A DNA stretch of 63,994 nucleotides, filler included, from Dirinaria sp. TL-2023a (taxonomy: Eukaryota), in assembly GCA_051941275.1 (NCBI GenBank). It is 4 parts of 4 records of this genome, joined end to end, with 100 filler letters (N's around TTAATTAATTAA, not from the genome) between each part and the next. Parts side by side here need not be neighbours in the genome. Positions count along the whole stretch, not along the records: positions 32,323 to 48,365 come from JAVEBF010000512.1; 3 more parts are not named here. One strand, given 5' to 3'. The notes beneath the pieces are model-generated. The model made no database searches and was not told the origin of the DNA. It saw only the letters and a program-made list of their open reading frames with translations. The position numbers and the translations under genes were made by a program. Below, in pieces: positions 1 through 63,994 of the stretch (positions within the stretch are counted from its first letter, which is position 1; each line of letters starts with the position of its first letter).

Positions 1-388
1 AACTAGATACAATAGGGGGTCCCAGGTATATATGCGTGTGTGCGGGTGTCGGGTAAACACCGCGATCGGGTTAGCGCATTACCCCTGAGAACCCTGGGAG
101 GTGTTGCCCCAGGTAGTATACCAGGTGCATGCTCGTAACAAGACAGACAATTCATGACTACAATACCAATTCTACGGAATCAAAGATGACAATCTAATTG
201 CGTTGTGAGTAGAGGAGATGTTTTACGGATTCTTCATACAAATGTGTGTTTTTTTGTGTGTTGCCAAGCTGTTGCCAAGCTGTCGCAAGGTTTTTAGAAA
301 CGCTAAATCTTATCTCCGTGATGTTCGAGCACCATAACATAATTTTACTTAAAGTGATCTTACCACAACATCGATTGTTCCAGACAAC

Positions 389-1211
389 ATGGAGGAGCAG
401 CAGCAAGCCAAGCAACAAGCAGAGTCTGAGCGAGACCTCACACGATTATGGCGCGCGTGGAGAACTGTTCATGAGATGGTCCAAGATAGAGTATGCCTCT
501 TCAAGATTTCCTAGCACTACGACTAAAGGCCAACTAATTTTCTACACAAGGGTTATGAATTAACAGAAGAAGAAGTCCGAATATCTTTAGAGGAGTTCCG
601 TTCCAAATTTTCCGACCCTCTTGGTGGGCCTGAGTGCGTAATCTGCTCCCATCAATATCGTTCCATGTAGCTGATGTGTCGTCAGCCGCAAGAAGATGAA
701 TTTCAGTGCCCGACCCACTAGCGCCATGCTCGAGAAATATGCAAACCTTCCGACTGCTAAAAACTCCAACCCAGACTCTCCCTCAATCGGTACAATCTGG
801 GTCGAGTTCTCGGCCGATCTTTCTATTGGAATAAAGCAGATGCGAACCTTTGGACATCACATCAAAGATCACAACTTTCACACTGGTATCATGATCACCC
901 AAGCAGCTATCACGCCCGCGGCCCTGAAAATTGTACCCGTACTGCTGCCTAACATTGTCGAAACGTTCCAAGAGCAGGATCTGCTGGTCAACATTACGCA
1001 TCACGAGCTGGTGCCAAAGCACGTACTGCTGAGTCCGGAAGAGAAGAAAGTCTTGTTGGAGAGATATCGATTGAAGGAGACACAGTTACCAAGAATCCAA
1101 ATGAACGACCCTGTAGCTAGATACCTGGGCTTACGCAGGGGCCAGGTGGTGAAAATAATACGAAAGTCTGAGACAGCGGGCAGATACGCGAGCTACCGGT
1201 GGTGTCTTTAA
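389..1211 (+). CDS. RPB5: DNA-directed RNA polymerases I, II and III subunit RPABC1 (Rpb5); exons 389-490, 551-633, 686-1211
   Basis: Spliced product MEEQQQ...[20 protein letters not shown]...; diagnostic C-terminus [14 protein letters not shown]...[42 protein letters not shown]; both GT-AG introns restore frame. Confidence 0.97.
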
Positions 1212-1375
1212 AGGGCTTGAGGTTTCTATTGACAATGCAGAATTCGCTGTGGCGAATGACGTATCTGGGCAAGTGGTTAATCCTATCACTGCTCTCTCGA
1301 AGGATCAAGCGCGGAGTTTGGGTGGAGGATCTGTGGTTCCATATCCATGGCTCTATTTGCATACCATGACCAGAT

Positions 1376-1396
1376 AGAGAGAGAGAGAGAGAGAGA
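1376..1396. repeat. (AG)n microsatellite, about 10 units
   Basis: agagagag... run downstream of RPB5. Confidence 0.9.
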
Positions 1397-3267
1397 ATCT
1401 AAGAAAAGCTCAGAGAGGCACGTCCGTCGATCCATTTAGAGCTCTTTACAACCTCTCGCTCCTTATTCCCACAACCAAGCCCATGTTGCTTCTGCTTATC
1501 GATTCAATGGGCTCTTTGCTTTGCTCTCGTTCGGCATCGTGGGCCACGAAGCTGACTGCTGAGGCTTAAACGTAACATACATATTGCCCCCATGCGTGCA
1601 AGATGTTCATGTACTACGCATTGCTTGCTGGACCATCTTTCCTGACTTTTCCACCTGTTGGATGCCTACTTCTGCCTGCCGCGCTACTAAATTATAGAAT
1701 GTGAGTACGAGTAACGGCTACTTTCGTATTGCAGCTCAGGATCCAAGGTCGGTGCTCCGAACACCGAGTTCAGGCATGGAGGTCAACAATCCTCGCGGTG
1801 CCCTCTGGACATAGTGACTCAACATTTGATTGCTTGGATCTAAGCCCTTGTCTGGAAAAGTCGTTTAAGGGACCTGTTGTCGGTTCCATCGACATGAGCT
1901 TTGCTGAGCTGATCGTGAATTGAAAGCACTTACTCTCACTTCTCATCCATGGCCATAGATAGGTCGCAGTTCGAACGGTGAACTGGTTCTACGCATCGTA
2001 ATTCAAGGTGGTGTCCAGCGGCTTGGTTTAGTATTGTATGAAGGACTGTGTGCTAACAGAGCATGGGTCGCTTTCTTCACCCGAAGCTCGTCTACGTATT
2101 CATGATATTTCTGACAAAATGTACCTTGTGCTCTGGAGGTAGTGAAGTGCTAGCACCTTATTGTTTTCTGTTTGCCTGTGGATATCGTATAGCCGCAGTT
2201 TAGCACCTTAGCATCATTGCACATTCTCTATAGGGTCTGCCACTCGAAGGACTAGATACTGCACAGATTTGCCCGGGGTACGTTTCAATGGCTGGAGTCA
2301 AAGCAAGAACAAGATCCAAACCTCAAGCTATCCTAAGGAAAAAGGAGAAAAGGTCGTGCTTGATGCCCTTCTGATTTCTATATAGATCTACAGCCTAATG
2401 TACCAGAAGAAGCGCTATCTATGCGACATGCTCTTAGACCTTGATGCAGATGCTTTAGCTTTTCCTCTTATCCTGACAGCACTCATGCAGCTCTCCGGAG
2501 TGCTTGGGGGCTAGAGAGTCGTCAATATACAGGCTTTTTGCTGTTTTCTGTAGCGGATACGTTAATTTGGTCAAGAGATCTGCGCTGGTCTGTTTGGCTG
2601 ACCGGTCTTAGGCCAATGGGCAAAATGATCTACCATAGATGAGGGGTGCCATATCTAATGTACAGATTGTAAGGGGTTCTGCCTTGGATGTACGCCCAAA
2701 GTGATAAACCTCTCTGTATACTCACAATGAAATAAGGACCAACTCCTTCGCAAGCCAGTGGAGGCACGAGGGGCCTAGCATGACGGATGGAAAGCCGATA
2801 TGGCAGACAAGCCAGAGAACGGTAGTCACGGGGCCAAGACGGCTGACTCGAGAGTGTGAACCAAGTGGGGCATAGCTCTGATGAAGGAAAGCGTGCGTCG
2901 AATGGCAAAGGCGATGATGAGATCAAAGGATAGATACATACTCTGCCTGGAATCGTGTGACTACTAAACTAGAAAACCCTCTCAGTGGCGCCATTCTCCA
3001 GATGAAATCGGATAGATATCCTCAACAAATGCAGCCCTTGACATCTGGCTTCCGAAGGTATCATCAATGCGGATACTTTTGATCCGTACTTGTGTGAAAG
3101 CCATAGGTCTCCATGACGCAGACCTCTCGCCCAGTCGTGACCATGTCTATTCTATCATACCTGTGACGCCAAGCTGATAAAAATTAACAAAATCTTGCTC
3201 ATGGTGCGTAAAAAAGGCAAAATAGCCCACTCGTCAAATGCGTCTAATCTTGTAAACATTAACCATA

Positions 3268-4944
3268 CTATTGGGGCATCAAGCGATCTTGCTGCGGGCG
3301 CTCTGCTTGGACCTGGGAGCTAGTCTCTGCTACTGCTGCTCCTCGTACCAACAGCATAGGCAGATCGCCTCTTAGAGGTTGCGGCCGAGTTAAATTTCGG
3401 GTTGCCGGCGCAGATTCACGGGTGATTGTTTGATCTTGAGGTGGTTGTAGTAGGCTTTGGGATCGCACAAGGCCGCCCACGTCTTGCAAGAAGGCATGAC
3501 TTCCTCGATGTCGCTCTTGCATGGGCTCTATTAGCCCGGCAGAAGCTAGCCTCTCTTCTCCCGGCGTTGAATTTGAAGGACGAGCAATGTGAGGGATCGC
3601 TGTGGATGACACAAGCGCGACGGAAGAATGTCGTGGTGCGGTGGAAGATTCATCAGATAATAAACCGCCCACATCAAAAAATGACATCCGGCGTGGCGTG
3701 GGCATTGGGATTTCGGTCGCGCTGAAGTCCCTCTCGGCCTGCCGGGACATGGTCTTCAGATCTGTCTCATCCGTCTCGACAGAGGGTCGAGAAGGCAGAT
3801 CCCAGTCTCCCTTAACTTGTGTTGTCACGGCGGCATCTTGTGAACCCAAACTTAGGGCCATAGGGGCAGGTCTTGGTACACTGGAAGAGCGGCCTTCTAA
3901 GTCAGGGTCAAGCCTCATTCCAAGGTCTTCGGCCAAGTCAGCATCGCTACCCCAATGCCGCTGTGTGAGTGTTCTTGATCGCGATTGAATGTTCGTTGTT
4001 TCTAGGCTGCTGCCTCCACTGGTGCTTCCGAAGCGGAAGCGCTTCTTTTTTTCGCCCCTGTCTCGGATGAATGACCCCAAGACGACGGCGTTCGAGACGG
4101 CAGCAGCAGCAAGGATTTCAAGTGAAGCAAGAAGCGACCGGAATTGTTGATCCGAGTGACGGTTGATCACACCAATGACCCGGTACAAGGTGATACCAAC
4201 CAGGATCAGAGAGAAGCTGAATAGCAGGACTAGTGACATCTTGCGCATGGCGGCCATTGTGGATTTCAGAACGATCGGGATGGGGAAAAATACAAGCAGT
4301 AGGTCGGTTATAACATCGCTGATGCCCATAGTGATCAGCTGCGCATGACCTTGGCGACACTTGGACCCAGGGTCCGGTGTAACTTGCCAATACTTGTAAA
4401 ACGGCTGGCACTCGGCTAGAGTGGCGATGACCACGGCAGCGAACGTGACAGCGAGGAACCACCGTATGAATTGAAGACCAACTTCATAACGTCGCCTCCA
4501 CACCTGGCCAGTTAGGCGCTTGAGAAACTCCGAGACGGTGAATTTAGCGATCCACAAGCTGTATGCGTCAGTGTTGTCCAATCTATGCCAAATTTCTACG
4601 TACAATGCTGCATATATAATTCTAGAGGCCAGGACAAGTTTGCTGCCAATCTGACGATGATGAAGACTCAACGGTGTGAGGCCAGTTGTGACGGTGTTAT
4701 TAGTCCCCCAAATCAATACCACGTGCACCAGAGCCATCCGAGCAAGCAGCGGTATAATGCTGGCGGCCATGATTTTATCCTCCCTGAACAGCCGCTCCGT
4801 TCGCACATATCGCCCCGAGACTCGGACCAGTATGATAGCCAGTGAGAACCCTGTACACCACCATGATACTAGTAGAGTCGGGTTGTCGGCTAAGGCATCT
4901 TTCGGAGGCGGCGGTGTAGAATGCCATCCTCGTCGGAAGAGCAT
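3268..4944 (-). CDS. PTH11-like / fungal rhodopsin-domain integral membrane protein (about 7 TM plus long disordered tail); probable in-frame intron 4559-4603
   Basis: Seven hydrophobic segments; motifs LAECQPF..YWQV.PDPG.KC and DVITDLLLVFFPIP are typical of the family; GTACGT...ACTGAC...CAG intron. Confidence 0.8.
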   Translation of the reverse strand: MLFRRGWHSTPPPPKDALADNPTLLVSWWCTGFSLAIILVRVSGRYVRTERLFREDKIMAASIIPLLARMALVHVVLIWGTNNTVTTGLTPLSLHHRQIGSKLVLASRIIYAALYVEIWHRLDNTDAYSLWIAKFTVSEFLKRLTGQVWRRRYEVGLQFIRWFLAVTFAAVVIATLAECQPFYKYWQVTPDPGSKCRQGHAQLITMGISDVITDLLLVFFPIPIVLKSTMAAMRKMSLVLLFSFSLILVGITLYRVIGVINRHSDQQFRSLLASLEILAAAAVSNAVVLGSFIRDRGEKKKRFRFGSTSGGSSLETTNIQSRSRTLTQRHWGSDADLAEDLGMRLDPDLEGRSSSVPRPAPMALSLGSQDAAVTTQVKGDWDLPSRPSVETDETDLKTMSRQAERDFSATEIPMPTPRRMSFFDVGGLLSDESSTAPRHSSVALVSSTAIPHIARPSNSTPGEERLASAGLIEPMQERHRGSHAFLQDVGGLVRSQSLLQPPQDQTITRESAPATRNLTRPQPLRGDLPMLLVRGAAVAETSSQVQAERPQQDRLMPQ

Positions 4945-6513
4945 ACTCTGGCGCCCACCAGCCGCTGGGGAGGAGGAGAATGGGGAGTATTACCCGCACT
5001 CTGTATGTAATACTTGGACATATGCTTGTGCGATCGCCAATGGATATTACTGTTAAGCTGCTGGGACTAGAGACGATGTGGTTGACGCTTGGAGCATGTT
5101 CGCCCACTTATCTCCGCCTGACGCCCTATGGAGGAAGTCGTTAGTAAAGCGGAGTACAACAAAGTTACGGGAGTATTGGTACAAGGCAGTGCCAGCTGTC
5201 ACACGAAGAGAGACTGTCAAGGAAGAAGGGAGTAAGAGAAAGCATGGCTGAACGGAGATAAGGGAAAGCAAAATGATTACAAGGCAAATTATAATAATAA
5301 TGCAGTAATCATAAAGTGCAGAAGACAAAAAGCAACAGTGGAAGAGAGAGCGGAGTAAGGTTAGGTAGGCAGAGTCGGCGACTCAGCGATAAGGTAATAA
5401 TACAGCACCTTCAAGTAAGGTACCAAAGATATCTAAGTAGGTACGAGTACATACCTAAGGTATCTACGGTAGGTACATGTAGGTAGACGATGACAGATCG
5501 GCATTGCCTTACCTTAAATGATAACATTATTACCGAATACCGTATCATGCCAGACACCTTAAAGGTAAACTACCTACCTTGTGCTTGGCGCATTCGACTA
5601 CTGCCACAGGCGATCACACACAGCGTAATGGATGGCTGTAATACGGTGCCATTATGCCTATTGCGGTCGGCCACCACCACCTTGCTGTATGTACCTACAT
5701 ACAGAGTAGTACAGACGGCATGGGTTGGTAGAAGGAATTAATTGTCCCGATCGGCGCGTTCTAGAGTGCACGGCTGAATAATAATGAGTTCTTGGTTCCG
5801 ATGCATAAGGTGATTGTTTTCTGCTGCAGCCAATAATAATGAATTGTCACACTACCCAACCATGGAAGTCAAAGTGTCTTGATTTTTCCGATCCCGGAAA
5901 ATTAATGGTAAATATCCCGTCTCCTCACGCATGTTCCGTTTCGAGCCCCGGACGATTCGTTTAATTAGCTGTCCACAACTCAGGTTTTGATAATCGAGTA
6001 CCTTAAGGTACTCCGTAGTTTACCTTAACCTCGGTTACCGTCTCTTCTAAGGGCCGTGCTCCCCCGGGACCAGCAGACCAGACCTTGAATTGCTTGGTGC
6101 ACACCTGTACCTACTTATCGAGAACTGTGCAATGTTGTTGATTTCACATTTCCCCATCGCCACCATACTTGTACCTAAGTACATTGAGGTACGCAAGGGT
6201 AGGTGTCGAAGTACCTCAAGGTAAGGTCGGGTAATGTACGAGTACATGTACAGTAGTTAATCACTACCTTCCAGCCTGGGAAATGCTCGGTCATCATGAA
6301 GTAATTAATCACAGTGCATTGCAGTGATGCCGATCATCAATAATAGATGGTGATCAATAAGTATTAGTACGCTGACGTCCAGGCATACCAAAAGCCAAAG
6401 GGAAGGACAAATGTGGTTGGTGACCACGCACTGGACTTCGCCAAATCCTCACGGAAACAGTCTTGCAACCCTCTTCATTGATTACATGTAGTCAGGCGAC
6501 ATCAGAAACACGC

Positions 6514-8190
6514 CTACAAGTCGTTCAAAAGCTCAACGAGCCACTTAGGAATTTGTTCAACGCCCTCGCCGCGGATAGCGCTGACTGGCAACGCCGCAAG
6601 TGGGCCTCCCCAACACGGCTTTTTCCCGCTCGGATGTTCAACCGTAGCCTGTACGACAGCTTCAAGGTATGCCTGTAAATGAGCGAAGTTGTCTTGAGTA
6701 CTCTCAAGATCGGCCTTCGTTGCAACGACGAACCACGGCTTCGTCGAAGCAGGCGCTAAAGCAAGGGTTGGTAGTGATTGGGACAATGACGGCTTGATGA
6801 TAATCCCTGTATCATCCTCGGCAATAGCACCTTCGTGGGCAGCAACCGATGATTTAGAGCCACTCAAGGTCCTCCAATCAATGGTCTTGCCTTCGTTTTC
6901 AAAATTGAGCTTCATATCCTTTGCAGCCTCGAACTCTCGAAGCTCGTACCAAAGTCGTTTCAGAGCTTCCACTGCATTTCCAGCGCCGAGATCGATCACA
7001 AAAGCCAGCACTCGTGCACGCTCCACGTGTCGGAGGAAGCCATGGCCCAGTCCTCGATCTTGGTGAGCGCCCGGTATGAGCCCAGGAATGTCGGCTATGG
7101 ATATTTGTGTCCTAGGCTGTCCGCTTTCATTGTAGGATCTCAGTCGCGGTCGATGCTTACTGTCATCTAAGATGATGGTTCCGATATTCGGTTGCAGCGT
7201 AGTAAAGGCCCAATGCCCGACTCTTGCTCTACTTCCACTCAGAGAGCGCAAGAGGGTGCTCTTGCCAGCGTTAGGCAGTCCAACAAAGCCCACATCTGCT
7301 AGCAATTTAAGCTCCAGTTCTAGCGTAAGTGAAAGACCAGCATCACCCTTTGTCGCAACTTTAGGCCTCGGGTTCGGGGTTGTTACAAAGTGCGGGTTTC
7401 CCAAACCTCCGACTGCCCCTGCAGCGAGCAGAAGTGGGTTTTCCATTGGCTGCGAAAGATCAAGCAACACTGGAGGACGAGGTTGAGCCATGGCTAAGGG
7501 GGTTTGTCTTTTTCGAGGCGGAGTGGGAATACCTGACTTTGCAATGTCAGAGACCTTTGCAGAGGGGTGCAAGACCAATTGGTTTCTTCTCCATAAAACC
7601 TGACCCTCCTCTCCTGCATTTCTAGGTGCTGTGGCCTCGTATGTTCTTCTCTCTTCCTTTTCCATAAGAGGATCGTGCCTGGAGGTTTCTCTGACCACGG
7701 TGCCCACTGGAACTTGTAAGAGTACATCAGCTCCTTTTTCACCGCCTTTCCCTTTGCCCTTCCCATTTGCTCCTCTCCCTGCCTTGACAAACCGCCGACG
7801 AGCTATCTTATGAAGACTTGTCTCCTCAAGTACTGCTTGAATGTAAATGCTGCCCCCGCTACCGCCGTCGCCTCCGTTCGGTGGTCCAGCCGATATGAAT
7901 TTTTCTCGTAGAAATGAGACGCACCCATCGCCGCCCGCACCTGCCGAGACGTCAATGGTGCACTTATCCGCGAAAACCGTACGACTGTAGTCTTCAGGTG
8001 GAGGGTCAAGGTGTGAAGGAAGCGCGACTGAGCCTAGTGCGTTTTCGCTCGGTACTGGCGGTGCGGCAGATTTGAAGCACCTCCTAGTGGTTGCCAAAGT
8101 TGATCTCTGTAGAGTTATGTGAGAAGGACGAAAACAGTGTTGAAGAGACGGGTAGAGGAAGGGCATTGATGTACTCTGGACCCAAACCAT
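6514..8190 (-). CDS. MTG2: Mitochondrial Obg-family GTPase (Mtg2-like); start 8190 or 8166
   Basis: Gly-rich Obg fold AGAGGDGCVSFLREK...GPPNGGDGGSGG; LELKLLADVGFVGLPNAGKS (G1), FTTL (G2), DIPG (G3), TKAD (G4), SAI (G5). Confidence 0.92.
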   Translation of the reverse strand: MVWVQSTSMPFLYPSLQHCFRPSHITLQRSTLATTRRCFKSAAPPVPSENALGSVALPSHLDPPPEDYSRTVFADKCTIDVSAGAGGDGCVSFLREKFISAGPPNGGDGGSGGSIYIQAVLEETSLHKIARRRFVKAGRGANGKGKGKGGEKGADVLLQVPVGTVVRETSRHDPLMEKEERRTYEATAPRNAGEEGQVLWRRNQLVLHPSAKVSDIAKSGIPTPPRKRQTPLAMAQPRPPVLLDLSQPMENPLLLAAGAVGGLGNPHFVTTPNPRPKVATKGDAGLSLTLELELKLLADVGFVGLPNAGKSTLLRSLSGSRARVGHWAFTTLQPNIGTIILDDSKHRPRLRSYNESGQPRTQISIADIPGLIPGAHQDRGLGHGFLRHVERARVLAFVIDLGAGNAVEALKRLWYELREFEAAKDMKLNFENEGKTIDWRTLSGSKSSVAAHEGAIAEDDTGIIIKPSLSQSLPTLALAPASTKPWFVVATKADLESTQDNFAHLQAYLEAVVQATVEHPSGKKPCWGGPLAALPVSAIRGEGVEQIPKWLVELLNDL

Positions 8191-8435
8191 CGCGAAGCTA
8201 GCGGTGACTGGCAAAGGTCGATGATCTGAGCATCTGAAAAGATCGTCGGCCGCTACAGGTATCGTATTGTGACTTCTCATCTCAGAATTATTGATGACCA
8301 CCGCGTGGAGGTCATAATGGGAGAGGGACTCGAAGTCTTTAAGACAGATTTAGCCGAGGCATTGATGACGCCACAAAGTTAGATGATGTGCTTTACGACC
8401 GAGGCGGACGCCCTGATCATTAGACATCTATTGAG

Positions 8436-9568
8436 ATGCATAAAGTGCGCCGGCGTCAGTGGCATTGCAATGCCGACCAGCATATCTTACTTGAGTAGTA
8501 AGTTCTCACTGAGCGTCCGGACACAAAATTCTGAACGTGTCATCAGTGTACAACTCAAGCGCGAGTGCATCCCCGGAATCTACCTGAGCTTGAAGCCGGG
8601 AGATCCAGCACAATGGTCAGGCGTGTTCTTCGTTAGAAAGGGTTTATTCTTGGGGTGATCGTGCCTTAGAGCTTATCTAACTACGGTCAGGTCCATATGC
8701 ACCAGCCGTTCTACGCTTTCAAATACGATTTCCGTTCGATTATCCAGACTCACCACCCACAGTCGTCTTCGCAAGCGAGATATTCCACCCACTTGTCACG
8801 CCATTAACAACATATACCTATTCGGCTGATACGTTTGTTACTGATGCTGTCAGCGCTTTAGATGAAGGGCGCCTTCCTCCAGGAGGTTTTCGGTTGAGGG
8901 GTGGATTTCCTCACTGGTTTGGGCGGCGTGATTACAGCACTACTCCATGGACTGCAACACCAGGGGATGTGAGCGAACTTCACAAGGGCTACGGCTCCCA
9001 TCGTAGAGAAGCACTAGACGCTCCGTCTTCAGCGGTCTGCTCTTCGAACGCCACAGAAGCAAAACAACCCATGACGCCATTTCCCCAAATGAATCATGGC
9101 ATGAGAGATGTTCTCGCGTATATCAAGCAGACTTTTGACGATGAGAAGGTGCTAGATAGTTTACCACTAGAATATGCGGGCAATTCTGGTGCTTGGAGAG
9201 CCTGGCGTGCGTACCGTGTGAAGAACGTTCGAGGTAGCAATCGCAGTCTCGGTTTTGCAAGGGAGTCTGGCATCGATAATGCTCAATGCTCACCCGCCAG
9301 ACAGCCTGATGAATGGAGTTGGGATGGAGTCTGGCAGGAAAGGGTACAGAAGGGCATCAGTGCGAGCTTATCTGATCAGGTGTTGTACAGTTCGAGTACC
9401 GGCAATGATCCTGTATGCTTTTAGACCATTCGTATCAATATACGGCGCTAACGATGAGATTAGATTCGCTTTTCAGAGGCCACTGATGAATTGATTCAGA
9501 CTACGAGGCTGCGGGCTTTGAGGTCAACACTTCATCCCAAGACAGCTTCTGTATTTTACGAAAGCTGA
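8436..9568 (+). CDS. Ubiquitin-conjugating (UBC)-fold E2 variant, AKTIP/FTS-like; exons 8436-8497, 8547-8641, 8691-9411, 9464-9568
   Basis: Spliced HILLEYVQLKRECIPGIYLSLKPGDPAQWSGVFFVRKGPYAPAVLRFQIRFPFDYPDSPPTVVFASEIFHPLV is a UBC N-terminal fold; no Cys at the expected catalytic position. Confidence 0.8.
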
Positions 9569-9978
9569 TGCATGCCTTCACGCGATCCGTGGTGCTTCTG
9601 GAGGGGCTAGATGATATAGCACGATAACAAAGTGAAGGCACGGGAACTTCACTCTGGCAAATCATTCTCCATGTGCTTGGCTTGCGGAGCTATTAAGGAC
9701 GAGTCCTACCCCCAAGCTACAAAAGCATCTGGACAATCAGTCCAGAGGAGCGGGACGAAATGGGCCAAATTGCAATTGCTCGAGCTCCACTATGGTCCCT
9801 TATCTGCTCCGCTCGCTCTTTCTCTGGAATACACTTAATTCTGCTCTTTCCGCTGGCGAGGCCGGACAACCAATAAAGACTTTCTACTTCCCCCAACTAC
9901 GTCTCTTCTTAATAACAAAACATGCTTTGACTACTTTTCATCGAATAGCTTACATGGATTCTTTGACTCATTACCTTG

Positions 9979-10736
9979 ATGCCACGGGAATCGAGATCAA
10001 GGCGTGACTGGCATGATTTCATACCAACCGTTTACACGCTGATACTTCTTTTGCCGATTGGAGTGTATAACAATTTTGACAAGGTTATACGAGCACCGAG
10101 GAGTATCGCTATAATCTGCCACAGATTGCTTCTCTGTCTTGCTTTGGTACTGGCATTGTTCTGCAAGATTGCAAGCTACTTCGCATACGTCGGCATCAAC
10201 TACTTTCTATCCATATACCGGCGTTCAGCGGTGAGTTGAGCTTTAAAATCACAAGTACTGAAGCTCAGCTCTTGCAGGCAATATATATTGGGTGCCTGCA
10301 AGGAATTTCACCAGCTGCAGTGAACCTAACTCAAGACCAACGGACTCTCGGATACTACCAAACCGCCCGATTCAACCGTTTTGCTCGCTTTGATTGTTCA
10401 GCGGTCACAATCCTCGATCTAGTCGTTGAGTACGGAAGAATCCACGGAACCTTGCTAGCCACGGTGCTGTCGGTTGCCATACACTCTATTTTGATCCGCG
10501 ATTGCAGCTGGTTCACTGCCTTAGTATTTCCAGGAGTTTTCTGCCTAGCGGTCTCCACTGCTTACACGGACGGTATTCTGATTGCATCATTTGTTGTAGC
10601 CAGCGTTGTCGTTGCTTTGCTCGTTGCACACAGAGTCGATAAGCAAAAGTCCAATTCCAGGTCGCGACGTCTGGCAGCTGTTCGGCAATCACGGCGCTCT
10701 GGGACGACTCATTCGACGATAAAAAAAATGCATTGA
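9979..10736 (+). CDS. Hypothetical multi-pass membrane protein, 2 exons (intron about 10231-10277)
   Basis: Two hydrophobic ORFs joined in frame by a GTGAGT...CAG intron; basic C-terminal tail; no recognised family. Confidence 0.45.
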
Positions 10737-11183
10737 ACCTCCAAGAGCTTCAATAGGTACAAAGGCCAATATCTGTCCCAGGACAGATTGGTTCTTGAAT
10801 AGTAACTAACTGTACTACAAGCTAAGGTCATAGGTCCAAACCACCGACGTGTTGCGGTGCAGCAGCTCATCTGGCATTCTTCAAAAGCCCACTGGCAACA
10901 ATAGATCGGAACGTCGGATTTGAACTCGGTCTCAGTTTAGGTATCCGTTGCAAGTTGGCAAGGAACGTCGCGATCTAAAGTTTCAAGCCTCCCGAGTACA
11001 GCTCCTCATTTCCGTCCTCAGAGCGGATTCCTTGGACGATTGGGCTGATAGTCCTTCGCTGCAACCTAAGCTATCGATTTGTCAAAGACGCGCCCGAACG
11101 AAAGGGACCCGCCACCACGACATATTCCGACTTCGAAACTTCACCTGAGGCTGTTGCGCAATAAACCTCAAAAGAGGTCCTCT

Positions 11184-11477
11184 ATGCCTGGTTCTGAATT
11201 GTGGCTCGGACTTGGCTTTGGTTGCCTGTTCATATTGTTCATGTTGATCACTGGTACTTGGGCCCTGCTCAGTGACGACAAATCAGGCGATTTCCGAGGT
11301 TGCCACGCAAGTTGGAAGAAGCTGAGAGAGAAGAGAAAACCACCAGGAGGGTACGATTGGTGGCGCTACCGTGCAGCAAGGTCTAGACTTTCACCACCGC
11401 CTGACAATCTTGACGTGGAGCTTGGGCAAGTGACCATACCGCCAGCGGCACAGTACTCAGCAGCGTTGTCAGATTAA
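11184..11477 (+). CDS. Small hypothetical single-pass membrane protein (97 aa)
   Basis: MPGSELWLGLGFGCLFILFMLITGTWALL TM segment followed by a basic stretch and a DVELG-type tail common in fungal membrane proteins. Confidence 0.4.
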   Translation: MPGSELWLGLGFGCLFILFMLITGTWALLSDDKSGDFRGCHASWKKLREKRKPPGGYDWWRYRAARSRLSPPPDNLDVELGQVTIPPAAQYSAALSD

Positions 11478-11535
11478 TTGCCTTGGAACAGCCTGAGACT
11501 TTCCAGCCATACGTAGGTCAGCAAGGGAGACCGGC

Positions 11536-14500
11536 ATGGACTGCTCTGGGATTCGGCAAGGTGAGACTTTTGCAGACGATGAAATCAAGCCTCGGCCATT
11601 AAGGATCATCAAGCGAGAGCGCAACACGATCTCCGACTTCGCGTTTGGCCGGAAATCCCCGGTTTGCCACGATTTCCAACACTTTACAGCAAGGCGGATG
11701 CCCGTTTACGGTAGCGAGAACATCAGCAACGATAAGTATGTCTCAAGTGGAAGGAGAAGATGTGCCGAGTTTAGACAAGCGCCAAATGCGGTTGCGGTTG
11801 CGGATGCGAATGCTAATGCTAAGCGAGAAGCTTGCCCGGGATCGAAAGTAGAAGTACCAACTCAAGCAGGCAACGCCCTCCACGTACCTAAGCAGCGTTG
11901 TACGAACGCTAACACGAGGCGGCTGAGCTCGGTCCTCGGCAGCGTTGCCGGCGACATTGACACCTCGTCATACTCGAGCGCACGTATCAGAGGCAAGAGT
12001 TCCCCCCGCTCCGCTTCCAAGACAATGTCCCAGAGTTCAGGAGCCTGTGACTGCGTCCAAACGATTGCGTCTGCTTCCCGTCGGGCGGCCACGTCGGGGG
12101 CTCTTGGTGACGGATGTTCATCACATCCGTCTACCGACGGTCCGGCTATACCAACAGGGCCCACACCGTTCCCGACTCGTAGCCGCTCAAGAGCCGTTAC
12201 AACGGATTGTGTCGTTCGAGGAAGCGCAGACCTTGCTGCGCAACAAGATCACAACCTTCCACGCTCGCGTGAGCAGCCATCGCTGCGGCATCGTCTATTC
12301 TCTCGAGTTGTGCATGGAGTCGCTGGTAAACCAAATGTCAGTTGCGCGGCGTTAGAACGGGAAGCGCTGGCGCGAGGTCTTCACAGCAATGACAATGGCA
12401 GTGCAGAACCGCCCCGGAGTGCCCGCATTGGACGACCACGCACAGCATCAGCTTCAAGCGTTGAAACGGCGTCGACTTTCCTTGGTGGTATTGACTTGGC
12501 ACTGGCAGCCTTTCCGACGCCGCCAAAATCCACAGTGACTTCTCCTACCACAACATCGTCTTTTGAAACGTCCCATGCTGCATATGTGCCATCCAGAGTG
12601 TCGTTGAGGCCTCCGGATATTGCGCTGCCAACTGTGCAGCTTAGCGCTATCCCTGAAGTGGACGAGTTGAGCGTTCGTGACGGGCAGACTCTATTCGTCG
12701 CTGTTGAAATCACTGAAGGTATAGGCTTTATCAACCAAACTTGCGACCTTGCGCCACAGGCGAAGGGACTTGACGTTGCAATTGTCATTGACAGCTCGTA
12801 AGTGGTTTCCTTGGAACCTTTCGTACTGCAACTGATGTTTGCTCCTAGGCTTTTCACTTCGCCGGCAGCGCTCATAGCAAGCTGTGAGGCTGCACGTTTC
12901 ATAGCATCGTTGCTCAGTCCTGCCATGGACCGGCTCGCTGTTCTCTCCACCCGGCCACGGAGGACTGACGCTCCTGATTTCAACATTGTGTCTCCTCTAA
13001 GTTCTACGAGCATACGCCAAATTAAGTCGGCTGTTGATAGTATAGTAAGCTCGACGGAGAAGCCCGAGCCAGCTGCGCTAGCTACAGCTCTGGATTGCGC
13101 CATAGGTCTGCTTACCGACGCTGCAACGCAAAATGCGGACAGTGAGCCACAGGGTGATGCATATGGCCATCTTTTCGTCTTGACCAGCAACATACATGGC
13201 ATCAGTCCGACTCTGCTTGAACACGAAAAGCTCTCTGTGCACGTCATATGCGCAGGCAGTGTGCCCTGGAAAGGTGCAAACGATGTCCCTTGCAATGGCT
13301 GGAGACTTGACGCTCCGTGCTCGAGCCCCTTGCAGAACATGTCTTCTAGGAAAGATGTTGACCAGCGTAGCCTCTTCAACCAACTGCAGAGGATCATAAC
13401 GCTTGCCCGAAGCGGAAAGATTTGTGGTAAGGTGACCGATCTCGTCCTTGATATCCAAGCTGGTCCAGCTTGCAGTATCGAAGGCGTAATGGGCTCAAAA
13501 TTTGTAGCAAGGCTTTGCCCTGGAGAAGTGACTACAGCATTGGTAAAGTTAAGAGTAGGTGCGGCAGTTACGGGAGGCTACACGCTTTCCCATTCAATGC
13601 AGCAACCCACTTCACCCGGTTCTGCGAGCTACAATGACCTGCTTAACGAAGTTGAGGCCATGCTGGGCGCATCTTCTGCACCAATACTAATAGCAAAGCT
13701 CACATATAGACATTCTCTGCTGCCAACAGGTACACGATGCTCTACTATCACAGCAGCTAAGCTTAAGCTTTCTATATCTGACGTGAGATTGGATAGCAGT
13801 CCAGCAAGAACAATGAAGTCCAAAGCTACAGAGAATCGTGTGGCGGTACAGAAACGCCTAGTTCAACATCTAGCAACGCACCATACCCCGAGACACGCTA
13901 TTCTCACCTTGCAAGAAAACTTTGGAGCTGAAGGCCGAAAGTCTGTGTGTCCGGAATACATCAAGCTCGTAACTACAGAGCTCAAATACCAAGCTCGCGT
14001 TACAGAACGCTTTGACCTTGCGATGTATACAAGTATTAGCCCGTATGCGAGCCGAAACATCTCGCTGACCAACACATATGAACACTTCGGCCAAGGACTC
14101 TTCGCCGCATCGAACTACAGGCCGCAGGACTGGCTGCCGGCGGCCATTGAAGATGACAGTAGCCCTCGGCGCTCTGGGAAGACGAGCTCTACCAACCGGA
14201 CGTCAAAGCGAGCCCAGGGAGGATCCGGTCCTCGCAAGACAGTAGTCTTGCACACAGGCAGCGTGCGCCAGCAAATCTCCAGACCATCAGCCCGCCAAGC
14301 TGGTGTCATGCCAACAGCCAACAGTCGCAACTCCAGCGCACTCCAGGCCACGAATAAAGGAATAGGCCCTGAAGCCCGCGGATTCTCGAGCGACAAAGGT
14401 AAAATCTCGAACGGAGACAGGAGCTCTGTAAACTTGAGCAGGCCGAGCGGTGTAAGCGAGACCCCACCCATGGAAGGAAGCAGAAGTCCCAAAGCATTGG

Positions 14501-14598
14501 TGGTACGGAATAATGGAACCATTGGGGCAGAAATTCTAAACAGCCAGGAAGGTAGGGGACTCGCCAGAGCGAAGGAAAATGTGGCGCCCCGTTCGTGA
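11536..14598 (+). CDS. Uncharacterised protein of about 1000 aa with central vWA-like domain; intron 12798-12848
   Basis: 421- and 598-aa ORFs join in frame; LDVAIVIDSS...DRLAVL...ALATALDCAIGLL...HLFVLTS...VHVI follows the vWA beta/alpha pattern; disordered termini. Confidence 0.75.
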
Positions 14599-16064
14599 CC
14601 TTTCACTGAACAGTTGGAGGATGCGACAGCTGTGCGGTAGTGGTGTGGTAGTGACTGGAAAAGGAGGACGTTGTGACTTTTTGCTTTGCTTTGCACGCCT
14701 ATAGCATGGAGTATGAAGGTCCTTGTAAATTTAGCGCTATTGCTTATAGATCCGGCATTGAAAGGATTGACGATGATGAGAGGAAGCCCTTGAATTCGCG
14801 TAGTGGTGTGTTAAAGGCGTTCATCCTCTTCTCATTGGATCTCCGACTGAGTCTGAAAGCTTGGAAGTAGTAAGGTACTTCCGAAACACTATACAGTAGG
14901 TATAGTGACGGCGAGACACTATCTTGCTTTCATTCCTCCCGACACCCGATGTTTGTGTCGTTTCGCGGCAGGACAGCTTTTTGGGTTCTGCCTTGTCCCA
15001 CATTTTGCACCCTTTTCACTAGCTCATTGCCAACCCACTGTACATACATGCAGAAGGCAAAGCGCTCAACGTCGTTAAGAGACTCTACAATGTCGCCCGG
15101 AAGGGTTCTTTCAATCAGCCTGAGCTTGTAAAGCATCACTAACTTCACCAGGCACTCAGTCATCGAAGCATGATCTATTTACAGCCAGCAAGAGTCTACG
15201 TCCGGTACTTTACTATGCGCCTTACCTGAAGTACCTTATCGAGTATTGCTCTGGCAGATCTTGGGCTAAGCTGGGCTGCAAACCTAATACTGTACTACGG
15301 ACAATAGCTGAAGGAGGACTAAAGGAGCTAAGACCATTTTGCTTCACTGCGTCTGTAGTCAAGCCTGGTTTCTGGGTCATCATTGATTCTGAGAACAATC
15401 ATGATTACGAGGATAGTTATTAAGACAGTCTATGTGAAATTTAGCACGATGTTGCCTATGTGAAAGCGAAATGATCATCTATGTCGATTGCTATGGATTC
15501 TGAGCATTCGAAAAGATATATTTCAGAATCACCTCTTAATTGATGCATGTAGAACTAGAAGCAGCAGATTGCCTGATGGTGATGAAAAGGCATTTCGATG
15601 GGGTGAAAATCTTTCCCGTAACCCTAACCCTAACATAAAGTAGGTGAATGCGAGTATATTTAATGTAAGGATGTATTTTTTGGCAATAGTAGCCTAGATA
15701 CTACCCCTCATTAATAATTTGATCATCAGGCATCATACATATGCAGTGGATATATGTACGAGTACCTGACATGAGTTTGCTGTAAGGTACTGCACAAGCG
15801 TACCTACATCAGCCTCAACAAGCGCATGCCGTCATTTCTCGAAAGAAGCCCCTCCCCCACCTCCAATACCTAAGGTAATCCAGCCCACCAACTTAGCTCA
15901 CTACTACCTAAGGTACCTTACCTTACTCAAGGTACTGTACCCTAAGGTAGCCCACCAAGAGTAAGGTAAGGCACCATATCAAAATAGCCCATTCTAGCCC
16001 ACCGATCGGCCCACGTCGCTCGCTTCCATTCCCATTGACAGAACTTAAGATCACCCCCCCTTTC

Positions 16065-16164
16065 NNNNNNNNNNNNNNNNNNNNNNNNNNNNNNNNNNNN
16101 NNNNNNNNTTAATTAATTAANNNNNNNNNNNNNNNNNNNNNNNNNNNNNNNNNNNNNNNNNNNN
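16065..16164. other. Artificial contig linker (N run, TTAATTAATTAA, N run)
   Basis: 100-nt spacer with stops in all six frames; the same pattern occurs three times. Confidence 0.97.
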
Positions 16165-16496
16165 GGTATGAAAAATCAATATATGTAAGCAGTAAAAAGG
16201 TTAGCTATCAGAGTCCCTGGTCCTTAGAGGAAGTCCGAAATCCATTTCTCTGGATGATCCCCAAACCATTTTTTTCCATTTAATCAAAATACAAGAAGCC
16301 AGTGATCGCTGGGTGCAGAGATCATCGATATTCAACCTATATACCCCCCATATTTGATTGATAGGGAGAGAGTATTTGAGAGAGGGAATTTTTTTTTCGA
16401 GGACTCGGAAACCTACAAGAAAAGAAAGAAATCTTGACTAAAAATTAAGGAGGTACCTTGCATGGCTCAGGAAACATTTTCTACGTGTTGATAAGA

Positions 16497-17010
16497 TGAA
16501 TTTTGACATTTTCGCCGCTCTCGTCCACAGCGTGGTAGAAGGTAAGCGTTGATGAAGATAGCCTGAATAGCGTTTGAGGCACATGGTCTAGGCTAACATA
16601 CAATCAGACCGTCACTTGCTTCTAATATAGGTTTCAGGAGTACAAAGGGAAATCAAATCTATAGTATTTCTTTCAAAAACAAGTACTGCTACGGCTAAAG
16701 CATTTCTGCCTTTTGACTTGACAAGACGTATTTTTGACAAAATAAAATTCTGGTGTCTGAGAATAGCCTGTCGTGGCATAGTTTTAAAGATTGTAATCCC
16801 ATATGGTATCGCGATCGCCACACTTTCGAGGTCTCAGGCGGAGATGAGAAGTTACTGCGCCAGTCTAGAAGTGGAAGTCGTAACGTAACAGAGCCATGGC
16901 ATAACAGACTGTTGAATGTAATGGACCTCTTTGTTCCCTCTCCAGTCACTGGACGAGCCCATTTTGGACAATTTGTAGAGTATGATCAGGAGAATGAATT
17001 CCCAGTTTAA
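16497..17010 (+). pseudogene. Possible decayed gene fragment of unknown family
   Basis: Canonical intron-like GTAAGC...GCTAAC...CAG (about 16542-16607) followed by a protein-like frame broken by TAA/TGA/TGA before ...WHSFKDCNPIWYRDRH... Confidence 0.3.
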
Positions 17011-19639
17011 CATCAATCTCATTGTGATATGCTATTTTTTGCGTGCTCGCGAATGACTTCTTTGCGCTAAAAGTAGACTGCAAAGAGGTATCTCCAGATT
17101 GCTGGGTTAGCTGTGTCCAAGAGGAAGACCGATTGACAGCTTGTCACGTGAGTGGTTTGTCTCGTCATTGTAAAGATTGATCACGACGTAGTAGCTAAGC
17201 GCCGTGGCCACCTTACGAGCTGTAGGTATGCCCGGGCACTCCTTTAAGCTTTAGCAGGATTCAGCAGCCGTTGAGTTTAATAGTCGTTTGGGGAAGGTAT
17301 CTCAGGCACAGTAACTGTACTTCGAAGTTCCACTTCACCACTAGCGTGGGAATTCCATCGTGCCCAGCCAATAGGCAAGAGCACGCTAGAGGATGCATGC
17401 TATTTTGTGCGAGGACCTTTTCGCGGCCTATGAGCAAGCAGAAGCTGACTCCGCGTTCACCCACGCTTGTACCTTGTTCTTTCCCTGGCCTGTTGCTGGC
17501 CTCCCATTTGATAGCTGTGCGTTCGTCACCTCCGCGCACGCAGCACTTGTTGCTCACATTACTTATGAGAGCCCGATTGTACGGTACGAATAGTGAGCCA
17601 GCGACTAATGTAAATTCGGTAATTTCTGACATCGCTCCAAGCGCGACAAATTCATATTCGGGGTAAAGTCTTGAACATGCTGCATTATTTGCAGCATTGT
17701 TGACAATCATGGTTGCCTTTCAGCTTTCCGCCACTGACTGCCAAGCTAGTCAATGTTGGATTGGCCAAGGAGAGTGCTGGGGGCGACCTAGGCCAAGATA
17801 GATTAGCTGGTGTCATACTCAGCGGAAGAGAAAAGAAATCCGCAAGGCACTGCTCTCCACAGCAGCTGCAAACACCATTCAAGAGAACCAATCTTAGCCT
17901 TGCTCAGTCGTCATCCCCCTCCATGTGGAGCCCGGAGATGGCCAGAGCCTCGTCGGTATGGCCGAAGCTTTGAATCGACGATCGGCTGGGTCTCCCTTAC
18001 TTGAATGCCAGTTGAAAGAGGGAAAGATCTGACAATCAGGCATATGGTATTGGTCGGCAACAAGCATGGCTTGTCCTCGGGATGTTCGGCAAGCAATGAT
18101 CCGTAAGCTGTCACATCTGCCTGGCCCTCAGTGATGTAAATTTGTGGGTTCTCCGAATGATCACGCTATATCCTGAGGTTTATCATAGGTCAATACCCAA
18201 GACGCCAATGCAGGCTTCTCCCGACTAGAGGGGTCTGCGTGCTTCCCCTCAATTGACTGTGGCCACAGCAATGCTTGGTTAAGCACAGCTTCAGACCCGG
18301 AGTGCCCCGAGCCAATACCGCTTGATATCACCACAGCTGATATCACCACAGCAATTGGCCCACATCGTAACTGCTTGAGATGGATGGTGTGATGTGAAAG
18401 AGACCGCATACTTAGGGGGAGACGGGACGGAAAGAGTGTCTCATGTCTGAGTAACATCTTATCGAAGGAGTGGCTGGATTGACATCGAGCCTCTGCTTCG
18501 AGATGCACGCCCTGCGGTACTGTGCGGCGTTACTGATTGTTAGCCTCACATTAGCGTTGCAGTGCTCCTATTCTGTTGTTGAATCTTCCCTGAAGGAGTG
18601 CATGCCTGTGCAAGGGCAGAGAAATTTTCGCTGGAAAGTTCTGATTGGTGCTCTGATCCGCTGTTGAATAAAACTTGATATGGATTGCTCGAATCCACAG
18701 CCATTGACGTGTGGCAATTTGTAGATATGAAGATCATAACGTCTTACCAACTACTTTGGTGATAAGCTTCCACATAGTGTCCCGAAAACTCGGCAATTGG
18801 AGGTAATAGTGGGGATTGCAGCGGCAACGACTGATATCTGGGTGGTTCTCAGCTCATGTGATTCATTACAAAACGAGCTGACATGCAGCAAGAAAAGCTG
18901 ACACGCTAGGTAAGCTGATCGAAGAACAAGGAGACCAATTGCAGAAGCAAGAAGTTGGCAGACAGGTAGTTTCTGATTCAATGACTGGACAATAAGGAGA
19001 TACTACCAAACCTCGCACCATGTGAATTCCTGCAGCTCGGCTTTAGGTCCACTAGTAACGTACGACCCTGTTGACCAACGGATCTCCACGGAATACTGTG
19101 GTAAAACGGCTCGAGCTGAGCTCAAGGATCGTCCAGCAACCAAGAAATGATTGGGTGAAATTTGTGATAACAAAGATAGCTTGAGAATCAGGAGATTAGT
19201 CCAGGGCTCCTGCGTTGATTCGCCGACGCGAGCGAAGAAGTTGATGGGGCACGACTGAACGGCACCGAGGCCGATATCACGTCCGCTTCTCTTCAAACAT
19301 AAATATCGGGTTCTTCTCCCTCAGCGGCTACGTCTTTGTCTGCAGCAGCTCAAGCGCCATCAAGTTGACCGTTCAGCATCGCGCCGTGGCCATATTCTTC
19401 AAGAAGCTCAGACGATCACCGCTGTGAACAAGCCGCTACTTCCACGTTAGTTCAGACAACAGGCAAGCAGACGCTGTTTGAACTGACAGTTGTAGATCTT
19501 CGGTCTTTCCCTGTAACAACCCCATACCGGCAGTACTCGGTATCTCATAGAAAGGAACCATAGAAAGGTAAGCAGGAAGCATGAACGAGTCTATGCTGGA
19601 ACGTCCACTAACTAGGATTGAGAAAAGACAAGTCAAAAC

Positions 19640-19972
19640 ATGTGTTTCTTCGACCAGCACCGGTTTGCATGCGGCGACTGGAAATGGGGCCACTTCAGAC
19701 AACATTGCAATAGGGAATACCGTACAGGTGAAACTTGCGGTATGAAACTCATCATGCATACGGTCCAAGTCCCTCAGAAGTGCAAACTTTGCGACAAGAT
19801 CGATACCAAGCAGCGACGCCGGAGCGCTGAGTACGAACGCATCAGCCGCTGGAAAAGGGAGGGAGGTAAATTTCGAGCGTCAATTGAACGCTCTTCTGAC
19901 ATGATCGAAACACTTTCGCATGAGATCAACAACCTGTTGATGGAGCGTCAGAGAAGGCTCTCGGCAATCTGA
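19640..19972 (+). CDS. Small conserved-type hypothetical protein, Cys/His-rich N-terminus plus C-terminal coiled coil (110 aa)
   Basis: MCFFDQHRFACGDWKWGHFRQHCNREYRTGETCGMKL...CKLC; strong start context (aaaacATG); resembles a widespread uncharacterised Pezizomycotina family (recognised from memory). Confidence 0.85.
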   Translation: MCFFDQHRFACGDWKWGHFRQHCNREYRTGETCGMKLIMHTVQVPQKCKLCDKIDTKQRRRSAEYERISRWKREGGKFRASIERSSDMIETLSHEINNLLMERQRRLSAI

Positions 19973-20736
19973 GATGAATGGTTTTAGTCGGTCAGGACGG
20001 GCGCTGCCGCAGTTCCCTGGGGTTTCGTGATTGGACTTTTCTTGTATCTAAAGTAGGATGTAGTACTAAGGCTGGCTGCTCATGCTAGGCATGGCATGCT
20101 ACTCTTATGTTTCAATCGGCAATTTCTTCTTTATCTGCTTCATGAGATTATTCTGCCATTTGACGATGCTTTAGCGCTGTGCAGTTGTTGAGACAATGTC
20201 GTAGCCGCCAGCCCCGTGCTCAGACAAGAACTTCTTCTGCAGCAAAGATGCCCAAAGGATACTGGCTATGGGACCGCTTCGTATTGTGATGCTCTCATTC
20301 TCCCGTGAGGTATACAAGTTGATAAATGATCAATTGATTCGAAAGGTCAGAAGACTCTCCGGCTCAGATGGAAAGGGTTGTGAGGGTTGATGCGTTGTCA
20401 ACTTTGGACTCGAGGAAGGCGCTAGGACTGAGCACAGACCGCCGAGACCGCCTGAGCACTTCAGCCCTACAGTCTAAACCTTGGCACCCCTTATCACGTG
20501 ATTATCCTTCTTGGCCGAAAACCTAAGGACAGTAAGGAAAGGAATAAGGAATAGGGACAAAGTCGGTTGGTAACTAGTATGCTTACTGGGCTGGCAACCC
20601 ATGCAGACCATAACTGAAGTACGAGCCATGGATGGAATCCTTGAATGACGGTCTCAGCTACGTACGCTTCCATTGGTGTCTAGAATGAATACAATGTTAC
20701 TCGAACGCCTGACGCCGCCGTGCTACAATCATGATG

Positions 20737-21680
20737 CTACCCCGTGTCGGCCTCTTCTTCCTTTGCCAGTCCATGTTCTTTCAGAAGCGTTGTGATCTCG
20801 TCAGCGCCCCAGAGATGGTGGTAGACTGTCCCACCTTTGGTCTTTCCGACAGTTGCGAATTCAACTACAGGGTTTGATCAGCCTGATTTCAAAGCCGGAA
20901 GGAGGAAAGGGAAAGGGAGGGAGGTGAGGTGAGGGGGTGGGTTATCGCACTCTTCTCGCTACTTAGCTTGGTCGAGTCCATCGTTTTACTCAGTACTTTC
21001 ACAGCCAGCCCGCAAGCATCTTTTAGATCGCATTCTTCCTTGTAATCTTGCTTTAGCAGGCTCTGGGCGCTGGCGTTGTTAGCGCCAACGCTCGTTGCCT
21101 TCCATCCACCGTAATTGCCGCTGGGATTACTCTGATATAGCTGGAACTGGCGTTGTGGATCGTAGCCGGCATAGATGAAGGAGACACCAAAGGGACGAAG
21201 ACCGCCGTGTTGTGTATACCCTTGCTTCAGATCGCATAATCTCCTGACTAGCTGCTCACATGGAATCTCTTCGTTGTAGGTCAGAAGATATCGTTGTGCA
21301 GCTTGCCGAGCGTAGTTGATCAATATATTTGCATCGGCCGTCATACCGGCGACAGCGCAGATCATATTACTTTAGAAGTCAGCAGATGATGCACGATGAG
21401 CTCGTGCTGACACACTCATTCAATATGTAGAGTTTCTCTGCCGATGTATCTTGTTCAAGGAGCTTGCTCGTAACTTTCCGCTCCGCGGCCAGAACGATTC
21501 CATCGGTGGCCAGGATCCCAATAGCTGTTCCTGCATGTGATATGGCTTCCAAAGCGTACTCGACTTGGTACAGCCGTCCCTCTGGTGAGAATATTGTTGT
21601 CTAAAAGCTCTGTGTTAATTGGTGGTATCGCAGCGTTTGCTCGGAATTGATTATACCCTCGAATCATATCTTCTCGACAT
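20737..21680 (-). CDS. PRE9: 20S proteasome subunit alpha-3 (PSMA4/Pre9); 4 exons
   Basis: [24 protein letters not shown]...; [47 protein letters not shown]. Confidence 0.97.
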
Positions 21681-21948
21681 TTTAGCTAGTGAATGAATGT
21701 CAAAAACTTTCAACTCCACCAAGGACGATCTGAGAGTGCTATGCTGAGAGGTTCAGGAAGGGTGGAGATTTGAAGCTGCTGGACTGCTGAAGCTCAGGCT
21801 TCACAGCAAACGCGTTCGAAGCTTGAAATCCGAGGATTCTCCGAGGTGGAACCGGGGTTCTAGCATTGACTACCTTAGTATGTTATAATCTTCCTGATGA
21901 AACTCCTTCTTCTAGAAGATCTTTTTGCCAGATATTCGCAGCATAGAT

Positions 21949-23778
21949 ATGTTGAAATCGACTTATAAGCCCGCTCCACCGCCTCAAACACTGCCTAATG
22001 GATGGACCGAGCACTTGGCACCTAGCGGTAGGTTCCACATTGACATTCCTGCGGCCATTCACTTACTGACTTGCCCAGAGAGAAATGCTGATATGAGGTC
22101 TCGATTCTAGGTCATCGGTACTATTATAATGCTGCAAAACAAGAGTCCACATATGTTCGCCCAACAGACTCGCAGCAAGCGACTCCCGCGCAGACTCCCG
22201 CGACAGCATATCAAGGGCTCCACGGGGACCATGGACGAGTCTTCGGGAACTGGCCTCCACAGGGCCCGCCAGTCTCTGAACAACTGCCAGCCTCTCAAGG
22301 GGAAGCCTACCGACAAGGACGATATGGCAATGCGCACAACCAGCGGCGTCGACCGGAACCGATCGATCGACCTAAGTCAAAGCATGTCATTCCAGGGTGC
22401 TCACCTTGGCTTTTGGTCAACACGAAGCTTGGACGGCGTTTTGTCTTCAATCCTGATAGTCGTGAAAGCTTCTGGAAGTTTCCTGCTGAAGTTATGAAAG
22501 GCGTTGTGGAATATGATAGGCTCGAACGGGAGAAAAAGCAAAAGGCTGCACAGCGCGATGTAGCAGAGACTCAAGCCCATCAGCAGTCCACGGCCGCAGA
22601 AGGTGATGCAGTTGCAATCGGCCCGATTTCTACTGGATCGCCTTCACACGGGATGATCTCCCGTGACAGCGGTGCTGAGGCTAGCAGTGATGAGTATGAA
22701 GAAGTCGAAGTCACGGATGATGAGGACGAGGAAAATGCATCCAAGCGACAGAAATTGGAGGAAGGTAGTACTGAACAGCCAGTAGAATTCAATGAGGATG
22801 ATATAGCATACCAGCTTGCTGCCATGGGTCAAGACTATGGCCTTGACCCGGGCGAGTATGGCGAAGGAGGTGACGACGTTGAGGAAGGAGCCGAGGGACT
22901 ACCTCTGACAGAAGAAGATTCACATGCGTTATTCAAGGACATGCTGGATGATCACAATATTAATCCATACACTACTTGGGATAAGATTATTGAAGCCGGA
23001 CACTTGTTGGAAGACGATCGATATACTGTCCTACCAAACATGAAATCTCGAAGAGAATTATGGGCCAATTGGAGCCGCGAGAAGATCCAGCAGCTGAAGG
23101 AGCAGCGCGAAAACCAGGAGAAGAAAGACCCGCTGATACCGTACATGGCATTCTTGCAGAAATATGCGACTCCGAAGCTCTTCTGGCCGGAATTCAAAAG
23201 AAAGTACAAGAAAGAGCCAGAAATGCGTAATGCGAGAGTATCCGACAAGGACCGCGAAAAGTGGTATCGTGAATATATCAATCGTAGGTTTCGTGTGCGC
23301 TGCCCGATGGGTCCTCTGCTGATAGTCACCGGCAGGTCTCAAGCTGCCCGAGAAAACACTGAAGTCCGATCTCAAGGCTCTCTTGAAATTTCTGCCCTTG
23401 CATGCGCTCAACAGATCCTCAACATTAGAAGCTCTTCCACCTGCGATGCTAACAGATTTGCGATACATCGCTTTGAAACCAGCAGTTCGTGATCCAATCA
23501 TCGAATCTCATATACTGGATCTACCTCCAGCGCCAGCTGGTCTCGAGGGCTCAGAAGGCCCAGAGGAAATGACGAAACAGAGACAGGAGCGGGAGCGGAG
23601 GGAGAAAGCACTCGCAGAACGACAACTGCGCGTCGAGGAAGAGAAGAGGCGGCAACGAGGGGCGTTGCAATTCAGCAAAGGCATGCTTAGAGAGGGCGAA
23701 CAGGAGCTAGAGAGGGCGAAGAAGGTTGGTAAAGAAGGGTTGCTAGGTTACATGCAGGAAGAGCGGCCGGCAGGATGA
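21949..23778 (+). CDS. WW/FF-domain splicing and transcription-elongation factor (TCERG1/Urn1-like); introns 22028-22110 and about 23285-23335
   Basis: WW domain LPNGWTEHLAPSGHRYYYNAAKQESTYVRP; second WW WLLVNTKLGRRFVFNPDSRESFWKFP; FF-like ALFKDMLDDHNINPYTTWDK...DDRY. Confidence 0.88.
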
Positions 23779-23984
23779 TCAGAGGATCTGATATTAATTT
23801 GATACACTGAGGTAATCTCAGATACACTGCAGTACATTCTGCATTGAACATTGCGCATAGTGCTGGTAACTTAGCTCTGCCACAGCCGAAATCTTGCATG
23901 GTCCTATCGTACTGTCCAAGGCTTGCTGGCGGGTATCAATTTACCAGAGACGCCCACTCGAAGAACAGCCGCCAGTCCATGCTT

Positions 23985-24932
23985 CTAGCGAGCCCAACGG
24001 TCCCACTCATCGAACTCGTCACTGCTGTCATCGACATCGTCCTTCTCAGCTACCTCTTCACTTCCACGATCGCTGCTGGCTATTTCCTTATCCGCCGCGG
24101 GCTCACCCTCTGCATTAGCCGCTCTTAACTGCTCCCTCTTCTCTCTTAGCCTCTTTACCCGCTCCTCGAGCTCAGCCATCTGATCAAACTCCTCCTCCAT
24201 CTGCCTCGCAGCATCCTCTTTCTCTGCTTCCAGCTCAGCTTCACGTAGAGATTTGCGCGGCACATTCGCCTCCTCACGCGATTGCGCAGCTAGTTCTGCG
24301 GCTGATATAGGAGCTGCACTAATAGTAGCTTCGGCAGTCAGGGCGGAGGGCTCAGGAGGTGGAGTCGCGACATCACGTTCGAAAGCTGCCCACTCGTCTT
24401 CGTCGACTCCATCACCCTCGGTTGCCTTCGGGGGGTCCACCGTTGGAGCAGGTTCAGGGACTGGCTGTTGCGATTCAGTAGGTGCCGGCTCGGGAATGAC
24501 TGTGTCTTGCGCATCGCCATCTACGGAGTCTTCGTCTGACTCCGACAGGTGGAACTGAGCATTGTAGGCTTCTTCGTCCTCGAAATACTGCTGTGCGACA
24601 GAGCTTGTCGGTTTGGACTTTTTCCTCGTGTCTTCGTCCAGATCGTCCGCTTTGCGCTTCTTGCTCCCGTTTGCGGGCTCCGAGTGCTGATCGTCTGGGT
24701 CCTCGGGAGGCGGTGGTGCTCCCGGCGGTCGACCGAGTGCATTGTCTCGTATTCTCTGTAGGCGCATCGCATGTTGATCAGAGCCGAGATGCTTATTCCA
24801 TAGATTGACTGATTTGAGTTGGATGTGGCAGACGAGGCAGACTATTGTCCCAGTAGTGGAGTAGGCAAGATGAGGATGGGTAAGGCGACGAGCTTGCCGC
24901 TCGCTTCGTAGCATGGATCGCACATCTGCCAT
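23985..24932 (-). CDS. ZNF830/CCDC16-like zinc-finger coiled-coil protein (spliceosome-associated)
   Basis: N-terminal matrin/C2H2-type finger CLVC...LWNKHLGSDQH; DEDEWAAFER motif; acidic C-terminal coiled coil ending DEWDRW. Confidence 0.82.
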   Translation of the reverse strand: MADVRSMLRSERQARRLTHPHLAYSTTGTIVCLVCHIQLKSVNLWNKHLGSDQHAMRLQRIRDNALGRPPGAPPPPEDPDDQHSEPANGSKKRKADDLDEDTRKKSKPTSSVAQQYFEDEEAYNAQFHLSESDEDSVDGDAQDTVIPEPAPTESQQPVPEPAPTVDPPKATEGDGVDEDEWAAFERDVATPPPEPSALTAEATISAAPISAAELAAQSREEANVPRKSLREAELEAEKEDAARQMEEEFDQMAELEERVKRLREKREQLRAANAEGEPAADKEIASSDRGSEEVAEKDDVDDSSDEFDEWDRWAR

Positions 24933-25553
24933 AGCTGTGACATGCAGTGGTCGCGAAGATGATTCGAATGTGTCGCGTTGAGGCGGGGTTTACGGTGTGT
25001 GACGTTGGATGTTTGTCGCAAACTGAATGCCAAGACCTTGCGGCTGACTAATGGACTGTTGATCTTGGGATCACGCTAGTAAAGCCTTCTCCTCACCTGC
25101 CTTTTTCATACTCGACCAACCTCATCATTCCCATTTAAATCGGTCGTTCTCTCAATCAACAGCGACCTTGAACATCTAATTGAGAAGTGACATGTTGCGA
25201 GCCCCGAACTCACTGCACGCGACCCTTTTACTCTAGCTTGACATTTCTGGGGATTTCGAGCAGTCTGTCTTGGTTCCAGACAAGAAGTCGCCAGTCTCAA
25301 GAGCTTCCACTATCCTAGCTCGTCCCAGGATTTAGCTCATTGTGATCGCATCACTGCTACTCAGTTTCAACTCAGCTTCAGACCATTAGTGTTGCAGGCT
25401 TGGCTGTTGGGACGTGGTTGGGGATCATTGTACTTCGGTCCTTAGATAGCTTAGATCATATCTTTGGCCCCGGTGCAAGCACGTACTTGGTGTAAACCAC
25501 ATGAGCTATAAAACGACTTTGTTTGACGTGTAGACCGCATATGACCCACAAGT

Positions 25554-28351
25554 ATGGCAGGTAAGTCATTGTCGCGTCTCGTGGCTTGCATCGCAACATC
25601 GGAGTCACCCCGGTTTCAGCAATCACTTTGAACATCTAAGCTAATGAAAGTGTACCAGATGAAATTGTTCGAAGATCTGGTCGCGCCACCAAAGGCCAGC
25701 ATACGAAGAATCTTGAGGCCGCAGAACCAACATCCGCCAAGCGCAGTACGAAAGCGAAAGGCTCCAAAGCCAAACCCGCCCACGAGCCCACACCACCCCC
25801 TGACGACGAAGGTGATGCTATCATCAGATGTATCTGTGGCTATGTCGAAGAAGATGAGGACGACGAGAGGGTCATGATATGTTGCGACCAATGTGAAGCA
25901 TGGCAGCACAATGAGTGTATGGAGATCTCGGAAAATTCGGACGAGTTGCCAGACCAGTACTTCTGCGAACAGTGCAGGCCCGAGGACCACAAAGAGCTCC
26001 TAGCAAAGGTTAACAGGGGCGAGAAACCATGGGAAGAGCGCGCTAAGCAGCGCGAGCGTGAGGAGGAAGAGAGAAAGGGAAGGAAGCGCAAGGGCAAAAA
26101 AGGGAAGAAAGGAAGGGCTAGCGATGTCAAGAATGACAGAGCGAAGGGCGGCGATACCGCTGCTGCTGTACTATCGAGCCCAGTAGCGCCAGAGACACCT
26201 AAGGTTGAAGCTGGCCAGAAACGGAAGCTAGTAATTGAGCCCACAAGCGAACCCAAGGAAGTGAAGGAACCCGTGAGTGATGACGTACCTAAAGCAGTTT
26301 CAACACTTACTTACGGTCTCTAGGAACCACAAAGCAAGATCAGAAAGGTCTCAAGTCCCACAGACATCAAAGCCCCGCCACCTCCGGCTTCTCGACGCAA
26401 ATCCACTGCTGCTGCAACGCCAGTGGCGAAGAGGGCACCTACAAAAGGAGGCGGCTTTCAAGCCGAAGTCGTAGAGAGCGTTGATGCTATACAGAACGAA
26501 TCAAGGAAGAAAATAGCAACTGCGCTTATCAAAGTATTTGTAGATGTTACGAAAGCAGCTCAAAAGCAGGGCAGCTTCAAATTACCCCCTGGCCAAACCC
26601 CGGAAAAGTTTGGTAACCAGTTGGGTCTCCTTGTCGAGCATGCCATCTACTTCGAGCATTGGGGTTACGCTACTGATGCTACCCCCCAGTATATCGAGAA
26701 ATTCAGGACGATAAATCATAATGTAAAGGCGAATCCAGAACTAAGGGATCGACTCCTTAATGGGTCACTCGCGCCGAAAGACCTCTCTAAGATGTCCTCC
26801 CAGGACATGGCGAGCAAGGATTTGCAGGAAGAGATGGCTAAGATGAGGAAGGAAGCTGAGAAGCAGCACGTCATTGTCCAAGAGGATGGTCCTAGGATTC
26901 GACGAACACACAAAGGAGAAGAGTTAGTTGGCGACGACAATCAAGCGGCCGTAGGCTCAGACGCGGTCTTCGCCCCGGCGCCGGTCAGAAGAAGGCCTTC
27001 TGAGCTGGACCCAAACGCACCAAAACCCGGAAGTCCCACTGCGGCGACTCCTGTTAGCCCGGAGCCTGTCGAGCACTCCGAACAAGTTGCACGGTCTCCT
27101 CCCGCAGCCAGTGCTCAGCCTTTGACTATTGATACAAATGCACGCCCAGCTGCAGGAATCGAGAGACAGCCGTCATCAGCCTCAGCCTTCAATATCCAGA
27201 ACGTGTGGTCTAGCGTTAGTGGGCCTGCAGCCGATGGGCATCCTCACCACGCGCCGCAACGGCAACAAAACCAACAAAAAGCCGTACAAGCCGACGCAGA
27301 AATTGATCATCTCCTGAAAGACGAAGAGCCCGAAGACGAAGAGCCTTATTCTCCAAAAGATTACACTGCAGATCCAAATGCTCCCGTATGGCGTGGTAAG
27401 CTTGGTATGGCAATTGTTGCAGAGTTCGACGGCACCGGGAAGCATGTTGCTGGGGCCAATCTCAGCTCCAAATATCCTTGGTCACAGCTAGTGCCGAGCA
27501 GTCTGGCCATTGAAGGCCGGATCGATGTCGCGCGCGCCAGCGAGTACCTCTGCGGTCTGAAGTATAGCAACACTACAGACGTCACTGTGCTCGCAGTCAC
27601 CCCCTTCAACGACGCGGATGCCCTTGCTCGGTTCAACAAGCTCTTCGAATACTTCACGGAGCGGAACCGGTACGGTGTCATCAGCAGCAACCCAATCCCC
27701 GCCGTCAAGGACACCTACGTCGTCCCCATCGAAGCCGGCGTGGCGCGAAAACCCGATTTCGTATCGCAGCTCGAATACTGCACCATCCCGGACGAGGTGC
27801 CGCAACGCATGCTCCTCGTGACTTTCGTCATCCGCGCACACCCAGAGCCATCGCAGTCGGCTCAGGCAACCCCCCAAAACCATCTCGATGCCGGTGCAGC
27901 GGCGGCAGTAGCCAGCCCCGGCACTCCAGCTCAGCAGCAGCAGCACCCGGGCACTTTCCCCAGCACCGCACCCACACCACTCGGTCCCCAGCCATCGCCC
28001 GTCCCCGCCTATCCAGGTGCCATGCAACAACAACCCTCGTACAATGGAAATGCCGCTCCGGCTCTGCCGCCAACACACATGGCGCCGCCTCCGCCGAGCA
28101 TGTCACCACCGAACACGTACCAGCAGCAGCAATTCGCCGCTGCCGCCGCTGGCCTGGAAGCCGCCCGCCAAGCGCTCGGCGACCTCGCCGACTCCCCTTC
28201 CATCAGCGAACTGCTCAAGCAGGCGCCGAAAACCAATGTGCAGGAGTTCCAGGTCATCAGGGAGGTGCTGGAGAGCGTGCCCGCGGCCCGGAACAATTAC
28301 CAGATGTTGACCGACATGTTGACGGTCAAGGCTCAGCAAGCTGGGCAGTAA
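25554..28351 (+). CDS. BYE1: Transcription factor Bye1 (PHD, TFIIS-central and SPOC domains); introns 25561-25658 and about 26273-26323
   Basis: MADEIVRRSGRATKGQH; PHD IRCICG...MICCDQCEAWQHNEC...YFCEQC; KFRTINHNVK..LRDRLL; RIRRTHKGEE; SPOC IEGRIDVARASEYLCGL. Confidence 0.93.
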
Positions 28352-29209
28352 ACCCCCCCCTTTTTTTCCTTAGCGCAACGGAAAACGACAAAGATCTGAA
28401 AGGAGAACGGGCGCCAGGTCGAGACCCTCCAAAAAAAAAGGAGGCCCGGGGTATTTGGTTTGGGAGGTTTGAGATTTGATTTGATTGCTCAGTTTGGGTA
28501 CAGCCCACCCATGGATCACTTGAAAAATCTCCTTAAAGTTACCTATGAAGGGGGCGCAAATGACCGGGGGCGGCGGCGGGTTCATGTTCAGCGCCTTTTT
28601 TTCTTTTTTTCAAGTCTAGTCAAGTCTAGTCTACGGGTTATGTATGTACCTTAGGCTTAGGTACTTTAGATACGTTGTGGGCGGTTAGGTTCGTTTCATC
28701 TAGGGCAGGCTTTTTACTTTGTTTTTTTTTTTTCTGTGATTTTGAAACCGTGATCGTAAGGTAAAGGCTACCTACCTCCTGGAGTCTAGAACGTACTGTG
28801 CTGTAGATTTGACAGGAACTAACTTACCAGAAAGCTTAGATTTTTTTTTTCTTCGAGGAGCTTACTACTACCTAGGTAGTAATCGTGAATACCTACCTAG
28901 TGTTCGTAAGCCTGTAAGGAGTTTCCCCAGTCCCCTTTAAGCCATTTTTAGAAAGTATTGTGATATGGAAGAACTTTCGTTATCCTATCCAGGAGCTTGT
29001 CGTCCTGGGCTTTTACTCAGGGAGGTTTCTCCAATCTCCCTCTTCGAACGGAAAGGAGCATTTCTCATTGTCCTGTACTGCAGTGTACTGTAGAAAGATC
29101 GAAGAAAAAGCTGCGAAAAAAAAGGAAAGAAATGTTTCCCATCTCTTGACCTGAAAAGCTCTACAACATTGTATATTTATAATATTACATTGGAACGTTA
29201 CTATGATTA

Positions 29210-31164
29210 TTACTGCACTTTTTTTTCTGGCTTCATCCCGCTACCACCACCTAACACCTTTTCCCGCAGCAGCATCGCTCTTCTCCTAATTCTAGCCTTG
29301 AGCACCGCGATATCATACCCCTGGACCTCGTCCGCGCCCACGAACCGGCGGACCAGCATCGTAAAGACACTGCCGAACGCGAGCGCCATGACGGTGCTCG
29401 TTAATATGATCACGTTATACGGCATCGAGAAATCGGGCGTCGGTAGGGGGAGCAAAAGGCTCGTGGTCCTGAGGAAGATCGGTTCTTGGTCTTGTTGTTC
29501 TGCTTCTTCTTTTTCTCGGTCACCATCGTGGAAGGGGGGGGAATTGTTGGTGGAAAGTCTAGGAGGCGGAAGGATGCGGATGACGGCGGGAGCGACGTCG
29601 AACCCGCGGTTCGCGTCAGGCGGGTACTCCGTGTAGCGCAGGATGGCTTTGTCGAAGTCGTAGCTCAGCACGACGGTTGCTGCTGGCGGGACGGTGAGGA
29701 GGCATTCGAGCTGCGTGCCGCGCCGGCGGTCGAGCGCCGGGCGGTAGTACATTGATTGGATGATTTCGGGGTCCGGGTGAGAGCTGGTCGAGATACGAGC
29801 TGTGAGGGTGTGCAGGTAGGGTTTCATGAACCAGGGCAGGGATTCGAAGTAGATGAACGAGATTGGAGTGCTTGGGGACGGGTTTGTGAGGAGGGTCTGG
29901 ACACCGCCTCGTTCTTGACCGTGGCCGGTGATGGAGCGGGAGGCGTAGAGAAGCGGTTCTGGGCGGGCAGGCGTTTCGAGTATTTGTTGTGGGAGAGTTA
30001 GCTCGAAGGCTTCGGATTCGTGAAGTGTGAAACAGCGGGTGGTGCCTGATGGTTTCTTGCTTTCGATAGCGCTACCGGAAACCAAGACTTCGCGCTCAGG
30101 TGGCATATTCAGGCAGACGGACTCTGAAGGGTTGCCTGCCGCGTCTGTAGCTAGGCACGACCCTACGATAGGGCGACCAAAAACTTCGCTGAGGCTCCAC
30201 GACGGGCTGGATAACACGTCGAGTGGATAGCATGCATTAGGATCGTCATAAGCCTTGGATCTGTCGCAGACGAGATTTTCTTCTGGGATGGGTCGTGGGA
30301 TTGGGTTATCTAGCAACATTAGTAAGACTATGGTTCAACGAGGAGCATACAGCCCACCTCGAGGCCTTTTGGATCTTTCGATATCAAGCACCATATCTAC
30401 TGTCTGCTCCATCTCGATATAGCATTCATGACGACCAATGGCACACACAGGCCTGATGTCAATACTCATAGTCTGCCATGACGCGTCGAAGAGTTTGTGG
30501 CCATCCAAGAGTGTCGATATCCCTGCTTTACCCTTGCAAGGGAGCAACTTCAGAAATGGTGTCAAATTCTCGGTGCATACCACTTCCCGAGGGAGTGTCC
30601 CATGCAGTAAGTGAAGCTTTGACATCGCAGATTCAGAATGATGGCCGGCCGGCTCGAAGGTCTTCACAGGTCTCGTGGTCCGTGTCGAGTCAATGAAATT
30701 GAGCGAGGCGCAGAATAGGCCCGACAGAGCATGGTTGAGAGTGATCCATCGAGCAAAAGCCCTGTAGCGGTGTCAATATGCTGCAAAAGATTCCTCAGAT
30801 CGCACACGTACTCTTCTTCTGTGTCCGCCTCGGCCCATGCCCAAAGTTCCACTCCTGTTCCTCCTTCCTTCTGCCCTCTCCATGGTCTAGCGCCCCAGCT
30901 TTCCGCGTCCCACCTACCAGTACTGAATCTTAGATGGAGTTCTCTCGTTTTTGCATGCTGTAGAATTTGGCCAAGCGAACGCGGTATGAACCTGAAATGT
31001 TGCTGTTCGAATGACTGCAGTGAAGCATTGGCCCTGAAGTTGAAGGATGCGAGCAGTAACTCTGGGGTTAACGGTTCAAGGACGAGACGCTCATTATAAT
31101 CCGGGTCTGCGACGACGAGGCAAACAACGAGTAGAGACCAAAGGAAGAGTGAAAAAAGTCTCAT
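29210..31164 (-). CDS. GPI16: GPI transamidase component Gpi16/PIG-T; 3 exons
   Basis: Signal peptide; ELHLRFSTGRW; GTGVELWAW; LPREVVCTENLTPFLKLLPCKGKAGI; LRYTEYPPDANRGFDV; LPTPDFSMPYNVII. Confidence 0.96.
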
Positions 31165-31377
31165 ATCGTTACCTCATGCTTTCCCCGGGTGTCCAAGATC
31201 GAGGAGCATGAATCTGAAGCCAACAATTGCGGGCGTTAGCGCGCAGAATGGAGGCTCTGCGGGCCGCTTTTAGGGCCCAGAAACAAACTTCTTCAGGCTT
31301 TCTGATAATATTATGGAAAGCCTAGACTGTGGGACTCTTTTCCAATACTTAAAAAAATATATCTAAGACTGTTCGTC

Positions 31378-32222
31378 ATGGCAGCAGAACAAAGAAAGCT
31401 GCTAGAGCAGCTGATGGGCGCTGGCACTTCAGCAAAACATGCCCAGCTATCCCTGACTGATCCCAAAGTCTGCCGTTCATTCCTCGCCGGTACCTGTCCG
31501 CACGACCTCTTCACCAACACCAAGCAAGACCTTGGCCCCTGTCCTAAAGTCCATAGTGAACCCTTGAAAGCCGAGTACGAGAGTGCTACAGACAAGAGCA
31601 AATACGGCTTCGAATATGATTACATGCGAGACATGCAGAAGTATATCGATGAGTGTAACCGGAGGATCGACGCGGCGCAGAGAAGGCTGGAGAAGACGCC
31701 GGATGAAATCAGACAGACAAATGACCTGGTAAGTTCCACGATGGCTAACATAAAAGGCCTGGGCATATATACTAATTGCCCATTTCACTGTAGCTCAAGC
31801 AAATATCCGACTTCTCCCGGTCCGTGAACACGGGCCTTCTCGAGGTCTCTGTTCTTGGAGAGTCTGGTGCCGTAAACACGGCGGTCTTGGAGTTCCAGAA
31901 GATCCGCCAAGCCAAAGCCGCCAAAGAAGAAAAGGAGCGCGAGCTGAAATCGCTTTCTGACACCTCAGGTCCCTCGGGACACCAGAAGCTCCAGGTCTGC
32001 GATGTCTGCGGCGCGTATCTGAGCAGGTTGGACAATGACAGGAGGTTAGCGGATCATTTTTACGGGAAGATGCATTTGGGATACGCGCAGATGAGGAAGA
32101 CGTACGAGGGTTTGCAGAAGGAGATGAAGGGGAGACCACCGCCGTCTAGAGCTCCGGAGGAGGAGAGACGAGACGATGCGGATGGAGGAGGTTGGGGAGG
32201 AGGTAGAGGAGGGTATGGTGGT
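31378..32222 (+). CDS. LUC7: U1 snRNP subunit Luc7; 3' end truncated at contig end; intron about 31729-31792
   Basis: MAAEQRKLLEQLMG...VCRSFLAGTCPHDLFTNTKQDLGPCPKVH; QKLQVCDVCGAYLSRLDNDRRLADHFYGKMHLGY. Confidence 0.96.
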
Positions 32223-32322
32223 NNNNNNNNNNNNNNNNNNNNNNNNNNNNNNNNNNNNNNNNNNNNTTAATTAATTAANNNNNNNNNNNNNNNNNNNNNN
32301 NNNNNNNNNNNNNNNNNNNNNN
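32223..32322. other. Artificial contig linker
   Basis: N-TTAATTAATTAA-N. Confidence 0.97.
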
Positions 32323-32534
32323 CCCTAAGTCTAAAGATTTAATCTGATATCTACTATTTGGGGTTTGGAAAAAAGAAACTGCCCGAATCTCTTTTTTCAT
32401 CAACTCGTGATGCTGATGTCTTCATAACAAGATGTGGGAGAGAGAGTGTGTGAGAGAGAGAGCTGGCTGAAGGAACCGAAAAAGGTGAGGGAACAGGCCT
32501 GCACAAGCTCTCTCCTCGAAATTTGACCCCGTGG

Positions 32535-34151
32535 TCAAAACCCCGCCTCGCCCAACCGTGGAGCTCCGCCTTCCCAGTCCAACCGCTCGTAGTACTTGAA
32601 CACCAACTCATACCCCTCGAGATCGTGCACGATGCGATCGATCCTCCTATAGCCCCGGACGCACTCGAGCCTCGCGGAGCGGCGTTTCGCTTGCTTCTGC
32701 TCGGCCAACAGGGCCGCTTCATTGTCCGCGCCGGCGCCGTCGTCGCCATCGTCCATCAGGAGCGGGGCTTTAGCCTCAAAGAGAGTGACCGAGAAGCGAC
32801 CCGGTTTGAAGATGCTGACGACCTGCTCGATAACGCTGGCGGTTTCGCGCCCGGTTTGCTGGCTGGGGACGTTGGTCTCGAAACTGGCGTAGCTACAGTG
32901 CGGCTCGGGCGTCACGTGCACGGTGAAGTAGTGCGTGGTGCCGCTCTGGGCGGGGATGACTCCATTGGCGGAGAAGCCGCAGGGCGTGAACAGGTAGGCG
33001 TCGATCCTCGCGTCCGGGTACTTGGTGGCGGGATAGACGTCTGCCAGGCCGCAGGTTTTGGAGACGACGGTGCCGAGCGCGTGGCCTTCGGTGGAAAGCT
33101 CGTCAGGAACGGTGAGCCTCTCGGCGGAGCCTGAGGCGGGCAGATCGGGCGGCGTCGACAGGGCTGAGGTGTTGCTGAAGATGTCGAGCGTATCGCCATA
33201 GTCAAAGGAATGTATGCCTTGAAAGCCGGATGGGCATGTGCTGCCAAAATTACTGAGATGCTCCTGTGCGTCCATGCGAGCCTTGTGGGCCTCCTCCCAA
33301 TACTGACCTTCCGCGACCGCACTCGCGTGGTCGAGGTAGAATTGCTTGGCATTCTCAGGCTCCAAGTCGGTCATTAGCACTTCCAGCGTCTCATCCTGCT
33401 CGTCTTCGTCCAGCCCGGGACAATTAGTGATCGTAGCCCTCGAAGCTGGCAGATCAAGGAGCTTTGTCTCAGTCTCGAGTCTCTCGGGTGTCGCTGGAGG
33501 CGTCAAGATCGTGTTGGGCTCGGTGAGATACAGGTACCAGTGTTCGCCGTTCATTTTGCCGATCATGTAGGCGCTGCCGCCAAGAAAGAGACGATCGAGT
33601 GACTTGACCTCGTCTCTCCAACTACGGTGAGGTCCTCGCTGTCTGTCCGGGAACTGGAAGTTCTTTCGGCTATAGAAGACGCGATATGGCACAGCAGCCG
33701 TGGCGGTTCCCAAGAAAGTGTTGCCGATAGTATGCGGGAACCCCGCGGTCAGCGCTGCAATCTCCAGGATTTTGGGCAGCCCGCTTAGTAGCGTGGTGGT
33801 ACCGCAGGTTTTCAATATAAGCTTATGTGGAAACACGAACATGCTCGACTCAGAAAGCAGGTACGCATCGACAGCGTCAGACTCGACGGTAGACAATACC
33901 TTACAATTCACAAGTTGAAGCATCTCTTTCCAAGTGTCCGAGCCCACTATCTTGAGACCGGCGGGCGCAGTGGCCGCGGGCAGCGACGCCGGAGACGCAC
34001 TGAACCATACTTCTAAGAGCTTTTCAGGTCCTTCGAAGGCATTCGTAACATCCAGGTCGATGGTAACATCGTGATTGATAGTCAGATGTGGCGTCCCACT
34101 GAATGAGGACGGCGATGCTGTGTAATGCTTCGGGATTTCAGTATTGACCAT
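32535..34151 (-). CDS. SPE2: S-adenosylmethionine decarboxylase proenzyme (intronless)
   Basis: AFEGPEKLLEVWF; autocleavage motif YLLSESSMFV; LKTCGTT; FTPCGFSANG; YFTVHVTPEPHCSYASFETN; first ATG at 34151. Confidence 0.97.
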   Translation of the reverse strand: MVNTEIPKHYTASPSSFSGTPHLTINHDVTIDLDVTNAFEGPEKLLEVWFSASPASLPAATAPAGLKIVGSDTWKEMLQLVNCKVLSTVESDAVDAYLLSESSMFVFPHKLILKTCGTTTLLSGLPKILEIAALTAGFPHTIGNTFLGTATAAVPYRVFYSRKNFQFPDRQRGPHRSWRDEVKSLDRLFLGGSAYMIGKMNGEHWYLYLTEPNTILTPPATPERLETETKLLDLPASRATITNCPGLDEDEQDETLEVLMTDLEPENAKQFYLDHASAVAEGQYWEEAHKARMDAQEHLSNFGSTCPSGFQGIHSFDYGDTLDIFSNTSALSTPPDLPASGSAERLTVPDELSTEGHALGTVVSKTCGLADVYPATKYPDARIDAYLFTPCGFSANGVIPAQSGTTHYFTVHVTPEPHCSYASFETNVPSQQTGRETASVIEQVVSIFKPGRFSVTLFEAKAPLLMDDGDDGAGADNEAALLAEQKQAKRRSARLECVRGYRRIDRIVHDLEGYELVFKYYERLDWEGGAPRLGEAGF

Positions 34152-34314
34152 CTCCGTGCTAACGGTCAGGTGTGACAACCCTTATTTGCTGGACCTGGTG
34201 TGCTTGGCAGGTTGATGTGCTTTTCGACGTCTGTGTAGTTCAGGGTCTTAGTACTCCTCTTCTTAACTAGCTTCAAGGATGCTCGACCTTTCTTGTCCTT
34301 CGGCCACACGTGTG

Positions 34315-34470
34315 CTAAGGAGGCAATTCTCCTCTGACTGATAGCGTTGTGAAGCGCAATCTACCACCCAGACGAACAGGTGCGGTGTCCGCCTGAGAAG
34401 AGAAGGCCCACGCTGGGCTGGGAGGGTGTAGAGGCTGGCTTTTGCCAGCAGCAATAGGAGTTGTGTTGAT
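34315..34470 (-). promoter_or_regulatory. Putative non-AUG upstream ORF in the SPE2 leader ending Pro-Pro-stop
   Basis: Frame open 34488-34315 with no ATG; near-cognate ATC (34470, A at -3) and ATT (34455); ends GGRLRFTTLSVRGELPP*. Confidence 0.55.
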
Positions 34471-34672
34471 CTTGGACCGTGGGGTCTGTTAGGGAGGTCG
34501 GGCAGAGAGGGGAAGGAAGAAGTCCTTGAAGTAAGGAATTTTGACTGTTCTCTGTGTCCTCACTCTGAAGAGTTCGATACTTGTTTCAAGTATCGAATCC
34601 AGCAGACGAGGATGATCTGCTTGCTTTAGATGGTGGTGCTGGGCAGATGGATCCCGGGGGAGTTGATGAACG

Positions 34673-34836
34673 TTATCTGGGTCTAGTGGGGTAGAGTATC
34701 AGCTCGTTTCGGTGATGTAGAATATCAGCTTCTTTCAGTGATGTAGAGTGAATCTTGATGAATTGACAAAAATTCGGCGGGGCAAGGCTCACTTCTTTGG
34801 TTTTGAGAGGAAACGCAGCAAATCTTTGTTGCTCAT
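34673..34836 (-). promoter_or_regulatory. Intron-split AUG uORF MSNKDLLRFLSKPKKPR* in the SPE2 leader (intron 34683-34792)
   Basis: ATG at 34836; GTGAGC donor, GCTGAT branch, TAG acceptor; nearest ATG upstream of the main start, about 685 nt away. Confidence 0.6.
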
Positions 34837-37800
34837 GGAGGAACCGTCAGTGGCGAAGAATGGGTCTAGCAGTCTGATGTACTCTTGTGTTGAGTCATAT
34901 GGTGCTGCACGCTCCGTTCTTAATATATCGTATCCAAGGTCAAGCAATTATGAGGAGCAGAAACAGGGAATGAAAAATGTGAATTTGTGTGTGTGTGATT
35001 GTGTGACCGGCGGGCTGAGACGATCTAGAAACGACCTGGAACTCGCGCATCATTCGGGTTGACCTTAATGCGCTTGTGGCAATTCTTACCTCAGCCTAGT
35101 GAGCCGATTAAGCCTAAAGGACCTCCCTCTACCTTACCTTACCTTATCCTCTCTGAGGCAATGTGCTTTAGTCATTCCCGTCATTCACTGCCAAGCTTCT
35201 ATGCCCACAGCAAAGTTGGGTTTTATCTAGTAACATATTTTGTTGATCTCGGAGAGCTTACTATAATGCAGTAATTGACATCTGCTGGAGGTTTGAATGG
35301 CCCCGTGCTTCTCATCTGCTTTTCCTTAACACGCGGTAACCTTGACATTGTGGTCTACTCTATCTCAGAGACTTGAAGCGAAACAACCAAATATCTCAAG
35401 TTCTTTCGTCAGATGATTCTGCTAGCAAGAGATTCCTATCCGGTTGTTGCTCGAATGCTTTTCCTGCGGACACTACTTGATTATGAAATTGGATATGTGA
35501 CCTGACGACCTGATGGCCTGATGACTTGTTGTGGTCGAATCGCCATCCTGGAGACGCTACTTGATCGAAAAATTTGGGTATGTGACAAGACGACCTGTAG
35601 GCCTTTGCATAGATCGGTAGGATCCCATCCGTGCGACGTTTTGTCTCAATTCAAAAATCAGGAGTAGCATGCTCCATGTGGAAATTGAAAAATAGAAATT
35701 GAGCTGACATAGACATCAAGACACAGAGTGTGGGATTTCAGGAACACGAGAACCGTATTGCGGAAAATCGTCGTGCCGTCATTTCGTGTCTGACTCGGAG
35801 ATAGAGCGATAGAGATCAGGGCAGGTCCAATTGCTGCAGAAGTAGAAGGCCATGGAGATGTAGCCGAATCAGCGTCAGCTGCTTGGAGCATGGGAAATCA
35901 AAATGCATCTGAGGAACGAAAGCAAGCATCGATGCAACCCGAAAAGTTTGTTTGGTCTTGTATGAAAATGTATGCAGAAGGCTACATTCTCGACATTGAG
36001 CAGCACTTATGTTGGAATTTACTTGGGCTGTGATTCAGAGGACGTGATCGGGACACCTTGTAAGAAATTTTCGTACAGGCAGAACTGATAATTATTGTCC
36101 AAGTATCAATCAATTAACGAGAACTAGCCTTACCAAAGTCTGCAAAACTTTTCTTCAGATGAGATGTGTGACAAACTAATCAGGTCAAGGGTACACGCAA
36201 ACACTGTTACACAGGGCAAATTCAGACACAGCTTGCTTCATTTCTTTCATGGGACTTTGGTAGAGTTTGTACATGTGGCAGGTCGTCTAAGGTAAGGAAG
36301 ATTTTCGAAGCCAGCTCATAATGACTGCACGAAGCAAGATGTACTTGACGGCATATGGAGCAACAACACAATGAGAGACCAGGGAGGAATGCGCCAAACA
36401 AATCACAATCGAACAAGCATTTGAGGGCGCACAAACGGCGTGGCCGATTATGTGGACGGCAAGAGCCTACCTCCAGCCGCCTCCAGCCTGCATGATAATT
36501 CGGTCACGGGACCAGGGCTGCCACGTCCTATTGGCTGCCACACAGAAGACGCTCGTATACAAGCATTTCCGGGGAAATGGCTGCGAGCCACAACCATCGA
36601 TACCCAAATGGTGATAACTGTTGGCCAACACTCTCGATCCTCGGTCCAATCAGTCGGTGGCAGCATCATCGCTCAGCAGCTAAGTGGTCAGGAGGATGAT
36701 TTGTGCAGCAGCAAAAGTCAGACTGACGCTGCAACAGACCGCAGCCATCACGGCTTGATGACCTGTCAAGCTGCAGTGCGGTTTGCAGTGGGTGTGGTGG
36801 CGACCAAATAATCCATGCAGCGATGAAATTGTCCGCCGAGTCTGATTTGCTGACGCGTGCCTTTCCGAATAGGTCGATAGATCCTGCGAGCAGGGCCATG
36901 CAGCTAGCTCTTTCGGGCCCTCTCAATGGGGCACAGGGTTAGCGAGGGCAATATTCGACCTCGAGATCGCAGAATTTCTTGGAACAACCTCCCGCTACCT
37001 ACGTGCCGTGATTCGTATCTTCGAGAGAGAGAGAGAAGCTTAAATCAATCGGTATGCAGCATCGACCGGGACACTGCATGCAAGAGCTGATCGAAAACTG
37101 GGAGCGGTGTAGCACTGCATTATTTTGCAGCACTTGACTTTCTGCCAAGCGCACACAGATTTTTGGCTTTTGATGTGTTTGACATTGGATCAGGTCGATG
37201 GCCGGCGATGGATGGGGTGTCAGCATGTGCTCGCGATGGTAAAATGAGGTACCGCCTGTACTTTCCGCAGTGATCTCTGCGCTGTAGAACCTTAGTAAAA
37301 TTATTACTACTCTGGCAGGAATAATTGAGGATTATTGGGTGGAGGGGTGGAGGAACAGGAGCGGGAGACTCGGTATGCAGCCGAGTGCCAAGCGAATCCT
37401 TCGGCAATCTAGTGTAGTGGTTCTGACTTGTGTAGGGGAAGTTCGGTAAAGTGGTGGTGGCAGTAATAAGGTAGCGAGGGTAGTTCTTCGGTTCGTCCCA
37501 GTATCAACTCGTCCTCCGCCTAAGAAAAAGCTTAAAGCATTGACCAAATGAGGGGACGGCAATGGCAGCCATGGCTGGACGCAAGCCCGAATGCACGACC
37601 ACCGCACCACATGAACCCCTTTCCGCTAAAATCCTCGCCCTCGTCGATGATTTGAATTAGGAAATCCAGCGATGTAGGAGAAATCGTCGCTCGATACGCG
37701 ATTCCAACGTCCCTAGTCTGACTCCACCGAGTCTTACAGTGCAAGATTATCCAGCAGCTGTATCGGATGCGCGATGCGCTTAATCGCAGAAACAGATCAC

Positions 37801-38194
37801 CCCGCTTCCAACAACAACAACTGCGGGTAATTCGACCCTGCCCTATGCCGGACGGCAATACCTACTATCCCCTTGCCTCGACACACCTACGAAGCCTCAA
37901 TGTAATGTCGGAAGAAATAGGTGATCGTGCTGGCTAACGATTCCCCCTGGACAATTCCTCCGGAGTCGTGACAAGGGTATGATGGAGTATGGCTACTCCA
38001 TGCATGGCCACACACGAAGCATGTCCTGTATGTTGCATATTCGTCAGCGCGAAGAGAATCTGCGCCGACCATACATGTGGAAAAAAAAAATCGAAGATTT
38101 CCCTACGAATTTGTAGTGATGGTGCTGACTCTCTCAAGCTCTGGCGTCCACCATACGGCCGGTCCTTTCTAGCGATCCTTCTCCTGCCTCCCCT

Positions 38195-41100
38195 ATGACT
38201 ATCTTGTCGGACCTAAATTCTGTGGACGATACTCCTATCGAATTGACTATACCGTTGCCGCTTTCTGCACCCTGCTCAGAGAAGGACTATGGAGAAGAGC
38301 CGCCCGCATTGGAGGCTTTCCAAAGCCAACCTCAATTGCACAATACAACGGGACTTGTTTCGGAGGATGGCCTTCTTGAGGGAGATAGCAACGGCGTTGG
38401 GCCGGAAGAGCCGCCCACTACCGGCCCACAGATGGCTACTCTTGACGAATTTGCTTTTCTGGGAGCGCTGGAAAGGGATTATGCCTTCAGAGTCAACCTA
38501 CTTCGGGAGAGGCTGGAACACCTTCAATATGTGTTCGGAATGGGACGGAGACTCGCCCGGGTGTGCTCCCAAGAGTACCGCTCCATGGCTGCCAGCTTTG
38601 AAACAGATGATCAAGCGCGATTCTTGGAGACTTATGAAGCAAGTCAGCGACTATCAGGTAGAATAAGAGCTCTTGGTCGCCCGGACCACCTAGGCGTTTT
38701 GGACCCAGATCCACAAAAGAGCATCGATCCAGCTAGTGAGCCATCCAATTGGCTTGAAGCCCTCCCAATGGTCCACCAGAAGAATGTCCTTCATTTTTTG
38801 ACGGGCATGAGGAGCAAGACCGACTACTTGGCTAGCCACCTATCGAAATTGTCATCCACAGCATTGATTGCACTAACGGCTCCTTATCAGTCAAACCTGG
38901 TCTACGACTCCGTTCTCCCGGGCTCCTATCCTCCCAAAAGCCAAGGGCATGGAAAACCCCTCGCTAGAGACTATTCACCTTCCCAATCAATGAGCCCAAC
39001 GGACCTTGGTCAAAGTGATCCAATCTTCCTCTTGCTGTATGGGATCTTCGATGACTCGTTTGGTCCAGGATCCACCGAGTCTCGCCGTCGAACTGAAGTA
39101 TGGGCTACTGCCTGCGCTAGGGTAATGGCAAGTGGTCAACGTGGGAGTGACGAGTTTGTTACCACTGCGTTGACTGCATTCGCTAACCTTGAGATGCGGC
39201 CGTTGAAGCTGAAGCTGGAATCCTATCTTGCCAAAGTCCTGAAAGACGGGTCCTTCCTTCTGAGTCAGTCTGCTAAACCAGCAGATTTCCAGGAGCCGAT
39301 AGAATCCCGGAATGCTAAGGCCGCCGTCGCCGCCTCCAGCTTCTTCGAGAGTGCTATTACGGAGCTTCTACAGTTTCTTGCTGAGGATCCTCTGTCGGTC
39401 GTAAATGCGAGTTTGAGGGACCTAGTGCGCTCCATCCTTGGGAAGCTTGACAAACCTAAACTTCGAGACCGCGCCGAGATTTTCATCCTCTCCAAGTGGT
39501 TCTTCGGCACTTATATTACCGACATCTTGACTCGTCCAGAGGTAGGTTTGCCCTATACTCAACTCCGCTACGACTTCTAACGTACATTCTTCAGAGCTAC
39601 GGCGTGCTGATGGCCCATCATATCGGTGACGCTGCTAGAAGGGTTATCTTGAAAGACTTAGCCTATAGGCTGCAGAGACAGGTCTTTGATTTAACTTCAC
39701 CTTGGTAATCTCTACTACAAATTCCAGCTCGAATGCGTCCTGACACATCCGCAACAGGAAATCTTCGCTGATCTCTGGTGACAACGAGGCTCTGATACAA
39801 AGGATTTTCGAAGTGTTCAGACCCTCGGCCTCCACAGCATTCCTTGTCCCAGAAGCAATCCGTAGTAAGACCGATGAAACCTACGAGCACATAGGACTTC
39901 TAACATTGAGTCTACGGGATGTAATGGTCCTTATCCGAACTATCCACCCAGCATCCGCGACTTCTCCGGCAACGGATGCAAATATCGACAGTGGTAATAT
40001 CTCTTCGACCTCATCAATTGCTGACGCTTCCACGCTCACATCCGGATCTACTGGATGCGGTAGCAGAGTGCCATCATCCACAGCACCTAGCCTCAGTGGG
40101 ACTTCTATGACAAGCAACACAATACTAAGTGAAGATCCTATTCGAGATATGGGTACAGTTGATCAGGAAAACGTGGAGTGTAGGGAGAGCAGCATGATTG
40201 AGGGAATCCATCCCAGCACAAGAGAAGATGACCGAGATCATGTGAGCTCTTTGCATGAGACGTTGAAAGTAATCGAATGCATGATAGAGGATGAGCCAAA
40301 TCCAGATCTTGTCTCTTCGTCATCCAATTGGGCTCGGGTCAGGATTTCCAAAGATGGCAGGACCTTATCGACCAATTTTGCTGTAGATGATGCTGAGCTT
40401 CAGGAATCTCGTTCGGACGCCGAGCCTGCAGAGAGCCCTTCTACTACTGATCAGGATCTGGTGGATATGTACGAAGCTGTCTCCGAAGCCACAGAGGATC
40501 AGGACCGACTTCTAAACCTTCAGCACCGCCTTCAAGGGTCAGGTAATGAGCAGCACCCAGCAGATCTTTGTTATCGCACCTTACTCCTTCTATTCGAGGA
40601 TGCACAATATACTTGTCATTCTAATTTCGATTTCCAGCAGGCTCATTTCTGGTGGAGAGCTCAGCAAAGTCTTGGGGATCTGTGGGCTAGAGATCAGTCT
40701 GAAGAGGCCTTCGACAAAGTTCTCCAAAGATTTGTCAACAAAAAGCGAGACACCATCGATGGATACGCCAAGTCAATAAGAAATTACAAAATTCAGGCTC
40801 TCTCCATTGAAAGATCAGCAGCACTGCACAAGGACATTTTATCCACATTGGAAGAAGAGCGGCAAGCGCTAAGACTGAAGATGTGGTATGTTACCGACGT
40901 CAAGAATTCAGCACTCTATGCAGATGCTTTAAATGTTACCCGTGCGCTTCGATCGATGACCGATGTTGGACGCTCAAGGCAGGCTGCCAGTATCACTTCC
41001 TGGGCACGACAACGATTACGACCAACTTCGAGCACTGACAAAGCAGCAGCCCAGACCTTGGAAACATTAACGGCATCGAGGGATTACGGGGGTCCTACGA

Positions 41101-43019
41101 GATTAGCTGATCAGCAGGCTGAGCTCACGACACGGTGGTTGACAAAGAATAGTGTTGAGAACTTCTGCAAAGGCGAAGAGAGAATCCACCGGTTTTGTTA
41201 CGAAGTACAAAAATGTGCCAATAAGTTGGCTGGGTCAAGCATACAAGAGAGCCCGGTGTTATGGGCCAGCAATCTCTTCCGGCGGGAGAAAGCCATTTTT
41301 GACAAGCATCGCAACACCGCCTCTTTGGGACCTCTTGGACCGTTTGGAGACAGACATGGCTATCACGAATCTTGGAGGGGGCGCACAGTGCAAGCGCCTC
41401 CATCACCAGTTTCACCAACCGGTGCGATTGGACCATTCAAGGACCTGAGCCCATCCAAATCAAGGCCGTTCAATGACTTTTGGAAAGGCCCCAAGGCAAG
41501 TTCAGGGTCCCATGAACACGGGCTTGGACCACCCATGTCTGCCTCGAATAATCCAACATCGTGGTTCGCAGTTGACAATCGTACGTCTTTTACAACAAAT
41601 CCTGTTGTGACTGCTGCGCAGAACTCCAGAAGCGTCTCGTTCTCCAAAAGTCCCGATACCGCTAAAGTCAGTGATACTCGAACCTCATTTGCTTGTAAAG
41701 CCAAGCAAACCGTGATTTCTCTACTGCTGAGCGATCTGGGTTATTTAATTTGGAACGATGGTAGTGAGACTGATCTTTGGATAAACAAAGCTCAATTCAA
41801 CCATGCTGTTGATAGCCCTGCCTCTCCCCGCAACGTGCAGCTACAACTCGGGAATGCGGCTACGGACACAAGCCCTAACTTAACACCGGGTGATGCTTTG
41901 AGTGATTCTACTGTCACTGTCCAGCGGTACCATGAAGGAGAGCATAGACCGGTAGAGGCTCCCATCAAGCTCAAAGAAGACCTTCCGAAGCCATCTCCAG
42001 TTCAGACTCCTCACTCATCCGACGACGGACGGCCTTTCAAGTTTTCGAATGCTTTTTCCAGCATTCTAGAACGGATGTCTACTTCTTCGGACCCACACAA
42101 GAAACTCGACTTGCTCTCGGAACTCGAAATGCTCGTTTTCACGTCTTTACAAGATCGGCAGAGAGCTAGGAAGTCCGCCAAGATCACTGCACAAACAAGT
42201 CAAACAGACGTGCAAGAGGCCTCCCCGAAGGCCAACAATGTTGGCGCTGGTGGTATCAGTATCCCGCGAACGAAGGCTACAAGCTTGGAGGAGGTCATAG
42301 CGAACTGCACAGAGCGGCGTGCAGCTACATTGACGTTCACCACAGCAAAATCCTCAGCCCGTCACCTGCGACTCTTGAGTTCAGCCTTCCCTTCTGTCGA
42401 GGAGCAACCCATCGGCACCGATGAGATCGTCTCGGCTCTTCTGGACATCTTCCGTGATGACTCGCTCCGGCCTCCTACCCTATACCGCGATCTCCAACTC
42501 ATAGCAGCACACATTCCTTCCTCCATCCTCGACCAAACGGCGAAAGGCAAAGCCTTTTGGGACGCCGGTCTCGCCGCCCTCGCTTTGAAAGAGGAACGCA
42601 TCTCGGCCATCATCACGCGTGCCACGCGCATCACCACGTACCACATCTCCGCGTCCAAGGAGACGGATAGCAGCACCTTCGCTTCGTCTTACTCCGCCGA
42701 TCTCGTCGACACCACCCTCTCGCACGCTGCGCAACTGTGGACGATTGCGGCCAAAGAGGGTTCTCCCGTGGCGGCGAGAGAGCTGGCACTGTTCTACCTC
42801 ACGCATCCGGAGCTGGTGGCGCGGGTGACGATGCCGTTGAGTCGAGTCAAGGACGTGTTCAAGACGGTGACTTCGCAGGAGCGAGGCGTCGACACAGGAG
42901 GGCTGAACCCGCTCACGTTCGCCGTGGTATTCCACTGGATGGAGGTGGCCGCCAACGGTGGTGACAAAGACGCCCGCGATTTCCTCCGAGGCACGGGGGA
43001 TCTGAGTGGTGCTCGTTGA
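38195..43019 (+). CDS. Large uncharacterised protein (about 1570 aa) with degenerate VPS9-like and Sel1-like C-terminal regions; introns 39542-39594 and 39705-39757
   Basis: 461-aa and 1068-aa ORFs join in frame through two GT-AG introns; conserved-looking blocks LRLKMWYVTDVKNS, ENFCKGEERIHRFCYEV, LYRDLQLIAAHIP...GKAFWDAGLAAL; the start may lie further upstream. Confidence 0.85.
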
Positions 43020-43988
43020 CGGGATTCACCAGTCCCGTATTCTTGCAAGCCAATTGTGGCGTTATTCACTGTTCATATGCCAGCGGTATCTCGATCCTGT
43101 TACCCTTTTCAATCTCTCTTCGTCCCCTGGGCAGCAGTTCTGCCCTCTTTGAATTCATGTACATACTTGTTCCGGACACCGCAAGCGGATGCCGAATGAT
43201 GAGGTGGCTCTCTCGCGGACCACGCATTGGGGTATATAGGTTTGAGGCAATTGAGAGGAAATTAGGCTGATGTCATCCACCGCTCCCTTCAGTTCTCGTA
43301 GGAAGAAGAATGGGATATTGAAGGCGAGTGCCGAGGGTGCGGATGCTCGTTCCGTGACTGCCTCGACTACCTTGCTCACCTGACCGCGTAACACCTCGGC
43401 TCGCTGAAGGTAGTCCCAAAGTCGACCAAGATAGCCGAACAAGGTAAGAGCCGCTTGTTAGCGTGCGATCTTGCCGCATCGTTTTTCCCCCGAGCCCCTT
43501 TCGCTCCCCAAATTCGGTTAGAGCTCCCAATATTTCATCCGGAGCAATAGCGTAATCTCTTTTCCTCTTTTCCTCTTTCCCCTTCTCTAATCTCTATACT
43601 AATCACATGGATTTATGATTGGTCTGTCGAGAACAACCACATTATTACCACACCCAACTGAGCATCGGCCATACTCGAATGAGCCAAGGTAATTCGTGCC
43701 GTGCTTGAACCAGGCTTGTCGCGTGCTTCCTACTGCACCCCACAGTGCCAAGTACGGCTACTCCCATATTGCGCCTCTTCATGACTCTCCGAATAGTTCT
43801 CTTAGTTCTCCTGACCTCCGTAAATCAAAATTAATCATCGATCGGTCGATCGAGAACAATCGCTGTCATGGCATATAAAGACTCGCCAAGATGGCCGTCT
43901 GTGAACAGCATTCGGTCGCAGCAACTGTTCCATCCCAACTTCTTTTCCGCGTTTTCGGTCTTCTCTCGGACCGCCACTGTCACTTACG

Positions 43989-46205
43989 ATGTCTTCGCTC
44001 CTTTCGAAATCTGCCATCACTTCGATAGCAGTATCGTTCTTTGTCACTCTTTCCTCAGCCCGTGTAATTGAGAGAACGACTTTCACTGAGCCACCATGCA
44101 CCGTACCCTTCACACCCTTTCTGTACGTCGGTTGCTACACTGATCCGTCCGTCCCCCGCGCCTTGCCATTCGAACCAGCAGGCTACGATACCCAGCACTC
44201 GACGGTCGAGAAATGTGTTGCCGAGTGCAAAGGTAACGGCTACCGTTATGCTGGACTGGAGTACTACGGCCAGTGCTTCTGCGGAGATTCCATCGCCGGA
44301 GTTGAGACGACCCCAGATCAATGCACCTACCCCTGCTCCGGCGTGAGAGATCCTCTTTTACTCTTCTGGGTTTTGTCACGAAGGCTAACTTTCCCCAAGA
44401 ACAAAACGGAAACCTGTGGAGGTTTCGACCTTCTCTCCGTCTACATGGACCCAACGTTCCCTGCAACTGACGCCAATGATATATCTGACTACACACCCCA
44501 AGGCTGCTACACCGAAAGTGGCAACGGCCGCGCTTTGGTTTACAGACAAAATCAGCTGAGCACAACTAACATGACCACTGAAACTTGCTTGGCAGCCTGC
44601 AAGAGCCAGAATTACCCGCTGGCTGGGACTGAATACGCTTCCGAGTAAGTGTTTAGCTCCCCATACCGTCCATCCCACCAAAAGCAACTCAACGTGTAGT
44701 CATGAGTTGCCGATCGTGTCGTATTGTGACATTCTAGCAACAAAACTATCACTTCGTTTCCAAAGCAGCAATTCCATTTGTCGTCTCTTACTGTCCATTC
44801 CCCGCTACTCTACTAACAACACTCTAGATGCTATTGTGGCGTCGTTCTCGGTAATGGAACAGCCTCAGCACCGGATACGGACTGCAACATGCCATGCAAA
44901 GGAAATCCCGGCGAAATTTGTGGAGGGCGATCACGTCTCAACCTCTACGTCGCCAATGATCTGATGTCTTCTGAACCATGCGGGCCTTTCGTTCTGCCTC
45001 CGCCGATTCAGCCAAAGACAACTAGCCCTCCGAAACCACAGACCACACCAGCCAAGCCACAAACCACCTCTCCCAAAGCACAAACTACACCAGTGAAACC
45101 GAAAACATCCAGCTCTCCGAAACCACAGACTTCACTCGCGAAGCCCCAAACCACGTCGCCGAAACCGCAGACCACACCGGCAAAGCCGAAGACGACTAAT
45201 TCTCCGAAACCACAGACTACGCCAGCGAAACCACAAACCACGCCGGCGAAGCCACAAACTACACCAGTAAAGCCGAAGACAACGACTCCAGTCAAACCCA
45301 AATCGACTACGCCAGTAAAGCCAAAGACAAGCACTCCAGTTAAACCGCATTCAACCACACCAGTAAAGCCAAAGACAACCACCCCGGTTAAACCGAAAAC
45401 GTCCACCACGTTAACGACGAGCACCACCAAATGCACCAGCACCAGCGTAGCCCCAGCACCCACTTGCGAATACAGCTGCGGCAACTGGTGCTCCAAGCCC
45501 CTTCCCTCCTTCCTCGACCGTCCCACTTGTGAGACCGCCGTAGCAGAATGCTTGCTCCAAATCTTTGATTGCTTTATGACCGCCGGCTATCCGGCCTCGC
45601 TCCAGTGTACCAAATATCAATCTTGGTGCTCCAGCATCTCTACCTACTGTTCGAACGTATGCACCGGGAAGAGCTGTTCCAAGAACGATTGCCTAAAGAG
45701 CAGTCCACCAGTTGCGCCTGTAACCACAACTACTCGAGGTATTTGCACCACTACTACAACTTCCAAAACAACCACCACCAGCACTCAAGCCCCGGTACCG
45801 ACGGTGAGCAGCATCTGCAGCCTCCCTAACGGAGATTCGAACTCCGGCTACTCCAACGGCGCATGCGTGGGTGGCATCAAGCCGCCGGCGCTCACGTGCA
45901 ACAACCTGCAATCCACCTTCTCCCAGTACCCGTTCAAGCTGTATACGGACAAAGACAGCAGCAAGTGCGGCGGCTATTCCAGGAACACTGTGCCCCAAGG
46001 TTGCAAAGACGCCTGCCAAGCGCAGTACAACAGCTGCCTTGGCACCTACGCAACGTCATGCAAAGGGCAGCAGCAGAGGGGATCCCTGGATTCGTACGAT
46101 AGCGCGAGCACCAAGTGCAAGAACCAGTACCAGGACTGCTTGAAGATCAACAGCAACACTGGGGGTGGGAACCGATGCAAGCAGTTTGGCGTTGGGTGGA
46201 GCTGA
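43989..46205 (+). CDS. Secreted WSC-domain protein: signal peptide, two WSC domains, Thr/Pro/Lys repeats, Cys-rich C-terminal domains; introns 44343-44399 and 44645-44827
   Basis: YVGCYTD...TVEKCVAECKGNGYRYAGLEYYGQCFCG; QGCYTE...MTTETCLAAC...LAGTEYASECYCG...CNMPCKGNPGEICGG. Confidence 0.92.
45010..45410 (+). repeat. Coding tandem repeats of 7-8 aa (KPQTTPA / KPKTTTPV)
   Basis: About 17 degenerate 21-24-nt units inside the WSC gene. Confidence 0.9.
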
Positions 46206-47194
46206 GAGAATCGCGGAGGATGTTAGTTAATTGGGAATGAATGGGAGACGCGCCACTTTACAGGTCTTGGGTAATATGTACGAGTGTGTATGCATGGGAT
46301 CGGATTGGAGTGAGATTGCATGTTGTCATGTATTGATCTAGTAGATAGAGTGTAATTACTAATGACGTTGATGTCCGACTATAGTGTTCGGTACTCTCCA
46401 TACCATCAAAATGCCATCAGAGAGATGTCGGACAGAATAATACTCAACATGTGAGAGAAATGAAGAAATCACTCCAGAAGGGGGAAATATAATGAGTGAG
46501 CATGGATAGCGTTGATGGCGGTGTTTATATCACTGGCAAGATTGGCTCTGATGGTGCCACGCTATCCTTGGTTCAGAGTTTGGCTGATGCATCGAGTCTG
46601 CATCGTCGAATTGGGTTATGGAATTTGACTGGAGTCGGTCTGGGTTCAATCGGATAGAGAGAGCATGACGGTGTGAACATAAACAGTGCTGTACCTTAGC
46701 TTCGAGGAATATGAGAATCCGATGGGCTTAGAGCCTTAGGTTTCATCCGGGGGAAGAATTTCGGGTTTCGGCTCCACGCAACGGCTGCGCTGAAACTTCG
46801 GCGAATCCGAGATGGGAATGGTGGGGGGATGCCGTCATCTGGCCAGGGATGGGTCGGGTGTGGTGGGTGTGTGACGGTTGTCGTAGGGGCCGAGTCGTAC
46901 AGCTGACGCGACACTAGTACTACTACTAAGTAGTACTACTACTAAGGCACAGGCAGATTTCAGGTTCGACTCTCACATGCTAAAGAATGGAAGTGGAAGT
47001 GGAATGATATGATCACCTTCCCAAAAACTAAACCCCTTCCCTTTCCACACCCTGATCCATTTACTCGCATCTTTTCACTCGACTTATACAGCTTGTGTCT
47101 CTCAAAACAGTTTGCTATACTTCATCACAGAGCAGCAAGCCCGAAACATCTCCCTTTTCCCATTTACAATCGTGCATCCACCCACTGAGCCATC

Positions 47195-48170
47195 ATGACC
47201 CAAACATCCACCTCTTCCTCCCAGCCAACTGATATTCCCAAGCGCCCCAAAGGTCGTTCTTTCTCCCTCCTTCGTGCATAGCCTACACTGACACTGCGGC
47301 TAGGCATTCTCAAAACCCCGTCTCATACTTCTCCTCCTGGCCAGCAGCCACCGCCTTCTGGCCCTCCGCCATCTCAGACACTACCGTCTGCGTCGCAAAC
47401 ATCAGACCTCGATCTCACTCTGCAGAACACCCTCCAAAATGCTGGCGCACGGCGCAACAGCTCGAATCCCCGCTCGTCAGTCTCGCGGCGCCAGAGTACC
47501 AACCAACGCGCCCCCGTGGACGCCACTGATGAGCCAAGGCTCAAATGGGACGAGGCGAACCTCTACCTGACCGAGCAGGACAGAGGCGACAAGATGAAGA
47601 TTGATGAGCCGAAGACCCCGTACGCCAAGCATTACGAGCCTGAGGAAGACGAGGAGGAAATGCGCATGCTGGACGCCCAAGAACTGATGGTGGACGAGTT
47701 CGACAAGGTCAAAGCTGGAGAGAGTGCGCCGGGGGCCAGCCGACCGTCACGGTCCGCGAGAGAGGCCGAGATCCCGGGCCTAGATATCGGCGAACCGGAA
47801 GAGGCTGTGTATGATTCTCCGAGTGACGGTGGCAGGGTTTCCAGGAGTGGGAGCGTGAAGGGGGAGAAGACCGTGGTCGTGGATCCGGAAGCGGATGGCG
47901 AGGCGGTCAAGAAGGACCACGATGGCAATGTCCGTCACAAGGAGTTTGAGGAGATGAGGAAAAAGCACTACGAGATGAAGGACATCAAAGGTCTGCTAGG
48001 GTAAGTCATTCAATTTTCCTCCTTTGCCCCATGAAATTCGAAACCTCTATCTAATGAATACCGACCACAGACATCCAGAACAGATCGAGGACTTGATGGA
48101 AGAAGACGATGTCCCGCCAACCCTTCCACCGTTGCCGAAAAATCCGCGAGGTATCCCCAACGGATCCTGA
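47195..48170 (+). CDS. GLC8: Protein phosphatase 1 inhibitor-2 (Glc8/IPP-2); introns about 47253-47303 and 48001-48070
   Basis: PKGILK (SILK-type motif across the intron); LKWDEANLYLTE; MKIDEPKTPY; FEEMRKKHYEM. Confidence 0.92.
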
Positions 48171-48365
48171 ATCCCTCACAACAGACCGCTGGGGCCTTGT
48201 TACACAATGACGGATACCTGATCTCTCTTTCTGAACCCAATACCATGTAAGCAATTAAATGTCTAGCCCATCATTCAAGCCGGAAGGCAACGAAACCGTC
48301 CATCCAAAACCCGCTCTCCAAAAAAAAAAAAAAAAAAAAAACATGCTTGCTCCGCACCCCACTGC

Positions 48366-48465
48366 NNNNNNNNNNNNNNNNNNNNNNNNNNNNNNNNNNN
48401 NNNNNNNNNTTAATTAATTAANNNNNNNNNNNNNNNNNNNNNNNNNNNNNNNNNNNNNNNNNNNN
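48366..48465. other. Artificial contig linker
   Basis: N-TTAATTAATTAA-N. Confidence 0.97.
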
Positions 48466-51400
48466 AGAAATCAGTTTTGACCATATATCCATTCAATAGC
48501 CATGGTACAGACCTCATAAACACTCGCTCTAGGATAGTGCCCACTTACAGTGATCCTAAGCTCTGGAACCGGAGATCTCCGTATTGACCTTAAAGTCCAT
48601 GTCTCACTTGTTAGACATGTTTTCTTCAAATTCATTTGCTCTTTAGTCTGTCTGTGTGAAAACTTTCACTAGCTCAGGTTTCTTTGAGGGAGTAGACATC
48701 TGTTCGCATTTCGACCTTCAGCTCAGAGACTACTCGATTTTCGATTGTGTGCTGCAGATAATGATTGATTTGAGTCACTTTATTGCTGATAGTTCTGACG
48801 GAGTGTTCAAAGAATAAACGATTGTCGATGACAGTCTAAAAAGTGTTTGTCTCAAGGAGGGTGTTACTTTGTCTCTCTTGCAGAACAGTGCAGTCTGGAC
48901 TTCTTAAAGATGTTTTTAATTTTTCGACTTCGACTGAAATAGATTTCAATGTCTTCGAATGTGACATATTTTATACGAGTTAACGAGTTTTCCCATGAGT
49001 ACGTGATAAATATGTACAAACATGTACAGAATCGTCGATCTTGGTTTTACACTGAAGACTCGATTGCATATCATAAAAAAAACAATAAACGAACTAAGTT
49101 CCCAAACTTGATTACAAATTTGATTAGACTCTTATACGTTTTTTTACTCTCTGGAAAATCCACGATTTATTTTATTAGCTTCATCGTATTGAAACATTTT
49201 TGCAGATAGTTTCAAATGTCTTTTCGAGATTCGATACGAGTGTTTTTCCCTCTGTTTATATCGTCTTGTTAAAAGTTGTACGAAACTGTGTCATGTTGAA
49301 ACCTCTAGCGATTTCATCCATCAGATAAATTTGTATCATAACTGCGATGATACGTTCCATAGCAACATAAGCACTCAGCTTAATTTGAAAACTTTTGAAT
49401 TAGTAGCTTCATGGAGTTTACGAAATTCATTATTATGTCATATGAGATTTTTCAGAATCGAGAAATCATTGTGATACGCAGTGTCAGATAATATTATTAA
49501 ACTTATGACGAGAAATCAACGTAGTGCTGCGATTGCGAATAATTGTCATATCGAGAAGCAAGAGTGGAGATAGAAGGGAAAACTGATGTTATATAGATGA
49601 TAAGTTGATGCTGCTGAAAGAATTTATGCTAAATAATTGACGGTTGCTGCGTTGCGATGTGTTATTTTTTCAGCTGAGAGTAGTTCGAGAAACTGAGTAG
49701 AGAGCTTCTTGGATGCGAGAGAAAGAATGTCATAGTAATGAAGAAATCCTTCTTTTTTACTCAAACTGTCTCTTAAATAATCTGGTAATCCATGAAAATC
49801 CCACCCTGCAATTGAGGATGGTGCAGCTGAAAAAGCATATGTCATTCCTATCAATTTTCAGAAAAACGGTATTTCATGATCTAGAGTATCCGACCCTCTC
49901 TCGCTCACGATGGAACTTGGTACCTCGAATTTTAGAAATAGTCGCGACTGTTTCCCATATGTGAGGCACGCACCGACCTACAACGCAGTCTATCAAGCTC
50001 GATTTTGCTCTTGCGCTCTTTTAATTGTTGGCTCGTCCCTGTTCTCTGTCAGTTTCTGTAGAGAAGTTGAAGCCAGAATCTGTCGAATTGATTCAATATA
50101 ACTCTTTCTATCAGGACTCTTAAGCGCGGCGTTAGTCTTTCAGTTGGTCGTATTTTTAACCGAGATTTAGCAATCTCAGGCCATTGGAAACTCTCGCTCT
50201 TGAGTTTCAATCCTCTTTGACTCTCGCTACCATAATCTTCCCAAAAACCCGTCCTGCGAATGCTGCGAAAAAGACAAGAAAAAGAGTTCTACGCTCTTCC
50301 TTACTTCAGAATCCTCATCGGATGATCATTATCAATCAAAGTCAGTCGCCGAAGCGATGCTGATAGGCCTTAGGGCACGGGGGCTTTGTAGTATAGAAAG
50401 CGAAGTAACCGTGCTATCGATCTGTGGTCATCTTCAAAGCCGATGATTGTGTTATGATATATCACCTCAGGAACGGATGCAGCTTAATCTGGAATGCGAA
50501 GTACCTCAAGGTTTGAGAGCTGCAAACTCGGTTCAGCTAAGGAATGAAGTAGTTCTTATAGAAAAGAGTAATGCCAGACATCTTGCAAAATGAAAGGCTT
50601 GTAGTTGCTGAGTTCAATTTTGGGATCGGTGTATTTAATCTCGTTGGGAAACAATGAAACTGAATGATATTTCGTAATAAAATATTGGGTATTAGAAATG
50701 TGTTAGGACGTGCCTTAGAGACTTATAACTGAGTGCTTGCCGATTGCATCGCTCTGATAATCCTCGACCGGCGTAGGTGTTAATATTTGCAATTCCTTGC
50801 GCCTGTTCGGTTTCTGTCTTGTAATAGTCAACCATGAGGTTAAGTGTCAGATCCATTGCCATTTTTGTTAGTCGAGGGAGGCTCGATCTACGATCTCTTG
50901 AGTTTTCGGGCCTGAATATTAAGTGCTTGTTGATGCTCTTGAGCATTCTGGCTATGCATCTTAGTCAGTGGCAATCACCATGCTGGCGAGCTCACTCTTT
51001 TTTATTTGATACCCACGAGCCAGAATCTTCATCCACTGGGAATTTATCGCTCAGTCCAATCACCTCTATTTCTAATCAGAATCAATTAATTTCAGACCTC
51101 CGTCATGTTCTTCATCAACGGGTCAATCCTTTGATTCTGATCCAATGATGTGGTTCTTAAGGTTCTTCTGTCTGAGCCACGGCAAATTTCGCTTTCCCAA
51201 GTAGCTTTGGAGCAGGCGTAAGTATTCGCATTTCCGCTCATCAGGTGAGCTAGCTCGTGATCCTGATCTCTCATATGCTTTAATGTTGTGAAAGCGGTTG
51301 AATAGACATCCGAATAAGGCCTACCTTGTAGGTACATTAGGGCTTGGTGTTGAGCTAAATTAAAAAAAACCATCGAAGTCAATATCGAGAGAAGGGAAAA
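48466..51400 (-). pseudogene. AT-rich decayed coding region (pseudogene or repeat remnant), family not recognised
   Basis: Protein-like minus-strand frames broken by stops compatible with TGG>TGA and CAA>TAA, e.g. ...YSLKET*ASESFHTDRLKSK*I*RKHV*QVRHGL*GQYGDLRF... Confidence 0.6.
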
Positions 51401-52021
51401 GCGCTCAAATCATGCCATAGCGTATTGCACCACGGCTTGAGGCTTGGGTCAAGGAGACTCAATGGAGACAAATAATTGTCAAGTTAATAGAGCTGGAAAA
51501 GAATAGAAGTGCGCATGATAGCTGGTGTATGTCGATATATAGAAAGTGAAGAGAGTGTTCTATCAAAAAAGAGAAGAATGCAGGGACAGAATATATACGC
51601 AACTAAAGAAAGAAGACATAGGATTCTGCGGCCAAAAAGGTATGTTAAATACTAGGACCTGCAACCAAAGGACTGGACACGTAGATTGAGTGGAGTAGCA
51701 ATGAAGGAAAGACTAAAAAGTCACTCCGCTCAACATTCTCAGATAGGTGAATTTAGATCAACATAGCACCATTCATGGGATATACAGCATTCTAAACCTG
51801 CAGAGATCAGTATCGCGCTGGCTACGAAACCTTCTATGGCGGAGTCCTGGCGCATGTGAAGTATGCCAGCTGCAATCAAGTACAAAGCAAGAGTAGAAGA
51901 GGGAGGCCGCTCACTGTGAAAATCCTTTGCGCCCATCAACATTGAGGTTGGGTGTCACTCATCCTCTTGGCTCCTTATTTCCTCGGTTGTTTATACGCTC
52001 GAGCCGAACGACTTCGACTTC

Positions 52022-53197
52022 TTACTGCTTTGGTGGTAGCAGCATCACATACTCCCTGGCACTGTCCCCAAATCCTAGAACATCTTTGTTTCTCAACTCA
52101 ACATACCGCCTGCTCTCTACCCTCTCACCATTTACTTTGGTCCCATTCGCGCTGTCTAAATCTATCAAATAAGGTTTCACTCCCCCTTTCCGTTCCCCCC
52201 ACTCATCTCTTTTCTCCGTATACCGGAATTGTATCACGGCATGCTGCTTGCTAGCGCTTGGATGCTCGACCGGTACGTCAACAACAGCTCTTTCACGGCC
52301 AAAAAGCCAGCAGGAGCGAGTATAAAGTTCAAGGTTTTCGAGGAGAGAGTCAGCTTTGAAGATGTAGAGGCGCCAAGGGGCGGACGGCGGTGGCAGACGG
52401 GCTTCGGGTGGTTCGTGATATTTAAGGACGATGGAGGTATTGGCTACTGTATTGGTTTCAGCAGCGAGGAGGCCAGTAGGGGCGTAATTTGGTTTCTGTT
52501 TCTCTACTTCCGGTGGGGCGTTGGGCTTGATCACGGTGGTGTCAGAGTTGAAAGCGGCCTGCTGGGAGGGAAGAGGGACTTTGGAGCGTTTGCTATGTGG
52601 TGAAGGGCTCCCGCGGCGGGTTCGACGATCTCGAGGGGGATCAGCAGGACTTCTGCGTCGCTTGTACTGTTTATGCCTATCTTCGGAATCTTCTCGTCGA
52701 TGTTCGGGGGAGAGAGAAGCGCCGTACCGCCGTCCTGCGCGCCTGTGATTGCCCTCAGACCGCGACGGAGATCTTGATCGGCTGGCAAGCCGGCGCGGCT
52801 TCTGGCGGTCGCTCACAGCCCTGTGGTACGGTGATGTTGATCTGCTACTGCGTTGTCTTGATCGTGCGTAGTCCTCTGATCTGTCAGGCCTTCGGTGATG
52901 GAACGATGGAGAGATTGATGGCCGTCGCCGTCTTTTCGTATCGTTCTTTTCGTATTCATCGTGCCCATATCTCCTAGAGGCTCTGTACGGGCTTCGGGAC
53001 CGGACTCTCATTCCATCGTTTCTGGTATGTCCATCTCCCGTGCTCTTGCGGACTTCATATCGGGAATCCCTTCTTTCTCGATCGCTGGTGCGTTCATGCC
53101 GTCGCCCATCGTATCCTTCAGACCCACTCCTCGAAGGAGACTCGTCCAGACCAACGTCCCTCCCTCTGCTGTTGTTGTATGAGCCTCTTGCTGCCAT
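52022..53197 (-). CDS. PML1: FHA-domain RES-complex splicing factor, SNIP1/Pml1-like
   Basis: RS-rich N-terminus; KPNYAPTGLLAAETN...LKYHEPPEARLP...WRLYIFK; FHA domain FGRE...HPSASKQHAVIQFR...PYLIDLDSANGT. Confidence 0.92.
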   Translation of the reverse strand: MAARGSYNNSRGRDVGLDESPSRSGSEGYDGRRHERTSDRERRDSRYEVRKSTGDGHTRNDGMRVRSRSPYRASRRYGHDEYEKNDTKRRRRPSISPSFHHRRPDRSEDYARSRQRSSRSTSPYHRAVSDRQKPRRLASRSRSPSRSEGNHRRAGRRYGASLSPEHRREDSEDRHKQYKRRRSPADPPRDRRTRRGSPSPHSKRSKVPLPSQQAAFNSDTTVIKPNAPPEVEKQKPNYAPTGLLAAETNTVANTSIVLKYHEPPEARLPPPSAPWRLYIFKADSLLENLELYTRSCWLFGRERAVVDVPVEHPSASKQHAVIQFRYTEKRDEWGERKGGVKPYLIDLDSANGTKVNGERVESRRYVELRNKDVLGFGDSAREYVMLLPPKQ

Positions 53198-54082
53198 TCT
53201 TTAAAGACGTATGTAGAAGGACGACAATGGCTGGTCTTTAGGCGCTCGCGAATTGGGAAGGGGAAATCGGGCCGGCGGCTCGGCGTCTGTTTGGCCATAG
53301 CCCTGGTCTGAGTATGTCACATCTTCATCCACTAAGGTACTCTATTATTAACTGAATCATTATATTGCGTGCCCAATGGCTGCATATACTCATATTACCA
53401 GGTCGGTTCAGTGCTGTATCAAGCGGATGCGGAGAACCGCTAGCATCGAGTAAAAGCATTGAAAACGTCTATTCCCTCCTCTGCCCAGACTCATTTATCA
53501 AAGCAAAGAAACAGCCATGAGGCTCTTTCTATTTGTTCTCGCCATTCTTTTGAACCTTTCTCTGTGAGGCTCATCAGGAAGCGGCAAAGTATTGAGTTCT
53601 GTTTACTTCCGCTTCTAAGGAAAGCATCAAAGACGGCGACCTGAACACTACGGTACCATGTTTTGTTGTAACAGTGCGCTTCCTTTAAAGCTTTCGTATG
53701 CATATATCCATGTCGGTGTGTGTTTGCATCTCACAGGATCGTGCTTCTTGATGTGAGGCGTGGCCAGCCTCGCTCTTTCCACTGTAATCGGGTTATGGTT
53801 CGAGTATACTGCTCGAGCAGAGTAATGTTCGTGGATGCGCAGTGCCCTGCCTAGCTCTCCTTTCATTTGGATGACTACGCGCCGCAACTCCTCGTTGTCC
53901 CTCTGATTATCACGGCACAAGCTCGGCTACCGCATCATGGCCTCTTAAAGTTCATCCACCAGTTCATCCTGCTCAGGCTACTCATCTGTCGCAATCTCAT
54001 TCGCCTTGTTCACTGCATCGAGAATGAGCAGCCGGTCGGCGTACACTAACCGACGCAAGATATCCCATTCCAATGACCTTCG

Positions 54083-57033
54083 CTACTCTGTCCTGAAGAG
54101 CGCTATCGTATCGGGGAATACATTCAGATTATCCCGATACTTGGCAATACTAACGCCATCCCTATCAATCATACTGGACGCTCCGATCGTGTTCAGGTTG
54201 TACACATTGATATTCTCGCTTCGGGGCCCTTCAATGCTGAAAATGGTTTTCTGACAGCTCTCGTGTCCAGGTTGTGAACAAGCTGTTCGGTTCATAGTCA
54301 GCTCGCTATTTATTTCCTGTGCACGAACGAATTGCCCCGGATTTCACTTTTGAGCTTGGCAAAAAAAGAGAGCGCCAGGATACGACGTGACTTACAGACG
54401 TTGTAATCGTCATAGAAACTATACAAGCCAGCTCCATACAGCCCCAGATCCTGCGAGTCTTTGACCCTCAGCCCCAGCCCATCGCAGTGCTCTCCCTTCG
54501 TCTTGCAGATCTCACTGGCGATGGGATCGTTCCACCTGTTGCTTGCTGAAAAGGGTTTGCGGATGTCAGGATGAGGTTGGTAATAGGCGCTTTCGGTCTG
54601 CAATTGCGAAGCGAAAAGGGATTGCGTGGAGGCGAATTGGAACTGGTAGAGGGAGTGGTGCTCTGCTGCAGTTGCTACACTGTATGAAAGCAAGGCTAGT
54701 TAGCTTTTGGACGGCCAGTGACTGAGTAGACACCGTTATTTGAAAGAGGGAGTGGGAGGGGACCTACAGCCAGATATTGCCCCTTGTGCTTTCGATGAAG
54801 AGGCCTCGGCCAGTGTATATAGTTATATTACTGTTTTTTCTCGTGGAGTCCATGTCGTGGTCTGCAGTCCATAGCCATACATTCTCCATGTAGAGACCCT
54901 GCGCTGAGGGTCTGATGTGCATAGACATGAAGGCCGCGATGCAGGCTTTGTCGATATGGACGGGGCCCGCTGCTGTATAATTACCTATGAAATTCCTGTG
55001 GAGCGCGCCCGTAGCATGACTTGGACTTCCTGTCCCTGCCACTGTGCTATTGCCGTAATGAGCTGTGGATGTCCTGGAGCCTCCTCCGCTAGTGCTGTTT
55101 CCGGACAGAGCAAAATCAGGAGGACACTGTTCAAATTGCAGATGCGAACCCTTGAAACCGCCAATCCGCGTATGGACGTCCCACATGCCTGACGGAGTGC
55201 TGGCAGCAGACAAGTTCCATTCGATGAGGATTGCCCCGGCTTGATGCCCTTGCGTGGAGACAATCATATCAGACCATTCCACGCATCCCTTTTCGCCTGC
55301 ATCGCCAATACGGACGACAGCTTTTGGAGCGTTCATGTTGGCAAAGTACGGCCCGCTGGACATGATGATCGGATAACTTTCGCCCACGATTCTCGATTCG
55401 GCGGGAATATGAATTGTTCGGGTGGTGCGGTAAATACCCGCATCGACAAAAAGAACCTTGCCGGCTGACACAGCCGCATTGATTGCCTGCTGAAGTGGTG
55501 CAGTATCGTCAGACATGGCGTCGCCTTTTGCGCCGTGGCTTCGCGCGCTCACGAAATGAGAGGTTGGAATGTCGGCATAAGACGGTTTCGTTCGTTCATA
55601 ATATTTTTGGCCTTGTAAAAGACCGCTTGGCCTCGGAAATGGAGCGAAATCGCCTTGAAATGTGGTGTGACCTGCGGTATTGTACTTGTGGCCTTGGCCC
55701 CAGGCTGCGATCGTGATTGAGCCAGATGTACCAGCCAGTGCTGTAGCATTGCCGGCACCTTGTACGGCTATGCCTACGTTTTTCAAACTAACATTCTCGA
55801 GAATCAAGCTACCATTGGACATGGATGAACTATTGCGCCTGTAAGAGGTCAAGATGCCGATAGGTGTATTTTCAATGATGCTGTCAATCAAGGTCACGGA
55901 ACCAACGGCCTGAGCCTTGGGGCCGCCCGAGGTCATGTTCAGACCAATTTTACAGTGGCTGATGGTGATGGATTTGTACGTCCAACCTGTTTCGCATTAG
56001 CAATTTGATGATCTCATTAAACCGGATGTTCAGTAATTGTGATTGATACAATCAAATATCAAATTGACAGAAAGAGAGAGGAAATGATAGTGGCCGCTCA
56101 CCCCAGTCCCACAACTGATTGATGGCCTGCTGGCAGTTGTGGAATGACAGATTTCGAGAAGTAAATTGTTGATTTCCAAATCCGGCGCCTATGAGCCCCC
56201 CGTAGAAGACAAGGTCTGCCATGAATCCTCCAGATCCTGTGCGTTTCCGGTCAGCATTCTCACGGCAGAGGAGATATTGCAATGGTTATTCACCTGACTC
56301 AATCAAGATTCCTTGATGCTGGGTCCCACTAGCTTCGCTCATTCGAAATACCAAATTTTGTAAACTTGTAGCCTGCGAGGTCGGCCAATGGAGTCCGTTG
56401 ACACTGACATTCGGCCGAACGCTGGTAGTGTCAAGAACAAGATTTCGTACCTGCCTATAGAACACGTTCGTCGAGTTGAACTCCAGTGCTCCTGTATTGT
56501 CGAACTTATCCCCATCGATCAGAGCAATGCCCGAAAAATTCGAGGTAGCTTTTATCACAGGGAGGCTGTTTGGATTTCCTATGATCTGCGTGTAGTAAAA
56601 ATCGACGATGGGTGCGGATACACGATATGTACCTGCAGGAAAATATACGATGGCGGGACTGATAGTGGAGGATTGGCATACGCCAGGTCTACATCGATTT
56701 CCAGTACTGATGGCTCGATTGATCGCTGCAGTATCGTCACTGAGCCCATCCCCTTCAATCTGTCAGTATAAATCTGTAGTTGCAGATAGATTTCCTCCTA
56801 CCTCTAGCCCCAAAGTCTTTGACGTTTCGGAAGACCAGGTAAGCAGAGTTCGTCTGAAATGGGGAGACACCTTGATGCTTGATGTCCTCAAGCCAATAAG
56901 GTGAGTTGGTTGTTGTTTCATTGCTTGGAGCTAATTTTGAGTTTCTGAGAGGAGCTGAGCCATTATAATGAGCGTCAACTAGACAGATGAAGATGGAGAA
57001 AACCGAGCACAACTTTTCTAGACTCAGCAGCAT
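54083..57033 (-). CDS. Secreted GH55 exo-beta-1,3-glucanase; about 7 exons
   Basis: Signal peptide; YWLEDIKHQG...VFRNVKDFGARGDG..DDTAAIN; HWPTSQATSLQN; second repeat GAKGDAMSDDT; MWDVHTRIGG; YMENVWLWTADHD; AEHHSLYQ; QTESAYYQP. Confidence 0.95.
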
Positions 57034-58386
57034 TCTGCTCTCCACTAGTTAAATGAATGAGGAAGGGAAAAAGAGCGTTTACTAAAATTCCTCACTAAGA
57101 GAGTAGAGAAGCAAACGAGAAAGAGCGTATATTGAAGTTCTTTACCAAATAGTTGAATGAAGAAGCAGGAAGAAGGGTAGGTTCAGGATTTAAGAAAGAA
57201 ACGAGAGCGAAAAATAAGGAGAGTATACTGTCACGACACAAGGAGAGAATGACAGACGGCTGAGTAGAATAATCCAGAATTGGGCCTGTACAATAATGTA
57301 CACGGTTCGTACCTACTTTTAGGCCCACACTTGTGACGTTCGGCATGACAAGGCACGGGCGCTATACGTTAGTGAGTACAGCATAGGTATCTGGATGGAA
57401 ACAGTAAGGCTCTTTTCAGTAGTGTTCACTGTTGCAGGAGGTTTTCCAGCCGGCCGGCCAATGTGGAGGCTTGCTGTTTGTGGAAAGCCTCTCTTGCGAC
57501 CCGCGCATGTTTCACGCCATACTGCAAGTTTCGATGGCGGCGGGCTCATGTAAAGAATTATAAGGGACCTCTCCTTCTTCACATCGCGGTGAGACCTTCG
57601 CATCCTATTCAAGGTCTCTAGATATAATGGAAATCCATAACCAACGCAGATTAAGCCAGATGATACATGTCTGTCCGGCGCGTGTAGCGGTCGTCTATGA
57701 GGAGGATGTCAACTTCATTGTTGCTGCAAAATAGAGCGGCAAATCCAATTATTCCGAGCTCGTTGAAGAGTGGACTAATGTTTCTGACTCTTCAAAGAGC
57801 ATGTCAATTGTCAAGTACCACTGGATTATTGATTGGTATCTGTTGGAAATTATCGCTCCATTCACCTAACCTATTTAGTACTAAGTAGTCAGATACTACC
57901 TATTGGCGACCCGTTTTTAGGGGTCATATATATGTAATTAAGGGGGTCACTATTAATGATAATGGGCCACAGAAATCATTATGGCGTTCAATGATTTCCA
58001 ACACTAATACTATCCTACTACTAATACTATCTTTGAGGAATCCGGTTGTCTTGGTGTTGGCCCGCACAGGGAAACAGGCTGTATCCTTAGGACCGGTCCT
58101 CCAGTAAATGTTATCGTGTTGCAGCCCAAGCCTTTCAAAGGCGTACCCCTACTTGAAAAATTGAAACTTTTAGTCTCCCTGAGACAATGTATAGCGCAAT
58201 CTAGGAGAGCCACAGACTGCGAGCTGATGTAATACGGGCACCGACTTGCTCCAATGGTGAAGAGAGGTCAAAGCGATGTATCACGATGAGCCTCAAGAAA
58301 TACCATGGATTATATGCTTTTCAGGGTTTCAAGTGGTTACAGGTTAATTCTCTTCCCATTCACTACATCATAGCTGTATACGGACT

Positions 58387-59238
58387 TTACATGCATAGAC
58401 TCGTGCTCCTCACATCTCCATAATCATCTGTTGACTCCATATCTTCCATATTCCAAGACGACTCCTCTTCCACCGCCTCCACGAGCTCCCATTCATCTTC
58501 GCTCAAGCGCTCGCTCGCTAAGAAGGTTGTATCACCAGTGCTAGCTTTGGTAACGGCACTTTGTGCGGCTTTGGATGGCTTTGGGCGCTGCTGTTCTCTT
58601 GTATGTTGTTTCTCCACCCAGGCCGCTTTCCCCAGCATGTCAACTGGCTTCTTTCCAGTCGTCGAACGCAGGACCGTACTCTCCTTCGGGACACATTTTT
58701 CGCGCTTTTTTTGCGCATCTTGTCTGTGCTGCATCCTTTTCTTCTCGGCCTCGTGGCTTAGCACTTCCTGAATTTCAGCCTCAAGGTCTCTCTTTAGCGT
58801 GAAGATAGCTTTCCGCAGCTGATAATGCGGATGGTCGGGGTCCTCTGGAATATCGAAAAGATCACCTAGGGAATGTACACCATAGTGAAATCGCATCCGT
58901 GACTCGACACTCACGTTGATGCGAAGCGCAAGGTCTTTATCTGGTTGCCACAAGGTGACAATTTGCTCATAGAAATGCCTGCCTTGATAGAAGGAGGTAG
59001 AAGTAAGCGCGATAGGAAAAAATCTGAGAGCGATGTAGTCTTCTATCGCGTTGGTGGAAGACAAGTCCTTGCAGCGTGGTAATGTGATCACCGTGTCGTT
59101 CTCACACAGAGCTTGTCGGCGCTGTTCTGGCTGGTAGCGCTTTTGGCTTTCATATTGTTTGGAAATCTGTTCTCGGACTGTACGGAAGACGCAACGGTCA
59201 TTAATCGCTTTTGGTCTTCCGTCAGCGTGGGTTGCCAT
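58387..59238 (-). CDS. Hypothetical protein (283 aa from first ATG), no recognised family
   Basis: Uninterrupted ORF with a globular-looking N-terminal half, coiled coil and acidic tail. Confidence 0.6.
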   Translation of the reverse strand: MATHADGRPKAINDRCVFRTVREQISKQYESQKRYQPEQRRQALCENDTVITLPRCKDLSSTNAIEDYIALRFFPIALTSTSFYQGRHFYEQIVTLWQPDKDLALRINVSVESRMRFHYGVHSLGDLFDIPEDPDHPHYQLRKAIFTLKRDLEAEIQEVLSHEAEKKRMQHRQDAQKKREKCVPKESTVLRSTTGKKPVDMLGKAAWVEKQHTREQQRPKPSKAAQSAVTKASTGDTTFLASERLSEDEWELVEAVEEESSWNMEDMESTDDYGDVRSTSLCM

Positions 59239-59705
59239 GGATAAAACGGGCGTTGGAAAAAAGCTTGGAACTGTAGGTCGACGACTTGAAGGGGTGGTAT
59301 TGTAGTAGGTTAACCTCAAGCCAGCTGTCGCTCGGTAATGCGTGATGAGTGTGATGATCAATCCTCGATCAGCAGTACAGTTGCAGTTAATCGGAGGCTG
59401 GCGAGAAGGTTTGTCGTTTTAAGTACAGCGAGAACTGTGAGAAGTGATAGGGGAACACCTCCAACGGAAAAAAACCGTGTTTAAATATGACAAGACATTC
59501 GTATGACTAACCGGATATCAACACCAGTGATGACCTGTGAGTGGTGATACAAGTGCTGACGCATATATCCAGAGGAAGATCATCACATCCGTGACAAAGC
59601 TTGGAGACTCGGCCCAAAACGACAACACGAGATGTAAGGTGGCAGACCTGGTTTTTTATGTAGTATATGAGAGATTTCTGAATGCGGATTTGGCGGGCCT
59701 GAAGA

Positions 59706-60842
59706 CTACCACTTTTTCGGTGCGCTGACTACACTCCTCGAGAAGACGGCGCTGGCGCTTTGGTTATTCCTATCTCGCTGCTTGGCGAGAATACCGGTCC
59801 GGTCCGTTACTGGAGTAGCATCAATGATGTTATCGAAGGCGTCATTGTCGCCAATGTCTGATCCCGACTCTGAATCCGAATCTTCTAGGGCTCGTCCTGG
59901 GTTTGGACGCGCAATTGTCTGTGGTTGAGGTTTTCTGTCCGTGGTTTTGGGATTGGAAAAGGGCTTCGAAGCAAGCACTTTTGCCCGCAAAGCTGCCATC
60001 TCCTCCTCTTCATCTGACTCTGAGGACAGCGCTAGCGGATCGTGAGTCACAGGCACACCACCTTCATGTTCCACGGCACTACTTGCTTCCGACCCCGAGC
60101 TTCTTCCGTCACTGTCATCACCGGAGTCTATGGCCGGTCTTCTGTTCATGTTTCCACTGCTCCAAGGGTCGTGATCGGCAACAGACGCGTCACCCTCCCG
60201 ATTGTCCTTATACTCCCTCTCGATCTTCGCTAACCAGGTCTCTTCTGCTGTTTTCACCTCGTCCTCGTCTTTACAAGCAGCGTATCGTTTCAGTAGCTGC
60301 CCATTGATCTCAAGGAAAGGCTCGCCGTAGGAGAAATGCTTCAACACCTCGTGAGCCCAGTCCTCATGTCCACAGATGAAAAAGGCGGCTGCAAGGGCCT
60401 CGGCGCAGTTCAGCCTCCACGGTCGGCCATAGTTAGTCGAGTTGGCGGCGACAAGGTAAGGAAGTAATCGCTCGCATTTGCCCCCTATCCTATTCCAAGG
60501 CACCTCCTTTATGCGCACCCATGAGCATTCCACCACAGCGGCGCCATACTGCTCCATCAGTTCCCTGTCGGTGGGCGATATGAGTCGCTTCGCATTGGGC
60601 GATATGACGACACCAGCGAACTTTTGCCCCACCGACAGCTCTCTCATCATCCCAAAGTGCATCAGCCGTTTGCCGGAGCATCTTTTTGGATCGCAGTGCT
60701 CTAGATCCCAGCAAGCGGCTTTGAAAGGCGGTCGTCGGTTGGTGTTTTCAGGATCGGAATCATGGCTAGTGTTGGGGGGATGAGGCCGGTGGAGATGACG
60801 AGGGTTTTTAGTTTTGAAACTGTCTTTCTTATGACGGACCAT
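59706..60842 (-). CDS. TSR3: 18S rRNA aminocarboxypropyltransferase Tsr3
   Basis: ACWDLEHCDPKRCSGKRL; GAAVVECSW; ERLLPYLVAANSTNYGRPWRLNCAEALAA; FSYGEPFLEIN. Confidence 0.97.
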   Translation of the reverse strand: MVRHKKDSFKTKNPRHLHRPHPPNTSHDSDPENTNRRPPFKAACWDLEHCDPKRCSGKRLMHFGMMRELSVGQKFAGVVISPNAKRLISPTDRELMEQYGAAVVECSWVRIKEVPWNRIGGKCERLLPYLVAANSTNYGRPWRLNCAEALAAAFFICGHEDWAHEVLKHFSYGEPFLEINGQLLKRYAACKDEDEVKTAEETWLAKIEREYKDNREGDASVADHDPWSSGNMNRRPAIDSGDDSDGRSSGSEASSAVEHEGGVPVTHDPLALSSESDEEEEMAALRAKVLASKPFSNPKTTDRKPQPQTIARPNPGRALEDSDSESGSDIGDNDAFDNIIDATPVTDRTGILAKQRDRNNQSASAVFSRSVVSAPKKW

Positions 60843-61269
60843 GATTGTTTACAAGAGAGAATGTTTGCTTATGTGAATAGGAGAGCGCAAACTGCAAGCG
60901 CAAATTTTTTTTGTTTGCGGAGACAATTGCCGAGGATGATGAAAATCGAGGGAAACCGATACTTATACGGTAAGGCATCTCGACTTTAATATGAGCACAA
61001 GCAGACAGGAATGACGCACTCTTAAGACTTGGCACTTGGCACTTGGCACTTGCCGGGCCGCAGTCAGGCCGACAAGTCTTGGCGCTGATCGTCCCTCCGA
61101 GGCATCAGCTTGAGATGTCTGAGGAGTGTGGAAGTGAGGGATAACTCTCGACTGCTCATTGTCCACATATTCCAGCTGCAAATCCAAGAATTCGATCAGA
61201 AAGTCTCTTTGGGCAACAATACATCTGCCAGAGCACTGCATCGGCGTTTCTGATCAGCCCATAATCAGT

Positions 61270-63702
61270 ATGGAGGCCGCTTCGGCGCGCTACGCAGCAA
61301 GAGATCGTTTTGGTGGATTTGGAGAGCCTGCGCAAACTCCAATGCAGCGATACATTCGTATGTCCGCGCAATGCTATAACATGGCGTAAATCAACCTTTA
61401 TTGATGTACCTTGCCAGAAAACGCGGTCGACCCTATGAACTTCGAACCCAATCTAGCCCTCGACCTCGAAATAGCCGACCTGATCAATTCCAAAAAAGGC
61501 ACTGCGTATGGGCCGGACAAATATCAAGCAGAAGATGAGGCTGACAACTGGGAAGACCGAGAGAAGCCGCTATAGCAATCGTCAACTATGTCAATAACCG
61601 CAACCCCAATGTCTCTGTCCTCGCCCTCACGGTATGCCTCCTATCAGCTAATCTGGGCTACTTCACTTACACGCCAGTAGCTCCTCGATATTTGTGTCAA
61701 GAATTGTGGCTACCCCTTTCATCTGCAGATCTCAACCAAAGAGTTCCTGAACGAGCTCGTTCGAAGGTTCCCTGAAAGGCCACCCATGCGGCCCTCGAGG
61801 GTTCAGCAGAGGGTCTTGGAGCTGATAGAAGAATGGCGGCAGACCATATGTCAGACATCAAGATACAAGGAAGATCTAGGCTTCATAAGGGATATGCACC
61901 GGTTACTGTCATTCAAGGGTTACATGTTCCCAGAAGTCCGGAGGGAGGATGCCGCAGTGTTAAATCCAAGTGATGTAAACAGCAGCTCGACTCACATAAG
62001 ATCGGCGGCTGACGTTGTACAGAACCTCCAATCGGCCGAGGAAATGGAGAAAGAAGAACATGCCGCCCAGTCAGCAAAGCTCCAAGAGCTGATACGGCGA
62101 GGAGGGCCAGAAGACTTACAGGAAGCGAACCGCCTTATGAAGGTCATGGCTGGCTACGATACGAAGCACAAAACCGATTACCGAGCGAAGGCTGCAGAAG
62201 AGGTCGCGAAAATACAACAGAAGGCGAAGCTCCTCGAGGAGAGATTGCAGAACACCAAGGAGGGAGAGGTAGCTGCCGAGGGCGAGGTTTTCGAGGTACA
62301 CATGGTTTGCCCAAACAATCCTCCAAGATGAATACTTACATTCCCAGGAACTTGCGAGCGCTCTGCAGAGCGCGCAGCCCAAGATCCAAAGGATGTGTGA
62401 GGAAGAATCAGACGACGCCGAAGCGGTCGCTAAGCTTCTTGAAATCAATGACAGCATACATCGAACAATTGAGCGGTACAAGCTGGTGAAGAAAGGCGAT
62501 TTCGACGCAGCATCCAAAATACCTAAAGGCACTCTCGGGACTTCAACTGGAGTCAGTAAGAATGCCGACAATGAGCTATCTCTAATCGACTTCAGCGGGG
62601 ATGACCCTACGCCAACAGCGGCTCCAACAGAGGGCTCCAGCTCCAACGGGAACGTGCTTCCAAAGCAAGAGTCGCTAGAAGATGACTTGCTAGGTCTGTC
62701 GATGCAAGATAGTACCTATGGCCAAGGTGGTGGTATCGCTTTGGGCTTTGGGGCGAATACGAGTAAGATGCGTGAAGACCTAATCCGATCAGCTACTGAT
62801 GGCCATGGTAAAGATGTTCCAGGACCCTCATTGCCCTCTACACAGCAAAACGCAGCGAGAGCCCCCGCCCCAAGCCCAACTCCTCAGATACAATCAAGCC
62901 AAGTACCCACGAAACCCAATTACGACCCTTTCGCCATCCTAAACAGCTCCCATCCATCGTCCCGCACCTCCACCCCGGCCCCCACATTACTTCAACAACA
63001 GTCCTCTCGACCGCCAAATCCTCCCAGTGATCCTTTCGCCGCTCTATCATCGCCCCCATCTCAGCCTTCGCCATCCCTCAATTCTCAACGACCGCAGCAA
63101 GCATCATCCACCGCCTCGACTTCCTTGTTCGAATTCGCCTCCTCAGCAAACCAGTCATCTCCACGATACCCACCTCCGAACATCCCTCAGCAAACGAACG
63201 GCGCATCAGCCGACGACGAATGGAGTTTCAGCTCCGCCTTACCGGATGAAAACGCAAATCTCCCTGCCTCGAAAGACATCAACGTCCAGAATGGGCCAGT
63301 GGGTATCGTTTTCAGAGCTGGTCGACCTTCGAACAGCAACTCCGTGATTCATATTATGGCCTCATTTTCGAACCATACCAGCAATGCCGTGACGGAATAT
63401 GAATTCCAAGTCGCGGTCACAAAGGTACAGTCCCTCTTTCTCCACTACGCAGATTCATCTATTATCCTTCTACGAAAATTAACATTGACACGACATTCTA
63501 GGCATATACATTACGTCTAGTACCACAATCGGGCCGAACGCTGCAGCCGAGCCAGCAGGACGGCATCACGCAGAATATCGAGATCAACGGCGTGGCCAAG
63601 GGCCAGACGAGTATGGTGAAGATGCGGTGGAAAGCTTCGTATCGGCTTGCTGGGGAGCTGAGAAATGAACAGGGTGAAGTGCCTCCTTTGGGTATCGCTT
63701 AA
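61270..63702 (+). CDS. GGA2: GGA clathrin adaptor (VHS-GAT-GAE); about 8 exons
   Basis: EPNLALDLEIADLINSKKG; LLDICVKNCGYPFHLQISTKEFLNELVRRFPE; AKLQELIRRGGPEDLQEANRLMKVMAG; LIDF clathrin box; GAE ear at C-terminus. Confidence 0.95.
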
Positions 63703-63994
63703 GGAGATTTTGAGAGAGGGTGAGCAGGGGAAAGGGCGGCGGTGTTCTTGCATGGCTCGATAATGAGGGAAATTTGCTAATAGGAGGCACCCTTATGCAT
63801 TGCGCTGGAGTCTGAGGAGAACATCTCCATGGCGGTATACGCGATAGCACGTTATGGAATATTCCATGCTTCGTGGCATCCATCCTTCGTGAGAGCGACT
63901 ATATACAAGAGCATTCATTCCCTCAACTTTTGAAGGCACAGTACCCCTATTCTCTATTCACCCCCCCCCCTCAACCTTACCCTAATAACCCTAA

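Follow-up and report, generated by a model that had tools for sequence, protein, structure and literature searches.

SAM decarboxylase (SAMDC, SPE2) commits SAM to spermidine synthesis, and its gene in Dirinaria sp. TL-2023a (assembly GCA_051941275.1) raises the question of whether a peptide read from the leader of the mRNA could restrain the enzyme when polyamines are plentiful and, if so, where in the leader that peptide lies. A sequence-only reading of the window (the whole stretch of DNA analysed, 63,994 nucleotides with filler included) had placed it in an AUG-less upstream frame of 57 codons ending in Pro-Pro-stop and had proposed that ribosomes stall there at high polyamine. The class of mechanism and the leader named in that proposal are both retained here, while the segment is replaced by one that ends at 34489: a conserved 16-codon AUU...Arg-Pro-Pro-stop frame, present across many filamentous fungi, is probably the translational brake on polyamine synthesis, judging from its pattern of conservation. 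In the parts of two earlier studies covered here, the account of filamentous-fungal SAMDC leaders extends to one AUG upstream open reading frame (uORF) and one hairpin whose mechanism was left open (PMC2811004, PMC5640933).

The main ORF of 538 aa (32535..34151, minus strand) matches PF01536 with an E value of 2e-115, in agreement with the earlier identification of the downstream gene, and has 1 match in its own genome. Its AUG stands in a good context, with G at -3 and at +4 in 54 and 52, respectively, of the 55 distinct leaders compared. The structure of the transcript was read from RNA contigs of a lichen metatranscriptome of a close relative (four runs of a single sample, with pieces 90-99% alike), which extend from about 34993 into the coding sequence and lack two GT-AG introns on the minus strand, intron 1 of 110 nt (34683..34792; contigs X1-X3) and intron 2 of 57 nt (34231..34287; contigs X1-X4), while 34682-34288 is retained as exon. 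Because the contigs lack these two introns, the segment 34488-34315 is exonic leader in this one sample, as the earlier proposal requires. The contigs stop at 34993-35006, which would put the 5' end close to 35000 and make the mature leader roughly 680 nt long, although contigs of this kind cannot fix a start. Separate RNA contigs cover 35275-35400, further upstream, and pass into unlike sequence below 35275. Just 3' of the SAMDC gene, 32222-32342 consists of N runs and a short TTAA-repeat linker; the window joins separate contigs there, so that adjacency in the genome is not established for the genes on the far side. ORFs at 29210-31827 have, by eye, a resemblance to a GPI transamidase subunit (minus) and a LUC7-like splicing factor (plus).

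Judged from its sequence, the mature leader carries, in order, a poor-context AUG uORF, hairpin 1, a good-context AUU uORF, two further hairpins and the strong main AUG. An extra upstream AUG opens a frame of 10 codons with C at -3 (34898-34866, minus) within the transcribed leader, in a stretch poorly conserved in the alignment. A Lys-rich 64-codon frame (34360-34166) was discarded as a candidate; it is cut by intron 2 and the leader part there is not conserved.

The leaders for comparison came from metagenome contigs: the best 80 of 183 relatives were taken, L039, L043 and L064 were left out since their match starts inside the gene, and the window was added, giving 78 leaders. A frame ending in [RLW]PP-stop occurs at this place in 72 of the 78; four others are too short (L007, L023, L063 and L068) and two lack it (L059 and L076), so that, with PP-stop itself part of the search pattern, 2 of the 74 long-enough leaders are without it. 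Setting aside the truncated L050 and L057 and duplicates left 55 distinct copies, whose SAMDC proteins are from 61% identical (median 69%) and form 38 clusters at 90%, on a tree of length 9.7. Six of 10 proteins looked up cluster with named fungi (Aureobasidium, Penicillium, Elaphomyces, Cladosporium, Alternaria and Sphaerulina), and no Sordariomycete was identified among these 10.

In the window, this frame is the 16-codon AUU uORF IPYFKDFFLPLSARPP-TAA (34489..34539, minus), contained within the spliced mRNA according to the relative's RNA contigs, and its peptide has a hydrophobic core followed by Arg-Pro-Pro-stop. An ATT lies 15, 16 or 17 codons before the PP-stop in 6, 45 and 4 of the 55 leaders, respectively, always as ATT and never as ATC or ATA, in the context GTCAAA-ATT (34537..34545), where C at -4 and A at -3 are each found in 55/55. 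Downstream, +4 is C in 40 leaders and T in 15, and +5 is C in 54/55. The ATT, -3 and -4 underwent 0 changes on the tree, compared with 10 synonymous changes at an Ile inside the peptide (ATC 21, ATT 18, ATA 2; 41 sequences, same tree). The two prolines before the stop accumulated 23 synonymous codon changes and 0 amino-acid changes among the 55 copies, and the last 10 codons as a whole 161 changes at the codon level and 43 at the amino-acid level. Over these 10 codons pN/pS was 0.28 in frame versus 1.40 and 3.18 when the frame was shifted, values that, like the others reported here, are pairwise, non-independent and drawn from a pS near saturation, and diversity at the three codon positions was 0.20, 0.14 and 0.53. 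For the 30 nt ahead of the AUU context pN/pS was 0.96, so the coding signature ends at the ATT, and in L035 an in-frame stop lies 3 codons upstream of it. An invariant ATT with fixed upstream bases, situated where the coding signal begins, points to a non-AUG start, unlike a plain Ile codon. Even a divergent group (L017, L038 and L054) with a TAG stop and a different peptide keeps the ATT, its context and the PP-stop.

Substitutions of this kind indicate that the AUU uORF peptide is under purifying selection, and we consider it very likely that the uORF is translated at all. A stable hairpin at AUU+10..+54 that might enhance the start was absent, with only 1/55 leaders reaching z < -1.5. Neither of the two small frames had a match in Pfam. 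Among the two leaders that lack the frame, L076 has an unrelated leader, and L059 represents a natural loss, in which the AUG uORF, the core of hairpin 1 and hairpin 2 are kept and the PP-uORF has lost both its AUU and its stop (stretch L059:1-558).

The AUG uORF is spliced across intron 1, exon 1 (34793..34836, minus) being joined to exon 2 (34673..34682, minus; a conserved block with the last codons Pro-Arg and TAA) at the RNA joint 34793/34682, to give 17 codons ending in Pro-Arg-stop. Its start context is poor, with T at -3 in 42/42 leaders; the uORF was found in 44 of the 53 leaders long enough to hold it, with a pN/pS of 0.33, and we conclude from the substitution patterns that both the AUG and the AUU uORF are under peptide-level selection. 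The contexts of all three starts, the main AUG included, likewise bear the mark of selection. Fifteen of the 17 residues match the consensus MSPKDLLRFLSKPAKPR of the Pezizomycotina AdoMetDC AUG uORF (PMC2811004 Suppl. Fig. 1A), of which the spliced frame is thus a member as far as that figure represents the family. The portion of the study covered here gives a single Pezizomycotina uORF with 405-441 nt of leader behind it and shows no second uORF (PMC2811004); the AUU uORF falls within that gap. In L021, L042 and L072, the AUG uORF is continuous without intron 1, reflecting either spliced transcripts or intron loss.

The leader also contains conserved RNA structure. Hairpin 1 (34557..34612, minus; 11-bp core 34597-34573; -27.9 kcal/mol, z -5.0) ends about 35 nt before the AUU, at a spacing of 34-38 nt in 31 of the 37 leaders with a match, and an 8-pair consensus stem could be placed on 36 of 46 stretches, with small covariation. 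Its frame relative to the ATT varies (10/23/9), and the idea that a longer uORF begins at a CTG in hairpin 1 was rejected because the hairpin does not stay in a constant frame with the PP-stop. Hairpin 2 (GCUGGC-AAAA-GCCAGC; 34434..34449, minus) and stem-loop 3 (34349..34411, minus; 12-bp core 34397-34367 plus outer helices) both lie inside the 57-codon frame. The hairpin 2 motif is present in 54/55 leaders with 98% of cells paired, yet 3 of its 6 pairs are invariant, and the frame in which it lies with respect to the uORF stop also varies (16/21/13). For hairpins 2 and 3 together, placed on 42 of 51 distinct stretches, 92.9% of cells were paired against 34-47% in slid controls, a comparison biased towards the structure, since this was drawn by hand from the window fold and the consensus; 20 cells had changed on both sides, compared with 7.4 in shuffles (0/500). 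RNAalifold alone recovered 9 pairs, namely those of hairpin 2 plus 4 from stem-loop 3, and the outer helices of the hand-drawn structure are therefore less certain. In L015 (which clusters with Aureobasidium), L035 and L037, only 69-70 nt separate the AUU-uORF stop from the main AUG (162 in L016), hairpin 2 being kept and stem-loop 3 missing, which makes the AUU uORF independent of stem-loop 3.

A search of Rfam gave no match. The SDC RNA motif has been described as a repressive 11-bp hairpin in the SAMDC 5' UTR (Li and Breaker, 2017, PMC5640933), and the leader in the window resembles the portion of that account covered here in having a candidate SAMDC 5' UTR hairpin of about 11 bp and leader splicing that runs through a uORF. 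Either hairpin 1 or stem-loop 3 is a candidate for the SDC motif, and the primer table of that study, taken by itself, gave no location that would choose between these two stems. The same portion reports two uORFs near splice sites, contains no mention of a non-AUG or PP-stop frame, and names uORF control and the mechanism of the hairpin as open questions (PMC5640933).

The closest known system is the AZIN1/ODC uCC, in which a conserved AUU, a C-terminal PP and spermidine-enhanced repression have been reported in the sections covered here (PMC2811004, PMC11550727). The AUU uORF corresponds to it in its invariant AUU, which is preceded by A at -3, in a pair of neighbouring prolines at the C-terminus, purifying selection on the peptide, the presence of accompanying conventional uORFs and a location in a polyamine-pathway gene. 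The uORF differs in its length of 15-17 codons as against the 22-100 given for uCCs in those sections, in a pyrimidine rather than G at +4, in ending RPP-stop instead of PPW or PS-stop, and in being flanked by conserved hairpins. Moreover, uCCs lie in leaders of ODC homologs, and since the gene downstream here is SAMDC (PF01536), the AUU uORF is not a member of that family. A nematode AdoMetDC uORF of 17 codons, shown in PMC2811004 Suppl. Fig. 1B to end ILVLYRRPP-stop, belongs to the same gene and has the same hydrophobic stretch before RPP-stop, although it is AUG-initiated in that figure, and the likeness is probably convergent. The yeast HOL1 MLLLPS-stop and mammalian AMD1 MAGDIS uORFs, which according to the parts covered of PMC10855120 and PMC2811004 are short and repress through slow termination at high polyamine, differ from the AUU uORF in being AUG-initiated, six codons long and equipped with another stall motif.

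By analogy with these systems, we find it rather likely that the AUU uORF is a stall-and-queue repressor of the AZIN1/ODC-uCC type, that is, a polyamine-responsive translational feedback device in the SAMDC leader. At low polyamine, most scanning subunits would pass both weak starts and SAMDC would be made, on the model of AZIN1 and HOL1. At high polyamine, inhibition of eIF5A would slow Pro-Pro synthesis or termination, leaving a ribosome paused at RPP-stop; subunits behind it would then form a queue reaching the AUU, which lies 48 nt before the stop, so that initiation at the AUU would rise and SAMDC synthesis would drop. Counting against this reading are the lack of G at +4 and of a start-enhancing hairpin behind the AUU, a motif (RPP-stop) other than the tested PPW or PS-stop, the loss of the AUU uORF in L059 while the AUG uORF was kept, and the unrelated leader of L076. 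A more ambitious version, which we put forward tentatively and regard as doubtful in its full extent, is that filamentous-fungal SAMDC leaders form an undescribed two-stage polyamine sensor, in which the fixed poor-context AUG uORF and the fixed good-context AUU uORF would both be switched on by queuing and the hairpins, including the SDC motif, would be repressive through slower scanning, with subunits backing up onto the AUU as a result. A non-AUG uCC would then have arisen independently in a second enzyme family, and RPP-stop would be an eIF5A-sensitive termination motif reached convergently with nematodes.

The same conservation can be accommodated by a uORF that is translated and inhibitory and does not sense polyamine, acting as a constitutive damper or responding to start-codon stringency (eIF1/eIF5) or to another metabolite, with any polyamine sensing left to the AUG uORF. 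Two weak starts, one an AUG with T at -3 in every leader scored and the other an AUU, would also read initiation stringency, the ligand is not readable from sequence, and L059 retains the AUG uORF only; the PP-stop is invariant (55/55) in a gene of the polyamine pathway, however, and motifs of this type are known polyamine- or eIF5A-sensitive sites, so we hold this alternative to be unlikely, if still to be reckoned with. Far less probable, in our judgement, is that the block 34539-34489 owes its conservation to an RNA or protein-binding element, or to its belonging to a longer or differently spliced frame. Conserved RNA elements abound in the leader, and in most leaders the frame stays open for 13-56 codons upstream of the ATT, which would suit such an origin, but diversity concentrated at third positions and length changes in whole codons (15, 16 or 17) are those of a coding frame. 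An extension upstream is opposed by the frame shifts that hairpin 1 shows relative to the ATT, by the finding of no AG acceptor before the ATT and by the fact that no other near-cognate codon is conserved upstream (at most 8/55 at any offset).

The remaining alternative is the one from which this study started, namely that the 57-codon frame (34315..34488, minus) is itself a stall uORF, perhaps a lineage-specific one, beginning at ATC 34470, at ATT 34455 or by read-through of TAA 34489. Much of what had been read from the sequence held: translation gives 57 open codons ending ELPP-TAG, the leader is ATG-free from the ATG at 34836-34834 to the main start at 34151, ATT 34455 does share the frame, and a hairpin does lie downstream of the ATC, starting at 34449. 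The residues given as AFSLQ are AFSSQ, and the ATC has the A at -3 ascribed to it and is not conserved, lacking a consensus in the leader alignment. The frame is exonic, its last Pro is kept through a synonymous change in the close RNA relative, and it begins directly after the AUU uORF stop (TAA, 34491-34489), which precedes C in 52/55 leaders, in the same frame.

As a peptide, however, it is not conserved, nor are its frame and stop position. The equivalent frame in the 55 distinct leaders has 2-79 codons and ends in PP- or PS-stop in 2/55 (the window and, at a different position, L080), and in L001 and L002, its closest homologs at the genomic level (80% protein identity), there are 39 codons and another end. 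The conserved RLRF...LPP-stop end predicted for the last 20 codons was recovered by none among the tBLASTn matches listed, the pieces AAGKSQP, WAFSSQADTA and VRLGGR fall in different frames within one homolog, and the C-terminal region TTLSVRGELPP is without consensus in the leader alignment. In the close RNA relative, 4 of the 7 substitutions listed are non-synonymous, with 13 further sites besides, and pN/pS in this phase over five blocks was 0.82, 0.93, 1.17, 0.71 and 0.91, with no third-position excess or triplet pattern. Since 12 of the 643 stop-to-stop frames with at least 50 codons in the window terminate in PP/PS-stop, and 6 of the 286 stops in the corresponding part of the homologous leaders come directly after PP, the PP-stop of this frame is not beyond chance. 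We accordingly give this alternative the slightest chance of all; on the sequence evidence the segment is a chance-open, hairpin-bearing spacer behind the AUU uORF, and the conservation found there is that of its RNA hairpins.

In the literature searched (titles and abstract starts), no description of an AUU/PP-stop uORF in fungal SAMDC was found, and the covered parts of PMC5487733, PMC3982577, PMC7394265, PMC10855120 and PMC11550727 do not describe the element, which may already be in print. An AUU start escapes ATG-based annotation. If the preferred reading of the AUU uORF as a polyamine-responsive repressor is true, the AZIN1-type non-AUG queuing switch would reach beyond ODC homologs to SAMDC, and eIF5A-dependent termination at PP-stop would gain a very short model; the invariant AUU start and RPP-stop, confined to 16 codons, make exact mutations testable. 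A small variable hairpin (34487-34476, minus) begins directly after the TAA of the AUU uORF; it was rejected as an element in its own right, being weak (17/55 with z < -1.5) and outside the RNAalifold consensus. Together with the C after the stop, it could bear on termination or read-through.
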